Assembly: GCA_965217775.1 (NCBI GenBank)
Contig: CBDCJH010000002.1
Location: forward strand, 2,368,001 to 2,432,000
Length of the DNA stretch: 64,000 bases
Direction of reading: 5' to 3'
DNA from: Acidobacteriota bacterium
GTDB taxonomy: Bacteria; Acidobacteriota; UBA6911; RPQK01; JAJDTT01
The notes under the pieces are model-generated. The model was not told the DNA's origin, ran no database searches, and saw only the letters and a list, made by a program, of their open reading frames with translations. The position numbers were made by a program, and so were the translations under genes. Numbering within the stretch: the first letter of the stretch is position 1; every line of letters begins with the position of its first letter. Below, in pieces: positions 1 to 64,000 of the stretch.

Positions 1-2706
1 ACCCTGGCTCCAGGGACCGCTCCCGCCAGCAGCACCAGCACCAGCGGGAGCGCCATGGGGAACATCCGGGTCCAGGGCATGCGGCAACGGGACAACGTCA
101 CCTATGTGGACGGGGCTTTGTTTCCCCGTTTTTCCAACTTCAAGCCCAGCACCGACGCCCTCGAGGAGTTCGAGGTCAAGACGGGACTCTACGGGGCCGA
201 GTACGGGATCCGTCCCGGAGGGCAGATCGTGGCGGTCACCCGGAGCGGCGGCAACGACTATCACGGCAACCTGTTCTGGTTTCACCGCAACGACAACCTG
301 GACGCCCGCAACTTTTTCGAGCCCGAGAAGCAGGAATACAAGCGCAATCAGGTGGGGGCCACCTTGGGGGGGCCGATCGGGATTCCTCGCCTGCTGGACG
401 GGCGGGACCGGGCCTGGTTCTTCGTCTCGTACCAGCTCGAGTCCATCCGGGAGATCCGTCCGCTGACGGGAGTCGTGCCCACCGATGCGGAACGGGAGGG
501 CCGTTTCTCCACCATCCTGAGGGATCCGTCCACGGGGAAACCCTTCCCCAACAACACCATTCCTCCGGACCGGATCAATCCGGTGGCGAAGAGGCTTCTG
601 GCCTTCTATCCCCGGCCCAACACGGCGGGGGCGCTCAACTTCACCAGCCCCGACTCCTTCGCACCCTACGACAACCCCCAGTTCATCACGAGGGTCGATT
701 TCAAGGATTCGGAACAGAGCCGCTGGTCGGGGCGCTTCGTCTGGAATTCGGGACCTTACGTCACCGCGCGCCTCATCTCCGCATTCTCCGCCGTCCAGCC
801 TCTCCACGCCTACGGCCAGAGCATCACCAACACGCGGACCCTGGCGGGAGGCCTCACCAACGTGGCCAGCCTGCACTGGACACGAAGGCCCTACATTGCG
901 GCGCCTTCCAATCCCAAATCTGAGGCTTCGAGGGGACTTGGCGTCCCCGAACTCCAAGCCAGCGAAGTGGATCGAATGGGAATCCCCATCGTCCAGATCC
1001 AGGGCTACACCAACCTGGGAGACATCAGTCTTCAGGGACCGTCCATCACCGGGAACTGGCAGATCAAGGAACTGATCAGTTTCCAGCGGGGCGACCACTC
1101 ACTGAAGACCGGCGCCGAGTTCCGGCAGCACTACCTTTTCATCAACATGGAGGCCCGGTCCCAGTTCGACTTCTTCGATCGCTACACCGGGCGCGCGCTC
1201 GGCGATTTCCTTCTCGGCTATCCGGCCCGCACCACTCTGGGAGGGGAGTCCTACCGGGGGAACCTGCACCAGAACGCCCTCTATCTGTTCGTCCAGGACG
1301 ATTGGAAGCTGAGCTCGACGCTGACCCTGACTCTGGGGCTGCGCTACGAGGGGAGGTTCCCGTGGAAGGACAAACGGGGATTCGCCTCCAACTTCGATCC
1401 TCACCGGGGAGCTATTGCGGCGTCCCCCTTGGACCTGGACTTGAAACCGGGCGAGACCGGCCGCTTCCCGGCGGGGATTCCTCTGGTGAGCTGGCGGCGA
1501 AGCGAGGGTTTCCTGCCCCGCGCGGGGATGGCTTGGCGGGTGGGGCCCAGCTCGGTGGTGCGGCTTGGCTACGGCATCTATTCCAACGAGCTGGACAGCG
1601 GGACGCTCTATCGCCTGTCCCGGACTCCGCGGGAGGGCGCCATCCGCTCGACCTTCAATGCGCCCCTGGAAACTCCCAGCCTGAGCTTGTCGGACCCGTT
1701 TCCCGAAACCCTGGCCGGATCGGCTGTTCCCACCATCTATGGAGTGGAGAGCCCGCTGCCCCTCTCTTCGACGCACGTCTGGGGCCTCTCGCTGCAGCAC
1801 AAATTCTCCTCCCTCCTGATGCTGGAGGCGGGATATCTTGGTTCCCACACGGCGAACCAGTTGGATACCGTGTCCATCAACGACGCCCGGCCCGGCACCG
1901 GCGACCGGCAGGCCCGCCGTCCCTTTCCCGAGCTTCAAGCCGTCCATATTCCTATGGCCGACGCTGACTCCCGATACCACGGCATGCAGTTTCGGATCGA
2001 GAGGCGGCCCGGAGCCGAGGGACTCCACTTGAACGGTTCTTTCACTTGGTCGAGCCAGGTCAACACCGGCGGCGGCTGGGAAGGGTCGTATGAGCGGCGC
2101 TATTTCAGGAGCCGGAACCTGCCGCTGCACCTCAACCGCGGACTCTCCGAGCTCCATGTCCGGCGCCGGTTGGTCCTCACTACAGGTTACGAGCCTCCCT
2201 TCGGCCGGGGAAAGCCCTATTTCCAGAGTGGACCTATGGGGGCGATTCTGGGCGGTTGGTCCCTCCAGGCCATCTCCAGTTTCCAGGACGGTCCCTGGTT
2301 CAGCGTCTACCTCCCGGGCGACGCTCTGGACGTGGGCTCCGAGTTTTCTCAGTGGCCGGACCGGATCGGAAACCCGAACCTGCCGCCGGACCAGCGCACG
2401 CCCAGACGGTGGTTCGACACGGATGCCTTCGTCCGACCCGACGGCTTTCGCTACGGCAACGCCGGGCGGACCACGGTGGAGGGTCCCGGCCTGGCCAACG
2501 TGGACCTCTCGCTCCGGCGCTCCTTCCGCCTGACCGAAGGACAGAAGCTGGAGCTGCGCCTGCAGATGTTCAACGCCGCCAACCGCACCAACTTCGTCCT
2601 CCGGCGCAAGGCCAGGGTCAACCAGTTCGGCACGGCCGACTTCGGGGCGCTGGGCGAAGCGTCCCCTGCCCGCCAGGTCCAGGTGGCTCTCAAGTATTCG
2701 TTCTAA
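1..2706 (+). CDS. TonB-dependent receptor (Acidobacteria-type), 5' partial
   Basis: Frame open from base 1; motifs FHRNDNLDARNFF, FVQDDWK...LTLGLRYE, GNAGR...GPG and C-terminal RQVQVALKYSF. Confidence 0.9.
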   Translation, partial: TLAPGTAPASSTSTSGSAMGNIRVQGMRQRDNVTYVDGALFPRFSNFKPSTDALEEFEVKTGLYGAEYGIRPGGQIVAVTRSGGNDYHGNLFWFHRNDNLDARNFFEPEKQEYKRNQVGATLGGPIGIPRLLDGRDRAWFFVSYQLESIREIRPLTGVVPTDAEREGRFSTILRDPSTGKPFPNNTIPPDRINPVAKRLLAFYPRPNTAGALNFTSPDSFAPYDNPQFITRVDFKDSEQSRWSGRFVWNSGPYVTARLISAFSAVQPLHAYGQSITNTRTLAGGLTNVASLHWTRRPYIAAPSNPKSEASRGLGVPELQASEVDRMGIPIVQIQGYTNLGDISLQGPSITGNWQIKELISFQRGDHSLKTGAEFRQHYLFINMEARSQFDFFDRYTGRALGDFLLGYPARTTLGGESYRGNLHQNALYLFVQDDWKLSSTLTLTLGLRYEGRFPWKDKRGFASNFDPHRGAIAASPLDLDLKPGETGRFPAGIPLVSWRRSEGFLPRAGMAWRVGPSSVVRLGYGIYSNELDSGTLYRLSRTPREGAIRSTFNAPLETPSLSLSDPFPETLAGSAVPTIYGVESPLPLSSTHVWGLSLQHKFSSLLMLEAGYLGSHTANQLDTVSINDARPGTGDRQARRPFPELQAVHIPMADADSRYHGMQFRIERRPGAEGLHLNGSFTWSSQVNTGGGWEGSYERRYFRSRNLPLHLNRGLSELHVRRRLVLTTGYEPPFGRGKPYFQSGPMGAILGGWSLQAISSFQDGPWFSVYLPGDALDVGSEFSQWPDRIGNPNLPPDQRTPRRWFDTDAFVRPDGFRYGNAGRTTVEGPGLANVDLSLRRSFRLTEGQKLELRLQMFNAANRTNFVLRRKARVNQFGTADFGALGEASPARQVQVALKYSF

Positions 2707-2899
2707 CCCCACGTTTTCGCGACGATCAGGGTGACCACAACTACCGGGTGGCATGTCATCATGGACGCGTATATTGGTGCGGCTATCAGGTCGCTGGAGA
2801 CACCATGACAGCTTCCGCCGTCGGCCATTTGCGGCAGGTTTCTTTTTACGACGGTGATCGTGAAACGGCAGACTTGCCTTTCGGCACTTGCGTCAAGGA

Positions 2900-3949
2900 A
2901 TGAAAAACGGCAAGCACAGAAGTTCAATCGGAATGCTGGAAGCACACGTACCGGAAGACCTCCGGAATCTGAAGGATCCGGCGCGCGAGTTGCCGCGTCT
3001 CGCGAAAAATCCATCCGCCATGGCGAAGATAGAGTCGGCCATGAGTAGGGTCTCCACGGAGCACAAGGTGTTTCTGGGTGACTCTCGGGACGCCAGCTTT
3101 CCCGCCGGGTCGGTCCACTTGGTTCTGACCTCCCCACCTTACTGGACCCTCAAGAAGTACCACCGCTCCGACGGCCAGTTAGGCTGGATCGAGGATTACG
3201 CCGAGTTCCTGGACCAACTCGACAAGGTCTGGCGCATGTGTTACCGCGTCTTGGTTCCCGGGGGGCGACTCGTCTGCGTGGTGGGGGACGTCTGTCTTTC
3301 GAGACGCAGGAATTCGGGCCGACATACGGTGGTTCCGCTGCACGCCTCCATACAGGAGCGTTGCCGCGATCTGGGATTCGACAATCTCGCGCCGATCATC
3401 TGGAACAAGATTGCCAACGCCACTTACGAAGTCGACCGTGGCGGGGGAGGTTTCCTCGGCAAACCTTATGAGCCCAACGCTGTAGTAAAAAACGACATCG
3501 AGTTCATCCTCATGCAGAGAAAACCGGGAGGTTATCGGAGCCCTTCCTTAGCGGCCAGGACTCTGAGCCTGCTCTCGCGGCAAGACTTCCAGAAGCTCTT
3601 TCGCCAAGTTTGGACCGATATCAGGGGCGCCTCTACGCGCACGCACCCTGCTCCATTTCCGGTGGAATTGGCCGAACGGCTCATCCGAATGTACAGCTTT
3701 GTGGGTGATACCGTGCTGGACCCCTTTATGGGAACCGCCTCGACTCAGGTCGCCGCCATTGCCTGCGGCAGAAACAGCGTCGGCATCGAGGTCGATCCGG
3801 CATACTTCGAGACCGCGCTTAAGCGCCTAGGAAACGAAACCAACCGCCTGTGGAAGGACGTCACGGTAGAGCCTGGCAGGATCGCCGGACGGCACCGAAC
3901 CCCAGCCACCAACACGCGGAAATCGTCAGCATCGCTCGTTGCTGTCTGA
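2900..3949 (+). CDS. Beta-class amino (N4-C/N6-A) DNA methyltransferase
   Basis: TSPPY (motif IV) precedes VLDPFMGTAST (motif I); HPAPFP motif. Start uncertain (2888/2900/2933). Confidence 0.9.
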   Translation: MKNGKHRSSIGMLEAHVPEDLRNLKDPARELPRLAKNPSAMAKIESAMSRVSTEHKVFLGDSRDASFPAGSVHLVLTSPPYWTLKKYHRSDGQLGWIEDYAEFLDQLDKVWRMCYRVLVPGGRLVCVVGDVCLSRRRNSGRHTVVPLHASIQERCRDLGFDNLAPIIWNKIANATYEVDRGGGGFLGKPYEPNAVVKNDIEFILMQRKPGGYRSPSLAARTLSLLSRQDFQKLFRQVWTDIRGASTRTHPAPFPVELAERLIRMYSFVGDTVLDPFMGTASTQVAAIACGRNSVGIEVDPAYFETALKRLGNETNRLWKDVTVEPGRIAGRHRTPATNTRKSSASLVAV

Positions 3950-3958
3950 AGCGAACCC

Positions 3959-4585
3959 GTGATTTCACTCCAAGACGCAATCACTCGCCTCTATCGGATT
4001 GCGGTTCTCGAGGGCAAAGCGACGTCTACGGTTCGGTTGGCAAGACTGGCGGACTACTGTGTCCAAGAGCTTGAGCGGCGAGGACTGAGAGGCGTCGAAA
4101 CAGAGTCTTCGATTCCCGGCGCGGGAAGAAGCAAGCAGTGGGATGTCGCGTGGCGATACGATGGGAAATACCGCCTCGGGATCTCACTGAAGTCCATATT
4201 GAAAAACTTGGGTGGGACCGTCCCCAACAGAATTGACGACTTGATCGGCGAGGCGGCTAACGCACAGCTTCACTCCCCCGAAATCACCATCGGCTACGTC
4301 ATGATCTTCAACGTCGAAAAGGATGTCGTATCGCCGAAATACGGATCGACTTGGGGCGAAGTCGCGGAAGACCGATTGACATCCTTGTCCGGTAGAAGGC
4401 CTCCCGCTTGGGCAACCGGCATGATCGAAGACTTTGTGCTTGTCAAAGTCAACTTCCGTTCATCGGGTTCGATTGTCTCCACCTCCCAGCCATTCGCAGA
4501 TTTCTTCGACACGATCGTGGGACAGGTCGCCCACCGGAACCCGAACGCCCTACCGCAAGTTGAAAGTCAGGCACCGCAAGTCTGA
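3959..4585 (+). CDS. Type II restriction endonuclease, PaeR7I/XhoI-like
   Basis: KQWDV...ISLKS...NRIDDLIGEA resembles this family's PD-(D/E)xK core; starts 9 bp after the MTase. Confidence 0.65.
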   Translation: MISLQDAITRLYRIAVLEGKATSTVRLARLADYCVQELERRGLRGVETESSIPGAGRSKQWDVAWRYDGKYRLGISLKSILKNLGGTVPNRIDDLIGEAANAQLHSPEITIGYVMIFNVEKDVVSPKYGSTWGEVAEDRLTSLSGRRPPAWATGMIEDFVLVKVNFRSSGSIVSTSQPFADFFDTIVGQVAHRNPNALPQVESQAPQV

Positions 4586-4657
4586 CGAGCAGTCGCCAGC
4601 CGATTCAATAACAGCGCGGTGCCACCACACTTCCCTGGCGGCTCATCGAGTGTGCCT

Positions 4658-6274
4658 TCAGTCGAAATCGCGCAGATAAACAGCGTACAGTCTCGGGTCG
4701 GCGTCCGCTTCACGCTCCATGTGGATGCGCAGGCGCACGGTCTGTCCAGCCAGGGCGGACAGATCGCCGCTCGACCATCGGACGGGCACGTCGAGTCCTC
4801 CCTCTCCCTGGGGTACGCCGCTCGCCGGCCCTGAATAGTCGGGCAGCAGGTTGAACGTAGCGTCGGAGATCTCGACCTTCATGAGCCGGGCGTGGTCGGC
4901 GTTGAGCACTACCTGCCAACCCCCTTGGGGCAGGGTCACCGGAGCGGACCAGACCCAACCCTTGGGCTCGTCCAGCCGGGTCGAGCCTTCGGGATAGAGC
5001 CCCAGGGCTCCCCAGCGATCCCGCGGCAGCGTGGCCAGGGCCACCTCCGCATAATACTCCTCCCCGTACTCGGCGTTGCGCCAGCGGCCGTGGTAGATGA
5101 GGGTCTTGTCTCCCACGTTGAGGATCCCGTTTCCCGACTGGCAGAGGATGGTGGGGTAGTTCCTTCCCGGCTCGTTGGTCACCGGGGAATCGTCCCGATG
5201 CAGGTAGACGTGCCCCTTCACCGGCTCGCGGAAGTGGATCCCGTCGTTGCTGACCACCAGGCCGAAATCGGCCGAAATCTTCCCGTGTCCGAACCAGGCC
5301 GCCGGGACGTTCCGGGTCGTGTCCCCGGGGAAGTTGTGCCAGAGCCCGAAGAGGCCCACCAGCACCGAGCCGTAGCTGCGGGCGCCGATGCCCAGATGCA
5401 CCTGATCGTAGGGCTTTCGGCCACCTCGTTTGGAAGGATCCTCCGGCTCCCGGATCAGGAAAGCCGGGGCGTACCCCGACACCCAGTCTTCGAAGTTGGC
5501 CGAGACGGCCGCGTAACCCTGGCGGCCATGGGCATTGCCCCCTTCGCTGTGTCCGCTGGCCTGACCGTGGACCGCGTAGAAACCGTTGTGCTTGTAGACC
5601 CCCGCGATCTCGATGAACTTGTCCACGGCGTCCCGATCCTTGACCTTCCAGTGGATCCCGTCGGGGCTCGTGGCCGACCGGAAGACCCAGGTCGTGCCGT
5701 TGTGGAGGTTGTAGATCATCTTGTAGCGGCGTTGCGGATCCGGCTCCTCCTTATCCTTGAGGACGTGACCGCCATACATGCGCTCCCCCGGCAGATCCAG
5801 CGCGTTGTTTTCGCGGCTCCCCTTGTATTCCACCTGTCCCAGGTTCGGCTTCACCCAGCGGATCCCGTCGTCGCTCTCGGCGTAGCAGACCGGCCCCACC
5901 GTGAACCCGCTCTCAGTCTCTCCCGTACCCAGGCCGTAGTACCACATGCGGTACTTCCCCTGGTCGAAGAGGACCGTCCCGTAGAAATGGGTCGCGATGT
6001 AGTCCGGCTTGCCGGGATCGTCCCGGCTGGGGGTCAATACCGGCTCCAGCCTCGCTTCCGGCTTGGAGTAGTAGAGGGAGACGTTTCGCCAGAGCGGCAA
6101 CAAGTGGTCGTCGATGGCCAGCAGCGGGGCCTCTCCCCGAACCACTCCCGGAACGGTTTCGAAACGGAATCCGTCGGCTTCGGGAGCGTCCGGCCCGCCG
6201 CCGGAACAGCCGGCGCCCAGGTAAAGCATCAGTGAGATGGCGAGAAAGAGGTGGACCCGATGCATCAGATTCAT
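4658..6274 (-). CDS. Secreted beta-propeller glycoside-hydrolase-like protein
   Basis: Signal/lipobox (GAGC); repeated Asp-box-like motifs YAESDDGIRW, SPDGIHW, SNDGIHF. Confidence 0.6.
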   Translation of the reverse strand: MNLMHRVHLFLAISLMLYLGAGCSGGGPDAPEADGFRFETVPGVVRGEAPLLAIDDHLLPLWRNVSLYYSKPEARLEPVLTPSRDDPGKPDYIATHFYGTVLFDQGKYRMWYYGLGTGETESGFTVGPVCYAESDDGIRWVKPNLGQVEYKGSRENNALDLPGERMYGGHVLKDKEEPDPQRRYKMIYNLHNGTTWVFRSATSPDGIHWKVKDRDAVDKFIEIAGVYKHNGFYAVHGQASGHSEGGNAHGRQGYAAVSANFEDWVSGYAPAFLIREPEDPSKRGGRKPYDQVHLGIGARSYGSVLVGLFGLWHNFPGDTTRNVPAAWFGHGKISADFGLVVSNDGIHFREPVKGHVYLHRDDSPVTNEPGRNYPTILCQSGNGILNVGDKTLIYHGRWRNAEYGEEYYAEVALATLPRDRWGALGLYPEGSTRLDEPKGWVWSAPVTLPQGGWQVVLNADHARLMKVEISDATFNLLPDYSGPASGVPQGEGGLDVPVRWSSGDLSALAGQTVRLRIHMEREADADPRLYAVYLRDFD

Positions 6275-6323
6275 GACTCCTCCAAGTTGGAAATCCGGCC
6301 GCGACGATACAGCCGGAGCGTCG

Positions 6324-6704
6324 TTACCTCTGGTCCTGCGGCTTCACGTCGGGAGGCGCGCCGACGAAGAGCCACCAGCAGTCCTCGTCGGTGTGATTGT
6401 AGACCGACCTCATGGGCTCGGGAGGAAAGTAGATGGCCGTGTTCTCCTCCACCTCGTATTCGTCGTCATCGACTCTCACCATGGCTCGGCCCTTCATCAG
6501 GTAGTAGACCTCCTCCATGGTGAAGTGCCGGTGATGCTCCACGCTTCCTCCGGGCGCCAACCGCCCCACCGACATCCGCAGATGGCCGGGGAGCCCGAAG
6601 GCGTCGTTGAAGGACTTGTGCTCCAGGGTCTCCTGCTTCGCGGCGATGTCCGCCAGATCCACGAAACGAACCGGTTTGCATGCCTTGGACCTGTCTTTGT
6701 TCAT
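6324..6704 (-). CDS. Cupin domain protein
   Basis: HHRHFTMEEVYYLMKG cupin motif. Confidence 0.85.
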   Translation of the reverse strand: MNKDRSKACKPVRFVDLADIAAKQETLEHKSFNDAFGLPGHLRMSVGRLAPGGSVEHHRHFTMEEVYYLMKGRAMVRVDDDEYEVEENTAIYFPPEPMRSVYNHTDEDCWWLFVGAPPDVKPQDQR

Positions 6705-6782
6705 TCTTTCGACCTCCCGTCCGTAGTTGTATCGTCCGTCAACAGCTCATTTACCCTCTCGGAGGCGCCGTGACAAGAACCG

Positions 6783-7583
6783 TTACCAGGCCAGCCAGCC
6801 GCCGTCCACGCAGAGGACCTGTCCGGTGACGAACGAAGCCGCGTCCGACGCCAGGTAGATGACGGCTCCTTGCAGGTCCTCCCCCGTCCCCGGGCGTTTC
6901 AACGGGGTGCGCTGAATCATTCGGGACCAGGTGTCCCTGGGGACGGCCGTTTTCAGCCGTTCGGTCCGGATCATCCCGGGACTGATGGCGTTGACCCGGA
7001 TCTTGTATTCCGCCCAATAGGTGGCCAAGGCCCGGGTCATGCTGATCACGGCTCCCTTGCTGGCCGAATAGGCCAGATCCTCACGGGTCGGGTTGCCTGG
7101 AGGGTGAGAAACCGAAGGGTCCACTCCCACGTGCCCGTAGACCGAGGCGATGTTGATGATGCACCCGCCCCCCTGGGGCACCATGATCCGGCCGGCCCTC
7201 TGGGAACAGAGAAAGGTCCCGGTGGAGTTGACGTCGAAGACCCTCTGCCAGACCTCCAGGGGGGCGTCGAGGGTGATGGCGTGGATGGAGATCCCGGCGT
7301 TGTTCACCAGCACGTCGAGGCGCCCGAAACGGTCCTCGGTGGCCGCCATCATGCGGTCGACGTCGTCGGGACGGGAGACGTCCGCCTCCACTCCCAACCC
7401 GTCCCGTCCCCGCCGGCGTATTCGCCGGGCGGCGGCTTCGGCCAGAGTCCCGTCCAGATCCCCGATGACCAGGTCGGCGCCGGCCTCGGCCAGGGCCAGG
7501 GCCAGATCCTCTCCGAGACCCGATCCGGCTCCGGTGACGACTGCGACCTTGCCCTCGAGGCTGAACCGATCGGACACTGGCAT
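6783..7583 (-). CDS. Short-chain dehydrogenase/reductase
   Basis: TGAGSGLG, NNAG and YSASK motifs; likely start MPVSDRF at 7583. Confidence 0.9.
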   Translation of the reverse strand: MPVSDRFSLEGKVAVVTGAGSGLGEDLALALAEAGADLVIGDLDGTLAEAAARRIRRRGRDGLGVEADVSRPDDVDRMMAATEDRFGRLDVLVNNAGISIHAITLDAPLEVWQRVFDVNSTGTFLCSQRAGRIMVPQGGGCIINIASVYGHVGVDPSVSHPPGNPTREDLAYSASKGAVISMTRALATYWAEYKIRVNAISPGMIRTERLKTAVPRDTWSRMIQRTPLKRPGTGEDLQGAVIYLASDAASFVTGQVLCVDGGWLAW

Positions 7584-7588
7584 GCCGG

Positions 7589-9355
7589 TCAGAACAGTCC
7601 CTGGACCCGACCGGTTTCGGTATCGACGTCGATCCCTCGGTAGGCAGGCCGGGAACCGGTTCCGGGCAAAAGATGGATTCCGCCGGCCACCGGGACCACC
7701 AGTCCGGCGCCGCGGTAGAGCAGGATGTCCCGAATCGGAAGCTCCCAGCCCCGTGGCCGGCCCTTCAACTGCGGATCGTGGGAGAGACTCAGATTGGTCT
7801 TGGCCATGCAGAGCCCCAGCGAGCGGTTTCCGGGATCGCTCTCCAGCCGCTCCAGCTTGCGCCGGGCTTCCGGCGAGTAGCTCACGCTCGCGGCTCCGTA
7901 GACCTGGGTGGCGATGCACTCGATCCGTTCGCCGAGACCGCTCTCAAGATCGTAGAGAAACCGGAATTCCTGTTTCTGTTCGCAGGCCGCCACCACCGCC
8001 TCGGCCAACTCCACGGCCCCCTCGCCTCCCTTGAGCCAGTGGTCGGACATGGCGAAAGGTGCCCCGGCCTCATCCGCGACCCGCTTCACCACGGCGATCT
8101 CCGCGTCGGAATCGGTGACGAACCGATTGACGCAGACCACCGGTTGGATGCCGCTCTTCCGGACGATGTCGATATGGGCCAGCAGATTGGTGCACCCTCG
8201 TTCCACCAGCTCCAGGTTCTCTTCGGTGTAGGCCGGGCCCAGAGGCTGGCCCGGGCGTACTCGAGGACCGCCCCCGTGACTCTTGAGGGCCCGGATCGTG
8301 GCCACCAACACCACGGCGTCGGGCTGGAGTCCCGAGTACCGGCACTTGAGGTTCCAGAACTTCTCGTAGCCGATGTCGGACCCGAACCCGCTTTCGGTGA
8401 CCAGGTAGTCGGTCAGCAGGGTTCCCATTCGGTCGGCGATGACGGAGCTCTGGCCCAAGGCGATGTTGGCGAAGGGACCCGCGTGCACCAGCATCGGCTG
8501 CCCCTCGATGGTCTGAAGCAGGTTGGGATGCACCGCGTCGGTCATCCAGGCCGTCATGGCCCCGGCCACTTGCAGGTCGGAAGTGGTGACTTCCCTGCCC
8601 TCGCGGTCCCAAGCCACCACGATTCTGCCGATCCGCTCCCTCAGGTCCGCCAAGTCCCGGGAGACGGCCAGAATCGCCATCAGCTCGCTGGAGGCGGTGA
8701 TCTGAAAACCCGACTCCATGGGATAGCCGTCCATCTTGCCGCCGTTCCCGATGTTGATCCGGCGCAGGGACTGGGCGCAGAAATCGATGGCCCACTTCAT
8801 CTCCACCCGGCCGGGGTCCAGGTCGAGACGGCTCAGGCCCAACGACTCCAGCTTGCGGTCGTCGTAGTTGCGCTCGTGCTGCATCCTGGCGGTCAGGGCC
8901 ACCATGGCCAGGTTGTGGGCATTGGTGATGGAATCCAGGTCTCCGGTGAGCCGGATCGAGAGCGGGGCCAGCGGTATGCACTGGGAGAGGCCGCCGCCGG
9001 CGCCGGAGCCCTTGAGGTTGAAGGTGGGTCCGCCGCTGGGCTGGCGGATGGCGCCCGCCACTCTGCAGCCGATCCGGGCCAAGCCCTGTACCAGTCCGAT
9101 GGTGGTGGTGGTCTTCCCCTCCCCGAGGGGGGTCGGAGTGATGGCGGTCACGTCAATGTACCGCCCACGAGTGGAGCCTTCGAGCCGTTCCATGACCGCC
9201 CGGTGATCCACTTTTGCGAGTCCCCGGCCCGCGGGAATCAACTCCTCCGCCCGAAGGCCCAACTCCGAGCCCAATTGGTCGAGGGGCTTGGACGACCTCT
9301 CTGCCGCCTCGGCCAACTGCCAGCCTTTCAGCTTCGTGGGATCCAAGCTCATCAT
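7589..9355 (-). CDS. fhs: Formate--tetrahydrofolate ligase
   Basis: TAITPTPLGEGKTTT, HAGPFANIA, VTESGFGSDIGYEKF; likely start MMSLDPTK. Confidence 0.95.
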   Translation of the reverse strand: MMSLDPTKLKGWQLAEAAERSSKPLDQLGSELGLRAEELIPAGRGLAKVDHRAVMERLEGSTRGRYIDVTAITPTPLGEGKTTTTIGLVQGLARIGCRVAGAIRQPSGGPTFNLKGSGAGGGLSQCIPLAPLSIRLTGDLDSITNAHNLAMVALTARMQHERNYDDRKLESLGLSRLDLDPGRVEMKWAIDFCAQSLRRINIGNGGKMDGYPMESGFQITASSELMAILAVSRDLADLRERIGRIVVAWDREGREVTTSDLQVAGAMTAWMTDAVHPNLLQTIEGQPMLVHAGPFANIALGQSSVIADRMGTLLTDYLVTESGFGSDIGYEKFWNLKCRYSGLQPDAVVLVATIRALKSHGGGPRVRPGQPLGPAYTEENLELVERGCTNLLAHIDIVRKSGIQPVVCVNRFVTDSDAEIAVVKRVADEAGAPFAMSDHWLKGGEGAVELAEAVVAACEQKQEFRFLYDLESGLGERIECIATQVYGAASVSYSPEARRKLERLESDPGNRSLGLCMAKTNLSLSHDPQLKGRPRGWELPIRDILLYRGAGLVVPVAGGIHLLPGTGSRPAYRGIDVDTETGRVQGLF

Positions 9356-9386
9356 GGCCACGGTGAATTGAGCCTCTTGTGCCCGG

Positions 9387-10454
9387 CTATGCCAGGTTGG
9401 GATTCGCGAACCAGCCCTGGTCCGCAAGTGTTTCGTATGCGATCTTGATTTGCCGCTGAGTGAACTGCTCCTTCCGGTCGTTCCATGCGTAGGTGCGGTC
9501 AACCACATCAGCAAGAGTCTGTGCCTTCTCCCGGGTGACGACCCAGTGGACTGTGGCCAACAACTCCAGCCCGTATGCAGACTCGAACCCCTCGACCAGT
9601 TGCCGGACCTTGTTGAAACGCTGCCGCGTGGCAGGAAACCCGTCCAGGTAACGAGTGGCGTCCTCAATTGCGCCGGCGACCAGTTCAAGGTGGATGCCGG
9701 GCGTATCGTCCCCGCCGGTATATCCGGAGACGTAGTGTCCCTCAACCTTGAGCAGAACGTGGCGCAGATTTACCGCATAGGGTCCGTAGAACCCTTTCAT
9801 ATACCTGAGTCGCAAGCGTTCTCCGGCTTCCTGCATGAAGTACATGAGCTTGTGGACCTCGAGCAGCGTCACGAACGGATCCAACAAGCCTCGCAGGTAG
9901 ATGTCCATCAGTCCAACCAGAGTTGCCCGCCCCGGAGTCATTGCAGGCACATTGGTCGAACGATTGACACGCGTATCCGCTGGTCCGCCCCCAGGCTCGA
10001 ATATGACGATCTCGACGCCATACAGTTCCTGTAGTTCCGCCTCCATTCGAGCGCGCACCTCCACCCATACCAAGCCGCCCAAGCCACTTCCAAGCGGAGG
10101 AATCGCGATGGAGCGGATACGGTGCGAGCGGATTGAATTCGCGAGTGACTCCAAGCCGGATTCAATATCTTCCATTCGACTCTTGCCCCGCCAATGCCGC
10201 TTGGTCGGGAAGTTGATGATATAGCGGGGTGGATGCATTTTGCCCGTATCGTAGACGAACACGCAGCCTGGCTTCATTCTGCCCTGTTTGCATTCAGTTT
10301 CGTACGCCTTGAAGTTATCGGGGAACCTGCGCTTGAACTGCAACGCGACACCACGTCCCATGACGCCGACGCAGTTGACGGTATTGACCAGGGCTTCGCT
10401 GTCTTCAGTGAGGATATCGCCGATCTTGTATTCGATCATGGCTGTTTGTCCCAT
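9387..10454 (-). CDS. darG: DarG antitoxin (macrodomain DNA ADP-ribosyl glycohydrolase)
   Basis: ALVNTVNCVGVMGRGVALQFK, INFPTKRHW, PPLGSGLGG, C-terminal LELLATVHW; follows darT. Confidence 0.92.
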   Translation of the reverse strand: MGQTAMIEYKIGDILTEDSEALVNTVNCVGVMGRGVALQFKRRFPDNFKAYETECKQGRMKPGCVFVYDTGKMHPPRYIINFPTKRHWRGKSRMEDIESGLESLANSIRSHRIRSIAIPPLGSGLGGLVWVEVRARMEAELQELYGVEIVIFEPGGGPADTRVNRSTNVPAMTPGRATLVGLMDIYLRGLLDPFVTLLEVHKLMYFMQEAGERLRLRYMKGFYGPYAVNLRHVLLKVEGHYVSGYTGGDDTPGIHLELVAGAIEDATRYLDGFPATRQRFNKVRQLVEGFESAYGLELLATVHWVVTREKAQTLADVVDRTYAWNDRKEQFTQRQIKIAYETLADQGWFANPNLA

Positions 10455-10456
10455 GG

Positions 10457-11095
10457 TCAGTAGTACCAGGCCGGCATGACTCTGACGGGCGGCTTGTTGG
10501 AATCAAGGAGCTTGACGACTCGACGCCAGATCCGCTTCGTGCAGACGCCAATGCGGGTGATCAGCTCCCAGGGGAACCGCTGCTCGATGAGAAACTCCGC
10601 CTGCTTTGGTTCCTTACATTCTCGCCAGTTTCTGGCCTGCACCGCACTCCAGTCGATCTCTCTCAAGTCCTCCAAATTACATCGGTCTTGGAAATAGGAC
10701 GAACCTGCATTGGAAAGTGTGAACGCCCAACGCAACTCACGGTCCTCTGCCCATGCAACGGACTGGCGCAGGTCCGCTTCCAGATGAACGATGGGCCCCT
10801 GTCCCTCGCGATAGGCCAATTCGGGATGATTCGCTTGACGGATCACGTAGAGCATGACGGACCGCGGGCAGAATTAGAAGGGAACGCAGTCGCCGATGCA
10901 CAGGTTTACATAGCTGTTCAGCCGCAGACGCAATCGCCGCTGCTTGATTCCGTGCATTCCGATCACAGTTCCTGGGAGAGAACTCTTCGCCATCTCCGCA
11001 CCACACAAGAGCCCATTCGCTGCAATGATTGAGGGGAGTCGGTCTACATGTACAATGTGGTAGATTTTTGGGTTTTCGGGCACTGGCGAGATCAC
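10457..11095 (-). pseudogene. darT: DarT (DUF4433) DNA ADP-ribosyltransferase toxin with one in-frame stop
   Basis: KIYHIVH...DCVPF*FCPRSVMLY...KQAEFL...WYY in one frame; TAA at 10874-10876 replaces the Tyr of VPFYF. Confidence 0.88.
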
Positions 11096-11257
11096 TGGAA
11101 AAATTGTAACTTATCGCCACCTGATCTTCGCCGTGATCTGCGCGGATTTTTTTAGAAATCTGGAACCAATCCAACATCGTGGCGACGTTCACCGCACACT
11201 GTTAGAATACCTGCGAGTTCGGCAATTTGCTGGCCTGATTCAACCAAGAGCATCCTC

Positions 11258-13786
11258 ATGTGTCACTGGCTCGGTTTGTCGCTGATCTTGACGGTCACGG
11301 CCGCCATGGCCGGGACCCGGGATCTCCCTCCACCAGCTCCTGCCGGCGTGGACTTTTCCGAGCAAGTCGAGCCGATTCTCCGAGACCGTTGCTACGCCTG
11401 TCACGGCACCAACGTTCAGATGAACGGATTGCGCCTCGACGAGCGTAGCCACGCTCTGAAAGGTGGCGACTCAGGCCTCCCCGCGGTGATCCCCGGCGAC
11501 AGCGCCCGGAGTCTTCTGATCCGGACCGTGGCCGGTCTGGACCCCGACCTGATCATGCCCAAGACCGGCGATCGGCTCTCCCACGAGGAGATCGGCCTGC
11601 TCCGGGCCTGGATCGACTCCGGTGCCGACTACAGCGAATCGGCCGATTCCAGTCCGGCGGCGGACGGAAAGGATCACTGGTCATTTCAAGGGCTGAACTC
11701 GCCTCCGGTCCCGGAGGTAAAGAACGCCGATTGGGTCCGAAATCCCATCGACGCCTTCGTCCTGGCCAAGCTGGAGGAGCGAGGATGGAAGCCGTCTCCC
11801 CCTGCGGGAAACGAGGCCCTGTTGCGGCGCATCTACCTGGATCTCATCGGCCTGCCTCCCACTCCTCAGGAACAGCAGGAGTTCCTGGAGCGGAGTTCAC
11901 CGGAGAAGTTCGACCGTCTCATCGTCGAACTTCTCGATCGGCCCGGATACGGAGAGCGATGGGGCCGCCACTGGCTGGACGTGGTCCGCTACGCCGAGTC
12001 CAACGGTTACGAAAGGGACGCCATCAAGCCGGAAGTCTGGAAGTATCGGGACTATGTCATCCGATCCCTGAACCAGGACAAGCCCTACGACCGTTTTATT
12101 CTGGAGCAGTTGGCGGGGGACGAGCTGGAGGACGCCACCGCAGAGACTCATATCGCGCTGGGCTTCAACCGCTTGGGTCCCTGGGACGACGAGCCGGCCG
12201 ACTTCGACCAGGACCGCTTCGATCAATTGGATGACGTGGTCCGAACCACCTCCGAGGCCTTCCTGGGCCTCACCATGGGCTGCGCCCGCTGCCACGACCA
12301 CAAGTTCGATCCCCTCACCCAAAAGGACTATTACGGCATGGTCGCCCTCTTCAACGGCCTGCGCCGTTCCCAGAACGGCCGCCGGGAGGTCAGCCTGCCG
12401 GTGGGAGCTCGTGCCCAACTGGCGCGGCAGTCTCAAAGGGACGATCGAATCAAGGAGTTGGAAGGCCAGATCGACAAGCTGCGGGAGGACTTCCGGATCG
12501 AGCGGCTCCGCTCTGGCCGGAGCGGACTTCCGGAGAACGCGGTCGCGGCCCTGCTGGAAGACGCCAAGAAGAGAACGGAAGAGCAGAAGCGCCTGGCCAG
12601 GGAGTACTCCTCGGAAATGATCAGAGAGACGGCGGCAGCCCTCTCGCCTGAACTGGTGGGCCGGATCGCCGCGTTGGAAGCCGAGATCGCCGTGGTTCGG
12701 CGATCCACGTCCGAGCTGGACCGCGGCTACTATCTCTACGAGTCGAAACCTCCGGAAGTGGTCCACGTGCTGATGAGAGGCCGCGCCGCCAGTCCCGGTG
12801 AGGTGGCCGTTCCATGCCTGCCGACGGCCTTGGTCCCTTCCCAGCCCGAGTTTTCCTCCAAGGGCAACAGCAGCGGACGGAGGCTGGCCCTGGCCCGCTG
12901 GATCGCCAGTCCCGAAAACCCCCTCACCGCCCGGGTCCTGGCCAACCGGGTCTGGCAGCAGCATCTGGGCCACGGACTGGTCCGCACCGGCGGCGACTTC
13001 GGAATCATGGGAGACCGGCCCAGCCATCCCGAACTCCTGGACTGGCTGGCCAGCCGGTTTATCCAGGAGGGTTGGTCCCTCAAGAAGCTCCACACCCTGA
13101 TCATGACCAGCAACACCTACCGCATGGACAAGACTCCGATGGCCGAGTATCTGGAGGCGGACCCGGAGAACCGTTTCCTCTGGCGGGCGCACTACCGGCG
13201 CCTGGAGGCGGAGGCCATTCGGGATTCGATGCTGGCGGCCAGCGGACAGCTCAATCGGAAGATGTACGGACCCAGCATGGTGCCTCCCATTCCGGAAGCC
13301 GCTCTGGAAGGGCACCCGGACCCGGACAAGATCTGGCACACTTCCAACGAGCGGGAGGCGAGCCGAAGAACCGTCTATGCCTTCGTCAAGCGGTCTATGC
13401 TCATCCCCATGCTGGAGGTCCTGGACTTCTGCGATACGACCCGAAGCTCCGCCCAGCGGCCGGTGACCAGCATCGCTCCCCAGGCATTGACCCTCTTCAA
13501 CGGAGACTTCGCCAACGCGCAGGCTCTACACCTGGCTCGCCGAGTCCTGGAGGATGCCGGTCCGAACCCGGTCGAGCAGGTGGACCTGGTCTACCGCTTG
13601 GCACTGTCCCGCAGACCGACCCCCGATGAACACCGGGAGATGGTGGACTTCCTGAACCAGGAGACGGAGGCTCGCCTCTGGGAGACGAGCGCCCGCAACC
13701 GGGACCGGCTCGTGGCCCGTGAGGAGAGTCTGGTGCAGCTCTGCCGGGTGGTCTTCAACCTGAATGAATTCGTCTACCCCAACTGA
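11258..13786 (+). CDS. Planctomycete cytochrome c / DUF1549 / DUF1553 protein
   Basis: CYACH, YGERWGRHWLD, CARCHDHKFD, NPLTARV, PQALTL. Confidence 0.9.
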   Translation: MCHWLGLSLILTVTAAMAGTRDLPPPAPAGVDFSEQVEPILRDRCYACHGTNVQMNGLRLDERSHALKGGDSGLPAVIPGDSARSLLIRTVAGLDPDLIMPKTGDRLSHEEIGLLRAWIDSGADYSESADSSPAADGKDHWSFQGLNSPPVPEVKNADWVRNPIDAFVLAKLEERGWKPSPPAGNEALLRRIYLDLIGLPPTPQEQQEFLERSSPEKFDRLIVELLDRPGYGERWGRHWLDVVRYAESNGYERDAIKPEVWKYRDYVIRSLNQDKPYDRFILEQLAGDELEDATAETHIALGFNRLGPWDDEPADFDQDRFDQLDDVVRTTSEAFLGLTMGCARCHDHKFDPLTQKDYYGMVALFNGLRRSQNGRREVSLPVGARAQLARQSQRDDRIKELEGQIDKLREDFRIERLRSGRSGLPENAVAALLEDAKKRTEEQKRLAREYSSEMIRETAAALSPELVGRIAALEAEIAVVRRSTSELDRGYYLYESKPPEVVHVLMRGRAASPGEVAVPCLPTALVPSQPEFSSKGNSSGRRLALARWIASPENPLTARVLANRVWQQHLGHGLVRTGGDFGIMGDRPSHPELLDWLASRFIQEGWSLKKLHTLIMTSNTYRMDKTPMAEYLEADPENRFLWRAHYRRLEAEAIRDSMLAASGQLNRKMYGPSMVPPIPEAALEGHPDPDKIWHTSNEREASRRTVYAFVKRSMLIPMLEVLDFCDTTRSSAQRPVTSIAPQALTLFNGDFANAQALHLARRVLEDAGPNPVEQVDLVYRLALSRRPTPDEHREMVDFLNQETEARLWETSARNRDRLVAREESLVQLCRVVFNLNEFVYPN

Positions 13787-13824
13787 GGAGGCGTCGAGAT
13801 AACGGCTCAGCCGGGAGAATAACG

Positions 13825-15297
13825 ATGCAGGCGAAACGTTTCACACGCAACAACCCGCCCTGTGGCCGGACTCGAAGAGAGTTCCTGTGGGAGACGGGGG
13901 GAGGATTCGCCGGCCTGGCCCTCATCGACCTCCTCTCGGCGGACGGTTTCTTCGGCCGGCTGGAAGGAGCTACCGCCGACGGCAACCCCCCGGTACTCCT
14001 GGCTCCCAAACTCCCTCATTTCGCGACGCGCGCCAAGCACGTCATCTTCCTCTTCATGAACGGCGGGCCCAGCCATGTGGACCTGTTCGACCCCAAGCCG
14101 GCGCTGACCAAGTACAACGGCAGCCCCTACCAGGGCAAGGTGAAGGTGGGATCCAACAACCGTCCCATCGGCTACCTCATGCAATCCCCCTTCGAGTTCA
14201 AAAAGCACGGCCGGAGCGGCCTGGAGATCAGCAGCGTCTACCCTCACCTCTCCCGCTTCGCCGACGACCTCTGCGTGATTCGCTCCTTGTACACCGACAC
14301 CGCGGCCCACGCCTCTGGGAACATCCAGATGAACACGGGCAACGTCATCATCGGGAGACCCTCCCTGGGCTCTTGGCTCAGCTACGGTCTGGGTACTCTG
14401 GGCAACGACCTGCCCAGCTTCGTGGTCATGACCGATCCCCGCGGCGGACCCATCGGAGGGTCCTCCAACTGGACCGCCGGTTTCATGCCGGCCGCGTATC
14501 AGGGAACCCTATTCAGGAGCAAGGGTAGTCCGCTCTTGAATCTGGCGACGCCGGAGGACGTCAGTGAGCGGACCCAGCGCCACTCCCTGAATCTTCTACA
14601 GCGGCTGAACCGAAAGCATCTGAAAAACCGTGAGCAGGAGTCGGAACTGGCCGCCCGGATCCACTCCTACGAGTTGGCCTACCGGATGCAGACCACGGCC
14701 TCCGAGGTGGTGGACCTGGAGCAGGAGAACGAGCAGACCCGGGAGATGTACGGGCTCAACAATCGGCTTACCGCCGACTTCGGCCGCAAGTGCCTGATCG
14801 CGCGGCGGCTCATCGAGAAGGGCGTCCGTTTCGTTCAACTCTATTCGGGCGGAGGGCACGGCCCCGAAACCTGGGACGGCCATGTGGACTGCATCAAGAA
14901 CCACTCGCTCCACGGCTACGAGACTGACCAGCCCATGGCGGGTCTGATCGAAGACCTGAAGCGGACTGGCCTCTGGGAAGAGACGCTCCTGGTGTGGGGT
15001 GGCGAGTTCGGGCGGACCCCCACCAGCGAGGGCGTCGGCAAGCCGGGCCGCGACCACAACTGGCTCGGCTTCTCCATGTGGCTGGCCGGAGCCGGCGTCA
15101 AGGGCGGGCAGGCCATCGGAGCCACCGACGAACTGGGCTTCGAGGCGGTGGAATCCCCCTACCACGTCTCCGACCTGCACGCGACGGTGCTGCACCTGAT
15201 GGGACTGGACCACACCAAGCTGACCTACTTCTATCACGGCCTCGAAGAGCGCCTCACCGGCCAGCGGGGTCAGGTGATCGAGGGATCTCTGGCCTGA
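13825..15297 (+). CDS. DUF1501 protein (Tat-exported)
   Basis: TRREFL, IFLFMNGGPSHVDLFDPKP, GEFGRTP, GRDH. Confidence 0.9.
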   Translation: MQAKRFTRNNPPCGRTRREFLWETGGGFAGLALIDLLSADGFFGRLEGATADGNPPVLLAPKLPHFATRAKHVIFLFMNGGPSHVDLFDPKPALTKYNGSPYQGKVKVGSNNRPIGYLMQSPFEFKKHGRSGLEISSVYPHLSRFADDLCVIRSLYTDTAAHASGNIQMNTGNVIIGRPSLGSWLSYGLGTLGNDLPSFVVMTDPRGGPIGGSSNWTAGFMPAAYQGTLFRSKGSPLLNLATPEDVSERTQRHSLNLLQRLNRKHLKNREQESELAARIHSYELAYRMQTTASEVVDLEQENEQTREMYGLNNRLTADFGRKCLIARRLIEKGVRFVQLYSGGGHGPETWDGHVDCIKNHSLHGYETDQPMAGLIEDLKRTGLWEETLLVWGGEFGRTPTSEGVGKPGRDHNWLGFSMWLAGAGVKGGQAIGATDELGFEAVESPYHVSDLHATVLHLMGLDHTKLTYFYHGLEERLTGQRGQVIEGSLA

Positions 15298-15534
15298 TCC
15301 GGGGCCGGGCCCACCGTCCTGCGCATCCGCTTTTTGCTCCTACAGGGTAGACTTCTCGGTCGCGACCGAGACGAGAGTTGGGCACGGTTCAGGGTTGGGG
15401 GCCGAACAGCCGAATTTGGTTCGGCTGCAGGTTTGCAAGATCCGGGTCTGGCTCGAGCTGATCCATTCTGAGAAGCTCGCCATCCGTGTAGAGTGATCTC
15501 CCAATGTGGAGGTTCCGGATCGCCTCCGGATTCA

Positions 15535-15617
15535 GGGCATGGTCCGTCCACGTGCGTGTCACGACCGTTTGCGACGATTGGGACGTTGGTGTCCGCGACT
15601 ACGTTTCCCGCGTTCAT
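15535..15617 (-). pseudogene. Truncated PIN-like partner of the ATPase
   Basis: ATGA overlap with the ATPase stop; MNAGNVVADTNVPIVANG is PIN-like, then the frame loses protein-like character. Confidence 0.5.
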
Positions 15618-16978
15618 TGGTCATCGCCGAGCTTCCGCTTCAAGCCAGCGGCCCGGATCGCAGATATTTCACCAAGTTCGTCACCGAAGAAGTTCTCAGG
15701 CCAATTTCGAACTTCGCCGAATTCGTTTAGTTCAAGGCTGCGCAATTGCGCAGAACCCTTGGCCATCGACGTAAAGTAGAGCTTTACGTCGTCCGGCGCC
15801 ATTTCTCCCTCCGCGATACGACGCTGGAACCTGCGCAACAGGTGCTCACTGTGACTCTCCACGATGACCTGAACGTTTCGGGTACGCGCAACCGTGAGAA
15901 TGACGTCGGCCAAACCGCTTTGGACCGATGGGTGGAGGTGGATTTCCGGCTGTTCCATCAGAACGGTGGAACCCTCGGGAACGTAGTAGAGAAGGACAAG
16001 GGCCGATAATAACTGAGACACGCCGAAGCCAACGTCCGTTAACATGACCTCGGGGCTGGCATTGTCTTTCTTGACGCGGGCTTGATAAAGACTTGAACCC
16101 GTTGCGATCTCGGTCACGTCGAACTCGTGGATAAGTGCAAGTTCTTGCAACCAGTATGCGATCATCTCCTGGAATGGCTTGCGCCACTTCCGCGGTCCGA
16201 GATTGCGCATCTCTCTCTTAGCCGTGGCGGCCAGAATCGCCTCGACGGTTCGTTCACCGCGCGGTCCGACATCAACCGGTTGGCTCCCTGACCATCGGTA
16301 CTCTCTTTGGGGGTATTCCCGAAGGGGACCAAGATAGAAGATATTGTCCATCAGGTTTTCGTATGCGATCTCAAACTTATTCAGGAAATCGGCGTTCTGA
16401 AAATAATTCCGAACCTGGTGGGAAAGAATATGCGTCTTAACGGGTCCAGGGAGTGCCCAGGGTCTTCCTTGATTTCGGACGAACCGAAAACCACCACAGT
16501 CATTTGCGGTCAAGCGAAATTTGGTCGCTCCCTTCGACTCCGGTTTCAGCACAAACGTAGCTCCACCAAATCTGTATATCAGGGAATGCGCCCGGAGCTG
16601 CCCACGTCTCATGCCAACCTGGCATTTCGTTTCAAGTCGACATCCCTGTACCAGGACATCACCCCGGCGACCACCAGGGTTCTCAATCTTGAGTAGGCCC
16701 GGGGAGGTCCAGTCAAGTGTCCACTCCATCTGTGTTTCGTCGTCGTGAGCGTGAGCTACGTCGCGAAAACTCCCGAGGTTTACTAGTTCGCCCGGGCCCC
16801 CGAAATCCAGAACGAGACCCCGATCCGTCGCGTTCTTCGTCTGCTTGAGCATGAGCAGGAACTGGAACACGCTACTCTTGCCCGAACTGTTGGTTCCGAA
16901 CAGCCCGGTGACTTTACCGAGTGACAGGTCCAGCTCGCGCCATGCCTTGAAGTTGGTGACCTTCAGTGTTTCGAGCAT
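15614..16978 (-). CDS. ABC/SMC-like ATPase (AAA_15/AAA_21) with DUF3696 C-terminus
   Basis: GTNSSGKSS, DVGFGVSQ, MEQPEIHLHP, VESHSEH, NWPENFF. Confidence 0.85.
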   Translation of the reverse strand: MLETLKVTNFKAWRELDLSLGKVTGLFGTNSSGKSSVFQFLLMLKQTKNATDRGLVLDFGGPGELVNLGSFRDVAHAHDDETQMEWTLDWTSPGLLKIENPGGRRGDVLVQGCRLETKCQVGMRRGQLRAHSLIYRFGGATFVLKPESKGATKFRLTANDCGGFRFVRNQGRPWALPGPVKTHILSHQVRNYFQNADFLNKFEIAYENLMDNIFYLGPLREYPQREYRWSGSQPVDVGPRGERTVEAILAATAKREMRNLGPRKWRKPFQEMIAYWLQELALIHEFDVTEIATGSSLYQARVKKDNASPEVMLTDVGFGVSQLLSALVLLYYVPEGSTVLMEQPEIHLHPSVQSGLADVILTVARTRNVQVIVESHSEHLLRRFQRRIAEGEMAPDDVKLYFTSMAKGSAQLRSLELNEFGEVRNWPENFFGDELGEISAIRAAGLKRKLGDDQ

Positions 16979-17338
16979 GTCGGGTCGTGATAGGAGTGCT
17001 CCCGTTTTCCAGCACAGTTAGAGTACTTCGTTGACGGGCACTCCGATTGCCTGAACGATCCAGTCGTCAGATCACGGTAGCGGACACCGGCGGTAGCCGT
17101 CGACCTGGCGCGACAAGTAGCTTTCCACCAACCGGACAGGATTCTCCTTAAGTGATTGAAAACATGAGGATCACGAGATCTGAGGATTGGTATCCTATCG
17201 AAAAACGAGCGGGGGCCGCTCTCCGTGGGCAGACGAGGTATTCTTGCAAGAATTCAACGGATCCGTATCACGAGCCGGGAGTAGCAATGATCAGAATTGC
17301 ACAAACTACCGGCTCAACTCGATCTTTGTCCCCTGCAT

Positions 17339-18162
17339 GTACTCAACGCCTTGCGGCATCACTGACTATTGCACCCGTGCTCAAAGGCGGCCCGGAAGTT
17401 ACCCGTGCCGTGCTCAACGCCTTGCGGCATCACTGACTATTGCACGCAGAGAAACGCCAACATCACCGACATCATCAACGAGTGCTCAACGCCTTGCGGC
17501 ATCACTGACTATTGCACCAGACGCAGGCGCGCTCGGATCCAGTACTTTTCGAGTGCTCAACGCCTTGCGGCATCACTGACTATTGCACCTGCACCTGCGG
17601 ATCGAACAGTTCTCCGATCGGTTGTGCTCAACGCCTTGCGGCATCACTGACTATTGCACGTTGGCCGCCCAGATGGTCCAGAGCAACTCGAGCTAGTGCT
17701 CAACGCCTTGCGGCATCACTGACTATTGCACCCGGAAACCGACGCTGGGAACGACTGGATTGATGAGGTGCTCAACGCCTTGCGGCATCACTGACTATTG
17801 CACACGCGGAGTCGTCGCCTATCTCCGGCTGATTGAAAGGTGCTCAACGCCTTGCGGCATCACTGACTATTGCACTCCTCACTTTCGCCGAGCTGGGTGG
17901 AGGACAGTCGAGGTGCTCAACGCCTTGCGGCATCACTGACTATTGCACTCCTCACTTTCGCCGAGCTGGGTGGAGGACAGTCGAGGTGCTCAACGCCTTG
18001 CGGCATCACTGACTATTGCACTCGAGGACGGACGCGACTGCCTCGGCGACGTCCAGTGCTCAACGCCTTGCGGCATCACTGACTATTGCACACGGCCCAG
18101 CGGTCGGTCGAGGGCGGGATCAACATGTGCTCAACGCCTTGCGGCATCACTGACTATTGCAC
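17339..18162 (-). CRISPR. CRISPR array: 12 repeats of 36 bp, 11 spacers of 34-37 bp (10 unique)
   Basis: Repeat (+) GTGCTCAACGCCTTGCGGCATCACTGACTATTGCAC; the copy at 17339 is variant (GTAC), marking the trailer. On the minus strand it has a GCC-GCAA-GGC hairpin and TTGAGCAC handle, typical of Cmx8 systems. Confidence 0.98.
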
Positions 18163-18414
18163 AGCATGTCTGTAATCGATTGACTCTATTGGACAAATAG
18201 GCTGGCGTGTCATGTATCTCCTTGGATCTCGGGTCGCCCATGCTCGATTCATGCTTCCCCACCATCGAAGTGCTTTTGTTGCACCACTTATGCACTGACA
18301 AGCACTTCAGAGACTACTGAAATTCCAAAAATCGTTGAAATTGCTTGCGATCTCCCGCCGTTATCCTTCGTCCGCCTTGGTCCATTCGGTAGTGCTTGCC
18401 ATCACGCAACCACG
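18163..18414 (-). promoter_or_regulatory. CRISPR leader
   Basis: Lower-GC non-coding gap between cas2 and the perfect end of the array. Confidence 0.65.
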
Positions 18415-18699
18415 TTAAACGATGTCAAAGCGCTGCGGGGAGTCGTCCCACGTTCTGTTTCCAGGCCTCTCTACGATCTTGCAGCGCGGTGAGAGCCGGA
18501 TCACGAGCAGATCGTCTTCCTCCTCCATTGCCATCTCCAATTGGTGCCGAGCTTGTTCCATCTGTACCCGTGTCAAACGACATCGGAACAACGAATACTG
18601 CAACCGTTCTCCATAGCCATTGACAATCCTATGCACGCGACGCCACCGTTTCGGATCACGGATGTCATAGCTGAAGAGATACCAGTGACGTTCACTCAT
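18415..18699 (-). CDS. cas2: Cas2
   Basis: YLFSYDIRDPKRWRRV...GERLQYSLF; ATGA overlap with cas1. Confidence 0.95.
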   Translation of the reverse strand: MSERHWYLFSYDIRDPKRWRRVHRIVNGYGERLQYSLFRCRLTRVQMEQARHQLEMAMEEEDDLLVIRLSPRCKIVERPGNRTWDDSPQRFDIV

Positions 18700-20336
18700 C
18701 CGCGCAGGCGCATCCGGGCGAACAGACCTTCCTCGCCACTCCATTCCTTTTCCAGCAGCCGTGCCTCCAACTCGATGGAGCGAGCGTAGCTCAAGGAGTA
18801 CTTCAACACGGGATGCTTCCAAGTTTCTTGCTTGCGTTTTTCAAAGAGTCGTATGGCCAGCCGTTTACCCTCATCCGAAAGCCAAACCCGTTTCTTGCTT
18901 ACCTGGAGATGTTGGTCAGTCCATTGCCGCCGGTTGATGGACGCCACCAACGGCATATCCCACAGCGTGGTCCGAAACAGCTCCATCAAGTCCAACACGA
19001 GGGGGTGAGCGGCACTCCGGGGCGCATGGAAGAAACCGATCGTGGAATCCAATCCCACGGCGATGATCGCGCCCATGACCTCACGGTACAGCAGGCCATA
19101 GCCGAATGAGAGGGCAGAATTGAACCCATCACGAGGCGGCCGCCGACTGCGCTGGGAGAACACCATCAATTCCTCCTGAGGGGACAACAGCAGGGCGAGA
19201 GCCGAAAAATAGTTGCGCGCCGCAATGCCTTCACAACCACGCAAGGCACCAGCGTTGGCACAATGCTGTACTTGTCGGAGCTGTGCGCGTATGGCGATCA
19301 GGGATTTTCTCGCCTCATCTCTTACGCCACGGACGCGAGAATGTCGGATAATGAACCGCAACTGGTTTTCGATTTTGGCTTTCGCCAGACGGCGCGCCAA
19401 GCGCAGGCACAATTCCTTGTTCTGCAATGCCCGGTACTGTCGGAGACGGCGGTGAGTGCCCGCAGGCGGGGCCACGCCGCCGACGTACCAGCCGCCACCG
19501 CTGATCCAGTGGACGCCAATATCGTTGGCGGCGGAGAAGTGGATAGCCTGCGATGTGATTTGTGCGTTACCGTGCAAGATGACGGCTCCGACATCCATGC
19601 CGGGAAACTTCTTTTCCTCTCCGTCCAGCTTGCGCACGACGAGCTGCAAGCCGGAACGTCTGACCTGCGCCCCATGATCCACGATGTGCAGCACCCGGCG
19701 AGCGTCGTCCTTCGGAAAGAGGCGGCGGGGCTTCGAGATGGGGTCCAATGCTTCGGCCTCGCTGGCCGCAGCAGCCAAGCGTGACTCTTCCGGGAGGCAG
19801 ACCGGAGCGAGCGAACACTTGGCGCACAAATTCTCGTTGCTCGTCACCGGCGGACGCTCCAGGGAAGCCGACAATTCCCGGGCGCGAGCCACCGCGCGTC
19901 GCAATCGCTCCCGGGCCGCGTCATCGATGACGACACGCACCGTCGTATTGCTGGCGTGGTATCGGATGCGTCCCTCGGAAACCGGCCTCCCGAAATGTTC
20001 GGAAAGGAGCTCGGCGTAGGCCGTCACCTGGATTTTGTCCGTTTCCCACGCATCATTCCCTTTCGAGCGTCCTTTCTTGTGTTCGACGGCGATGAACTTT
20101 CCGTCGCGATAGCGAGCGAAGTCCACCTTGCCCCGAATACCCCAGGTGTCACTCGAAAGCTCCAGGCTCCGCCATTCCCGATTCTTATCTACTTCTGAGT
20201 CATGCAGGGTACGCCCGGCGTGCACGCGGTGGTCGGCTACACGAATTTCTTCCACTTCCTCCAGATAGAACAGGCGCTCGCAATACGCGAGTGCATGCAA
20301 CGCCATGACACGAATGGGCATTTTGGTGTCACTCAC
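18696..20336 (-). CDS. cas1: Cas4-Cas1 fusion
   Basis: N-terminal YCERLFY, GKVD...EHKKG and CAKCSLAPVC (Cas4 Fe-S); Cas1 motifs EGIAARNYF, NSALSFGY, LDLMELFR. Confidence 0.95.
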   Translation of the reverse strand: MSDTKMPIRVMALHALAYCERLFYLEEVEEIRVADHRVHAGRTLHDSEVDKNREWRSLELSSDTWGIRGKVDFARYRDGKFIAVEHKKGRSKGNDAWETDKIQVTAYAELLSEHFGRPVSEGRIRYHASNTTVRVVIDDAARERLRRAVARARELSASLERPPVTSNENLCAKCSLAPVCLPEESRLAAAASEAEALDPISKPRRLFPKDDARRVLHIVDHGAQVRRSGLQLVVRKLDGEEKKFPGMDVGAVILHGNAQITSQAIHFSAANDIGVHWISGGGWYVGGVAPPAGTHRRLRQYRALQNKELCLRLARRLAKAKIENQLRFIIRHSRVRGVRDEARKSLIAIRAQLRQVQHCANAGALRGCEGIAARNYFSALALLLSPQEELMVFSQRSRRPPRDGFNSALSFGYGLLYREVMGAIIAVGLDSTIGFFHAPRSAAHPLVLDLMELFRTTLWDMPLVASINRRQWTDQHLQVSKKRVWLSDEGKRLAIRLFEKRKQETWKHPVLKYSLSYARSIELEARLLEKEWSGEEGLFARMRLRG

Positions 20337-21013
20337 TACTTTCTTGTTATTCTCCTCCGATGCTTCCGACCGTTGGCTAGATCCGGAGGCTCAATCCGGG
20401 GAAGTTGTGCTCTATCAGGAGGTGCCAGCGACACTGTTCGCAGATCCCCAGTTACAAACCGGGTCCCTTTGGAACCGACATGGTCCACCCAAACCGGGAG
20501 AGTGATTCGCCCCTGATCGGAGCAAATAAATAATGATCCCGACTCACTACTTCCGTAAAAGAGAGAAACTTCATCGACAAGATGGGTGCTCTCGCCAAAA
20601 GACAGTCCACCAAATCGCTGAACGGCTTCAGGACACTTTAGAGCACATTCTACCCTCTGCTCCAAAAAGGGGCTCTTCGCTCTTTCGTCTGTCGAGTCCA
20701 ACCACAATATGAGCCGAACGTTCGTGAGTAATTCCTGTTGCCCGGGAGTTCGATTATTGCCAACGCCCATCGGAAAACGTTTGATCTTAATTCTCCATAA
20801 TGTTCGAAGCACAGTGCTTCTGGCAGGAGTTCCGACAAGAACAGGAGAAATCCGGCAACCGACATGGCGGGAGCGGTCTAATTCCCCCACTAGCGACAGG
20901 AGAAATCCATAACAGGTTGACGGAGGTGGTAATGCTTCCGTCTCTAGATACTCTCGAGCCAGACCCCTACGAAAACACGCGACTGGAACCGATACAGATA
21001 TGCCAAGCATCAC
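20336..21013 (-). CDS. cas5: Cas5 (DevS/Cmx5)
   Basis: VPVACFR...LPPPSTCYGFLLSLVG, GLSFGES. Confidence 0.92.
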   Translation of the reverse strand: MMLGISVSVPVACFRRGLAREYLETEALPPPSTCYGFLLSLVGELDRSRHVGCRISPVLVGTPARSTVLRTLWRIKIKRFPMGVGNNRTPGQQELLTNVRLILWLDSTDERAKSPFLEQRVECALKCPEAVQRFGGLSFGESTHLVDEVSLFYGSSESGSLFICSDQGRITLPVWVDHVGSKGTRFVTGDLRTVSLAPPDRAQLPRIEPPDLANGRKHRRRITRK

Positions 21014-21014
21014 C

Positions 21015-21911
21015 CTAAACTTTCAGTCTTTCAGCAACAGCTTGGCCTGTTTTCCGTACTCCAAGGAAAACCTCAGCTCCTCTATCTTTCAACCGTTGGG
21101 CTGTCGAAGTTGTAGCAAAGCCACCACCGATAAAAAGTTCCGTGGCTTGGATATCTTCGGCCCTAACCCGTTCAAGTAAAACTGGAGCATCAACCCTTCG
21201 GCCTTTTTCTTCAAAAATATAGAGAAGTCGTGGTGCTGGATCATGAGTCAATCGAAATATCACACTCTCCGGTGAAAAATCGAAGAGAAACCGACCATGA
21301 TTTCCTGCGACCTCTGCCAGCTCGCAGAGGGCCATAATGGCCATTCTCGCTCTGTTTTTCTCCCGGAGGCGTTCCGGTGTCATTGCAATACCGTATTGAT
21401 AGCGTGTCGCATGGAGCTCAGTGCCGTAGGGAACAGGATTAACCCCTCTTTTTGCAGCACTCGGGGTTGCTCCAGGGCTGGCCGCGTTAAAAGTCAAATC
21501 ACCTGACCACGGAACCAGAGAAATTGCCCGTGTCATTTCTAGCACCGCACGGCGAACGGTTACACTTCCGGCTTGTCCTTCTTGCCTTGCGGCTTCGGCA
21601 GTCATATATCCAAGTAGGTCATCATCAATATAAGTCTCCCCGTCATTACTTGCCCACCCTTTGAATTGCTGATCCTGCCAAGTGTTTGTCCCCGTCACGT
21701 CATCCCATTTTCTGTTCGTGCCTCTATCCGGTTCACATCCAGTCAGCCGACGTCGTAGAGCAAAGCGAATAGCCTCGGCGCTAACTGTCGTATGTACCTG
21801 ACCATGCCAGAGCAATTTCTGGAGAGTTGTCACATTTCCATCAGTTTCTCCACGGTTATTCGCAGCCGTTCCGTGGTGGGTAACGATCGCAGCAAAAAGA
21901 TGTTGACTCAT
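21015..21911 (-). CDS. cas7: Cas7 (DevR/Cst2)
   Basis: ANNRGETDGN, VSAEAIRFALR, DDDLLGYM, VAGNHGRFLFDFSP. Confidence 0.92.
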   Translation of the reverse strand: MSQHLFAAIVTHHGTAANNRGETDGNVTTLQKLLWHGQVHTTVSAEAIRFALRRRLTGCEPDRGTNRKWDDVTGTNTWQDQQFKGWASNDGETYIDDDLLGYMTAEAARQEGQAGSVTVRRAVLEMTRAISLVPWSGDLTFNAASPGATPSAAKRGVNPVPYGTELHATRYQYGIAMTPERLREKNRARMAIMALCELAEVAGNHGRFLFDFSPESVIFRLTHDPAPRLLYIFEEKGRRVDAPVLLERVRAEDIQATELFIGGGFATTSTAQRLKDRGAEVFLGVRKTGQAVAERLKV

Positions 21912-22315
21912 ATTTGTTCCTCCGTTTCGTCGCGTAACTCAGACTCAGCCAGATCAATATCTTCCTGTTTCTTTCCCTTGTAACAGGCCAGTGCAATCAA
22001 TGATAGGTCTCGCGCAAGCTGCCATCTTTCATTGCTCAGCATTGGGATAACTTGCCGCCAATTCTCTCTTAGCACATTATTTGATCCGGCCCGACTCCAA
22101 AGGTCGGCAAGAGCATGTCTTAGTGCATCGGCGGTCTTTGCTCCCATGAATGCAAGGCGTTGTCTCTCGTACTCCCTACGCATACGGTTCTTCATCGCCG
22201 CTGGCCTTCCGGTATTCTCAGCGGCAATGCGCCCATACCGACACCGCATAGCCTCGTGGACGGCGAGAACGACTGTTGTCTCCCCGGGGTTATCCCAGAT
22301 AGTTTCTTGCATCAT
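21908..22315 (-). CDS. cas11: Putative Cas11 translated internally from the cas8 3' end
   Basis: AGAGGAGGA (22325-22333, minus) 9 nt before in-frame ATGATG. Confidence 0.65.
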   Translation of the reverse strand: MMQETIWDNPGETTVVLAVHEAMRCRYGRIAAENTGRPAAMKNRMRREYERQRLAFMGAKTADALRHALADLWSRAGSNNVLRENWRQVIPMLSNERWQLARDLSLIALACYKGKKQEDIDLAESELRDETEEQI

Positions 22316-23485
22316 AGTGTGTAGTCCTCCTCTCTCGTATTTCAGGGAATCACGAATAGGCTTCGGTTTCTTCATCGATACATCTTTCGCTGTCATAAGA
22401 CGAGTAAACCCACTGTACCAAGGAAGCCCAGCTACAAGGTTATCGGCGACCAGTGGTCGCACATGACTCTTCGCCCAGAAGCCCCCACCATCCTCTCTGG
22501 TCTTTCGGCTTTTCGGAGGGAAACAGCGCATTGCGATCTCGAATTGGTCAAGCGCAGTATCGGTTGTTCCAGTGCTAACATCCGTTACAATTGAAGGAGG
22601 TTGTAGGCGTGAATTCCAATCGTTGGGACAACACCAGACACAGCGAAGTGACGAAATAGATTCATCAACAAGCAGGTTTGTGCTGCGCAATCGTAGTTCT
22701 GCCTGGAGAGCAGCGTCTGCTAGATTGGCGATTTGGCAATCTCGGACCGTGCGCGGGCACAATCCTGGCAGTATGTACTGCACTTCCGAGAGGCTATTAA
22801 AATTTGGTATAAGTAAGGCTGCCCCGGGTTTATATCTCCTTCCACCTCGACTATTAACCTTTTTCCCGCCTGCCCTCAAAGCGAACACCCCAATTGGCGC
22901 AAACAGGAGGGGAAGAAGAAGCTGTGCCGATTGAGTTGCCTGACTATTCTTATACGCAGCGTGCCTTTGTACTGCTCCCGGAAATAGCATTCGTGTTAGC
23001 CCTACTTCGCTTTGCAGGCCCTTGATCATAAGCTTGCTTCCGTCTCGCTGATGCTTGTACCACGATAGAGGCAGGTAGCGGTAAGAAACCGTAAGTTCGT
23101 CAACTTCGTAGGTTTTTTCAACTGCTGGCCCGCTCCCTCTTGACTTGGGTCCATGGTCATAAAGACTTAGCAACAGTCCTTCCTGCAACGCTGCCCGTAC
23201 TTCGAGAGGTGGAGGATTTGGTCCATGCTGTCCTGGCAGATAGATAAGCCCCTCTTGGATCTGATAGGCAAGACTGAACAATCGATCAAAAAATGGCTTA
23301 GCCCCCACCATTTCATTCCATTTGAGGGTCACGGATCGTTCATCGATGGTCCATTGACCTGGTGGACCTTCCATATCTGAGAGATTATTTTCGATCCAGC
23401 GCAACGTACTGACCAGCCCTCCCACCCCAGCTCTGTGGAAAGCGGTCATACCAGGCTCGAACAGATCACATTTCAGCGATTCCAT
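21908..23485 (-). CDS. cas8: Cas8 large subunit, Cmx8 type
   Basis: GMTAFHRAGVGGL N-terminus, W..ARDL.LIALA.Y C-terminus; lies between cas3 and cas7. Confidence 0.88.
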   Translation of the reverse strand: MESLKCDLFEPGMTAFHRAGVGGLVSTLRWIENNLSDMEGPPGQWTIDERSVTLKWNEMVGAKPFFDRLFSLAYQIQEGLIYLPGQHGPNPPPLEVRAALQEGLLLSLYDHGPKSRGSGPAVEKTYEVDELTVSYRYLPLSWYKHQRDGSKLMIKGLQSEVGLTRMLFPGAVQRHAAYKNSQATQSAQLLLPLLFAPIGVFALRAGGKKVNSRGGRRYKPGAALLIPNFNSLSEVQYILPGLCPRTVRDCQIANLADAALQAELRLRSTNLLVDESISSLRCVWCCPNDWNSRLQPPSIVTDVSTGTTDTALDQFEIAMRCFPPKSRKTREDGGGFWAKSHVRPLVADNLVAGLPWYSGFTRLMTAKDVSMKKPKPIRDSLKYERGGLHTMMQETIWDNPGETTVVLAVHEAMRCRYGRIAAENTGRPAAMKNRMRREYERQRLAFMGAKTADALRHALADLWSRAGSNNVLRENWRQVIPMLSNERWQLARDLSLIALACYKGKKQEDIDLAESELRDETEEQI

Positions 23486-25695
23486 CTGGCACCCCGTTCA
23501 GGATCGTAACTTATGTGTTCAGGAGGTGGCACATAGGCAAAAGCCACCTTGGGCCACTGTTTCCAATCCAGTCCCCTTGGCATGGTCATTGGGATCCGGA
23601 CCCGTACGGGATCTACCTCCCCGCGTCGTACAGCTGCAGCGTCACTCTGCAGTAACACTGTTATTCCTGACATACTATCTCTGAGGTGACGTGGCATTGT
23701 CTCAAATCCGCCATCTATCCACGCACTTTCTATTGGTTGTCGCGGATCTCCTTCGTCTAATGCGCTCCAAGTCCGGCCTAGATCTTGTTGAGACACAGAT
23801 CCCATTCCAAGATGTTCTAGCCATAAACGAGACACATGGAAGGGATCTGGGTGAGCTTGGCTTTTGTACGGTGCAGAACTGTTAGGTTCAATGACGAGGA
23901 ATGGCTTCGGCGGAATTGGATCCTTGGGTGTTGATCGTCGATTGAGACGCCCCAGCCGTTGAATAAGCGGCGCAATCGGTGCCAAGTCCGTAACTAGAAG
24001 GTCTGCTGAAAGATCCAAGCTCATTTCTGCGACTTGTGTCGCAATGGTGAGTACCGGCTGCTCGTCGCGAAAGGCATCAACGATTCGAGCATGCTGGCGG
24101 ACACGATCCTCGTATCGAAATCGGCTATGGTATACGAGTGGTTGGATGCCACGTGCGTGTGCTTTTTCAGCAAACGATAGAGCTCGATTTACAGTATTGG
24201 TGACCCACAAAATTTTCTCGTTGTCCCGGAAGCTTCTTTCTACGACATTCCACGGATCATCGCCGACGAGCCTTTGATAACGGGGGAGTAATTCACGCTC
24301 TATCGGACCAGGAACTGTTTCAAGACTCTCCCCAATAGAACTTAGTGCCTCTACCAGTGCTTTGCGCCGGGCCTGTGGAAGGCTTGCCGTCATCAGGAGG
24401 CAAGGCAGGCCGCGACAAGTCAGGAGAAAGCGAAGTAAACTGGAAAATAAGCGCTCATCGTAAGCATGGATCTCATCAAAAACAAATGCGGCTTTAACTA
24501 ATGCGGGCCACGCGAACATTCCCCTCTTATGATTTTGAGTCAGACCGAGCACGGTATCCACTGTACAGCTCGTAATGTAGGTAGACCATGCCTCAAGCGC
24601 AGCAAGTGGATCAGAATGTTCCCCATCTTCGTCAACACCTAGAATCTCCAAGTCCACAGCGGCTCGGCCATGAATTAGTCGGGCGTTTAACGCGGGATCT
24701 ATCAAATAGTCACGGAATCCTTCGGTTGCGGTTCCCGTTGTAGGATAAGCGAAAAAGAGACATTTTCCCGGAGCGCGTTGCGCAGCCCAGACATATGCGC
24801 CCAGAGTCTTCCCACTGCCACAGCCAGCCTCAGCGAGGACAATACGCGCTGTTGTTTTGCCAAGCGCTTGTTGAAAGGGCCTCAGCGGCAGCCCCTGCAA
24901 ACGTCCACAAACAATTTGTTGTAGTTGATCTGGGCTTAGATTTTGTCTGAAGACGCTCTGTATCCACCGGGAGATCTTTCTCCCCTCTCTCGGCAGCGCG
25001 GACCCTGCGACATCGGAAGCAATAACACAAGCTTTCACAGCTGCAAGAAACCTGCGTTTCTCATCGTTACATGAGTGCCAGAAGATCCCGGCTTTGATAT
25101 GTGCCATTTTCAAGAGGTGATGGGGAGACTCGGTTCCAACAAGTTTCCACGATAAATCAGTTACAGAAGGTGGCTCTTCAAGTTTTAGCTGTGTGGTGCC
25201 AATAGAGAGCGTACTTTGAAAATCGGAATGTCCTAGTAATAAAGGTAGCCATATTCCTGTACCAGGAGAGGGCTCTCCAGGAGGAAACTTCCGATGGTGT
25301 CCAGCAACCGACCAGAGCAAAAATTGTAGGTCTTCAGGTTCCTTCAGAGCTGCGGATAGCCATCTGTGCAGTGCTGTCCCTTGTAAAATCAGTAGCGATA
25401 GAGCTTCATGGCGAATTGCTTGGTGATGCTGAAGTTGATGTCTGACCATCGCCTGAAACTGTTCATTCGCCTTACCAAAATCATGGCAAAAAGCTGCAAG
25501 GAGAACGGTTCGCCGAAAACGTTCTTCCCACGTTCCTACGGATAGACCTACAGCCGATAGTTGAGCTCTGGCAGTTTCATCTAACAAAGTCTGAGCCGCA
25601 GCCATGACGTTTTCGGTATGGCCGGGTAGCGTTTCAGCTCCACGGGGCGCATCTGGATGCTTACTATTCTTTGCCAGAAGCCTTTTGAAGGTCAC
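23473..25695 (-). CDS. cas3: Cas3 HD nuclease-helicase
   Basis: CHDFGK, GCGSGKT, FDEIH, MTAS, QRLGRLNR. Confidence 0.95.
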   Translation of the reverse strand: MTFKRLLAKNSKHPDAPRGAETLPGHTENVMAAAQTLLDETARAQLSAVGLSVGTWEERFRRTVLLAAFCHDFGKANEQFQAMVRHQLQHHQAIRHEALSLLILQGTALHRWLSAALKEPEDLQFLLWSVAGHHRKFPPGEPSPGTGIWLPLLLGHSDFQSTLSIGTTQLKLEEPPSVTDLSWKLVGTESPHHLLKMAHIKAGIFWHSCNDEKRRFLAAVKACVIASDVAGSALPREGRKISRWIQSVFRQNLSPDQLQQIVCGRLQGLPLRPFQQALGKTTARIVLAEAGCGSGKTLGAYVWAAQRAPGKCLFFAYPTTGTATEGFRDYLIDPALNARLIHGRAAVDLEILGVDEDGEHSDPLAALEAWSTYITSCTVDTVLGLTQNHKRGMFAWPALVKAAFVFDEIHAYDERLFSSLLRFLLTCRGLPCLLMTASLPQARRKALVEALSSIGESLETVPGPIERELLPRYQRLVGDDPWNVVERSFRDNEKILWVTNTVNRALSFAEKAHARGIQPLVYHSRFRYEDRVRQHARIVDAFRDEQPVLTIATQVAEMSLDLSADLLVTDLAPIAPLIQRLGRLNRRSTPKDPIPPKPFLVIEPNSSAPYKSQAHPDPFHVSRLWLEHLGMGSVSQQDLGRTWSALDEGDPRQPIESAWIDGGFETMPRHLRDSMSGITVLLQSDAAAVRRGEVDPVRVRIPMTMPRGLDWKQWPKVAFAYVPPPEHISYDPERGARWNR

Positions 25696-26339
25696 CGCTT
25701 CAGAGCCCTCGCGACGGGTACAAAAACCCCACCTCCCATCCGGCGACGCCCTCCCAGGCCGAGTTCCTGCAACCGGATGGATTCCTCGGCGAGTAATTCC
25801 GTCGCCAGCATGGCGTAACCCACAATGCGCTTGCCCCTCAGGCGCACGACACGGCGACTGGGATCGCGGTGACCGCTTCCCGCACGGCCCTGCGGCACGC
25901 GAAGAACCCGGCCGTGTATGCCCAGTGAGGTCAATTGCCGGGCGATCTCAGCGTCGAACCGGACCGGATCATGTCCGTTCTTGGTGGTCACGATCCGACA
26001 ATACAATGTCGCCGCAGGAACTAGTGCGCGGGCCTCGGCAACGCCCACTCGGAGTTTGCATCCGCCCAAGTTGAGACTTTTTCCGGCCAGTTTCAGGGAT
26101 CGCGGCAACAGATCGGACGGCAGGCGGAGCCCAAAGCGAGCATTGCGGCCGATCAGCCGCCTACCGTTCCCGAGGCTCGGCCCGCGAATGGTATGCAGGC
26201 CGATATGCGGGTTACCGTGCATCCAGCGATCGTTTTCGGTCTCCAGTATTCGGGACAGAGCACCGAACAGCGAATAGCCGTGATCGGTAGGTACCTCCGT
26301 TCCGGTGACGCGAAAAAGAATGTCAAGAGTCGGATTCAT
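25692..26339 (-). CDS. cas6: Cas6 (MYXAN type)
   Basis: VPTDHGYSLFGALS; C-terminal GLGGRRRMGGG loop. Confidence 0.92.
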   Translation of the reverse strand: MNPTLDILFRVTGTEVPTDHGYSLFGALSRILETENDRWMHGNPHIGLHTIRGPSLGNGRRLIGRNARFGLRLPSDLLPRSLKLAGKSLNLGGCKLRVGVAEARALVPAATLYCRIVTTKNGHDPVRFDAEIARQLTSLGIHGRVLRVPQGRAGSGHRDPSRRVVRLRGKRIVGYAMLATELLAEESIRLQELGLGGRRRMGGGVFVPVARALKR

Positions 26340-26472
26340 ATCAAGGAAATTTCAATCGTTTTAGGAACGGAAATCTTTAGCCAGCCTGACTGCAATATCC
26401 CATTTTTTTGCTGTGGAGCGCTGACTAATCAGAATAGCGAACATAGGTGACACAAAAGAGGCGTTCTTCGGC

Positions 26473-27703
26473 GGGTGCACGACACGAAAGTGGCGCTGGA
26501 GGTGAAGTTCAGGCAACGTCAGGGATTGGGCACGCTCCTCGCTGACAGTTATAGTAACTGTCAGCGAGGAGCGTGCCCATGTCCCCAGACCTTTCCCCTC
26601 AGCTCCAACTCCAACGACGACGCCAGCAGTTATTGCAGGCCTTGCTCGAACTCGGCGATCTCCGGCCTGGGTCTCTAGTGGCCCGTTACCGCCATTGTGG
26701 CAAGCCCAACTGTCACTGCGCCTAGCCCGGCGACCGGGGCCACGGGCCCAGTTTCTCCTTGACCCGTCGCGTGGCGGGCAAGACCGTGACCAAGATCATT
26801 CCCCCGGGGCCAGCCGTCCAACGGACTCGAGAGCAGATCGACGAGTATCGCCGATTGCGGAGCTTGGTGAAGGAGTTGGTGGAGGTCAGCGAGCAAATTT
26901 GTCAGGCCAAGCTGGACGCCTCTCCGGCCCGGACGGGCCAAAAAAAGGGCTCCAAAAAACGCTGGCCCAAGAAATCCAGCGAGAAGTCCGGACCCTGATG
27001 GGACCCGCGGCCGCCGCCGCCCTGGACTTTGAAGCGCTGGAGACAGCCCTCCGGCGTCAAGTTCTCGAGCTGGCGGCCCGGACGGTGGAAACGCATCTGA
27101 ACCAGGATCATTCCGACGCCACTCCCAGCCATAACTGCTCCTATGGAGGGAGCGCGCGCTACGCGGGTCGGCGGACCAAACAGTTCGTCACCGTGCTGGG
27201 ACCGATGCGATTGGCGCGCGCCCACTATCACTGTGGGGATTGCGGCCATGGCTTCTGTCCCCGAGATCGAGCGCTGGGACTGGAGGGGAGTTCTTTGTCT
27301 CCCGCGCTGATGCGGATGGTGGGGGCAGTTGCCTCCATGGTCAGCTTTCAGGAAAGCAGTCAGTTGTTGGAGGAGTTGGCCGGAGTGGACGTAGGAACCA
27401 AACAGGTGCAGCGGTCGGCCCAGGCTCTGGGAGAGCAAGTCGCGGGCTATGAGCGCCAGACCCGGGAGCCCGACTCGGGGCTCCCCTTGCCCGCGACCCT
27501 CTATCTGGGCTTGGACGGCACCGGCGTGCCGATGCGATCGACCGAGGTTCAGGGGCGGGCGGGCAAACAACCCGACGGGTCGGCCCGAACCCGGGAAGCC
27601 AAGCTCTGTACGGTCTGGAGTGCCGAGCGACGGGACGCGGAGGGTCGGCCCCAGCGCGACCCGGGCTCGGTCACTTACACCGCGGCCATCGAGAGCGCGG
27701 CCG
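26473..27703 (+). mobile_element. ISKra4-family IS remnant (DUF6788 ORF plus truncated transposase)
   Basis: GGGTGCACGACA end-like motif at 26473; ORF 26579-26998 (RPGSL...CGKPNCHCA*) has TAG at 26723; AAAAAAAG at 26940; transposase (CGHGFCPRD, DGTGVPMR, REAK) cut off after AAIESA. Confidence 0.8.
26527..26579. repeat. Perfect 25-bp inverted repeat with 3-nt loop
   Basis: TGGGCACGCTCCTCGCTGACAGTTA-tag-TAACTGTCAGCGAGGAGCGTGCCCA. Confidence 0.95.
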
Positions 27704-27973
27704 TATTTTCGGCGATGAGGTGATGGCCGCCGCGCTCTTGGATTGGTTGCTCCACCGCTGCCACATCGGCAACATCCGGAGCAACATCTATCGGATGCGC
27801 CGCCACGCCGAACTCTCCAAGGCGATCCATCCCGCCGCCGGTCGAAGACCTGCTGAACCTCTCGCCGCCCGGGGAACCGTGTCATGACAGCCCCCAGGGT
27901 TCCGTCGGTCTGCCCCGCTTCGGTCGCTCCACTCCCTACGCGGGCCAGACCGAAAACCCTGATATTTTCGATG
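27704..27973 (+). mobile_element. istB: IS21-family remnant: istB 3' end and split right end
   Basis: Translates IFGDEVMAAALLDWLLHRCHIGNIRSNIYRMR; the terminus ...ATTTTCGATG continues as GTCATTGACA at 31472-31481. Confidence 0.75.
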
Positions 27974-28141
27974 TTATGTGGAACTCAACATAACATCCAA
28001 TATGTTGCGGTCCGGATTATGTGGCGGACAGTCCGTATCATCCTGCTGCACATGAGAACACGCCGTATCTCAGCAACATAATTATCTGACTGGAAGTCGT
28101 TCGACCATAATCATGTCTTCACCCCACAAGGAGGCACGATC

Positions 28142-29435
28142 AGGTTCGAGGCCCTGTTCATCGACCGCGGCACGATAGCCCGTTATCGCTGCGAACCGTT
28201 GCTGGAAGAACGGCTGAGCTACCTGAGGCATTGCGCGCAGGAGGGCGCGCGGCCGCTCACATTACGCACGATCGCAGCGGCTCAGATCACGCTGATTCGT
28301 CTTCTGGACTTGCGAGCAGGCGAGCGCGTCAGCGTGCCCCGGATCGAGGCGGCGGCCGAACGTCGATCGAGTCGCCCGGCGCAACCGAGGGTGCGCCGGA
28401 TCTTCGTCAGCCGCGCAGTGCGATGGCTACGCTTCGCGGATCTGCTCGATGAGCCCTGTAGGGTGCGGCAACGACACGCCCACGTCGCCGAGGTCACGGT
28501 CTTCCGGGAGTGGATGCGCAAAGAGCGCGGATGGTCCGAGGCGACGATCCGCAATTGTTGCCATACGATTGACCGCTTCTTCGACTGGCTCGGCGAGTGG
28601 GGCATTGCCCTGGATGCGGTCGTTGTCACCGACATCGACCGGGCTGTCATGCGCTGGCACGGCCGCGGCTGCAGTCGGAGCACGATCCGCATTTACGGGC
28701 AGCGTCTGCGCACTTTTTTCCGGTTCGCCGAACGCCATGGCTGGTGTACACGGGGGCTGGCTGACGGGATCATGCCGGTGCGGTTCCATCCCGGTGAGAC
28801 GCTCCCGAAGGGACTCAACCGGGACGAGGTGCTACGCCTGCTCGCAACCACCGAGGGCAACCGGCAGGCCGACCTTCGCGACCGTGCCATCCTGATGGTG
28901 CTGATCGCGTACGGGTTGCGTGCCAGCGAGGTCGCCGGCCTCCGACTCGATGATCCGGACTGGGAAGAGGAGACGCTACGGGTACGCCGCCCCAAGTCGG
29001 GATGCACCCATCACTATCCGCTTTCCCGCGGCGTCGGGCAGGCGATCGTGCGTTACCTCACCGAGGTTCGTCCCCCGCGCCCGGAGAGGGCGCGCCTTGG
29101 CGCGTTGAATCGCCGCGTCCTGCGCCGTTCGTCCCCCGCGCCCGGAGAGGGCGCTGTTCCTCACGCTGATCGCTCCGACCCGTCCGGTGACCCGGTAGGC
29201 AGTTTCGAACGTCGTCAGGACACGCCTCGATCGGCTCGGTATCACCGGCAAGCGTCGCGGTGCCCATGCGCTTCGTCATGCTGCCGCCCAGCACCTGCTC
29301 GACCACGGCCTGTCGATCAAGGAGGTCGGCGATTACCTCGGCCATCGCAGCACCTCGTCCACCGCAGTGTACGCCAAGGTGCAACTCAGCACCCTCCGTG
29401 AGGTCGCCGACATCGACCTGGAGGGCCTGACATGA
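28142..29435 (+). pseudogene. ritA: RitA tyrosine recombinase, inactivated
   Basis: AGG at the expected start after AAGGAGG; 61-bp frameshifting insertion; TAG at 29196; restored frame has YGLR, HALRH, LGH and Y. Confidence 0.85.
29066..29154. repeat. 28-bp direct repeat flanking a 33-bp insert
   Basis: GTTCGTCCCCCGCGCCCGGAGAGGGCGC at 29066-29093 and 29127-29154. Confidence 0.95.
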
Positions 29436-30385
29436 TGCTCCGGGATGCGGTCAACGACTATATCGCCTGGCGTCAGGCCCATGGCGCCAAGTTCGACACC
29501 GGCGCATATCTATTGCACCGGTTCCTGAAGCATGTCGGCGGGAGCGCCGGCTGCGATGCTGTCTCCCCAGCCGACGTTCTGGACTTCCTTGCCGGTAAAG
29601 GTCCGCTCACCCGGTATCGGGCCGGCAAGTACAGCGTCCTGGCCGGCTTCTACCGCTACGCGATCAGCCGCAGCTACGTGATCCGGTCGCCGCTTCCGGC
29701 GCGCGATGATGAGCCGACTCGACCGCGGTCGTCACCACCTTACGTGTACTCCCGTAACGAGTTGCAACGCTTGTTCGACGCCATCGATGTCAGTCGGCAA
29801 CGTTCAATCCAGCTCGACGCCGATACCCTGCGGGCACTGCTCCAGCTTCTCTACGGCGCGGGACTGCGATTCGGTGAGGCCCAGCGCCTGACCCTCGACG
29901 ATGTGGACCTGCCCGATGCGCTGCTGACCATACGTAACACCAAGTTCTACAAGACCCGCCTCGTTCCCGTCTGCCGGCAACTTGCCGACGCGCTGAAGAC
30001 CTATGCCGCCCGGCGCGCAGAACGCCCCTTCCCCAAGGGCACGGCCTCGACCTTCCTCGCCAACCGCGACGGGACGCCCTTGGTCCAGCGCACCGCCGCG
30101 CACGCGTTCACCAAGCTGCTCAAGGAGGCCGGAATCGAAGGTCGCAACGACGGGCGGCGAGCTCCGTGCTTTCATTCCCTGCGCCATGCCGCAGCCGTAC
30201 ACCGGCTGGAGTCCTGGTACCGGCAGGGCGCCGATGTCCAGCGACTGCTGCCGACGCTATCCATCTGGCTCGGCCACACTGATCTCAACGGCACCCGGAT
30301 CTATCTGTCGATGACGCCCGAACTCCTGCATCAGGCTTCGGTCCGTTTCGACGCCTACGTCAACGGAGGAGGAGACCATGAGTGA
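29432..30385 (+). CDS. ritB: RitB tyrosine recombinase
   Basis: AGLRFGE, TKFYKTRLVP, HSLRH, LGH, Y. Confidence 0.9.
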   Translation: MMLRDAVNDYIAWRQAHGAKFDTGAYLLHRFLKHVGGSAGCDAVSPADVLDFLAGKGPLTRYRAGKYSVLAGFYRYAISRSYVIRSPLPARDDEPTRPRSSPPYVYSRNELQRLFDAIDVSRQRSIQLDADTLRALLQLLYGAGLRFGEAQRLTLDDVDLPDALLTIRNTKFYKTRLVPVCRQLADALKTYAARRAERPFPKGTASTFLANRDGTPLVQRTAAHAFTKLLKEAGIEGRNDGRRAPCFHSLRHAAAVHRLESWYRQGADVQRLLPTLSIWLGHTDLNGTRIYLSMTPELLHQASVRFDAYVNGGGDHE

Positions 30386-31373
30386 TCCCCGCACGCTCGG
30401 CCCCTGGCTGCGCCGATTCCTGGCCGAATACATCGTCACCGAGCGCAACCTCGCCCGCAACACACAGAAGAGCTACCGCGATACCTTCGCACTCCTGCTG
30501 CCGTTCGTCGGCGCCAAGGCCCGCAAGCCAGTCGAACGGATCGCGGTGCAGGACCTCACGGCCCGGCACGTGCGCCAGTTCCTCGACTATCTCGAGGATG
30601 ACCGCGGCTGCTCCGTGCAGACCCGCAACCAGCGGCTGTCGGCGATCCGCGCCTTCGCACGCTTCATCGCCAGCCGCGATCCCGAACCTATCGAGTGGAG
30701 CGGCAGTATCCGTGCGATTGCCTCGAAGAAGGCCGTGCCGAAGCCGATCGGCTGGCTCAGCAAGACCGAGATGAAGGACCTGCTCGAGGCCCCGGACCGC
30801 CGAACGCCGAGAGGCCGGGTCGAACACGCCCTGCTCCTGTTCCTCTACAACACCGGGGCACGCGTCTCCGAAACGACTCAGCTCGTGGCAGGCGATCTGC
30901 AAATCGGACGACGCGGCGGCGGGCAAGCGCTCGTCAACATCCACGGCAAGGGCCGAAAACACCGACAGTGTCCGCTGTGGCCCCGGACCGAAGCCGCGCT
31001 CACCGAGCTCTTGCAGGGACGGGCAGCCGGGGATGCCGTCTTCCTCAGCCGGCAGCGAAGAGCCTATACTCGGTTCGGAGTCTACCGGCTCGTCGAGCGC
31101 TCTGCGGCCCGCGTACCGTCGCTCGGCGGAAGGAGGATTACGCCTCACACAATCCGTCACACCAGCGCCTGCCACCTGCTCCAGGCCGGCATCGATCTGA
31201 ACACGATCCGCGCTTGGCTCGGTCATGCCAGCCTCGATACGACCAACATCTACGCCGAGATCGACCTGGAGATGAAAGCCAGGGCCATGGCGCTCTGCGA
31301 TGCCGCCGAGCCCGGATCGGATCGCCCGTGGAGGGCAAACATGGGACTGATCGCCTTCCTGGCCGCGCTCTGA
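30378..31373 (+). CDS. ritC: RitC tyrosine recombinase
   Basis: TRNQRLSAIR, YNTGARVSE, GKGRK, HTIRH, WLGHASLDTTNIY. Confidence 0.9.
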   Translation: MSDPRTLGPWLRRFLAEYIVTERNLARNTQKSYRDTFALLLPFVGAKARKPVERIAVQDLTARHVRQFLDYLEDDRGCSVQTRNQRLSAIRAFARFIASRDPEPIEWSGSIRAIASKKAVPKPIGWLSKTEMKDLLEAPDRRTPRGRVEHALLLFLYNTGARVSETTQLVAGDLQIGRRGGGQALVNIHGKGRKHRQCPLWPRTEAALTELLQGRAAGDAVFLSRQRRAYTRFGVYRLVERSAARVPSLGGRRITPHTIRHTSACHLLQAGIDLNTIRAWLGHASLDTTNIYAEIDLEMKARAMALCDAAEPGSDRPWRANMGLIAFLAAL

Positions 31374-31562
31374 GTGAAGGAGATTATGTTGCTGAGATGC
31401 GGCGTGTTCTCATGTGCAGCAGGATGATACGGACTGTCCGCCACATAATCCGGACCGCAACATATTCGATGGTCATTGACAGCTCGCGAGCGCAGATTCT
31501 TACTTCGCCATCGAACGGTCAATGCGCATTTCGACCCGCACGGCCAAGTCCGAGCTTCCTGA

Positions 31563-33146
31563 TCAGGGTCGAGTGGGAGCCGTCGTTTCCGCCAGTTCAC
31601 TTCGAATGTCAGCCGCGATCTCGTCAACCTCCCGCGCGACCTGGGGCAACCGACCAAGCATCTGTTCCAACGCGGTGACCAGTGGTAGCAATCGGTTTGC
31701 AGACGATGATTCTTGAATCAAATCAAGCGCACGCGCGGGGCCAGCCACGGCGGCAAATTGGATCAAAAGTGGCACGCAGCCTTCGGGCAAACTGTGCATC
31801 GCTGGAAGGCACGCAAGAAACTTTGCGACCTCGATCTCACCGACGATTCCCACGGGCGCCGGTGGGTCTTCCGAATATGAGTCAGGCCCCAAAAACTTAG
31901 AGGGATGTCCGATTTTGGACCGGTAGATATCTATTCTCCGGGGATAGGTCACTCCGGCCTCGGCCGGGAATGCCTCGCCTGTATCCGGCAACTCGACGGG
32001 CGAATAGTAGGACGCCATGAACTGAATCAGAGTTTCCACCGTGGAGGATGCTCCGGCGCCTCGACGGAGCAAGTAGTAGATGTTGTACAGACGCTCGGTC
32101 AAATAGTACTGCCTGCGCCAGGCGGTGCCTCCTGTGACGGTCACTGAACCGCGCTGGACGAGACGCCGGAGCAGAGCGCTGCAGCGGTTCGTGTCGAGGC
32201 GGGCCAAGTCGGCGATTTCCTTGGTGGCCGCCGGCTTCCACAGTCTGGCAAGTGCCAGGTAGACACGCCGTTCCTGGGCCGGCAATGAGTCGAGATGACT
32301 CTTGAAGTACGCCGTGTGATCATCGACAAGATCGAGCAAATTTCCCATTAGTTCACGTAATGAATGGCCCGCTCCAAACCGAGCGACGATGGTGAGCAAG
32401 CGGGGGCTGCCGCCAGTGAGAATCTGGAGCGCCCTGATCGACCGCGACGCAGCAGATTCTCCGGATACGGTCTGCCAAAGGGTTGTGCACTCACTCGTGT
32501 CGAGCGAATGCAGTGTGAGAATTCGAAAGAAGGTATAGAGAGCATTCTCGGGATGGTCGATCTCCTCAAACCGGCTGGTGGCGCTACCAAGAAAGAAAAT
32601 CCGAGGCTCGGTCTGGAACGTCTTTCTCAACTGCCATCCCGCGTCCGGGTCGAGCATGTCCGCGAACAACATGTTCAGATTCTCGACCACCAGCACCAGA
32701 CGTCGTCGGTGACGGTCGGCGAAATCCAGGAGCACGCCGAGACACCGCTCCGCCAGGATGCGGTCGTCCGGACTGGATCTCAGGTCTTCGCAGGTGCGGT
32801 GCAGATTGACGCCATCCGCAGGTGGTGCTTGGTCCGCGAGACGGCCAAGACATTCCAACCAGAATTCACCGCAAGTCGTAACCTCGTAGCTCTCTTCGGC
32901 GAATACGATGGGAAAGTACCGCTCCAAGTCCGAATTGCGCCGTATCTCAACTGCGACCCGCAGCAACAGATGAGTCTTGCCGCTGCCTCGCGGTCCGATG
33001 ACGATCAAATGTGGATTCGAGTTTCCGGTGCTCTCGCGCAGCGTCTCAATGATCGATTCAAATTCGTTGGTCCGCACACAAAACGATGTCACCAGTTCGT
33101 CGTCGGTCAAAAACCCCGGGTTGTATTTTTTAGTAGGTGTTCTCAT
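31563..33146 (-). CDS. AAA+/STAND-like ATPase with winged helix
   Basis: KYNPG start, GPRGSGKT, LVVENL, TGGSPR, ERLYNIYY. Confidence 0.75.
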   Translation of the reverse strand: MRTPTKKYNPGFLTDDELVTSFCVRTNEFESIIETLRESTGNSNPHLIVIGPRGSGKTHLLLRVAVEIRRNSDLERYFPIVFAEESYEVTTCGEFWLECLGRLADQAPPADGVNLHRTCEDLRSSPDDRILAERCLGVLLDFADRHRRRLVLVVENLNMLFADMLDPDAGWQLRKTFQTEPRIFFLGSATSRFEEIDHPENALYTFFRILTLHSLDTSECTTLWQTVSGESAASRSIRALQILTGGSPRLLTIVARFGAGHSLRELMGNLLDLVDDHTAYFKSHLDSLPAQERRVYLALARLWKPAATKEIADLARLDTNRCSALLRRLVQRGSVTVTGGTAWRRQYYLTERLYNIYYLLRRGAGASSTVETLIQFMASYYSPVELPDTGEAFPAEAGVTYPRRIDIYRSKIGHPSKFLGPDSYSEDPPAPVGIVGEIEVAKFLACLPAMHSLPEGCVPLLIQFAAVAGPARALDLIQESSSANRLLPLVTALEQMLGRLPQVAREVDEIAADIRSELAETTAPTRP

Positions 33147-33250
33147 CACTTCGTTTTTGGTTTCGATCGCCGCTTTTCGATCGGAATGAAGTATGCGCCG
33201 TGGCGAGCCCTCCACCAATCTTCAAGCAGACCCGAACCGATAACCGCCGG
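33146..33250 (-). pseudogene. C-terminal remnant of an upstream partner gene
   Basis: GLLEDWWRARHGAYFIPI...* with TGATG overlap to the ATPase start; no intact N-terminus. Confidence 0.45.
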
Positions 33251-33537
33251 AGGTAGACCCAGTTGCCACCTGCTTTCTTGAGTCCTTTCATGATCGGTGC
33301 CTTACGCCACCCATTCTACCAACAAAATCGTTGGCAACAAAATCGTTGGCAACTGTCGGTTTGAGGACGGCGTCGTTTCGCCAGTGCAACAGACTGCATG
33401 TTCACAGTTTCTGTCCGGCGATAAGGCCATCAGCAATCACTTGGCTTCGGGTGGATCGTTCCCACGGCGATTCAGGAACCGTCCATCAAGTGCGGACTGT
33501 TTCGGGAAGGAATTCAACGATCCGGAACCCGCCTCGA

Positions 33538-34431
33538 TCACTCCACGAAGACCGTGGCGTTCGTGGCCATGAAGCCTCGATCCTTGAACTTTTCATTGAG
33601 CCACACGACCAGGGTGTAGACCCCCTTTCGGGAGGGGATGGAGATGGTCTGGGAGAAGGACCGGCCGCGGACCTCGACCGACCCCCGGGTGCCGTCGGCG
33701 TAGCGCATTATCGAGGGCAGCCGGGTCCTGTAGATCCGCTCGTCATCGGGCAATCCGTAGGAATACGTACCCATCAACTGCGCCAGGGACATTTCTTCCG
33801 GCAGGGGTTCGTAGAAGACGGAAATCGCCTGGAGTTCGTATCCGGGCTCGAGCACCTTGCCCTTCAGTTGAATGCCGGAGGTGGGTCCCTGCTTCGTGGG
33901 AATGGGCTCCAGACTCACGTACCGCCTGGCGAAGATCTGGATCATCCGCAGACCCGCCTTGCTGTAGGCCACGCCGATCCCCACGTGGGTATGGCGGGGG
34001 TCCAGGATGTTCCGGCGGTGCTGGTCATACGGCGGTTCCTCGCCAATGAGGCCTTCGTGGCGGGAGGTCATCTCGGCCTTCACGGAGTCGAAGCTCACCT
34101 CGAAACCGGTGCTGTTCAGGCTGGAGATGTTCTCCGACGTGTGATCCGTGACCCCGCCCTGCGAATACCTCATGTAGGGCTTCCAGCCGGCCCGGTTCCA
34201 GTGGCTGGCGTAACCCTCCCGAAGCATCTCCCGGCAATGCTCGTCGGCCAGCAGGGAGAGGGGTTCGGAGTACACCACCGGGGGCGCCGAGGCCTTTTCC
34301 CGGTCCTGGTTGATGAACTCCACCACCATCAACCGCAACTCCCGGATCGATTTCTCCGTCAGCTCCCGGGCGGACGCGGTCTGGTTCCCCAACAGAACCG
34401 ACAGCAGTGAAATGCCGCAGAATAGACGCAC
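33538..34431 (-). CDS. CAP (SCP-like) domain secreted protein
   Basis: INQDR...HCREM..GYASHW...EN...HRRNIL...HVGIG; start approximate. Confidence 0.8.
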   Translation of the reverse strand: MRLFCGISLLSVLLGNQTASARELTEKSIRELRLMVVEFINQDREKASAPPVVYSEPLSLLADEHCREMLREGYASHWNRAGWKPYMRYSQGGVTDHTSENISSLNSTGFEVSFDSVKAEMTSRHEGLIGEEPPYDQHRRNILDPRHTHVGIGVAYSKAGLRMIQIFARRYVSLEPIPTKQGPTSGIQLKGKVLEPGYELQAISVFYEPLPEEMSLAQLMGTYSYGLPDDERIYRTRLPSIMRYADGTRGSVEVRGRSFSQTISIPSRKGVYTLVVWLNEKFKDRGFMATNATVFVE

Positions 34432-34509
34432 TGGTCCGATTATAGGTCGCCCCTTCAGGAACTGACCAACGTCATGTCGCAGGCACTTCGAGGTGCTATT
34501 CTCTGGAAC

Positions 34510-36186
34510 ATGACAAACTGGCCCCCGAGCGACCCCAAGCACACTTCGATCCTCAAGTCTCCCTCCCGCCGGCAGTTCCTGCGAGGAACGGGGTTGGCCC
34601 TGTCCGCATCTCTTGCCGGAGCGCTGACTGGTTGCGGAGGCAATCAGTCGGCGAAACTCGTAGAACAGCGGCGACAGGCTGCCTGGCGCCGGCGGCGCGT
34701 CATCCTGGACGATGACGGAGACCTCTGCTACAGCGAAGACGCCGAAAAGAGCGTGGAGGCCTTTCTGGCCCAGCGTTTCGTTCCCATCCTGGAAACCCCC
34801 GTGGACAGCATCGCCTGGTGCATCATGTGGGCCATCGCCATCGGCAAAGGCAAGACCCGCTACTGGGAGACCCAACAGCTCGGCAAACTCCTGAATCCGG
34901 TCATCTCCGACCCGACTCCCGTCATGGCGGAAGCCGCCCGCAGCCGGCAGATCGAACTCTTCGGGTCCCTGCGGATGAACGACACCCACGACTCCTACGG
35001 CATGCCGGCGGGCAAGCTGATCTATCCCCTCAAGGTGGAGCACCCGGAATGGCTGCTGGGGGACGAGAGCATGAAGGGGCCGGTTTTCAGCAGCCAGGCG
35101 GCCGCCATCTGGTCGGGACTGGATTACGCCGTGCCCCAGGTCCGGGAGGACCGGCTCTGGTGGATCCGGAACACGGTGGAAAAATACGACGTCGCCGGTG
35201 TCGACCTGAACTTCTTCCGCATGCCCTGGTACTTCAAGACGGGCAAGGAGGAGGAGGGAATGCCGCTCATGACCGAGCTGATCCGCTCGGCCCGCAAGGT
35301 CCTGGATCGGGAATCGGAGCGCAGGGGCCGGCCGCTGCTGCTGGGAATCCGCAGCCCGGGCACCGTGGCCGCCTGCCACCGCATCGGCATCGACATCGAG
35401 ACCTGGCTGAAGGAGGGGCTGGTGGACCGCCTCCTCATCGGCGGAGGCTACGTCCCCTTCACCAACCCGGCCGAAGAGCTGGTCCGGCTGGGCCACCGGC
35501 ACCAGGTCCCCGTCTATCCCTGCATCAACTGCGGCACCCAGATGTTCGGCTCCGATGCCGCCTTCCGGGGAGCGGCCTCCAACATCCTCTGGGCCGGGGC
35601 CGACGGCATCTATCTCTGGAACTTCCAATACCGGAGGGTGCCCAGGATCTCCTATGGACGGCCCACCGCCGAAGGGTACGAGGTCCTGAACCACATCGGC
35701 TCCAGCGGCGCGCTCCAATACCAGGACAAGACCTTCGCCATCGACTACGTGCAGACCGTGGACGTCATGGGCAACGTGGGCCCCTACTCCATCGCCAGCT
35801 ATCCGGGCCAGGTGCCGGTGGAGTTGGCGGGGAGTCTCGGTCAGGACCGGACGGCGGTCGAGATGCGGGTCGGAGACGACCTGCCCGCGGCCGAGAAGGC
35901 AGGACGGCTGAAAGGCGTGGGAATCGAAGTGGAGGTCCACAACCTGATGCCGGCCGAGCGCTTGGAGCTGACCTTGAACGAGACTCCCGTGGAGCTTCAG
36001 TCGGAAGGCGTCCGGCCACCTCGCAAAGAGGGAGAACAAGGGGTGCCGTTCCGGTCGGGGACACTATCAGCCGCCCAGGTCCGCCAGGGAATGAACCGGT
36101 TCAAGGTCGGCGTGGCGAATCGGGGCTCGCGGGCCGGCGGCAAACTGATCCTGAAGCAGATTCTTCTCCATGTCAGCTACAGCTAA
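34510..36186 (+). CDS. Tat-exported glycoside-hydrolase-like protein
   Basis: SRRQFL plus lipobox; SLRMNDTH, LDYAVPQVR, GADGIYLWN. Confidence 0.6.
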   Translation: MTNWPPSDPKHTSILKSPSRRQFLRGTGLALSASLAGALTGCGGNQSAKLVEQRRQAAWRRRRVILDDDGDLCYSEDAEKSVEAFLAQRFVPILETPVDSIAWCIMWAIAIGKGKTRYWETQQLGKLLNPVISDPTPVMAEAARSRQIELFGSLRMNDTHDSYGMPAGKLIYPLKVEHPEWLLGDESMKGPVFSSQAAAIWSGLDYAVPQVREDRLWWIRNTVEKYDVAGVDLNFFRMPWYFKTGKEEEGMPLMTELIRSARKVLDRESERRGRPLLLGIRSPGTVAACHRIGIDIETWLKEGLVDRLLIGGGYVPFTNPAEELVRLGHRHQVPVYPCINCGTQMFGSDAAFRGAASNILWAGADGIYLWNFQYRRVPRISYGRPTAEGYEVLNHIGSSGALQYQDKTFAIDYVQTVDVMGNVGPYSIASYPGQVPVELAGSLGQDRTAVEMRVGDDLPAAEKAGRLKGVGIEVEVHNLMPAERLELTLNETPVELQSEGVRPPRKEGEQGVPFRSGTLSAAQVRQGMNRFKVGVANRGSRAGGKLILKQILLHVSYS

Positions 36187-37972
36187 TTCTCCACTTTCGT
36201 CCATAGTCGGCCGTCAACCCCGCGGGACGGGAGCTGGACCCGGGCTCTTGCTCCTGTTGGGCTGTCTGTTGTTCGGCTGTTCGTCGCCCCCGGATCAGAA
36301 AGCCGGCCGGCCCAACATCATCCTCGTCATCACCGACGACCAGGGATGGGCCCAGTTGGGAAGCCATGGCGACGAGGTCCTCCGGACTCCGAACCTGGAC
36401 CGTCTGGCCGCCCAGAGCGTGGAACTGACTCGTTTCTATGTCGCTCCGGTCTGCGCCCCCACCCGGGCCAGCCTCATGACGGGCCGCTACAACTACCGGA
36501 CCGGGGTGGTGGACACGTACGTGGGACGGGCCATGATGCACTCGGACGAGGTCACTCTGGCCGAGACTCTCTCGGACACGGGTTACCGGACCGGCATCTT
36601 CGGGAAGTGGCACCTGGGGGACAACTACCCCCTCCGAGCCATGGACCAGGGCTTTCAGGAGTCGGTGGTCCACAAGGGCGGAGGCATCGGACAGCCCTCC
36701 GATCCTCCCGAAACCTCCTATTTCGATCCCATCCTCCAGCACAACGGCCAAGCCAAACCCTACTCAGGCTACTGCACCGACATCTTCTTCCGGGAGGCGC
36801 TGGACTTCATCGAACGAAATCGGGAGAATCCCTTCTTCGTCTACATCCCCACCAACGCGCCGCACTCCCCCTACGACGTTCCCGAGTCCTATCGCCAGTC
36901 CTACCTGGAGGCCGGACTGGAGGACAAGGACGCCCGGATCTACGGGATGATCACCAACATCGACGACAACGTGGGCCGGCTGCTCCAGGGGCTGGAGCGC
37001 ATGGAACTGGAGGAAAACACAATCCTCATCTTCATGACCGACAACGGGGCCACCACCCGACGCTACACCGCCGGTCTTCGGGGCCTCAAGGGCACGGTCT
37101 ACGAGGGAGGCATCCGGGTGCCCTTCCTGCTTCGCTGGCCGGCGCGCTTCCAGCCGGGCTCCGACGATCGCATCGCCGCACACATCGACCTCATGCCGAC
37201 GCTGCTGGAGGCGGCCGAAGTCGCGGCCCCCGCAACGGTCTCCTTCGACGGAGTCAGCCTCATGCCCCGGTTGGAGGGCGCCGGCGAGGCTCCCGAGGGA
37301 CGAACCCTCTTCATCCAGTCCCACCGCGGCAACGAGCCCCAACCCTTCCGCCACTTCGCCGCCATCGAGCAACGGTACAAGCTGGTCCAGCCGGTGGCTT
37401 TCCCCACGCGGGGTCTGCCCCCCGGCGAGACATTCGAGGACTATCCCCTCGAGCTGTACGACCTGGAGGCTGACCCCGGAGAGACGCACAACTTCTCAAC
37501 GGACCATCCCGGGGTCGTGGAGCGGCTGCGCTCGGCCTATGGGGACTGGCTTCAGGATGTCTCCTCCACCCGAGGCTATGCTCCGCCCCGGATCGCCGTG
37601 GGAACGCCCCACGAGGATCCCGTCATTCTCACCCGCCAGGACTGGCGGATGGTGGGTCCCGACGGATGGGGCGACTCGGACCTGGGATTCTGGGAAATCC
37701 AGGCCCATAGCGTGGGAACCTATCAGGTCCGATTCCTCTTCGGTCCAGCCTCCGAAGGCGGGACAGCCGAGTTGAAGGTTCAGCAGGTCCAAAGGAAACG
37801 ATCCTTCGACCCCGGCACGACCGAGGTCACGTTTGAGGAAGTCCCGCTGGAGGAAGGCGAGGCCCGGATCGAGGCCGTGCTTCAGATGGGCGGGAACCAA
37901 GTGGGCGTCCGTTACGTGGAAATTTCTGCTGCCAAGGACGGGGGCGGGAAAGCCTTACGGGAGATCCGGTAG
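36170..37972 (+). CDS. Arylsulfatase
   Basis: PNIILVITDDQG, CAPTR, GKWHLG. Confidence 0.93.
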   Translation: MSATANSPLSSIVGRQPRGTGAGPGLLLLLGCLLFGCSSPPDQKAGRPNIILVITDDQGWAQLGSHGDEVLRTPNLDRLAAQSVELTRFYVAPVCAPTRASLMTGRYNYRTGVVDTYVGRAMMHSDEVTLAETLSDTGYRTGIFGKWHLGDNYPLRAMDQGFQESVVHKGGGIGQPSDPPETSYFDPILQHNGQAKPYSGYCTDIFFREALDFIERNRENPFFVYIPTNAPHSPYDVPESYRQSYLEAGLEDKDARIYGMITNIDDNVGRLLQGLERMELEENTILIFMTDNGATTRRYTAGLRGLKGTVYEGGIRVPFLLRWPARFQPGSDDRIAAHIDLMPTLLEAAEVAAPATVSFDGVSLMPRLEGAGEAPEGRTLFIQSHRGNEPQPFRHFAAIEQRYKLVQPVAFPTRGLPPGETFEDYPLELYDLEADPGETHNFSTDHPGVVERLRSAYGDWLQDVSSTRGYAPPRIAVGTPHEDPVILTRQDWRMVGPDGWGDSDLGFWEIQAHSVGTYQVRFLFGPASEGGTAELKVQQVQRKRSFDPGTTEVTFEEVPLEEGEARIEAVLQMGGNQVGVRYVEISAAKDGGGKALREIR

Positions 37973-38024
37973 TTCATTCACCTTTCGTTGAAACATGTGA
38001 GACCGCCAAGCGTATAATCATTCT

Positions 38025-39755
38025 GTGAGAAAAAAGCGCAAACTCCGCACCCTCGTCACCATCATCCTGGTCCTGGCCGTTGCGGCGGCCGGCTACCACT
38101 ACCTGGGCCCCTCCGACATGCAGCCGGGCGAAGACTACCTCACGGTCCCGGTGAGCCGCGGAGAAGTGAGCCGAACCGTCAGTTCCACCGGCCTCTTACA
38201 GGCCGTGGTGACGGTTCAGGTGGGAAGTCAGGTCTCGGGACGGATCAAGGAACTCCACGCCGACTTCAACAGCGTGGTCAAGAAGGACCAGACCCTGGCC
38301 ATCATCGACCCGGCCAATTTCGAGGCCCAGTTGGAACGGGCCAAGGCTTCGTTGGCCACCGCCAAGGCCACCGTAAAGAGCGCCGCCGCCAACCTCATCA
38401 ACCGGAAGGCCGAGCTGGAGAGCGCCCGGGCCAACGTGGAGGTGGGGGAGGTCAACCTGAAGGAAGCCGAGCGCGAGTTGAAGCGAAGCCACGAGCTCTA
38501 CGAGGCCGAGGTGATCTCGGATCGCGATCTGGAGAACGCGCAAGCCCTCTTCGACCAGGCCAAGGCCCGTCTGAGCCAGAATCATGCTCAAGTCAGCCAG
38601 GTGGAAGCCTCCATCCGCTCGGCCCACGCCCAGAACGATCAAGCCGCCGCCAACGTGCAGGAGGCGACCGCCAGCCTCAAGATGGCCGACGTCAATCTGC
38701 GTTACACCACCATCACGTCACCCATCGACGGTGTCGTGATCGAGCGCAACGTGGACATCGGCCAGACCGTGGCCGCCAGCTTCCAGGCGCCCGTCCTGTT
38801 CCTGATCGCCAACGACCTGACCAAGATGCAGGTCATCGCCCAGATCGACGAAGCGGACATCGGCGCCATCTCCGAGATGGCCGAGGTCGACTTCGCGGTG
38901 GACGCCTTCCCGGGACAGAGCTTCGAGGGGAAGATCTCCGAGATCCGTCTCAGCTCCAAGCTTCCCAACTCGGACACCCAAGGAGGAAGTCAGAGCGGCG
39001 GCGGGGCCACCAACGTGGTGGTTTACAACGTGATCATCGACGTGGAGAACATGCAGCTGAAGCTCCGGCCCGCCATGACGGCCAATGTCAACTTCGTGGT
39101 CGCCCGTGAATCGGACGTGCTGACGGTCGCCAACTCGGCCCTCCGCTTTCGTCCCGAGGGGATGAGTCCGGAAGAGATCCGCGCGCTGATGCGGGGCGGC
39201 GGGGGACGGCGCCCGCCGGGCACCGGCTCCAGCACCGCCATGGCCGGTCCCGGGCCGGATCGGGCCGGCGTTTCAGAAGCTTCGGTGGGCGGCGCCCGGC
39301 AGGAGCGGAGACGATGGGGTGGAGGTCCCGGAGGGCGCCGAAGAGGCCCGCGTGGCGGTCGTGAGGAGATGTCCCACGCCGAGGTCGGCATCTCCACCAT
39401 CGAGCAGTATGGAATCCGGCCGGGACCCAAGATCCGGTTTCCCCGAGCCGAGCGGACGCGGCCCCGGCCCGGTCTGCTCTGGGTGTTGGACGAGAATGCC
39501 GAGCCCCAACCGCGCCGCGTTCTGCTGAGCATCACCGATGGGCGGGAAACGGCCATCCTGCGCGGGGATCTGGAAGAGGGTGAGAAGATCATCACCTGGA
39601 AACTGGACGAATCGGGACAGGTCCAGCGCGGCAGCACCTCGCCGTTCAGCGGCGCCTTCGGACCGCGCCGGAGCCGGAGCACGAGTAGCCGTGGCGGCGC
39701 CCGAGGGGGTGGGACCGGCACCCGAGGGGGCGGCACCGGCAGTCGAGGCCGTTGA
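38025..39755 (+). CDS. Efflux periplasmic adaptor (MacA-like)
   Basis: VGSQVSGRI, SPIDGVV, GQTVAASFQAP. Confidence 0.9.
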   Translation: MRKKRKLRTLVTIILVLAVAAAGYHYLGPSDMQPGEDYLTVPVSRGEVSRTVSSTGLLQAVVTVQVGSQVSGRIKELHADFNSVVKKDQTLAIIDPANFEAQLERAKASLATAKATVKSAAANLINRKAELESARANVEVGEVNLKEAERELKRSHELYEAEVISDRDLENAQALFDQAKARLSQNHAQVSQVEASIRSAHAQNDQAAANVQEATASLKMADVNLRYTTITSPIDGVVIERNVDIGQTVAASFQAPVLFLIANDLTKMQVIAQIDEADIGAISEMAEVDFAVDAFPGQSFEGKISEIRLSSKLPNSDTQGGSQSGGGATNVVVYNVIIDVENMQLKLRPAMTANVNFVVARESDVLTVANSALRFRPEGMSPEEIRALMRGGGGRRPPGTGSSTAMAGPGPDRAGVSEASVGGARQERRRWGGGPGGRRRGPRGGREEMSHAEVGISTIEQYGIRPGPKIRFPRAERTRPRPGLLWVLDENAEPQPRRVLLSITDGRETAILRGDLEEGEKIITWKLDESGQVQRGSTSPFSGAFGPRRSRSTSSRGGARGGGTGTRGGGTGSRGR

Positions 39756-40495
39756 TGGTTCAGGTGGCTGAAGCGCAGCAGAATCCCCCCCACACGCCTC
39801 AGGCGAACGGGGACAGTCTCCTTTCTCTGGAAAATGTCTGGAAGATCTACGATCTGGGAGAAGTCCAGGTCGAGGCTCTGAGAGGAGTCTCCCTGGAGGT
39901 GGTCCCAGGCGAGTTCGTGGCCGTCATGGGGGCCTCGGGATCGGGCAAGTCGACTCTTCTGAACCTGCTGGGGTGCCTGGACCGGCCGACCCGGGGACGG
40001 TATCGGCTGGACGGGATCGACGTCTCCACCTTCTCGGCGTCCCAGCGGGCGGACATCCGGAACCAGAAGATCGGATTCATCTTTCAGAGCTTCAACCTGC
40101 TGCCCCGCACCTCCATCTGGGAGAACGTGGAAGCCCCCATGCTCTACGCCGGCGTCGCGCGCCAGGAGCGGGCTCGCAGAATCGAGGAGGCGCTGGAAGT
40201 TGTCGGGATCCCGGAGAAGGCCCAGGTCATGCCCAATCAGCTCTCGGGCGGACAGCAGCAGCGGGTCGCCATGGCCCGGGCCCTGGTCAACCGGCCGGCC
40301 ATCCTTCTGGCCGACGAGCCGACGGGCAACCTGGACTCGGCCACGTCGGAAGAGATCCTGGGTTTCCTCGATGATCTGAACCAGGAGCAGGGCATCACCC
40401 TGATCATGGTGACCCACGAGGCTTCGATCGCGGCTCATGCCAAGCGCACGATCCAGGTGCGGGACGGGCTCATCATCAGCGACACGATCCACTAG
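39755..40495 (+). CDS. ABC ATP-binding protein (MacB/LolD-like)
   Basis: GASGSGKST, LSGGQQQR, ADEPTGNLD. Confidence 0.93.
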   Translation: MVQVAEAQQNPPHTPQANGDSLLSLENVWKIYDLGEVQVEALRGVSLEVVPGEFVAVMGASGSGKSTLLNLLGCLDRPTRGRYRLDGIDVSTFSASQRADIRNQKIGFIFQSFNLLPRTSIWENVEAPMLYAGVARQERARRIEEALEVVGIPEKAQVMPNQLSGGQQQRVAMARALVNRPAILLADEPTGNLDSATSEEILGFLDDLNQEQGITLIMVTHEASIAAHAKRTIQVRDGLIISDTIH

Positions 40496-40510
40496 TCCAG
40501 GAGAATCGTC

Positions 40511-41731
40511 ATGGGTATCTGGATGATCTTGAAAATCTCCCTCAAGTCACTGGGACGGAACATGATCCGCTCCATCCTCACCATGCTGGGGATCATCATC
40601 GGCGTCGCCGCCGTCATCACCATGGTCAGCCTGGGTCAGGGGGCGCAGCGGCAGGTCCAGGAGGAGATCGCCGCCATGGGAACCAACACCCTCTGGATCC
40701 GGGCCGGGAGCCGCCGTTCCTGGGGGATCCGGAGCGGATCGGGGACCATGAACACCCTCAACGCCGCCGATTTCGATGCCATCGCCCAAGAGGTCCCCAC
40801 GGTCCAGGCTGTGAGTCCCAGCGCCTCCACCATGGCTCAGGTCGTGTTCGGCAACCAGAACTGGAACACCCGGATCGAAGGCTACAACGAGCAGTATCCG
40901 CTACTGCGCAACTGGCCCCTGACCCAGGGGAGCTTCTTCGAAGAGAGTCACGTCAAGACGGCCTCCCGGGTCGCCGTCCTGGGACAGACCGTGGTGGACG
41001 AACTCTTCGGCGGAGGCGATCCGGTGGGCCAGACCATCCGGGTCAAGAACCTCCCCTTCCAGGTGATGGGCGTGCTCAAGAAGAAGGGGGCAAACAACTG
41101 GGGCCGGGACCAGGACGACACCATCATCGTGCCTTACACCACGGTCCAGAAGAAGTTCCAGGGCGGAGTCCTCTATGTCCAGTCCGGGCTCATTTCCGCG
41201 GTGAGCGCCCGCGCCAGCTTTGCGGCCCAGGAGCAGATCACCGCGCTCCTGCGGCAGCGCCACGACCTCGGTTCAGCCCAGGCCAACGACTTCCGGGTTC
41301 GGAACCTGAGTGAGTTCGCCGAACGGGCCGAGGCCACCAACCGGATTATGACCAACTTGCTGGCCAGCATCGCCGCCGTCTCTCTGCTGGTGGGGGGCAT
41401 CGGGATCATGAACATCATGCTGGTCTCGGTGACCGAACGGACCCGGGAGATCGGGATCCGCATGGCCATCGGCGCCCGGCCCGGACACGTGAGAATCCAG
41501 TTCCTGGCCGAAGCCATCGTGCTCTGCCTGGTGGGAGGTTTCATCGGGCTCGGAATGGGACTCGGCGGATCGGTGCTGGTATCGCAGGCCATGGGATGGC
41601 CGACGCAGATCTCCCCCAACTCCATCGTGGTCTCCATCATCTTCTCGGCTGCCATCGGGGTCTTTTTCGGATATTATCCGGCCCACAAGGCGGCCCGTCT
41701 GGACCCCATCGAAGCGCTCCACTACGAGTAG
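40511..41731 (+). CDS. ABC permease (MacB/FtsX-like)
   Basis: GGIGIMNIMLVSVTERTREIGIR. Confidence 0.93.
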   Translation: MGIWMILKISLKSLGRNMIRSILTMLGIIIGVAAVITMVSLGQGAQRQVQEEIAAMGTNTLWIRAGSRRSWGIRSGSGTMNTLNAADFDAIAQEVPTVQAVSPSASTMAQVVFGNQNWNTRIEGYNEQYPLLRNWPLTQGSFFEESHVKTASRVAVLGQTVVDELFGGGDPVGQTIRVKNLPFQVMGVLKKKGANNWGRDQDDTIIVPYTTVQKKFQGGVLYVQSGLISAVSARASFAAQEQITALLRQRHDLGSAQANDFRVRNLSEFAERAEATNRIMTNLLASIAAVSLLVGGIGIMNIMLVSVTERTREIGIRMAIGARPGHVRIQFLAEAIVLCLVGGFIGLGMGLGGSVLVSQAMGWPTQISPNSIVVSIIFSAAIGVFFGYYPAHKAARLDPIEALHYE

Positions 41732-41768
41732 GCTTCTCGCGGGTCCGGACGAGTGATCGGGGGCACGG

Positions 41769-43544
41769 ATGGACCAGAGCAGCAACTCGACTCGAACCCT
41801 CATCGTCCGGCTGTTCCATCTGGCCGTGGAGAGCCGGAGACTGCTGGTCTTTTCGCTCCTGTGCGGACTCCTCTTCTCGCTGGTCGGACTCTTCCCGCCC
41901 CTGGTCCTGAGACGGCTGATCCAGTTGCTTCAGGAAGGGAGCCTGGCCGGGTCCACGCTGATCCGGATGGCCCTCACCCTGGCCGGACTCTTTCTCCTGC
42001 GCGGGGTCTTCCGTTACGGCTACGGAGTCTTCTCCCACGTGGCCGCCTACCGCACGCTGCACAATCTCCTGGGCCGCACCTATGCCCGGGTTCAGGCCCT
42101 TCCCCCCGGAGCCTACACCCACCGCCGCAGCGGCGCCCTCATGTCCCGGACCGTCAACGACGTGGAGGTCATCGAGGACTTCCTGGCCCACGGGGTGCCG
42201 GAGATCTTCCTGGCGGCGGTGATGCCGGTAGCCATGCTCCTGATCCTCTTCAACATCCACTTCGAGCTGGCCCTCATCGTCACCCTGCCGTTGCCGTTGA
42301 TCGCCTGGCTGGTCTACCGCCTCTCGGGTCGGACCAGTCGAGCCTGGAGAAAGACCCGGGGGCGCCGGGCCGACCTGGTGGCCGAGATTCTGGACCGGAT
42401 CGGCGGGCACTCGGTGATCAAGTCCTTCGTCCGGGAAGAATCCGAGCTGCAGCGGGTCCGGCAGGCCAGCGCCCGCTATCGCGACAGCATCGAGAGAGCC
42501 AACCGCTGGTCGCTGATCCCGGCGGGAGTGGTCGAATTCGCGGGCGGCCTGGCCTACCTCCTGGTCGTCGCCGCGGGAGGACATCTGGCCCTGGGCGGAG
42601 AGGTGGCCCTGGCCGACCTGGTGGTCTTCATCCTCTACCTGGGACAGATCTTCCAGCCCCTGTTGCGGCTGGCCAACCTGAACGACGTCATCCAGAAAGC
42701 GGCGGCCTCGGCCCGTCGAGTATTCGAGCTCCTGGAGCTGCCGGTGGAGTCGCAGGTGGCCGGCCTGGTCGCCATTCCCAGCAACCTCCGATGGTCGGTG
42801 GAATTGGACCGGGTGACCTTCGGCTACGCGCCCGAGATTCCCGTCCTTCGGGACGTGAGTTTCCGGGCCGACGCCGGCGAGGTTCTGGCCCTGGTCGGTC
42901 CCACCGGCGCCGGCAAGACCACCTCCTGCAACCTGGTTCCCAGGTTCTACGAACCCCAGTTCGGAGCGGTCAGAATCGGCGGGATCGACGCGCGGAAGCT
43001 CGCACTGGGTCCATTGCGCCGGAGCGTGGCCCACGTCATGCAGGACGTGTATCTCTTCCACGCCACGATCCGGGAGAACATCCTGGTGGGCAACCCCGAG
43101 GCCAGCGAAGCGCAGATCCGTGAGGCCGCCCAGGCCGCCAACGCCGAGGAATTCATCCTCTCCCTGCCCCAGGGCTACGACACCATGGTGGGCGAAAGAG
43201 GGGCGCGCCTGTCGGGAGGCGAGAAACAGCGGATCTCCATCGCCCGCGCCCTCCTCAAGGACGCGCCCATCCTGATCCTGGACGAAGCCACCTCCAGCGT
43301 GGACACCGAGTCGGAGGTGGAGATCCGGGAAGCCATCACGCGCCTGACCCGGGACCGGACGGTCCTGGTCATCGCGCACCGTCTCTTCACCGTCCGCAAC
43401 GCCGACCGGATCGTGGTGCTCCAGGAGGGACGGGTCGTGGAAACGGGAATCCACTCGCGGCTGATCCGCACCGGAGGCCTCTACGATCGTCTCTGGACGG
43501 CCCAGGACACGTCACGTCACTGGCAGGTGAGAACGACGGCGTAG
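41769..43544 (+). CDS. ABC exporter, fused TMD-NBD
   Basis: TM region followed by GPTGAGKT, LSGGEKQR, LDEATS. Confidence 0.92.
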   Translation: MDQSSNSTRTLIVRLFHLAVESRRLLVFSLLCGLLFSLVGLFPPLVLRRLIQLLQEGSLAGSTLIRMALTLAGLFLLRGVFRYGYGVFSHVAAYRTLHNLLGRTYARVQALPPGAYTHRRSGALMSRTVNDVEVIEDFLAHGVPEIFLAAVMPVAMLLILFNIHFELALIVTLPLPLIAWLVYRLSGRTSRAWRKTRGRRADLVAEILDRIGGHSVIKSFVREESELQRVRQASARYRDSIERANRWSLIPAGVVEFAGGLAYLLVVAAGGHLALGGEVALADLVVFILYLGQIFQPLLRLANLNDVIQKAAASARRVFELLELPVESQVAGLVAIPSNLRWSVELDRVTFGYAPEIPVLRDVSFRADAGEVLALVGPTGAGKTTSCNLVPRFYEPQFGAVRIGGIDARKLALGPLRRSVAHVMQDVYLFHATIRENILVGNPEASEAQIREAAQAANAEEFILSLPQGYDTMVGERGARLSGGEKQRISIARALLKDAPILILDEATSSVDTESEVEIREAITRLTRDRTVLVIAHRLFTVRNADRIVVLQEGRVVETGIHSRLIRTGGLYDRLWTAQDTSRHWQVRTTA

Positions 43545-43655
43545 GGGGCAGCCGGCAACGCTCTCACCCCATTCGCCAGTCATACACCACCAGCGGTACT
43601 CAGACTATCGGCTTCGGTGGCATCGCACGACGAAGGGGCAGGTGCTGACCGGAAG

Positions 43656-43838
43656 TCACGACTTCGTTTGGCGCGTGTAGCCTTCGAAGAGACCTTCCAG
43701 CCTGGCCATGCGATCCGTGAACGCAACTTCGAGCCGGGTGACGCGGTCTCCGACTCGGTCGATCCGCTTCATCATGAACAGGCCCAAAGTCACACTTATT
43801 CCTGCCAATCCAAGGATTCCAATCAGTTCTGGGCTCAT
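43656..43838 (-). CDS. Small membrane-anchored coiled-coil protein
   Basis: GGAGG RBS; MSPELIGILGLAG TM segment, then RMARLEG. Confidence 0.6.
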   Translation of the reverse strand: MSPELIGILGLAGISVTLGLFMMKRIDRVGDRVTRLEVAFTDRMARLEGLFEGYTRQTKS

Positions 43839-44482
43839 AGGAGTAACCTCCATCGCAGAACAATGGCGGGACCTTGAGTATAACAAGGTCGTTTCGAGGA
43901 GCTGGATGTCTATTCCCAGTGACCGTAGCTCAACAGTCCGTGGTGAAAGTCTCGCGAGCACCGAGACCGTTCCTGCGCCCGCCGGACAAGGCGCGATGAG
44001 GGAGCATACCGGGAGTATGTGACCGAGTCGCAACGCAGTCCGCCTGACTGATTCTATAAATTCTGTAAACCATTCAACATAAACGAGTTACGAATTCTAC
44101 GGCGACGCTCTTCCCCCCATTCTTTCCACCTGAACGAAACGGATGCCCTTGGCCTTTCGTGGCCGTGAATGGACCGTGTCAGCCCCGGATCGCCATGCGC
44201 CCACGCCCCCGAGGCCTGACATTTTTGACGGCCACTTTCCTGCACTTTTGCATGGTCGGCAACAAGACCCCGATGTCGCACGATAATTCCCAGCGAACGT
44301 CCTAAATTTTTGGGGTTTATAGGGATGACGAGAGATCCCTGAAAACCTCTCCCGGTGGAACCCGACAGACACTCCTGCAACACCTCTAGAAGTTTCGTCG
44401 CTGACTTCCGAGTGAACAAGTGATCTATCACATGCGGAGTACTCGAGGGACCTATAGACTTGAATACCCCCTGAATGGACAG

Positions 44483-45451
44483 CTATTCCTGATACTCATA
44501 CTGGGGGTTTTCAACGCGTTCGAATTCGTTCGTCCTGAGATTGTAGCGTCGGCAGAAAGCCGTTGTGCGGATTGCCCCCTGCCGGTCCCGGTACTGGATC
44601 GCCCCAAGGAGGTACGCGGCAGATACACCCTGCGAAAGGAGGGCGAGATCGCGGCCATCGGTCGGTTCGGGTGTAAAGGCAATCCTGATGGTTCGACCGA
44701 CCCGAATTTCGTTAACCCGCGTCTTTTTCCACGGAGGGTCCATCACGGCCAGCTCCACATGGCGGGTGATCCTACAACACATGTAGGCGCAGAGTGGTTT
44801 GCCAGGAAGACCGCCGCTGTTGGCCACTTCAAAATAGCCTCCGCAGTTCCCCTGGAGCATGTTCTTGAGTTCGCTTGGAGCCAATATCTGGTCTTCTCGT
44901 GGGACCCATTTATGGGTAGTAATCTCGTCTCGACCGAGAACGATGTTCCTCAGTTCGAAGACGGGCCGGTGATCAGCCCTGAACCGCTCCGACTGAATCG
45001 AGAACAGTTGCGACTGAATCGCAAACAGTCGCTCGGAGACCTCGTGCTGGCGTTCCGAAAGGGTGTTGCGTTGCTTGGCGGCCTGCGCTTGCTCCCAAGT
45101 GAAATAGACCAGGGCCAGGGTTACGAGCACCAAGGCCACGGAGGGGAGGCTGCCGACGAGTTCCGTAAACCACTCATAACCCTTTGGATTAGAGGTCTGA
45201 TCTGGCTGGTCGCGATGATCCACTGCTACGCCAACGATAGAATTGTCAATTGGTTGCGCCGCAGATACGGTATCAGTCGAACCACGGCTCGAAGGCTCAA
45301 TAAGCTCGCGTACCCTCCCGTCCCGATTAGGGGCATTCTGTTTTTGCTTACTCTCTGGCCCGCCACTTGGACTTGGTGGATTTGAGGGCTCCTGGAATCC
45401 CAGGGAAAGCAGCACCAGGAAACACAGGGATGAGGCTGGATTGTGATTCAT
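44483..45451 (-). CDS. Hypothetical membrane protein
   Basis: GAGAGG RBS, N-terminal hydrophobic stretch, TM helix, then soluble domain. Confidence 0.6.
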   Translation of the reverse strand: MNHNPASSLCFLVLLSLGFQEPSNPPSPSGGPESKQKQNAPNRDGRVRELIEPSSRGSTDTVSAAQPIDNSIVGVAVDHRDQPDQTSNPKGYEWFTELVGSLPSVALVLVTLALVYFTWEQAQAAKQRNTLSERQHEVSERLFAIQSQLFSIQSERFRADHRPVFELRNIVLGRDEITTHKWVPREDQILAPSELKNMLQGNCGGYFEVANSGGLPGKPLCAYMCCRITRHVELAVMDPPWKKTRVNEIRVGRTIRIAFTPEPTDGRDLALLSQGVSAAYLLGAIQYRDRQGAIRTTAFCRRYNLRTNEFERVENPQYEYQE

Positions 45452-45457
45452 TTCCTC

Positions 45458-45822
45458 TCACATTCCACCAGCCTTTTTAGGATGGTGGAAGTCGAGCACG
45501 TGGTCAAGCGTCAGGTGATCCTGGTCGCCAACCTTGAACCACTTTAGCAATTCGCACCTACCCGTGTTCTTCCTATGCGCCCGACCGCGGTTCTTCAAGA
45601 GGTCATTTCGGATCCTGTGCAGGTCTCCCCACAGCGATGCCTCCACACCGTGCGGCAAGGGGCTCTTTTCCCGGAGAACTCCTGTTTCTTCCGGTACTTC
45701 TCCCACGCACCGTCCACTCTGGCGATCCATCCGACGTAGGCCAACTGCACCATCCGGCCGTTGCACCCCAGTTCCGACGACCACGTAACGGGTGGATTCG
45801 GCATGGTGGAGCGTAGCTCCAT
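45458..45822 (-). pseudogene. Degraded hypothetical gene, possibly HEPN-like
   Basis: Protein-like segments in two frames (WIARVDGAWEKYRK and LWGDLHRIRNDLLKN...CELLKWF). Confidence 0.35.
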
Positions 45823-46006
45823 GGATAGCGGGGATGTAGCTGGCCGCCTCGCGGTTGCGCCACTGCCACCGGAGCGGCGATGACGCGCCGGGCCTTGAGG
45901 CCGTGGCTGTGCCCGTTGACGTCCGCAAGCCGGACCAACGGGCCGTCTGCCACGAAGTGCACCGCCGCCTCGATGCGTCGCTCAACCGACATCCCGTAGG
46001 GATATC

Positions 46007-46259
46007 TGGGACGGGAGCGACCCCCCACGGCGATGCGGCGCGTGTGAAAACAGCGCCTACCAAGATGCCGATCCGGGAGGCAAAAAGGAGGGGCGCTCCC
46101 ATCCACCTCCGCTTTCCCCCAACCGGCACCGCGGAGCCGAGAATATGTCTGTAACTGCATGAATGGAAAACAGATCGGGGAAAGCGTCTTTGTGAATCGA
46201 CGGGACCGCTTTTTGTGAATCCACCTGGCTGGTCCCATTCTCACTCCCGGATCGGCACG
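46007..46259. other. Conserved structured non-coding element, copy 1
   Basis: Colinear with 48361-48611; shared inverted repeats. Confidence 0.8.
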
Positions 46260-46449
46260 AGACTCCTGTTTCGCACCCCCGAACGGCGGCCCCGAAAACC
46301 CAGGCTCCGGCTACGCGTAGCCCCGGTCGATCACGGCCTGGAAGGAGTGATCTTCTGCGGCCGGGTCCAACTCCTCGTCCAGACTGACTCGAAGCAGCGT
46401 CATCGTTCGGGCGCGTCACAGCGCCTCTTGCCTCCTAGAGAAACACCTA

Positions 46450-46690
46450 GGACGAGACCCGGCGTCTACATTTGCGTGCCAAGCTGGACGCCGTGTTCTT
46501 CCATCTCTACGGCGTTACAGACCGTCAGGATGTCCGCTACGTCTATTCGACGTTTCCCATCGTGAAACACCAGGAAACAGGAGCTTATGGGTACTACAGT
46601 TCCCGCGATCTCTGTCTCGCCTGGATGAACGTGCTGGCGGCAGGCAAGCCCGGTGCGGAGATCAATTTGGGGTGGCAAGCAGAAATGTAA
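46450..46690 (+). pseudogene. C-terminal fragment of a type IIG-like R-M enzyme
   Basis: RRLHLRAKLDAVFFHLYG...YVYSTFPIVK...RDLCLAWM. Confidence 0.65.
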
Positions 46691-46828
46691 CTATACGGTA
46701 GCTCCTACCAGGGATCATGAGTACACCGAGTCACGTCCAGCACCGAGATGACTTGCTTCCCACCGCAGTAGCGCCGAACCGTTCCGCGAAAACGTAGGGT
46801 AGTGCTTGAGGTCGATGAGGCTGGCCAC

Positions 46829-47977
46829 TCATTCTTCCAGCTCGTGGAACGCCTCCTTTACCACCGCCCTCCATGTTGTTTCGCGATGTTCTGTGGTGCA
46901 AGTGATCTTGAGTTGTGCGGGTTGCGGTGGGTGGACGTTGTCGGCCGTAATCTTCCCGTCGAGAACGATGTCCCCTGATGCGTGCGATCCAAGGTAGAGC
47001 AAACTGTCGATCCATTTCGTTTCATTGGGTTGGATCTTTTCGGTCCGGATCTTGACAAGGCAGCAATCCGGGAGTTTCTGGACGGTTATGTCGTCGTCAC
47101 CTTTCATGCGGAAACTCGAAAGGCTGAAAACGGGGAAAAGGTCTCTACGGGGTTCCGGTTTCTTTGGCCAGGAGTGCTCGTCGAAGAGGACAGCATAGGG
47201 TGATTGAACGGTGAGTTCTACGCGCACGTCCATGGCGACGACGGATCCAGAGTTGATGATAGCGAATTGCAGTGTGGTACAGAGATGTTTTGCCCAAACG
47301 TAGGCGGCTAGCTCCCGCAGGAAGTCGGTGTTTATGCGGCGGAACTGCAGCGTGGGGATAGGGGGACTGGGCTCCTTGTAATCGGGGATTGCTTCAGAGT
47401 CCCTTATGTCAAGACAGGTGCCGTGAATTGCTTGTGTGTCCCCGGTGAGGCGACGCTGCGTCGTGTCAGCGAACAGTAGCTCGAGATGCGGCGACGCTTG
47501 TGGGATGGGCGCGGCTCCCATGCGTGCGATCTCATCTGGTAGCGCAACCGCCGTGGAGCTGCCACGGCGCAGGTAGACGGTATTTTCAGAAAGCTTGCCG
47601 AACGACTTTATGATGAACCGGGGGCGGTCTTGGACCGGAATGTGGAGGACGCCGACATTTATTCCCTCTAGTCGTGTCGCCCTATAGGAGAAGGTGACTG
47701 GCTGGTTCGTCTTGCTGTTGACGAGTTGCTGGAGTTTGGCGTCCTCGAGGTGGCCGGTAATCCCGACTACCGTCGCGCGGCCGTTGGGGTTCTCTTTGAC
47801 GCCAATGAGGATGTAGGCATCTGCGTGACGCCAAGCGTTGGTGAACGCCAGGATATCCTTGATCAGTTCTCCCTTTTGCTCATTGGTGGCAAGGTCATAC
47901 TGCTGACTCTTGAAGTCCAATGTCGAGCCTTCATCCTCATAGAGCAGGCTTGTGAAGAAGCGGTCATCGTCACTCAT
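46829..47977 (-). CDS. Schlafen/AlbA_2 domain protein with beta-rich C-terminal domain
   Basis: EGSTLDFKS...KDILAFTN...ILIGV...YLRRGSST. Confidence 0.85.
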   Translation of the reverse strand: MSDDDRFFTSLLYEDEGSTLDFKSQQYDLATNEQKGELIKDILAFTNAWRHADAYILIGVKENPNGRATVVGITGHLEDAKLQQLVNSKTNQPVTFSYRATRLEGINVGVLHIPVQDRPRFIIKSFGKLSENTVYLRRGSSTAVALPDEIARMGAAPIPQASPHLELLFADTTQRRLTGDTQAIHGTCLDIRDSEAIPDYKEPSPPIPTLQFRRINTDFLRELAAYVWAKHLCTTLQFAIINSGSVVAMDVRVELTVQSPYAVLFDEHSWPKKPEPRRDLFPVFSLSSFRMKGDDDITVQKLPDCCLVKIRTEKIQPNETKWIDSLLYLGSHASGDIVLDGKITADNVHPPQPAQLKITCTTEHRETTWRAVVKEAFHELEE

Positions 47978-48360
47978 AGGTTTCTCCAGAGTACGGCTCT
48001 TGACGCATTCTGTTGAGCTTGTGACGGGCGGGGGCAGCGGCCAAGTTGAAATACAACATAAGAGCCGCCGTGCTTCCCGTCAGCCGCCGCCAGCTCCCAT
48101 GCTGGTCCGTTTCGCCAGTTCAATCCAAGGATCTGGTGACGCCAGCGCCGTCTGTAGGATGTCTCAGAAAAGGAGCGTTTTACGAAAGGCTTTCCAGAGG
48201 CCCGGTCACGGGACGAAACCTCGGTCAAAACCGTCCTGTTTTGTTGTCTCACTACTCTGTGTATCATACTGCCGTCCTTGGCCGTTTCTCCGCCGCCCGG
48301 CTTCACTGTCCCCAGCGCCGTCTTCTTGGGCACCTTGATGGCCTTCCCGCCAGGGATTGA

Positions 48361-48611
48361 TGGGACGGGAGCGACCCTCCCGGGCGATGTGGCGTGTGAA
48401 AACAACGCCGCCCGCCGATGCCGATCCGGGAGGCAAAAAGGGGGGGTCGCTCCCGTCCACCTCCGATTTCCCCGATAGGCACGGCGGACCCGAAAATATG
48501 GCCGTAACTGCATGAGCGAAAAAGAGATCGGGGAAATCGCGCGTGTAAGTCGACAGGTCCCTGCGGTGTAAGTTGCCCTTATTGTCTCACTTACGCTCCC
48601 CGATCGGCACG
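48361..48611. other. Conserved structured non-coding element, copy 2
   Basis: Colinear with 46007-46259; about 90 bp downstream of the integrase stop. Confidence 0.8.
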
Positions 48612-48701
48612 GAACCCCACTTTTCATCGGTCAAAATCGATCTTCCGGAAGCTGGCTTGAACGCCATATCACGAAGCCTGTCGGGAGGACGACCCGGCGG
48701 A

Positions 48702-49922
48702 TCAACGGAGCCGACCGGACGCCGGTTGCCGACTCTCGCCAGCCAGATAGCTAGCCCATTCGTCCATGAGCCGGCGCCGCCGCTCGAACAGGTCCGTGCG
48801 CCGGTATGCGGCCTCGATCGGGTTGCGGACCTTGTGCGCCAAAGCCGCCTCCTCCACCTCGCGCGGATGATCCGTCTCCTCGGCCGCCCAGTCCCGGAAA
48901 CTCGACCGGAAGCCGTGCGGCACGGCTGCGATCTTCAACGTCCGGAGCAGACCCGCCATCGCCGTGCTCCCGAGTGGCTTTCCGTGCATGCTCGGAAAAA
49001 CGAGGGGGCCGCCACCGAGTGCCCGCGCCTGATCGAGGATCTCCAACGCACGGCGACTGAGCGGCACCCGGTGCTCCCGATTCCCCTTCGTGCGTCCGGC
49101 GGGGATGGTCCACACTCCCTCGTCCCGGCCGATCTCCGTCCACGCGGCCCCACGGACCTCGCTGGAGCGTGTCGCCGTCAGCACCAGGAACTCGAACGCC
49201 AGCTTCACCACCGGTCGCGCGTTCGACGTTCTCACCGTCCGGAGCGCGGACGCCACTTCGCCATGAGGCAACGCCCGCATGTGACGCACAACCTTCCCCT
49301 GCGCGCCGAGCACCGGACCGATCCGGTCGCACGGGTTGTCGGGCCGAAGATCCATCGCCACGGCCCATTCCAACACCGCGCGGATGCGCTGGCGCAGCTT
49401 CCGGGCCGTGGATGCCTTCTCGTGCCAGATCGGAGCGAGGATTCCGATCACGTCGGCGCTCGTCACCTCCGCAATCGGCATCTTCCCGATGTAAGGGAAG
49501 GCGTGGTGCTCCAGGCTCGCCAGCCAGAGCTGTGCATGCCGGGCGGAGCGCCAGCCCGGCCGCAACTGCTTCCAGACCGTCCGGGTGGCGTCCGCGAAGG
49601 TGGGCATCGACTCGGACCTCCGCTTCTCGGCCCGGGGGTCGCCTCCGTCGCGGGCCAGCTTCCGGTTGGCGAACGCCTTCTCACGCGCTTCTTTGAGCGA
49701 GACCAGGGGGAATCCGCCGAGCCCGAGCTCGGTTCGGCGGCCACGGATGGTGAGGCGCTGGATCCAGCCCCGGCTCCCTGTTAGCCTGACGTCGAGATAG
49801 AGGCCCTGGCCGTCGCAGTAGCGTCCGGCCTGGCTCACGTTGCGGACAAAGGCCGGTGTCAGGACATTGTGGGGATGCTGGCCACGGGGCTTGCGTTGTG
49901 GAGGTCGTTTCGAGAGTGTCAT
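48702..49922 (-). CDS. P4-like tyrosine integrase with arm-binding domain
   Basis: DGQGLYL...LGLG.FP.VSL.EAR; catalytic R, K, HGFR, LAH and AY intact. Confidence 0.93.
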   Translation of the reverse strand: MTLSKRPPQRKPRGQHPHNVLTPAFVRNVSQAGRYCDGQGLYLDVRLTGSRGWIQRLTIRGRRTELGLGGFPLVSLKEAREKAFANRKLARDGGDPRAEKRRSESMPTFADATRTVWKQLRPGWRSARHAQLWLASLEHHAFPYIGKMPIAEVTSADVIGILAPIWHEKASTARKLRQRIRAVLEWAVAMDLRPDNPCDRIGPVLGAQGKVVRHMRALPHGEVASALRTVRTSNARPVVKLAFEFLVLTATRSSEVRGAAWTEIGRDEGVWTIPAGRTKGNREHRVPLSRRALEILDQARALGGGPLVFPSMHGKPLGSTAMAGLLRTLKIAAVPHGFRSSFRDWAAEETDHPREVEEAALAHKVRNPIEAAYRRTDLFERRRRLMDEWASYLAGESRQPASGRLR

Positions 49923-50090
49923 ACCTACCACTATACCCCCCAACCAAATGCGGGATGCAAGGGGATGAAGCGGAACGGTATCGGACAACGACGGACGTCA
50001 GATCTCCTGATAAATCAATGAAAATGAGGTACTTATGTACATTGCTGGACATATCTGGACGATATGTCTGTCTCTCACAACGCATCCCGC
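49923..50090 (-). other. Putative att region of the integrase island
   Basis: GGGGGGTAT/GTAGGTAT arm-like repeats and an AT-rich IHF-like tract upstream of the integrase; no tRNA seen. Confidence 0.45.
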
Positions 50091-50175
50091 CGGGATGCAG
50101 GGACGGTCGAATGCCGTGACGACTTTTGCCACGGGCTGTCAAGCCCAGACACCTCGCACCCCGTGGCCGTCAATC

Positions 50176-52548
50176 TCACTCCGACTCGGCCACCGCGTCG
50201 TGCAACCGCTCCAATTCGGCCGCGCAGACTTCCGTCCACTCCCCGCAGGGCGCCGAACGGATCAACGAACGCATCCAGGAGACGTCCTGGCCATACTCGT
50301 TGAGCCGGCGCCCGTAGCTCGCCCGGTTCTTGGTGCAGACCAGGGTGTAGGGACTGCCCTTTCGTTGGGTCACGTGGGACATGTCGAGCCGGTGGCCGTC
50401 AATGATCCGGTGCAGGTGCTTGCGCAGATCCTTCCGTAGCTTGAAACGCTCCGTTTTGGCGACTGGGTTCCTGCAGAAGGCCCGAAGCTTGGCGCAGTGC
50501 CGGCAATCGCAGTCGATCTCGGTCGAGATCGTCCAATCCCGAGGCACCTCGGGAGCTGTCGCGCTACGGCGCAGCAGGAAACCCACGGCATGGCGCCACA
50601 ACAGGGCGTAGGCGCCGGTCCCTGGGATGCCTTCCTGGCCGCGGAGTTGGTCCAGAGCCGCCGGAACCATCCGGTCCGGTGTGATGAGCTGCGGGTGATC
50701 AGCGATGGCGACAGCAGCCGTCTTGGCGTCTTCCGCCAATCCGAATCGCGAAGCCAGCCCGAAGAGGTCACGGATCGCTCCATGGTCGATGGATTTCCGC
50801 TCCCGTTCCCGATATTCCCACGTCTCCTCATCGTCCCACGCTTCCTCTGCGGCCCACGTTGTCCGGTCAGCCTCCACCGGCCGCTTCACCCGCTTCAAGA
50901 CGGCGGGCCAGTCGGCAAGAGCCTGCCTGGCCCCGCCCCGGAGGGCGCCGCTCCAAGCGGGACCCGCCGTCTCACCGACGCGCAGCAGCAGCAGCAGCGT
51001 GTCGCCGGTCCGGTATGGCAACTGAGCTTTGACGAATTCGACCAGGAACTTCCCGCCGGCGTCCGGACCGATCCCAACCAACGCCGCCAGCAGATCATCG
51101 TTTTCGCTGCCGTCATACCTGTGAACCACGACCTGCCGAAGGAAGTGGGCGGTGCGGGTTTCGTCTCCGATCGCAGCCAGCAGGCGAAGCATCCCGGAGC
51201 GGGCCTCTGCGTCGGAGACGTACCGTTCAGTGGGCCAGATTTCGGTCAACCGGCCCACCAGATCGCCGATGCTTTGGCCGGGAACCAAGTCCTCACGTTG
51301 GAATTGCTCGGCCACCCAAGCCACGCCGCGGTCGATGCCGCCACTACTGATGACGTCGAGCGTCTTCGGCCGTGGCCAGATCACGAAGGCAGCACGGCGA
51401 TAGAACTGCTCGATGGTCATGCCCGCGTTGCCCGTCGCTTCATGCACCCTCTGGTCGTCCGGTTCGGCGGCGTCGAGCGCTCCTTCCGGCAAAAGTTCTT
51501 GCCCCAGCAATGGGATCTTTCCAAAAGGCGGGCGGCCTCCGTCCCGGTCCATCCAGCCGTCGAGCGATCGCGTACGGTCGAGCAACTCGTCCATCTCCAG
51601 GGGATCGGAGTCCATCTCATCCCAGTCCTCTTCAACGTAGTAAAGAACGGGGATGCCTGCTTCCCTGACGTGTACGATCGCCAAGTACAATTCCCACTCG
51701 GCCAGATCTGCCGCCGCCTTCAGAACTCGCGCCACGGACGCGTCGGCATTCTTCAAGGCGTCGAAAGAGAGTCCGCTCTCGCTGTAGTCATGCTCCATCA
51801 GCCAGACGTACTTGTCGGGCGGGTGATCGCCGTCACGCCAGTCGATGAGAAAATCGGCGACACTCTCGACCCGATCCGAATAGTCGGGAGCGAGCCGGGG
51901 CGTTTCGGTGTCTCCGGGGCGAAGACAGACGTTGAAAACCAGCGACAGACGATGGCCGTGACGGATCGGCAGTGTTTCGTGGGAACAGTCGGCGTAGAAC
52001 GCAGCGAACGCCAGTTCGGAGGGCTCGTCCGCGTTCATGTCGAGAGTCATCTCTCGACCGCGATGGCGGACGATCAACTCGCCGCCGGCGCCGGCGGTCG
52101 GCAACGAAATCGAAAGTGTGGCTATCATGCCGTCGGCTTTCGCGGTGTCGCGGTGGGACGAAAAGAATCCTCCCGATGGGTAGACGAGCAATTTGTAGAG
52201 TTGCGCGTCCAACCGCTCGAGGGGGCAACCGAGACCGGTCGCGGTGGCGGCGAGAATCTTGGAAAACGTATCCGGCCACGCGCGGCCGCCCAGGCAAACC
52301 TGCGCCGCGTCGATCTGCCGGCAGTCGCGGACGGAGGTATCGACCAAGGTCTCCGTTCCCTTGCCGTAGGGAGCACGTTCGGCCACCTCCATCAATGCAC
52401 GAACCTGTGCGTCGGGAACCGGGAAAGAGAGCAACCCGACGCCGTCGACCTTCAGCACCGGCATTGGGATCAGCAGACGGCCATACGCGAAAAAGTCCCC
52501 CGGGCGGTCAATGGACTGCAGCAGCTTCTCGAGTGAGTTGTCGTCCAT
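50176..52548 (-). CDS. 2OG-Fe(II) oxygenase domain protein
   Basis: APYGKG, LYKLLVY..G.FF..HRD, AFYADCSHE...R.SLVFN. Confidence 0.85.
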   Translation of the reverse strand: MDDNSLEKLLQSIDRPGDFFAYGRLLIPMPVLKVDGVGLLSFPVPDAQVRALMEVAERAPYGKGTETLVDTSVRDCRQIDAAQVCLGGRAWPDTFSKILAATATGLGCPLERLDAQLYKLLVYPSGGFFSSHRDTAKADGMIATLSISLPTAGAGGELIVRHRGREMTLDMNADEPSELAFAAFYADCSHETLPIRHGHRLSLVFNVCLRPGDTETPRLAPDYSDRVESVADFLIDWRDGDHPPDKYVWLMEHDYSESGLSFDALKNADASVARVLKAAADLAEWELYLAIVHVREAGIPVLYYVEEDWDEMDSDPLEMDELLDRTRSLDGWMDRDGGRPPFGKIPLLGQELLPEGALDAAEPDDQRVHEATGNAGMTIEQFYRRAAFVIWPRPKTLDVISSGGIDRGVAWVAEQFQREDLVPGQSIGDLVGRLTEIWPTERYVSDAEARSGMLRLLAAIGDETRTAHFLRQVVVHRYDGSENDDLLAALVGIGPDAGGKFLVEFVKAQLPYRTGDTLLLLLRVGETAGPAWSGALRGGARQALADWPAVLKRVKRPVEADRTTWAAEEAWDDEETWEYRERERKSIDHGAIRDLFGLASRFGLAEDAKTAAVAIADHPQLITPDRMVPAALDQLRGQEGIPGTGAYALLWRHAVGFLLRRSATAPEVPRDWTISTEIDCDCRHCAKLRAFCRNPVAKTERFKLRKDLRKHLHRIIDGHRLDMSHVTQRKGSPYTLVCTKNRASYGRRLNEYGQDVSWMRSLIRSAPCGEWTEVCAAELERLHDAVAESE

Positions 52549-52670
52549 GTTGTAATGCGAATTCCTAACCCAGCGTAAACGGAACAAAAATTCTGCGCCG
52601 GAGCGGTACCGGAGGCTTTCCAGCCGCCGAATATTCATTGGCCGCGCCTTGCTCTGCTTTGGAACGAAGA

Positions 52671-52695
52671 GGGCGCCCACAAGGGGCGCCCCTAC
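52671..52695 (-). repeat. GTAG-family REP-like palindrome
   Basis: GTAGGGGCGCCCCTTGTGGGCGCCC; second copy at 57972. Confidence 0.75.
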
Positions 52696-52746
52696 TCTTT
52701 TTCCATTTGCGCAAGCCCGGCTCCCCGTCGTACACCTTGACGAAGG

Positions 52747-54189
52747 TTACGCCAACACACCCTTGACCACGTGGCCGTGGACGTCCGTGAGGCGGCGTTG
52801 AATGCCGTTGTGGTAGAAGGTGAGCTGCTTGTGGTCCAGCCCCAGCAGGTGAAGGATGGTGGCGTGGAAGTCGTAGATGGTGACCGGATTCTCGCCCACG
52901 TAGTAACCCACTTCGTCCGAAACGCCGTAGCTGAAGCCCTTCCGGACACCGGCGCCCGCCAGCCAACAACTGAACGCGTGCTGGTGATGGTCGCGGCCTT
53001 TGGCGCCCAGTCCCTCGGTGAACGGGGTTCGGCCGAATTCCGTCGACCACACCACGAGAGTGTCCTGTAGCATGCCCCGGTCCTTGAGATCCTTCAGGAG
53101 TCCGGCCAGGGGACGATCCATGGTCTGGGCCTGCTCGGTGTGGTTCTCCACGATGTCCTCGTGCCCGTCCCAGTTGATGCGGGGCCGGCCGAAGGCGCCC
53201 CCGCACCAGACCTGCACCACTCGGACACCCTTCTCCAACAGCCGGCGGGCCAGCAGGCAGTTCCGGCCGAAGGCGGCCGTCTTTTCCTGGTCCAGGCCGT
53301 AGAGCCGCCGCGTCTCGGACCGCTCCGTGTCCAGGTCCACGATCTCGGGAATGGTCATCTGCATGCGGGCCGCCAGCTCGTAGGACTGGATCCGCGCCTC
53401 CAGGGCGCTGTCGCCGGGATTGGTTTCCAGGTGTTCCCGGTTCATCCGAGCCAGCAGTTTCATCTCACTGGTCCGGCGCCGGGAGGAGATGGTGGGCGGG
53501 GTCGACAGGTACGGCAGGGGGTCGCCCGAATTCCGGAAGGCCACACCCTGGTGGGACGCCGGCAGGAAACCGGCCGTCCAGTTGATGGACCCTCCGGCCG
53601 GGAGGCCCCGGGGATCGGGAAGTACGATGAAACCGGGCAGGTCCCGGTTCTCGGAGCCCAGGCCGTAGGTGACCCAGGAACCCATGGAGGGGTATCCGTT
53701 GCGAGTGAATCCCGAATTCATCTGAAACGTGGCCGGAGTGTGATTGGAACTCTTGGCCTCCATGGACCGAATCACGCAGATGTCGTCGGCGCATTCCGCC
53801 AAATGGGGCAGCAGGTCGCTGACCCAGAGCCCGCTCCGGCCCCTTCTTCGGAACTCGAACGGACTCTTCATCAAGGTTCCGGGCCGTCCGAAGAAGGTGT
53901 CGACTTTTCCCTTCCCGGTCATGGTCTTCCCGTCCAGCCGGGCCAACTCGGGCTTGTAGTCGAAGGTGTCCACGTGACTGACGCCCCCCGCGGCGTAGAT
54001 GTGCAGGATCCGCTTCGCGGGACCCGGGAAATGAGGAGGGCGAGCTCCGAAGGGGGACCGGTCTACACTGCCGCGGACCTCGTCCTGGAGCAGGCAGGCC
54101 AGTGCAATCGCGCCCAGGCCGCCTCCCGAGTTCCATAGAAAGTGCCTCCTGGGCAGCAGGGGTGTCGCCGTCGGGTTGAATTTGTCCAT
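52747..54189 (-). CDS. DUF1501 protein
   Basis: PRRHFL, GGVSHVDTFDYKP, EFGRTP, GRDHH. Confidence 0.9.
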   Translation of the reverse strand: MDKFNPTATPLLPRRHFLWNSGGGLGAIALACLLQDEVRGSVDRSPFGARPPHFPGPAKRILHIYAAGGVSHVDTFDYKPELARLDGKTMTGKGKVDTFFGRPGTLMKSPFEFRRRGRSGLWVSDLLPHLAECADDICVIRSMEAKSSNHTPATFQMNSGFTRNGYPSMGSWVTYGLGSENRDLPGFIVLPDPRGLPAGGSINWTAGFLPASHQGVAFRNSGDPLPYLSTPPTISSRRRTSEMKLLARMNREHLETNPGDSALEARIQSYELAARMQMTIPEIVDLDTERSETRRLYGLDQEKTAAFGRNCLLARRLLEKGVRVVQVWCGGAFGRPRINWDGHEDIVENHTEQAQTMDRPLAGLLKDLKDRGMLQDTLVVWSTEFGRTPFTEGLGAKGRDHHQHAFSCWLAGAGVRKGFSYGVSDEVGYYVGENPVTIYDFHATILHLLGLDHKQLTFYHNGIQRRLTDVHGHVVKGVLA

Positions 54190-54203
54190 GGAACTTTCCC
54201 GTT

Positions 54204-57200
54204 TCAGTTCAGGTAGAGAAACTCGCTCGAATTCAGCAGCGCCCAGCAGAAACTCTCCAGGCCCTGGTCGCCGGCGTGGGCCACGGCCCGGCCCGATTCC
54301 TGCGGGTTGGGGCCTCTTCCCAGGGCCAGGCGATAGGCCAGCTCGATCTGCCTCGCGCTGTCGCCGGGAAGCGCCCGGCGGAGCCGATCGGCAAGATGAT
54401 CCGCCTGGCGCAGGACGAAGGGACTGTTCATGAGCGCCAGGGCTTGGATGGGCGTCGTGGTATGGCTCCGGCGAGGCGCCTTGTCGGAGGCGTCCGGGCA
54501 ATCGAACGCTTCCAACATGGGGTCGTGCCCGGATCGGACCACGATCCGGTAGACGGTGCGTTTCCGCATCGGCGGCTCGGCGGAGTCGACCAGGTCGTAG
54601 AAGTGACTGTTGAAAAACTTCACCTCGAAGGGGCGGAATCCGGGTCCGCCGAACTCTCGATTCAGCCGGCCGCTGACGGCGAGCAGCGAGTCCCGGATCA
54701 CTTCGGCCTCCAGCCGCCGCGCGGAAAAACGCCAGAGCAGCCTGTTTTCCGCGTCGGCCTCCGCCGCGTCCGCCCGGAACCCCGACGACTGTCGGTAGGT
54801 GTTGGAGAGCATGATCTCCCGGTGCAACTGTTTCACGCTGCCCCCTTGCCGGAGGAAGGACTGTGCCAGCCAGTCCAGAAGCTCGGGGTGTGAGGCACGG
54901 CCGCCGTTGAATCCGAAATCATTGGGGGTCGAGACGATTCCCCGCCCGAAATGATAGTGCCAGACGCGGTTCACCAGGACCCGCGCCGTTAGGGGATGGT
55001 CCGGGTCGGTGATCCATTGCGCCAAGTGAAGCCGGCGCTGGCCCTCGCGCCCGTCGAGAGGCAACCCGAATTCCGGCTCCGGAGATGAGATGGCGAGGAG
55101 GCCTCCGGGAACGACCGGGTCGCCCGGCGTCGCCGGGTCCCCCCGCTCCATGACCACCGGCGGGGCAGCCCGATAAGTCCGGGCGGCGTAGACCAGGGGA
55201 ACCGGGGGAGCACCTTCCAGCAACCGTTCCTGACGAGCCACCTCCTCCAGCAGTTCATCTCTGGCGAGCCGCTCTTGAGAGCCGGCCTCGGCGTTCCACT
55301 CCTCGGGAGTCACTCGCTGGATGCCGGCCCGGAAGGAGGCGGCAATCTCCTCCGAGGTCAAGGGCCGATCGTAGAGCCGGGCTTCCTCCACCGTCCCCGT
55401 CCCGTCCCCGAAGGCGATCCTGGCCCGGTCTCGGGCATAGACTTGAAGCGCGGACTCCGGACCTTCCCCCTCGGGATCCTGGGCCGAATAGAGGAGCCCC
55501 TGACGATAGATTCGGATGCGGCCCTGGGAGTCATACGTGATGGCGAGATGAATCGGAATTCCGGTCTCGGACTCCTTGGGCACCTCAGGATCGACCGTGC
55601 GGTTCTTGAACTCGCTCAGGTTTCTCCAGGAGCGGGATTTGCTGTGGTAGTAGATGGCATCGAACCTCCCCCTGGCCAGCGGCGAATCGGTAGCCTCGAC
55701 CTTGAAGACCCAGAGTTCCTGGTGCCGTTCTGAGATCCGGACCCACGCCTCGAGGGTCCTTTCCGCCAGGTCGACGGTCAGAGTTTCGGATCGGCCCCGG
55801 GCGTCGCCCTTGAACCGGATGGCGCCCTCCTCGACTACGGCTCCCGATTCCAGAGACAAATGCCCGTCACCCAAGGAATCGGTCCCATCCAGGTCGAAGG
55901 TCCAACGAGCGATGGGCCCGGGGACCGGCTGCGGAGCGATCCCGCGCTTCCTCAGGACCCGCTCCCGGACCTCGTCCTGAAGCTGGGCCAGCCGCCGCTT
56001 CAGGCGACGGATTCCATCCCTGAGAGGCTCGGTTCGTTCCTTGTGGGCGGCCGTCTCCGCCGGCGTCAGCCAGGGCCGGTCTCCGGCACGGATTCCGTCC
56101 AGGCAGGCCTTCAGACGATAGTAATCCCGCTGGGAGATGGGGTCGAACTTGTGGTCATGGCATCGCGCACAGTTGACCGTCATACCGAGGAAGGTCTGGG
56201 CCACGGTCCCCACCATCTCTTCCATCTCCACGGCCCGGACCCGGGCTCGCATGACGTCGCTCTGCTGCGTGTGCCCCACCTCGTCCCAGGGAGCCGCGAC
56301 CAGGAAACCGGTGGCTGCGATCCCGTCCCGGGTCCGGGGCTGCAGAACGTCTCCTGCGAGCTGCTCCAGGACGAACCGGGCATAGGGCTTGTCCTGATTG
56401 AAGCTCCGAATCACATAGTCGCGGTAGGGCCAGGCATGATCCCGGATCTTGTCCCGTTCATAGCCCTGGCTCTCCCCGAAACGGGCCAGATCCAACCAAT
56501 GACGGCCCCAGCGCTCGCCGTAGTGAGGCGAGGCCAGCAGGCGGCTCACCAGATTCTCGTAGGCTCGGGGAGACGTGTCCGAGACGAACGCCTCGACCTC
56601 CCCGGGCGGGGGCGGCAATCCCAGCAGATCCAAGGTCGCCCGCCGGATCAACACCTCCCGGGACGCCGGCGGAGAAGGCTCCAACCCCCGCTCCTCCAGA
56701 GCCGCCAGGATGAAGGCGTCGATGGGTTTTCGAACCAACGGCGCCTGCTTCACCACGGGAACGGCCGGGCGGTGCACCGGTTTCAATGACCACCACAGCG
56801 GTTCGGGCAAATCCCCTCCGGCCTGGGATGCGTCCTGGTCTCCAGCCGGCCAGACGGCTCCCTGATCGATCCAGCGCCGGACCACGTCCACCTCGGCTTT
56901 CGACAAGGGATCGCTCGGGGGCATCTCGCCGGAGCGAACCTTTTCATAGAGGAGGCTTTGTCCGGACTCGCCCGGCTCCAACGCCGGTCCGGAACTCCCA
57001 CCCAACAGGACCCCCTCCCGGCTCGACAGATCCAGGCCGGCCATGGCGCCGACCCCGCGGTGGCAGACCTGACATTTCTGAAGGACTGAAGAGACTTCTC
57101 CGGCGGAAGTCTTCGGTGCGGATTCGCTCCGGAGAGGCGTTACCGCCAGGAGCAGCAGGTGAAGGCCTGCTATTACGGCCCGTGTGACCGTGCATTGGAT

Positions 57201-57290
57201 ACGACCCACGAACCTGCCGTTTCGGCATGGGAAACCGGGGTCGGAGCGGCGTGCTCCACAGGACGAAGCGGCAAGATCTGATTCAGGCAT
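54204..57290 (-). CDS. Cytochrome c / DUF1549 / LamG-like / DUF1553 protein
   Basis: CQVCH, YGERWGRHWLD, CARCHDHK, HPLTARV; start uncertain. Confidence 0.88.
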   Translation of the reverse strand: MPESDLAASSCGARRSDPGFPCRNGRFVGRIQCTVTRAVIAGLHLLLLAVTPLRSESAPKTSAGEVSSVLQKCQVCHRGVGAMAGLDLSSREGVLLGGSSGPALEPGESGQSLLYEKVRSGEMPPSDPLSKAEVDVVRRWIDQGAVWPAGDQDASQAGGDLPEPLWWSLKPVHRPAVPVVKQAPLVRKPIDAFILAALEERGLEPSPPASREVLIRRATLDLLGLPPPPGEVEAFVSDTSPRAYENLVSRLLASPHYGERWGRHWLDLARFGESQGYERDKIRDHAWPYRDYVIRSFNQDKPYARFVLEQLAGDVLQPRTRDGIAATGFLVAAPWDEVGHTQQSDVMRARVRAVEMEEMVGTVAQTFLGMTVNCARCHDHKFDPISQRDYYRLKACLDGIRAGDRPWLTPAETAAHKERTEPLRDGIRRLKRRLAQLQDEVRERVLRKRGIAPQPVPGPIARWTFDLDGTDSLGDGHLSLESGAVVEEGAIRFKGDARGRSETLTVDLAERTLEAWVRISERHQELWVFKVEATDSPLARGRFDAIYYHSKSRSWRNLSEFKNRTVDPEVPKESETGIPIHLAITYDSQGRIRIYRQGLLYSAQDPEGEGPESALQVYARDRARIAFGDGTGTVEEARLYDRPLTSEEIAASFRAGIQRVTPEEWNAEAGSQERLARDELLEEVARQERLLEGAPPVPLVYAARTYRAAPPVVMERGDPATPGDPVVPGGLLAISSPEPEFGLPLDGREGQRRLHLAQWITDPDHPLTARVLVNRVWHYHFGRGIVSTPNDFGFNGGRASHPELLDWLAQSFLRQGGSVKQLHREIMLSNTYRQSSGFRADAAEADAENRLLWRFSARRLEAEVIRDSLLAVSGRLNREFGGPGFRPFEVKFFNSHFYDLVDSAEPPMRKRTVYRIVVRSGHDPMLEAFDCPDASDKAPRRSHTTTPIQALALMNSPFVLRQADHLADRLRRALPGDSARQIELAYRLALGRGPNPQESGRAVAHAGDQGLESFCWALLNSSEFLYLN

Positions 57291-57407
57291 AAGTCTATCC
57301 TGACTTTATCCGGCGTCCACAGGCAGTTCAACTGCCCGACAGGGGTGAGAGAAGAGATTTTGGGGTGATGGTACTATCTGCCGATGCGCGCCAAGGGGTC
57401 GACACGG

Positions 57408-57920
57408 ATGCTCCTTATGGTCCTTCCCGGCTTCGCCGTCCTGGGCCTCGCCCAAGTGGTGCCGCAGTACAAGGGCAAGAAGGAGAATCTCCCTCGGGTC
57501 GTGGCGCCCCAGCCGATCCCCTTCAGTCACAAGCTCCACTCCCGCCTCGGCCTGACCTGCGCAGGATGTCACGCCGGCGCGTCCAAGGGGGCGCGAGCGG
57601 GCTTTCCGGCGCCCGCCGTGTGCCTGACGTGCCACAACAGCGTCCGGAAGAACCACCCGGGAATCCAGGCGCTCAAGATCCTGCATGACAAGAAAAAGGA
57701 ATCCGAGTGGGTCCGAGTCTACCAGCTTCCCGACTTCGTTTTCTTCAGTCACGCCAACCACGTGAACGCCCAACTTCCCTGCCGGACCTGCCACGGTCCC
57801 ATCGAAACCCGTGAGGTTCTGGCCCAGGAGGTTTCCAGCAACATGGAGATGTGCATGAACTGCCATAAAGCCTCCTCCGTCTCCACCGATTGCCATCTCT
57901 GCCACGAATTGGGCGAGTAG
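57408..57920 (+). CDS. Pentaheme cytochrome c (c3/ActA-like)
   Basis: Five CxxCH motifs; QPIPFSH, LPDFVFFSH. Confidence 0.9.
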   Translation: MLLMVLPGFAVLGLAQVVPQYKGKKENLPRVVAPQPIPFSHKLHSRLGLTCAGCHAGASKGARAGFPAPAVCLTCHNSVRKNHPGIQALKILHDKKKESEWVRVYQLPDFVFFSHANHVNAQLPCRTCHGPIETREVLAQEVSSNMEMCMNCHKASSVSTDCHLCHELGE

Positions 57921-57971
57921 GAGCGGCGGCTTTCTTGCCGCCGACTCTTGATCTGGCCGCGCCCTGTAGAA

Positions 57972-57995
57972 GGCGCCCACAAGGGGCGCCCCTAT
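57972..57995 (-). repeat. REP-like palindrome, copy 2
   Basis: ATAGGGGCGCCCCTTGTGGGCGCC between convergent genes. Confidence 0.7.
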
Positions 57996-57997
57996 GG

Positions 57998-58351
57998 TCA
58001 ATCCAGGTGGAGGTAGATATCGTCTCCCTCGACCGTGACATGGTAGGCCCTGATCCGCAGGCGGGAGTCGTAGAGGGCTCGGCCCGTCTTCAGGTCGAAC
58101 TCCCAGTTGTGCCAGGGGCACTTGAGGATCTCACCCTCCCGCTCCCAGGTGACGTGGTAGGGGCCGCTGGAGCGGACGTGGGGCCGGAGACGTCCCAGGC
58201 AGATGGGCCCCCCTTGGTGCGGGCAGACGTTCTTTACGGCATGGAATTTGCCGTTGACGTTGAAGACGCCGATCCCGCTTCGGCCGCCGAGTGGGACGAT
58301 CTTTCTGGAACCGGAAGGCAGATCCTGGACCTTGCCAACATGCCGACGCAT
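57998..58351 (-). CDS. Rieske 2Fe-2S ferredoxin
   Basis: CPH...CPWH. Confidence 0.93.
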   Translation of the reverse strand: MRRHVGKVQDLPSGSRKIVPLGGRSGIGVFNVNGKFHAVKNVCPHQGGPICLGRLRPHVRSSGPYHVTWEREGEILKCPWHNWEFDLKTGRALYDSRLRIRAYHVTVEGDDIYLHLD

Positions 58352-58363
58352 TCCGACTCCTCG

Positions 58364-59470
58364 TTATCTGCCCCCGTTGGACACCGCGTCCAGGCCGGAT
58401 AGCCGGTCACCGTAGAGCTCGCGGGCGTTGTCGTAGAAGACCCGCCGCCTAAGTTGCGGAGACACGCCTCGCAGCACCCGGTCCGGGTTGTCCCAATCCC
58501 AATGCGGATAGTCGCTGCCGAAGACCAGGATCTCGTCGGCGTGCAGCCAGCGGAGAAAGACCTTCAGGTCCTCCAGGCTGGGAGGCTGTTCCATCGGCTG
58601 GGACCCGAAACGGATGTTTCGGAGGATGTACTCGCTGGGCGGCCGTTTGACCCAGGGCGTGTACTCCCGAGTCGACTTCCAGTCCGCATCCATGTGCCAC
58701 ATGAGCCCCGGCACCCAGAACGTATCGTGCTCCACGAAGAGGAAACGAAGGTTGGGAAACTTCTCGAAGACCCCTTCGCAGATGAGACTCGACACATGGG
58801 CCATGGCGGTCTGGGGGCGAGCCATCCGCATCTCCAGGTAGTAGGAAGGATATCCGACTCCGGTGGGAGCGCCCGAAACTCCGGCCCCCTCGGCGCCGAA
58901 GTGGATGCATACGGGCAAGCCGTACTCCTGGGCCGCCTCGTACATGGGATGGTAGAAGCGATTTCCGAAGGGCATCCGCGCGCCGGCGGGAACGATGACC
59001 TGGACCATCCTGGGGTGCTTGCCCAAACGGTGGATCTCCTGGGCTGCCTGGAACGGGTCCGCCGCCGAAACCGATATGGAACCAAAAAAACGGCGGTCCG
59101 CCGCGACCCATGTCTCCAAAGTCCAATCGTTGAAGGCGCGGCACAGTGCGGCCGCGTAATCCACGTTCGGGTGGACCGACGCTCCGTAAACCGTCGATCC
59201 GGTCAGGACGGCCGCCACCACGCCATACTCGTCCAAGTGCCTCTTCCGAGCCATGTCGATGTTGTTGGCGGGATGAATGTCGCCGTCCCAGACATCGGCC
59301 CGGGCGCCGCCCTTCGGCATATTGGTGTAGCCGGTGGAGAATCCCCCGGGCATCATCAGGCCGAAGTCCTGGATGTGTTCCACATAGTCACGGGGAAGGT
59401 ACGGGAAGAGTTCTTCCGGTTCCGCGATCATGTGGTGGACGTCGCAATCGATGATGGGTTCTCGGGCCAT
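58364..59470 (-). CDS. Amidohydrolase_2 family protein
   Basis: IDCDVH, GVFEKFP, FGSDYPHWD. Confidence 0.9.
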   Translation of the reverse strand: MAREPIIDCDVHHMIAEPEELFPYLPRDYVEHIQDFGLMMPGGFSTGYTNMPKGGARADVWDGDIHPANNIDMARKRHLDEYGVVAAVLTGSTVYGASVHPNVDYAAALCRAFNDWTLETWVAADRRFFGSISVSAADPFQAAQEIHRLGKHPRMVQVIVPAGARMPFGNRFYHPMYEAAQEYGLPVCIHFGAEGAGVSGAPTGVGYPSYYLEMRMARPQTAMAHVSSLICEGVFEKFPNLRFLFVEHDTFWVPGLMWHMDADWKSTREYTPWVKRPPSEYILRNIRFGSQPMEQPPSLEDLKVFLRWLHADEILVFGSDYPHWDWDNPDRVLRGVSPQLRRRVFYDNARELYGDRLSGLDAVSNGGR

Positions 59471-59503
59471 GGCCTTTCCCTCCCTCACTTGCGCCCCCGT
59501 GGA

Positions 59504-59623
59504 TCAGGCCCCGATCCGGACCAGGAACAGGGTGAACAGGATGATGGCGATGACGCACACCCAGGCCAGCAGAAAACCCACGACCGTTTGCTTCGAGGGC
59601 TTGCTGACTTCCAGATCCCACAT
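59504..59623 (-). CDS. 39-aa membrane protein next to the symporter
   Basis: MWDLEVSKP...single TM; starts 2 nt after the symporter stop. Confidence 0.6.
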   Translation of the reverse strand: MWDLEVSKPSKQTVVGFLLAWVCVIAIILFTLFLVRIGA

Positions 59624-59625
59624 GG

Positions 59626-61128
59626 TCACTTCCTGTCCAGCCGGATGCCCGCTGCCCGCAGGCGGTGCTCCTCTCCGATGGGCGTGTGCAGGATGGCATA
59701 GAAGCGGTCGAGCCGTTTCCTGTCTGCCGGCGGCGTGAGGAGACTGACGACGATCATGCAGAAAAACCCGCCCACCAGGTAGATCAGAAACTGCTGGTGC
59801 AGTTCCCAGCCCCAGACGAAGCGGGAAAGATACCAGAGAAGGGACGATCCCAGGATCCCGGCCCAGGCTCCATAGGCGTTGCAGCGCCGCCACAGCACTC
59901 CGCCCCAGAAGGCGATCCCGAAGAAGGCGACCAGAGACCAGGTCAGCTTGAGAATGCCCACCACGGTGGTGGCGTAGGTGGCGACGACGATCCCGCCCAT
60001 GACCACCGCCACTCCGACCAGCCGGCCCACGTTGAGATAGTGCCGGACCGATGCCTCGGGTCGCAGGTAGCGTTGGTAGACGTTCTTCACGAAGAGGGCT
60101 GAGCCGTCCACCATCAAGGAATCGCAACTGGACATGGCGGCCGCCACCATGGAGGCCAGCATGACGCCCACCAGTCCCACGGGCAGCAGATCCCGGGAAG
60201 CCAGACCGAAGGCGTGCTCGGAATCGGCCAGGTCGGGATAGAGGGCGATGCAGGCCACACCGGTCAGGGCCCAGGCCAGGGTGCAGATTCGCTTGAGCAT
60301 GTTGCCGAAGGTGAATCCGACCCGGCCCTCCAGCTCGGTCTTCCCCGCCCCGGCGATCTCCATGTGATGGGGCTGGGCCACGATCCCCACCAGAGCGTTG
60401 ATGACGATCATGACGATGTAAAACGGTGTGACCCGGTCGTAGCCCGCCGGTGGGTCGCCGGGAGCCATCAGGCTGAACATCTCCTCCGGGACCTTCTGAT
60501 GCAGTCCGGCGAATCCGCCCACCGCCTCCATCACGAAGGGGATCAGGAGAAAGGAGAGGACGATGATGAAGAAGCCCTGGATGAAATCGGTGACCACGGC
60601 CGCCGGGAGACCTCCCAGCAGACCGTAGCTGAGAAAGAGTATGGTCATGACGCCGATGGCCAACTCGGGACTTATGGCGCCGCCCGAGATGGCGCTGGCC
60701 GCCTTTCCGGTTCCCAGGAGCATGAGACCGATCTGCAGTGAGAGATAGAGCAGACCGTAGATGGTGTAGAGGATGGCCAGAGCCGGACTGAACCGGTCTT
60801 CGAAGTAGTCGGCCGTGGTCAGGTAGCGCATCCGCCTCAGAAGGGGCGCCACCAGCCAGTAGAAGGGCGTGGCGAACAAATAGAGCCACTGGTACCAGAT
60901 CCCCGCCATTCCCATCCTGTAGGAGGCGCCGGCCACGGTGACGGCGTGATCCGTATGGGTCCCGGTCCCGAAGGCGTGCATGACCATGAACGCCTTCCCG
61001 AACTTGCGGGATCCCATGAAGTAGTCGTGGAAGTTGGTGACCTTCCTCGCCGCCCACAGACCCGCGACGGTGACTCCCAGCAGGTAGACCAGAAGCGTGG
61101 TGAGATCCAGCCAGTGCAGTCCGAACAT
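59626..61128 (-). CDS. Sodium:solute symporter
   Basis: DYFMGSR, DYFEDRF, TDFIQG, AAAMSS. Confidence 0.92.
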   Translation of the reverse strand: MFGLHWLDLTTLLVYLLGVTVAGLWAARKVTNFHDYFMGSRKFGKAFMVMHAFGTGTHTDHAVTVAGASYRMGMAGIWYQWLYLFATPFYWLVAPLLRRMRYLTTADYFEDRFSPALAILYTIYGLLYLSLQIGLMLLGTGKAASAISGGAISPELAIGVMTILFLSYGLLGGLPAAVVTDFIQGFFIIVLSFLLIPFVMEAVGGFAGLHQKVPEEMFSLMAPGDPPAGYDRVTPFYIVMIVINALVGIVAQPHHMEIAGAGKTELEGRVGFTFGNMLKRICTLAWALTGVACIALYPDLADSEHAFGLASRDLLPVGLVGVMLASMVAAAMSSCDSLMVDGSALFVKNVYQRYLRPEASVRHYLNVGRLVGVAVVMGGIVVATYATTVVGILKLTWSLVAFFGIAFWGGVLWRRCNAYGAWAGILGSSLLWYLSRFVWGWELHQQFLIYLVGGFFCMIVVSLLTPPADRKRLDRFYAILHTPIGEEHRLRAAGIRLDRK

Positions 61129-61187
61129 AGGTTCAAGATCCTCTTCGGAGTTCGGGCCGGGCGGCCGCGAGCCCGGAGAGAGGTTCT

Positions 61188-62525
61188 CTAATATTCGTCA
61201 GTCAGACCGAAGGTCGGTTCGGAAACGACCCATTGTCCCCGGGTGAAGTCGGGAAAGAACACCGGTGCGCTTCCCCGGGCGATGGAGCGCTCCGACAGCG
61301 GACCTATGGCGCTCCAGGATGCCGATTCGTAGACGTCGATGGGCGTGGGCAGTCCCCGTTTCAACGCTTCCACGAAACCGTTGACGACGAAGAAATCCAT
61401 CCCCCCATGTCCCGCGCCGGCAGCCTGTTCCCCGAAACGTTTCCAGAGTGCGTGGTCATGCTCCTTCTGGTACTTCTCGAAGGGTTCCCACCGGTGTGAT
61501 TTGGGGCTGAGGTCTTCGATGTAGATCGACTTGTTGTCGCTCATCCAGATGCCCCGGGTTCCCTGCACCCGGAAGTTCAGGGAATAGGGCCGGGGAAGAT
61601 TGGTGTCATGGCTGACCAGGAGCGTCTCCCCCCGGGCGCACTTGATCACCGACGTCACCACGTCGCCCAGAGCCCACTGGATCTTGGCGTTGGGATGGTC
61701 CGCACCCCCTTTGCGGACGACGTAATCGTGAAGGCCCCGCGCCTTGGTGGCCGTGGAGGTCAGAGTCACGAATCGGTTCCCGCGGTCGATATCCAGGCAG
61801 TTGGCCATGGGACCGGCGCCGTGAGTCGGGTAGACGTCACCGTTGCGCTGGATCGAGTGCTGGGTCCTCCAATTGGCTTCACCCCTGGAGCCGGGTCCGA
61901 ACTTGGCCCCGGGATTGAATTTGACGTGCCGCAAGTCGTGCTGGTAGCCGCACTGGCAGTGGATGAGCTCTCCGAAGAGCCCGTCCCGGACCATCTTCAG
62001 AGCCGCCATCACGTCCCGCCGGTAGCAGACGTTCTCCAGCATCATGCAAGGCTTTTTCGTGGCTTCGGAGGTGTTGACCAGATCCCAACACTCCTGCAAG
62101 GTCACGGCCGCCGGCACCTCGACCGCCACCGCCTTGCCCGCCTTCATGGCCGCCACCGACATGGGGGTGTGCCAGCGCCAGGGAGTGGCGACCACGACGG
62201 CGTCCAGGTCGTCACGCTCCAACAGATTGTGGAAGTCATCGTCTTCCCCGGCATAGACGCCGGGATCGTTGCCTCCCGACTCCCGCACCAGGGCCGCCGC
62301 CCGGTTCGCGGACTCGGCTCGGAGGTCGCAGACCGCGTTCACCTGGGTGTCCTTCCGGGCCAGGGACAGCTTCAACAGGTGGGTTCCCCGCCCGCCGACG
62401 CCGATGAACCCGAGACGGACCACCCGGTCGTCGCTGCCGCGCAGAACGCTGGGCCACCCTCCCGAGAGGGCTGCCGTCGCGGCGGCACTGCCTTGTATGA
62501 AGCTACGCCTCGTTGAACCTGACAT
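61188..62525 (-). CDS. Gfo/Idh/MocA GH109 (alpha-N-acetylgalactosaminidase-like)
   Basis: Tat signal, GVGGRG, MMLENVCY, YPTH, GHGGMD. Confidence 0.88.
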   Translation of the reverse strand: MSGSTRRSFIQGSAAATAALSGGWPSVLRGSDDRVVRLGFIGVGGRGTHLLKLSLARKDTQVNAVCDLRAESANRAAALVRESGGNDPGVYAGEDDDFHNLLERDDLDAVVVATPWRWHTPMSVAAMKAGKAVAVEVPAAVTLQECWDLVNTSEATKKPCMMLENVCYRRDVMAALKMVRDGLFGELIHCQCGYQHDLRHVKFNPGAKFGPGSRGEANWRTQHSIQRNGDVYPTHGAGPMANCLDIDRGNRFVTLTSTATKARGLHDYVVRKGGADHPNAKIQWALGDVVTSVIKCARGETLLVSHDTNLPRPYSLNFRVQGTRGIWMSDNKSIYIEDLSPKSHRWEPFEKYQKEHDHALWKRFGEQAAGAGHGGMDFFVVNGFVEALKRGLPTPIDVYESASWSAIGPLSERSIARGSAPVFFPDFTRGQWVVSEPTFGLTDEY

Positions 62526-62728
62526 GGTGTCCTCCAATCCCCCGTCCGAGGGCCAACTGCCCCCGGAAGCCACCAGGGAGCGAAATTCTACCGCCTTCCG
62601 ACTCTGCCTCGCAATTGAAGCAGGTTTCGCAAGAGTGTGTGGTTGTCGTTTCCCGCGGAGTAGCGAGACGGGCGCGAACGTCAGTGCGTGGGAAAGTTGT
62701 CACGGTTTATTACCGGTGACCTCAGCGT

Positions 62729-63136
62729 CTAGCATCCCAGGACCTGCACATGTCCGTGGCGTCCGTACTCGAGCAGTTTCCGGTCGCGAGTCACCAGCGT
62801 GTACCCGAACGCCCGCGCCGTCGCTACGAGAATGCGGTCGACAGGATCACCGGGCGGCGTTCCGGGTAAGCTGGCAGAGGCGACCAGCACCGAAGGCGGC
62901 ATCTCCGCCAACGCAACGCCAGGCAGCTCGCAGAAGCGTTGGAACCAGACATCGGGACTGATCGAGAGCGCCATTTTTCCCTTGGCCACGAGCGTGGCGA
63001 TTTCCCATGCGCTGATCGAGGATACGACAAGACGCTCCACTTGGGCCCCGCGCAAGACGCTTGCGGCCGGTTCTCGCAAACGGTCCCCATTTGCGATCCG
63101 GATCACCGCGCAGGTATCCACCAGAAGGACGGCCAT
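62729..63136 (-). CDS. vapC: VapC PIN toxin
   Basis: LLVDTC, SSISAWEI, DPVDRIL, VTRD. Confidence 0.9.
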   Translation of the reverse strand: MAVLLVDTCAVIRIANGDRLREPAASVLRGAQVERLVVSSISAWEIATLVAKGKMALSISPDVWFQRFCELPGVALAEMPPSVLVASASLPGTPPGDPVDRILVATARAFGYTLVTRDRKLLEYGRHGHVQVLGC

Positions 63137-63142
63137 GGCTGC

Positions 63143-63568
63143 CTAACGCGCAGCGTCCCAATCTTCTTCGAGAGGAGAGGCCAGGTCCGTACCGGGCGTG
63201 ATCGTGACGGTGCCACGGAGCGCACCGAATAGCCGGGAGAATAAGAAGGCGTTGTCCGGTATGGAAATCCGGGACCCATCTTGAACCTTCTGTCCATCTC
63301 GAGTTCCCGACAATGGTGCATCCAGCGGGAACTTTTTGAATTCGAGGGTGCGGCCCGTCATATCGACGTTCGCCGTTTTGTATCCGGCTTCGAGCCAAGC
63401 GAGGGTAATCACACTGTTGGTCGGATTGTTGGACCACCAAGCCCGATGTTTGAAAGCCGACGGTGGCAGTTCGGTTCCGAGGACGCGCTCGATCTCATCG
63501 AAGGTCATGGAAACGGTCGTTTGGCTCGATCCACGGAGATGTACGGCCAACGGCGCGTATTTCGGCAT
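63143..63568 (-). CDS. Putative antitoxin: DUF7662-like N-terminus plus VapB-like tail
   Basis: KYAPL...EIE..LG..LPPSA...AWWSN; tail LFGALRGTV...DL..P.EEDW. Confidence 0.65.
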   Translation of the reverse strand: MPKYAPLAVHLRGSSQTTVSMTFDEIERVLGTELPPSAFKHRAWWSNNPTNSVITLAWLEAGYKTANVDMTGRTLEFKKFPLDAPLSGTRDGQKVQDGSRISIPDNAFLFSRLFGALRGTVTITPGTDLASPLEEDWDAAR

Positions 63569-63703
63569 ACGGAATCCCCTCGAATAGTTAGTGTTGTTTA
63601 TTATCTAACAACAAAACACTGGATTCAACACGGTAGCCCGCCTTCTATCGATTTCTCCCGGGCGCGGACCGCGCCGGAGGTGCGCCCCCGGGGCGGGATG
63701 AGG

Positions 63704-64000
63704 CTAATGAGAAAAACGAACCAGGTATCGCTTGGACTTGCCGACCGACAGGACGACCACACCGGCGCCGGCACGGTGCCGGAGCAGGTCCTCGTTGGCA
63801 TCGGAAACCCGGGTCCCGTTCACGGAGACGGCGTTCTGCTTCACCAGCCGCCTCGCGGCCCCTTTGGACGGGCCAGCCCCGACCCGAACCATGGCGTCTG
63901 CGACCGGACAGGAGAGGTCAGGACTGGCGTTCAGGGTGGGCACGGATCGAGCCACCATGTCGGCGACGGCAGTGTCCATGTCGGCCGCCTTTCCGGAGAA
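63704..64000 (-). CDS. tyrS: Tyrosine--tRNA ligase C-terminal S4 domain, partial
   Basis: SKGAARRLVKQNAVSVNG...LSVGK. Confidence 0.75.
   Translation of the reverse strand, partial: FSGKAADMDTAVADMVARSVPTLNASPDLSCPVADAMVRVGAGPSKGAARRLVKQNAVSVNGTRVSDANEDLLRHRAGAGVVVLSVGKSKRYLVRFSH

Follow-up and report, generated by a model that had tools for sequence, protein, structure and literature searches.

The stretch of Acidobacteriota DNA analyzed here, 64,000 nucleotides long and referred to as the window, contains a mobile element of the RIT type (Table 1). Three adjacent tyrosine-recombinase genes, ritA, ritB, and ritC, lie between terminal inverted repeats of ~89 bp (27994-28082 and 31383-31471), and all three open reading frames match the Pfam family Phage_integrase, which bears out the original prediction that this is a RIT element. 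The first gene, ritA, is split by two copies of a 28-bp sequence with 33 bp of other DNA between them. Upstream of the element lies a CRISPR-Cas system of type I-MYXAN, and an ISKra4-like insertion sequence (26467-27702) sits between the cas6 gene of that system and the RIT; its transposase match (E = 1.2e-28) is below the curated cut-off, and four more copies at ~94% identity are found in the genome.

Table 1. Features of the interrupted RIT element (window coordinates) and of the type I-E systems of the same genome (coordinates on its contig C2, G000:C2).
Feature	Position	Strand	Description
Whole RIT element	27994..31481	+	Limits from homology to the paralog G000:C2:1689032-1692458 and from inverted self-matches
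ritA, upstream part	28082..29065	+	SAM-like N-terminal domain (Phage_int_SAM_1) and first half of the catalytic domain; Phage_integrase positions 3-84 of 172
Neo-repeat copy 2	29066..29093	-	'Leader-distal'; identical to copy 1
Inserted spacer	29094..29126	-	33 bp, unique in the genome; missing from 5/5 other RIT copies and from the contigs of 4/4 runs
Neo-repeat copy 1	29127..29154	-	'Leader-proximal' in the likely minus orientation; G at position 1, GCGGG at 16-20, C at 28
ritA, downstream part	29155..29435	+	Out of frame through the additional 61 bp; Phage_integrase positions 112-169 of 172 for 29199-29419
ritB	29432..30385	+	Intact tyrosine recombinase, 317 aa; Phage_integrase E = 8.4e-24
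ritC	30378..31373	+	Intact tyrosine recombinase, 331 aa; Phage_integrase E = 2e-27, SAM-like domains
Type I-E system 1	C2 ~870.9-880.7 kb	-	Array 870942-872127, cas genes ~872.2-880.7 kb
Type I-E system 2	C2 ~3399.8-3410.9 kb	+	Array 3408480-3410890

The two 28-bp copies are identical (0/28 differences, 100% identity) and start 61 bp apart. Because the bases just outside them differ at both borders, with g at 29065 against c at 29126 and g at 29094 against t at 29155, the lengths of the repeat (28 bp) and of the insert (33 bp) are exact; self-comparison and flanking bases thus confirm that an exact duplication with unambiguous borders surrounds the insert, as first described. The 33-mer is single-copy in the 6.43-Mb, two-contig genome, so that the genome search proposed with the original prediction returned no second copy, and the runner-up match spans only 14 nt. 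The 28-mer occurs three times in the genome, twice at the ritA locus and once in a paralogous RIT (C2:1691360-1691387). No inverted repeat was found within or at the insert, and a tandem duplication is ruled out, since the 33-mer resembles neither flank nor the rest of the genome. On the minus strand, the 28-bp unit has GCGGGG at positions 16-21 and the insert begins with G, both as had been claimed. The insert begins with G on the plus strand as well, so its first base is weak evidence and does not fix the orientation.

Without the 61 bp, the reading frame of ritA is continuous again, as predicted and as is evident from the sequence and from comparison with the paralog. What the prediction had missed is a second lesion: an in-frame TAG at 29196-29198, 42 bp downstream, remains after the removal. 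It reflects a C-to-T change that is private to the window copy, position 29196 being C in the paralog and in three of the four public sequencing runs considered below, and A in the remaining run (X2). The event that added the 61 bp would have inactivated, or further inactivated, ritA. The paralogous RIT has decayed too: relative to the window copy, its ritA lacks one base and its ritC has gained one, and its RitB has a His-to-Pro change at a position that we take to belong to the catalytic motif of the recombinase.

Every other copy of the element that covers the site is empty (5/5: the paralog and four copies in two congeners). The paralog, 97-99% identical to the window copy, has a single 28-mer and no 33-mer; the BLAST alignment of the two elements breaks exactly at the 28-mer, and the 61 bp are the sole indel longer than 1 bp in the full 3.4-kb alignment. 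A search of the genomes of 61 relatives found the RIT in three congeners, and the four copies that span the site (three in genome G007, one in G004) all show the 28-mer once, without the insert. The same holds for four public runs of other samples, in each of which a Logan contig joins 29065 to 29127 and skips the 61 bp. Given the empty allele in the other copies, the locus represents a gain of 61 bp, made up of the 33-bp insert and 28 duplicated target bases, and not ancestral sequence; a comparison with other RIT copies, suggested at the outset as a check, thus agreed with an insertion in all five copies and all four runs. In the paralog, the same 28-mer has remained empty, which is what a rare event would lead one to expect.

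The insert itself was found in none of the public read sets, and no run contained half of the sampled words; the four runs above, coming from other samples, speak neither for nor against the insert in this strain. Sponge and marine metagenomes and metatranscriptomes (runs X2-X7) contain uninserted copies of the RIT, or close relatives of it (window 28600-29600), at 0.32-0.39 of the sampled words; of these, X2 alone is among the four runs whose contigs were compared above. The insert is seen in this assembly only and in none of the public runs found, and the contamination estimate of the assembly is 7.47%; both would suit an assembly or consensus artefact, in which case the organism would lack the 61 bp. 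We nevertheless regard such an artefact as very improbable. The contig measures 6.29 Mb, and the flanks of the site are collinear with the paralog. The private substitutions around the site, such as the T at 29196, mark the window RIT as a distinct locus rather than a collapse of two copies. In addition, assembly errors are not known to copy the geometry of native arrays, with a unique 33-mer framed by 28 bases duplicated without a mismatch, and presumably would not do so.

The I-MYXAN system upstream of the RIT was considered as a source of the insert and ruled out. It occupies 18696-26339 and comprises cas6/cmx6, cas3, cas8a1/cmx1, cas7, cas5, and a cas4-cas1 fusion, and its array (17339-18176) contains 12 repeats of 36 bp at a spacing of 70-73 bp, a geometry that cannot yield 28 + 33. 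The misfit of this adjacent 36-bp-repeat system had been recognized in the original prediction, and the cas genes are now typed as I-MYXAN. Two adjacent spacers of the array are identical (17838-17910 and 17911-17983).

A Cas1 profile search of the genome revealed two further cas1 genes, and a periodicity scan placed arrays with a 61-bp period next to both. They belong to two complete type I-E systems on the same chromosome, each with cas3, cse1, cas7, cas5, cas6e, cas1e, and cas2e. The misfit of the neighboring system had led to the proposal that type I-E cas1 and cas2 genes should be sought elsewhere in the genome or in a previous host; they exist, with 28/33 geometry, on the chromosome that carries the RIT, and the previous host is not required. 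Genes were called with NCBIfam models and their cut-offs. In system 1, cas3, cse1, cse2, cas7, cas5, cas6e, cas1e, and cas2e all score above the cut-offs of type I-E models; system 2 has the same gene set, but the open reading frame at the cse2 position has no match and cas6e falls below its cut-off. The Cas1e scores are 358 bits for system 1 and 276 bits for system 2, against a cut-off of 215.6 bits. Aligned with E. coli Cas1 (5ds4; E = 2.4e-122), the Cas1 of system 1 conserves the Glu, His, and Asp columns, presumably the catalytic residues, and judging by their sequences, cas1e and cas2e of both loci are apparently intact.

The ritA locus has exactly the geometry of the native arrays: 28 bp for the repeat, 33 bp for the spacer, and G as the first spacer base. 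Array 1 consists of 20 identical 28-bp repeats and 19 spacers, of which 18 are 33 bp and one is 32 bp long, and array 2 of 40 identical 28-bp repeats and 39 spacers, 37 of them 33 bp and two 34 bp long. The first base of the spacer is G in all 19 cases in array 1, and C in 24, G in seven, T in six, and A in two cases in array 2. Some spacers are duplicated within array 2 (10-11 recur as 12-13, 37 and 38 are the same, and 3 is nearly identical to 36), and ~0.7 kb downstream of it lies a degenerate remnant of three repeats with a mutated repeat sequence (C2:3411611-3411760).

The genome was also scanned for 28-mers repeated at a distance of 48-75 bp, with pairs retained at 24 or more matches of 28. 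Seven loci have the distance of 61 bp: the ritA locus, three type I-E arrays, and three imperfect pairs. The latter (C2:399557, 3039472, and 5056679) were rejected as further neo-CRISPRs because they are pairs of REP-like palindromic elements that recur genome-wide. The pair at C2:5056679-5056770, first taken as a second neo-CRISPR, is intergenic and consists of 29-bp units with two mismatches, 61 bp apart; it contains a REP-like 14-mer present at no fewer than 35 places in the genome, no alignable empty site was found in the relatives searched, and it is probably made of two adjacent REP-like elements. A MITE-like repeat of ~160 bp (C2:5056432-5056589) recurs at more than 45 other places with 94-100% identity, and dozens of copies are present in this genome and in 8/8 congeners searched.

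How far the ritA target resembles a native repeat can be judged position by position. The minus-strand 28-mer agrees with the repeat of array 1 at 15/28 positions and with that of array 2 at 14/28, and the block CGCGGGG at positions 15-21 is common to all three, so that the alignment with the native repeat suggested in the original prediction works for both arrays. Agreement of at least 15/28 with repeat 1 is reached by only 0.39% of strand-specific genomic 28-mers. Goren et al. 2016 (PMC5039180) state that GCGGG in the second inverted repeat (IR2) of the type I-E repeat anchors a ruler, with the spacer inserted 8 nt past its end, and that both inverted repeats are important for efficiency. 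In the minus-strand unit, GCGGG lies at positions 16-20, its end 8 bp short of the leader-distal integration point, in keeping with the IR2 anchor rule. GCGGG at these positions occurs in 26,915 of 12,868,126 strand-specific genomic 28-mers (0.21%), and together with G at position 1 and C at position 28 in 0.024%. The plus strand of the 28-mer has no such anchor motif, and the likely orientation is therefore minus. Among the RIT copies, GCGGG is confined to the two in this genome, the four congener copies reading GCAGG or GCAAG, a post hoc comparison that covers few genomes.

The remainder of the target is less repeat-like. The IR1 region (positions 6-12) agrees with repeat 1 at only 3/7 positions and lacks the motif expected 16 bp from the integration point, which lends no positive support and is compatible with a rare, inefficient event. 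The flank of the locus is GC-rich coding sequence, with no leader-like AT-rich stretch. The unit can form a 6-bp GC hairpin at positions 1-17, whereas the native repeats fold at about positions 5-22.

The origin of the 33-mer was sought in several sequence collections. It has no exact match in viral contigs, and blastn against phages and plasmids gave best E values of about 0.9-4; its central 22-mer was absent from metagenome contigs. In genome contigs, the 22-mer had three hits, in metagenome-assembled genomes of three phyla, with 23-25 of the 33 bases matching. These were rejected as chance, since the matches do not extend beyond the 22-mer and the genes concerned are unrelated, sharing by coincidence the heptapeptide encoded there. 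Across 76 genomes of the order, allowing up to three mismatches, only the ritA locus itself was matched. Thus, the viral, phage, plasmid, metagenome, and genome collections yielded neither a protospacer for the 33-mer nor an AAG-type PAM, and the control was equally empty: of the 58 native spacers, none had a protospacer in the phage collection, where two array-like repeats in Salmonella records were the sole hits, and the native spacers had no match in their own genome outside the arrays. The missing protospacer says little, since the native spacers fared no better in the phage collection.

A foreign origin of the 33-mer is accordingly unproven, and this leaves room for an event unrelated to CRISPR: a staggered break whose 28-nt overhangs were filled in and joined by 33 bp of filler, or the footprint of an unknown element that duplicates 28 bp. 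Either would have to hit the native 28, the native 33, and the anchor register (0.21%) by coincidence, in a genome with two type I-E systems. The genome has no copy or partial source of the 33-mer beyond 14 nt, and there is no inverted repeat in or at the insert; moreover, no transposon family that duplicates 28 bp of its target is known to us. We consider an origin of this kind highly unlikely.

Taken together, the 28/33 geometry, the empty alleles, the type I-E systems in the same genome, and the IR2 anchor support the reading put forward originally. The locus is likely the product of a natural off-target type I-E spacer integration, i.e., a one-spacer 'neo-CRISPR', by a complex encoded in the same genome. 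We infer the following course of events. A Cas1e-Cas2e complex carrying a prespacer of 33 bp would have docked on the ritA 28-mer, held there in part by the IR2-like GCGGG, and would have carried out two transesterifications on opposite strands of ritA, 28 bp apart. In the minus orientation, the leader-distal attack would have fallen 8 bp after GCGGG, as in a genuine repeat. Gap repair would then have duplicated the 28 bp, leaving repeat, spacer, and repeat in place and shifting the frame of ritA. Since no difference has accumulated between the two 28-mers, the integration probably took place recently.

System 1 is the more likely culprit of the two, since a leading G is found in 19/19 of its spacers against 7/39 in array 2, a likelihood ratio of roughly 5. 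Cas1e scores above the cut-off in three of nine genomes of the genus, and not in the two genomes that bear the four congener RIT copies, again a post hoc observation on few genomes. For the Cas1e of system 1, no equally close ortholog was found in the eight other genomes of the genus (best ~292 bits, compared with 358), which suggests that system 1 was horizontally acquired. The same observation could be turned in favor of an earlier host, in which the same chemistry was performed there, or by a type I-E system since lost, and the RIT arrived already scarred. RITs are mobile elements, window copy and paralog have diverged by ~1-2.6%, and both cas systems and RITs move between genomes. Yet the nearest relative of the window copy is the paralog in its own genome (97-99% identity, against about 95% for the congeners), and these two share the lineage-specific GCGGG variant of the 28-mer. 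With two fitting type I-E systems in this genome, there is no need to invoke another host, and the identity of the neo-repeats again suggests a recent event. An arrival in the scarred state is thus unlikely, and integration within the present genome remains the better account.

As a functional CRISPR array, the locus falls short: it has one spacer, no leader-like flank, and a hairpin outside the Cas6e register. With its hairpin out of the native register, the unit would be unlikely to be processed by Cas6e, and since the likely orientation is also antisense to ritA, the locus is probably an inert scar. There is a slim chance that it represents more than this, namely the birth of a CRISPR array, with antisense transcription, weak recognition by the type I-E machinery, and the addition of further spacers, or else one instance of a recurrent natural knockout of mobile elements by adaptation modules. 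In the first case, the one-spacer locus would be the seed of an array whose repeat sequence is itself new.

Two consequences have been proposed for off-target integration by Cas1-Cas2: insertional mutagenesis, as a cost of adaptation, and the emergence of new CRISPR arrays. Here, a single genome offers an occupied and an empty allele, candidate enzymes, native arrays that serve as a ruler, and a target that obeys the IR2 anchor rule, so the hypothesis can be tested directly with the proteins of the strain and the 28-mer. The locus also suggests a search rule, a repeat-length duplication around a spacer-length insert, with which the natural scarring of genomes by adaptation modules could be surveyed.

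In the laboratory, off-target integration and neo-CRISPR loci were reportedly obtained by Nivala, Shipman, and Church in 2018 (Nat Microbiol 3:310) with over-expressed E. coli Cas1-Cas2. The ritA locus resembles these neo-CRISPRs in the enzyme family (Cas1e, E = 2.4e-122) and in having repeat, spacer, and repeat at a site outside an array. It differs from them in that the E. coli loci came from laboratory over-expression, whereas the ritA case is natural, with an empty allele in the same genome and in relatives. According to 10.1101/148544, which cites that study, off-target integration 'can spawn novel CRISPR arrays', and for nature the study offered 'circumstantial evidence in two other species'. 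PMC7054753, also citing it, describes off-target events elsewhere in the genome, detected by shotgun sequencing. For natural off-target integration outside an array with an empty allele, no description was found among the short passages returned by a full-text literature search.

Compared with canonical type I-E acquisition, as described in PMC5039180, the ritA locus has the 28-bp duplication, the 33-bp spacer with G in the place of the PAM-derived base, and the GCGGG ending 8 bp before the leader-distal site. In contrast to canonical acquisition, it has no leader, an IR1 match of 3/7, a hairpin at 1-17 instead of about 5-22, and a target within coding sequence. In P. furiosus, the off-target sites of Cas1-Cas2 share features with the repeat according to PMC6698737, but that work concerns another CRISPR subtype, assayed in vitro on plasmids, and a different repeat length. 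Transposons and casposons offer a further parallel, in that a direct target duplication flanks the insert and arises by staggered transesterification; unlike theirs, the insert in ritA is just 33 bp long and has neither terminal inverted repeats nor a gene. Insertion sequences and casposons typically make short target duplications, unlike the 28 bp seen here, which is the length of a type I-E repeat. The ritA locus would thus belong to a known kind of event, of which it is a new and unusually clean case from nature; until now, the process has been demonstrated chiefly in laboratory experiments.

Follow-up and report, generated by a model that had tools for sequence, protein, structure and literature searches.

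A folding non-coding element that accompanies a P4-type integrase gene in small defence-gene islands of planctomycetes

Integrons recombine at attC, a site of about 55-140 nt that folds into one imperfect hairpin bearing R''/L'' and L'/R' boxes, and the IntI-type integrase is without an arm-binding N-domain. The element described here, hereafter EL, is a folding, non-coding sequence of ~280 nt, two colinear copies of which, about 81-83% alike, were found in the window, the 64,000-nt stretch of DNA that was analysed. As with attC sites, the EL copies appear as conserved folding repeats around variable, often defence-type cargo, lie in one orientation beside a tyrosine recombinase gene and seem to have their exchange point at the edge. 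Unlike attC, it has at least four separate helices over its ~280 nt, no R/L boxes and no strand bias, and the recombinase beside it possesses a P4-type arm-binding N-domain (PF13356). Moreover, inner ELs often keep integrase remnants, and the junctions observed involve the arms of whole islands.

Lambda/P4-type attachment regions also resemble EL. EL directly adjoins a P4-type integrase gene (20 of 31 loci), it is about the size of a complex attP, and its core-like inverted repeat is the place where arms of sister elements appear to be exchanged (seven of the 14 aligned X arms, and also four LA arms, as described below). Nevertheless, EL stays whole on insertion, the island ends being X and LA, its repeated motifs do not seem to follow the arm-binding domain of the integrase, and in contrast to ordinary att arms it has long-range helices with compensatory changes. 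The one-orientation EL arrays with decayed inner integrase genes recall the tandem accretion of CIME/ICE elements. In the same way, P4 CI, P1/P7 c4 and plasmid antisense RNAs resemble EL in their short complementary motifs, in EL two or three direct and one inverted with one in a hairpin loop, in the diversification of motif classes independently of the enzymes and in the host, a P4-type integrase element. EL differs from these RNAs by having no Rfam match, promoter or terminator and by being known from sequence alone; it is also much longer than they are, and it has another position relative to the integrase gene than in P4.

The sequence-only reading had placed two colinear copies at 46007-46259 and 48361-48611. 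This was confirmed by MAFFT alignment (83% mean column identity, flanks included) and by a covariance model, which sets the limits at 45990-46272 for copy 1 (293 bits) and at 48344-48624 for copy 2 (278 bits), both on the plus strand. Between the copies, the direct-repeat families D1, D2 and D4 keep a spacing of 2353-2354 nt. EL ends read TTCCC..GGGAT and CTCCCGGATCGG, and to the left of EL conservation ends beyond about 10 nt. A conserved 3' extension of ~100 nt, termed flank ii, follows ELs that have no adjoining integrase gene and lies by homology at 46273-46373 (plus strand) in the window; the stretch 45992-46364/46373 is homologous to loci L012, L022, L027, L045, L053 and L054, among others. 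The non-coding status also held, with 1-2-nt indels throughout between copies and no frame kept, and the ORFs spanning the EL copies contain no Pfam family. An origin as an IS or MITE end was rejected, as no terminal inverted repeat matches the other end and left flanks differ beyond about 10 nt; the true MITE of the same genome is another sequence than EL.

The genome of the window contains seven full and three partial EL copies, none of them on its 144-kb second contig. Matches were found in 19 of 76 genomes of the order, belonging to seven of 32 genera, in a patchy, multi-copy manner (at least 24 copies in some genomes) and across family boundaries inside the order, including the family of G043. 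The family set comprises 72 full-length copies taken from fetched loci. Over ~280 nt, EL is 70-90% conserved across families of the order with wholly different flanks and cargo, and unpaired blocks are conserved too, namely GCAAAAAGG, CGTAAC and AGATCGGGG. Partial copies are of two kinds, with breaks at positions 150 and 157 of the model, next to CGTAAC, which is nearly invariant. A full EL plus a half EL occurs at four loci with one common junction and two lone 5' halves have common flanks, so that the two breakpoint kinds go back to about two events. That the family is an unrecognised one was borne out: Rfam 15 gave no match at E<=1 over window positions 40000-54000 on both strands, 72,556 plasmid and 50,697 phage records held no EL match, and full-text literature searches, judged by titles and abstracts, returned no described element like EL.

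EL is a well-defined element, and covariation supports its structure. Compensatory changes occur in four helices over the 72 copies, and 88.9% of cells are paired against 40-54% when partners are slid by 1-3 columns, figures somewhat biased toward the model's structure because the alignment was fitted to it. Double changes were observed in 32 pairs versus 5-19 in the slid controls, and the covariation score was reached by none of 500 shuffles. The fold with covariation first seen in two copies therefore extends to the family. Stem A (GGGACGGGAGCGACCC... with ...GGGTCGCTCCCGTCC) is real, being 96-97% paired over the 72 copies, and one of its pairs reads C-G in 51 copies, A-U in 8 and U-A in 6. 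Stem C (CGnTTTCCCC with GGGGAAAnCG) was likewise upheld at 82% paired, with double changes in four of ten pairs. Other proposals stood in part. The inner hairpin covaries as claimed (double changes in six of seven pairs, 90% paired), but its supposed GAAA loop is not of GNRA type and is mostly AAATGTGAATT. Stem B (TGCCGATCCGGGAG with CTCCCGGATCGGCA) crosses stem A as proposed, with 14 bp in both window copies, yet family-wide its pairing is only 65% and 72%; it competes with a local hairpin and is complete only in an EL subfamily. The block GTAACTGCATGA, regarded as invariant, is identical in the two window copies but varies in the family, where only CGTAAC is nearly invariant. Those helices that carry compensatory changes although their arms lie at least 60 nt apart need a single-stranded state, which a plain double-stranded att arm does not give.

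Which nucleic acid folds was approached through mismatches. Over 49 EL pairs, 112 G.U and 96 A.C were counted, without strand asymmetry. Such equal frequencies do not support a classic RNA made from one strand, one of the identities first suggested for the element. A candidate plus-strand RNA drawn from wobble pairs (G.U 105 versus A.C 38) was discarded, this excess having arisen from a filter that counted G.U as paired. The symmetry would fit a constraint at the DNA level or the folding of both strands.

Within small defence-gene islands, planctomycetes carry EL beside the gene for a phage-type integrase, and apart from this gene EL is the sole conserved non-coding backbone part of the islands. 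In the window the gene is intA (48702-49988, minus strand), which encodes a P4-type tyrosine integrase of 428 aa with the Pfam domains Arm-DNA-bind_3 (PF13356), Phage_int_M and Phage_integrase. One copy had been said to follow the integrase and does so, as the 3' end of copy 2 and the intA stop codon are 78 nt apart. Of 31 loci in which a P4-type integrase gene is near-complete, 20 have a convergent EL within 92 nt of its stop codon; where EL adjoins the gene, its usual place is 60-92 nt past the stop codon. Among 20 loci fetched by integrase match alone, EL was that close in 11, 0.4-1.1 kb off in three and absent from the fetched stretch in six. An integrase gene only 31% identical, in G043 of another family, also adjoins an EL, and in some islands that contain EL a second type of tyrosine integrase, unrelated to the first, lies about 1 kb from it.

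Defence genes adjoin ELs according to PADLOC and Pfam analysis of the neighbourhoods. In the window, the cargo on the minus strand includes a gene of defence-candidate type with an AlbA_2/Schlafen domain at 46829-47977 (PF04326, E 5e-14; PADLOC PDC-S50, E 2.5e-15) and, from the ORF list, a 322-aa ORF at 44483-45451 that is predicted cargo and has no Pfam or PADLOC family. Among the small proteins that islands encode is a zinc-ribbon ORF next to the EL edge. EL arrays in one orientation were observed in the window and in G004. Inner ELs elsewhere often retain remnants of their own integrase gene; left of copy 1, blastn and tblastn found no integrase remnant. As to a possible target gene, Rfam gave no known RNA and ARAGORN no tRNA or tmRNA in the window. 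No gene of the kind expected for an IS110 bridge RNA, a retron or a reverse-transcriptase-linked RNA adjoins an EL. In locus L012, one IS110-type transposase gene was seen about 6 kb from the EL copy.

The whole array of ~6 kb, at 44045-50077, is an insertion into a high-copy MITE of ~160 nt, which BLAST finds in the same genome in 212 full and 68 partial copies; uninterrupted copies were read. At the orthologous site, G008 has a whole, uninterrupted MITE and G001 an empty site with no MITE. Junctions were in all cases derived by comparing paralogous loci. The left part of the MITE (its positions 1-110) occupies 43930-44044 on the plus strand, and the attL-like left junction reads directly as CGCAACGCAGTCCGCC then TGACTG at 44028-44050 (plus strand). 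The CAACGCAGTCCGCC of this junction recurs at 50078-50091 with two mismatches, so that the two junctions share an imperfect direct repeat of 14 nt. The attR-like right junction (CAACGCATCCCGCC then GGGATGC) together with the right part of the MITE spans 50078-50142 (plus strand), the MITE half itself lying at 50092-50142.

Inside these junctions lie two island arms. The left arm, LA (44045-44216, plus strand), has a homologous arm beside a MITE-left part in G004 (L046/L077, about 86-90%). The integrase-proximal arm, X (49989-50077, plus strand), is conserved in 14 of 14 aligned integrase loci and carries CTGGAC repeats at 50045-50050 and 50055-50060. In G004, a homologous two-EL island (X-intA ... 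EL ... EL ... LA) interrupts another MITE copy, and an inner LA fragment is kept. The ends of the inserted unit are thus X and LA, both window ELs being internal and whole, so EL did not serve as attP for this insertion. Along the same line, EL was considered as part of a mini-element EL-intA-X between two halves of one target, and this was dropped because no examined locus has a MITE half directly left of EL.

At its 5' edge EL has a core-type inverted repeat made up of TTCCC, a spacer of 3-4 nt and GGGAT, followed by GGGACGG. In copy 1 it reads CATCCC-GTA-GGGAT (45990-46006) and in copy 2 TTCCC-GCCA-GGGAT (48344-48360). It is nearly identical to the core at which the MITE was entered, the MITE having GCAGTCC-GCC-GGGATGCAGGGACGG and EL CCTTCCC-GCCA-GGGATnnnTGGGACGG. 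When 14 X arms were aligned, seven were joined to GGGAAGG..., the reverse of the EL left half-site, two to the right part of the MITE and five to its reversed left part. In parallel, LA abuts the 5' edge of EL in four loci of four genomes (L013, L038, L030 and L085). The sequence beside X in L047 corresponds to that on the left of an intact EL in L091 (90% over 122 nt), and the flank beside X in L086 matches the one left of the EL copy at C2:1551038-1551322 in the genome of the window (86% over 78 nt). From these junctions we infer that sister islands recombined exactly at the EL edge, with X joined to the left half-site and LA to EL. The link to site-specific recombination proposed at the outset is borne out in that the 5' edge appears as a core-like inverted repeat where island arms are joined. 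The half-sites covary, TCCT being found with AGGAT in five of 72 copies. The spacer between them varies (GCCA 19, GCA 12, GTA 6), which would be odd for a fixed overlap region.

Tentatively, and with less than even confidence, we take EL to be a cis-acting, recombination-associated backbone module of small islands. The islands would be moved by the P4-type tyrosine integrase and would carry defence-type cargo, the EL edge could serve as a recombination partner or landing pad at which islands stack and rearrange, and the folding body of ~260 nt might be an accessory part of the recombination site or of the control of that site. Two islands would then have joined in tandem, with loss of the inner integrase gene, before the composite entered the MITE as a single unit. 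As judged by comparison of loci, such tandem accretion is the most likely origin of the two window copies. The cassette-like gene capture suggested earlier as their origin is not supported: the whole array is one MITE insertion with a homologous two-EL island in another MITE copy, and this single 6-kb insertion, its counterpart in G004 and the integrase remnants at inner ELs argue for whole islands having accreted in tandem, not for cassettes captured one at a time. The EL edge may nonetheless be used in an integron-like way. A contig joint from 46026 to 48435 between the window copies was set aside as unreliable, its sides being only 20-21 nt long and in repeated stem sequence. Mobile elements of planctomycetes are little known, and in this group a single non-coding, conserved module is the mark of a whole family of integrase islands by which defence-type genes are shuttled. 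If EL is a recombination partner for stacking, it would explain how defence islands grow and give a sequence handle to find such islands.

A possible but rather doubtful alternative is that EL is a regulatory RNA region: on the minus strand a structured 3' UTR of the mRNA for the integrase, on the plus strand an antisense transcript, or the two together. Four EL motifs of 7-8 nt, M0, M1, M2 and M3, covary as classes; M3 is inverted, whereas M1, M2 and M0, the last in a hairpin loop, are direct. M3 would pair with M0, M1 and M2 within one molecule as a switch or between islands as a class-specific immunity, as in P4 CI RNA, P1/P7 c4 RNA and plasmid antisense RNAs. The M1:M3 pairing reaches 93% in the types GTGAAT/ATTCAC, GTAAGT/ACTTAC, GTGCACAT/ATGTGCAC and GTGAGT/ACTCAC, with the additional type TGGAA/TTCCA in G053, and M0 agrees with the class in most copies; copy 1 belongs to class GTGAAT and copy 2 to class GTAAGT. 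Such pairing, the compensatory changes in the four helices and the position 60-92 nt past the integrase stop, which suits a 3' UTR or a convergent antisense RNA, speak for this RNA. So does the independence of the classes from the integrase, reminiscent of immunity specificities. On the contrary, wobble asymmetry is absent for either strand (transcription of both strands, known from antisense control regions, would however lead one to expect equal G.U and A.C), neither EL end shows a sigma-70-like promoter or an intrinsic terminator, nothing is conserved left of EL beyond about 10 nt, and Rfam, including its C4 family, gives no match.

The same motifs bear on what the integrase recognizes. N-domains 96-99% identical stand beside ELs of different classes; for instance, residues 20-125 are 99% identical between the integrase of L051, whose EL is of class GTGAAT, and that of L096, whose EL is of class GTGCAC. 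Because the motifs fail to track the arm-binding domain, they are unlikely to be arm-type integrase sites, and this candidate role was rejected on the apparent lack of covariation between N-domain and class. A further reading, which we hold to be unlikely, takes EL to be a folded nucleic acid, either DNA folding on both strands or a sense/antisense RNA pair, that carries specificity and would govern mutual recognition of sister islands. The four motifs would then be exchangeable, integrase-independent classes setting immunity, exclusion or the choice of landing pad, and together with the edge core EL would form an integron-like accretion platform on a P4-type integrase. If motif classes do encode island-to-island specificity, mobile DNA would provide a new instance of programmable recognition.

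It is quite improbable that the excised island uses EL, folded as single-stranded DNA, for its transfer, replication or packaging, be it as a helper-copied oriT, a single-strand origin or a pac-like site. EL is rich in hairpins, it is the one conserved non-coding backbone part besides the integrase gene, defence genes adjoin it, and partial copies break at model positions 150 and 157 beside CGTAAC, although these two kinds reflect only about two events. Islands with only an integrase gene and an oriT ('iOriT') are described as common in a preprint (Ares-Arroyo et al. 2026), and they share with EL islands this minimal backbone and the closeness of defence genes. The EL islands differ in that relaxase, coupling protein and VirB4 were not found in five EL host genomes and the plasmid collection held no like site. 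Indeed, Relaxase (PF03432), TrwC (PF08751), MobA_MobL (PF03389), T4SS-DNA_transf (PF02534) and CagE_TrbE_VirB (PF03135) were each found in none of five EL-rich genomes, four of them single-contig, and EL is missing from the 144-kb second contig and from the plasmid and phage records searched; the oriT first considered is thus not supported.

That EL has no function of its own, being a selfish or hitch-hiking repeat with arms matched by template switching within quasi-palindromes and spread by integrase linkage only, is quite improbable: equal G.U and A.C are expected if arms are copied from each other as DNA, and the distribution is multi-copy and patchy, but 70-90% conservation across families persists over ~280 nt while flanks and cargo change, unpaired blocks are conserved too, and palindrome repair gives no explanation for three direct motifs that covary with one inverted motif.

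Among sequencing runs with the stretch, an RNA-labelled run yielded a single 199-nt contig at 48086-48284, outside EL, which says nothing either way on transcription. Four runs hold most of the stretch, one a fifth and a sponge metatranscriptome a small share; of the four runs examined, the three besides the RNA-labelled one gave contigs resembling metagenomic DNA at about 10-14x.

EL, a folding non-coding element of about 280 nt, is present twice in the window, at 45990-46272 (293 bits) and 48344-48624 (278 bits), as matched by R1, a covariance model built from the seven full copies of the genome under study. The colinearity of two structured repeats noted by the sequence-only reading was confirmed, with a mean column identity of 83% when the flanks are counted in, and three families of direct repeats recur in the two copies at a spacing of 2353-2354 nt. 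A search of 40000-54000 on both strands against Rfam 15 returned no match at E<=1, in line with the proposal of an unrecognised family, and ARAGORN, run on the whole window, predicted neither a tRNA nor a tmRNA. Protein coding was ruled out, since open reading frames spanning the copies match no Pfam family and the copies differ from each other by 1-2-nt indels. The observation of two structured copies is thus confirmed and its earlier interpretation supported in part: EL is an undescribed covarying module linked to an integrase.

Among 57 fetched sequences (420,064 bases), 72 full-length copies were found at E<=1e-36. In their alignment, which was fitted to the covariance model so that pairing figures lean towards the model's structure, standard pairs filled 88.9% of cells versus 40-54% with partners slid by 1-3 columns. 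Double changes affected 32 pairs versus 5-19 in the slid controls, and none of 500 shuffles equalled the observed covariation score. Stem A (18 pairs) is 96-97% paired, one pair reading C-G 51 times, A-U 8 times and U-A 6 times. Double changes occur in six of the seven pairs of the inner hairpin (90% paired) and in four of the ten of stem C (82% paired), as the compensatory changes first described for both had indicated. Stem B (14 pairs), previously proposed to cross stem A, is complete in the subfamily holding both window copies, but only there; overall it is 65% and 72% paired, and outside that subfamily a local hairpin competes with it.

Within each EL a 7-8-nt motif occurs four times, as M0 in the inner-hairpin loop, M1 and M2 in direct orientation and M3 inverted; M1:M3 comprises 7 pairs, is 93% paired and is doubly changed at five of them. 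The three main motif classes (GTGAAT, GTAAGT and GTGCACAT) change together, and variants are GTGAGT/ACTCAC as well as TGGAA/TTCCA in a distant copy from genome G053. Integrase N-terminal domains (residues 20-125) are 96-99% identical beside ELs of unlike class, for instance at loci L051 and L096 or L050 and L091, and the classes do not track the integrase. At 49 nearly always paired positions, an unbiased count gave 112 G.U and 96 A.C; a plus-strand preference, drawn from an earlier count with a biased filter, was rejected. RNAs with a function accept G.U pairs far more readily than A.C; the near-equality thus speaks against a classic one-strand RNA and is compatible with a constraint at the DNA level or with both strands folding.

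Our preferred reading, held tentatively, is that EL is a recombination-associated DNA module. A regulatory RNA is somewhat less probable, be it a 3' UTR, an antisense transcript or a determinant of class-specific immunity, which is exerted by RNA in P4 CI and P1 c4. Such an RNA would account for the motif classes; given transcription of both strands, it would also account for the wobble symmetry. However, no promoter or terminator was found, and the metagenome contigs that cover the window are uninformative on transcription.

A near-complete P4-type integrase gene is present at 31 loci, many of them chosen because they hold an EL. EL lies convergently, no more than 92 nt from the stop codon, at 20 of these loci, at 0.4-1.1 kb in 5 and nowhere in the fetched stretch in 6. 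The corresponding counts at the 20 loci fetched on integrase match alone are 11, 3 and 6. In G043 EL adjoins an integrase gene of just 31% identity, and in ~4-kb islands of G004 the tyrosine integrase gene near EL, about 1 kb away, is of a second, unrelated kind. Such an island (~4.2 kb, Int_N/SAM-like integrase N-terminus, internal EL; L057 2660-6815, L058, L059) recurs, 96-100% identical, in three or more places, and in L059 a ~1.9-kb insertion splits the integrase gene.

BLAST located ten EL places in the genome under study, seven of full length. Matches occur in 10 of 41 genomes searched (this one and 40 relatives), including 7 of the 8 other species of the genus. R1 matches extend to 19 of 76 genomes of the order and 7 of 32 genera, with 246-282 bits in two other families (G043, G023) and at least 24 candidates each in G004 and G005. 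EL-like sequence was absent from 72,556 plasmid and 50,697 phage records. A transfer or replication site seems improbable: the oriT once suggested is weakened by a search for five conjugation Pfam families, each of which was absent from the five EL-rich genomes examined. A repeat without function, equally doubtful, would leave unexplained the conserved unpaired blocks and the three direct motifs that track the inverted one.

Metagenome contigs that cover parts of the window join 44000-44044 to 50078-50140, two parts of one ~160-nt MITE (window 43930-44044 and 50092-50142; terminal inverted repeats CAGTCCGTGG... / ...CCACGGGCTG). The genome under study holds 212 full and 68 partial copies of this MITE, 94-100% identical, and each of the eight other species of the genus has it in abundance. 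Here it is broken by 44045-50077, with a 14-nt imperfect direct repeat at the junctions (CAACGCAGTCCGCC and CAACGCATCCCGCC); P4-type integrase islands, in both orientations, enter it at position ~110. The orthologous intergenic site carries neither MITE nor island in G001 and a whole copy of the same MITE, in opposite orientation, in G008 (L075, G008:C329:4300-5000 vs window 43900-50150). TCAA flanks both, which suggests independent insertions into one hot spot, or inversion.

From left to right, the inserted unit comprises the left arm LA (44045..44216), a 322-aa ORF, EL copy 1, a ~100-nt conserved extension, an AlbA_2/Schlafen gene (PF04326; PADLOC candidate family PDC-S50), EL copy 2, the minus-strand P4-type integrase gene (Arm-DNA-bind_3, Phage_int_M, Phage_integrase) and the integrase-proximal arm X (49989..50077). 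A homologous unit of G004, with the same ends, two ELs, other cargo and an inner LA fragment, sits in a different MITE copy at another chromosomal place, which argues that the composite would move as a single unit. The most likely origin of the two window ELs is a tandem joining of two islands, after which the inner integrase gene would have been lost; integrase remnants still adjoin inner ELs at L018, L022, L042, L045, L050 and L051. A 72-aa ORF at 46472-46690 (+; LDAVFFHLYGV...STFPIV...), without Pfam or PADLOC match, is probably a gene fragment; it looks like the C-terminus of a type IIG restriction-modification or BREX methylase.

EL starts as ...CCTTCCC-GCC(A)-GGGATnnnTGGGACGG, and the MITE has GCAGTCC-GCC-GGGATGCAGGGACGG at the point where islands enter it. 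In 14 aligned cases, X is joined to the MITE right part in 2, to the reversed left part in 5 and to GGGAAGG..., the reverse of the EL left half-site, in 7. In L047 the sequence next to X corresponds to that left of an intact EL in L091 (90% over 122 nt); in L086 it corresponds to that left of the EL at C2:1551038-1551322 of the genome under study (86% over 78 nt). At four loci, each from a different genome (L013, L038, L030, L085), LA abuts an EL edge. The edge half-sites, whose spacer varies in length, show covariation (TCCT with AGGAT) in 5 of the 72 copies. These junctions, known from comparing paralogous places and not from observed reactions, point to the EL edge as a putative site at which sister islands integrate or are exchanged.

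Some loci have a ~57-aa ORF with two CxxC pairs whose start lies about 45 nt to the left of the edge; it reads away from EL (zinc-ribbon-like, MSVPDIHEQRLEALRKQ...CPDCG...; L091 about 783-960 and L078 about 2102-2290, both minus strand) and has no Pfam family above cut-off. Head-to-tail 24-nt repeats (...GSRDRGIE... in one frame) lie at L091 about 80-420, near an island in G001. At L013 8154-8680, L042, L024 and L032 a full EL is followed by a ~130-nt conserved flank and half an EL (model positions 157-283). The junction, GGGG|CCGTAAC, is identical in these four genomes, of which one belongs to another family. At L014 (C2:806000-824500 of the genome under study), two oppositely oriented ELs lie amid a dense patch of defence and mobile elements, with an EcoRI-type methylase gene split by a DDE transposase gene, GmrSD/HNH, a HigB-HTH pair, PIN and a tyrosine integrase. 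Finally, a 27-nt GC-rich palindromic repeat (AGAGGGCGCCCACAAGGGGCGCCCCTA), 96% alike at two gene ends of the window (52668-52694 and 57968-57994), looks like a terminator-type hairpin.
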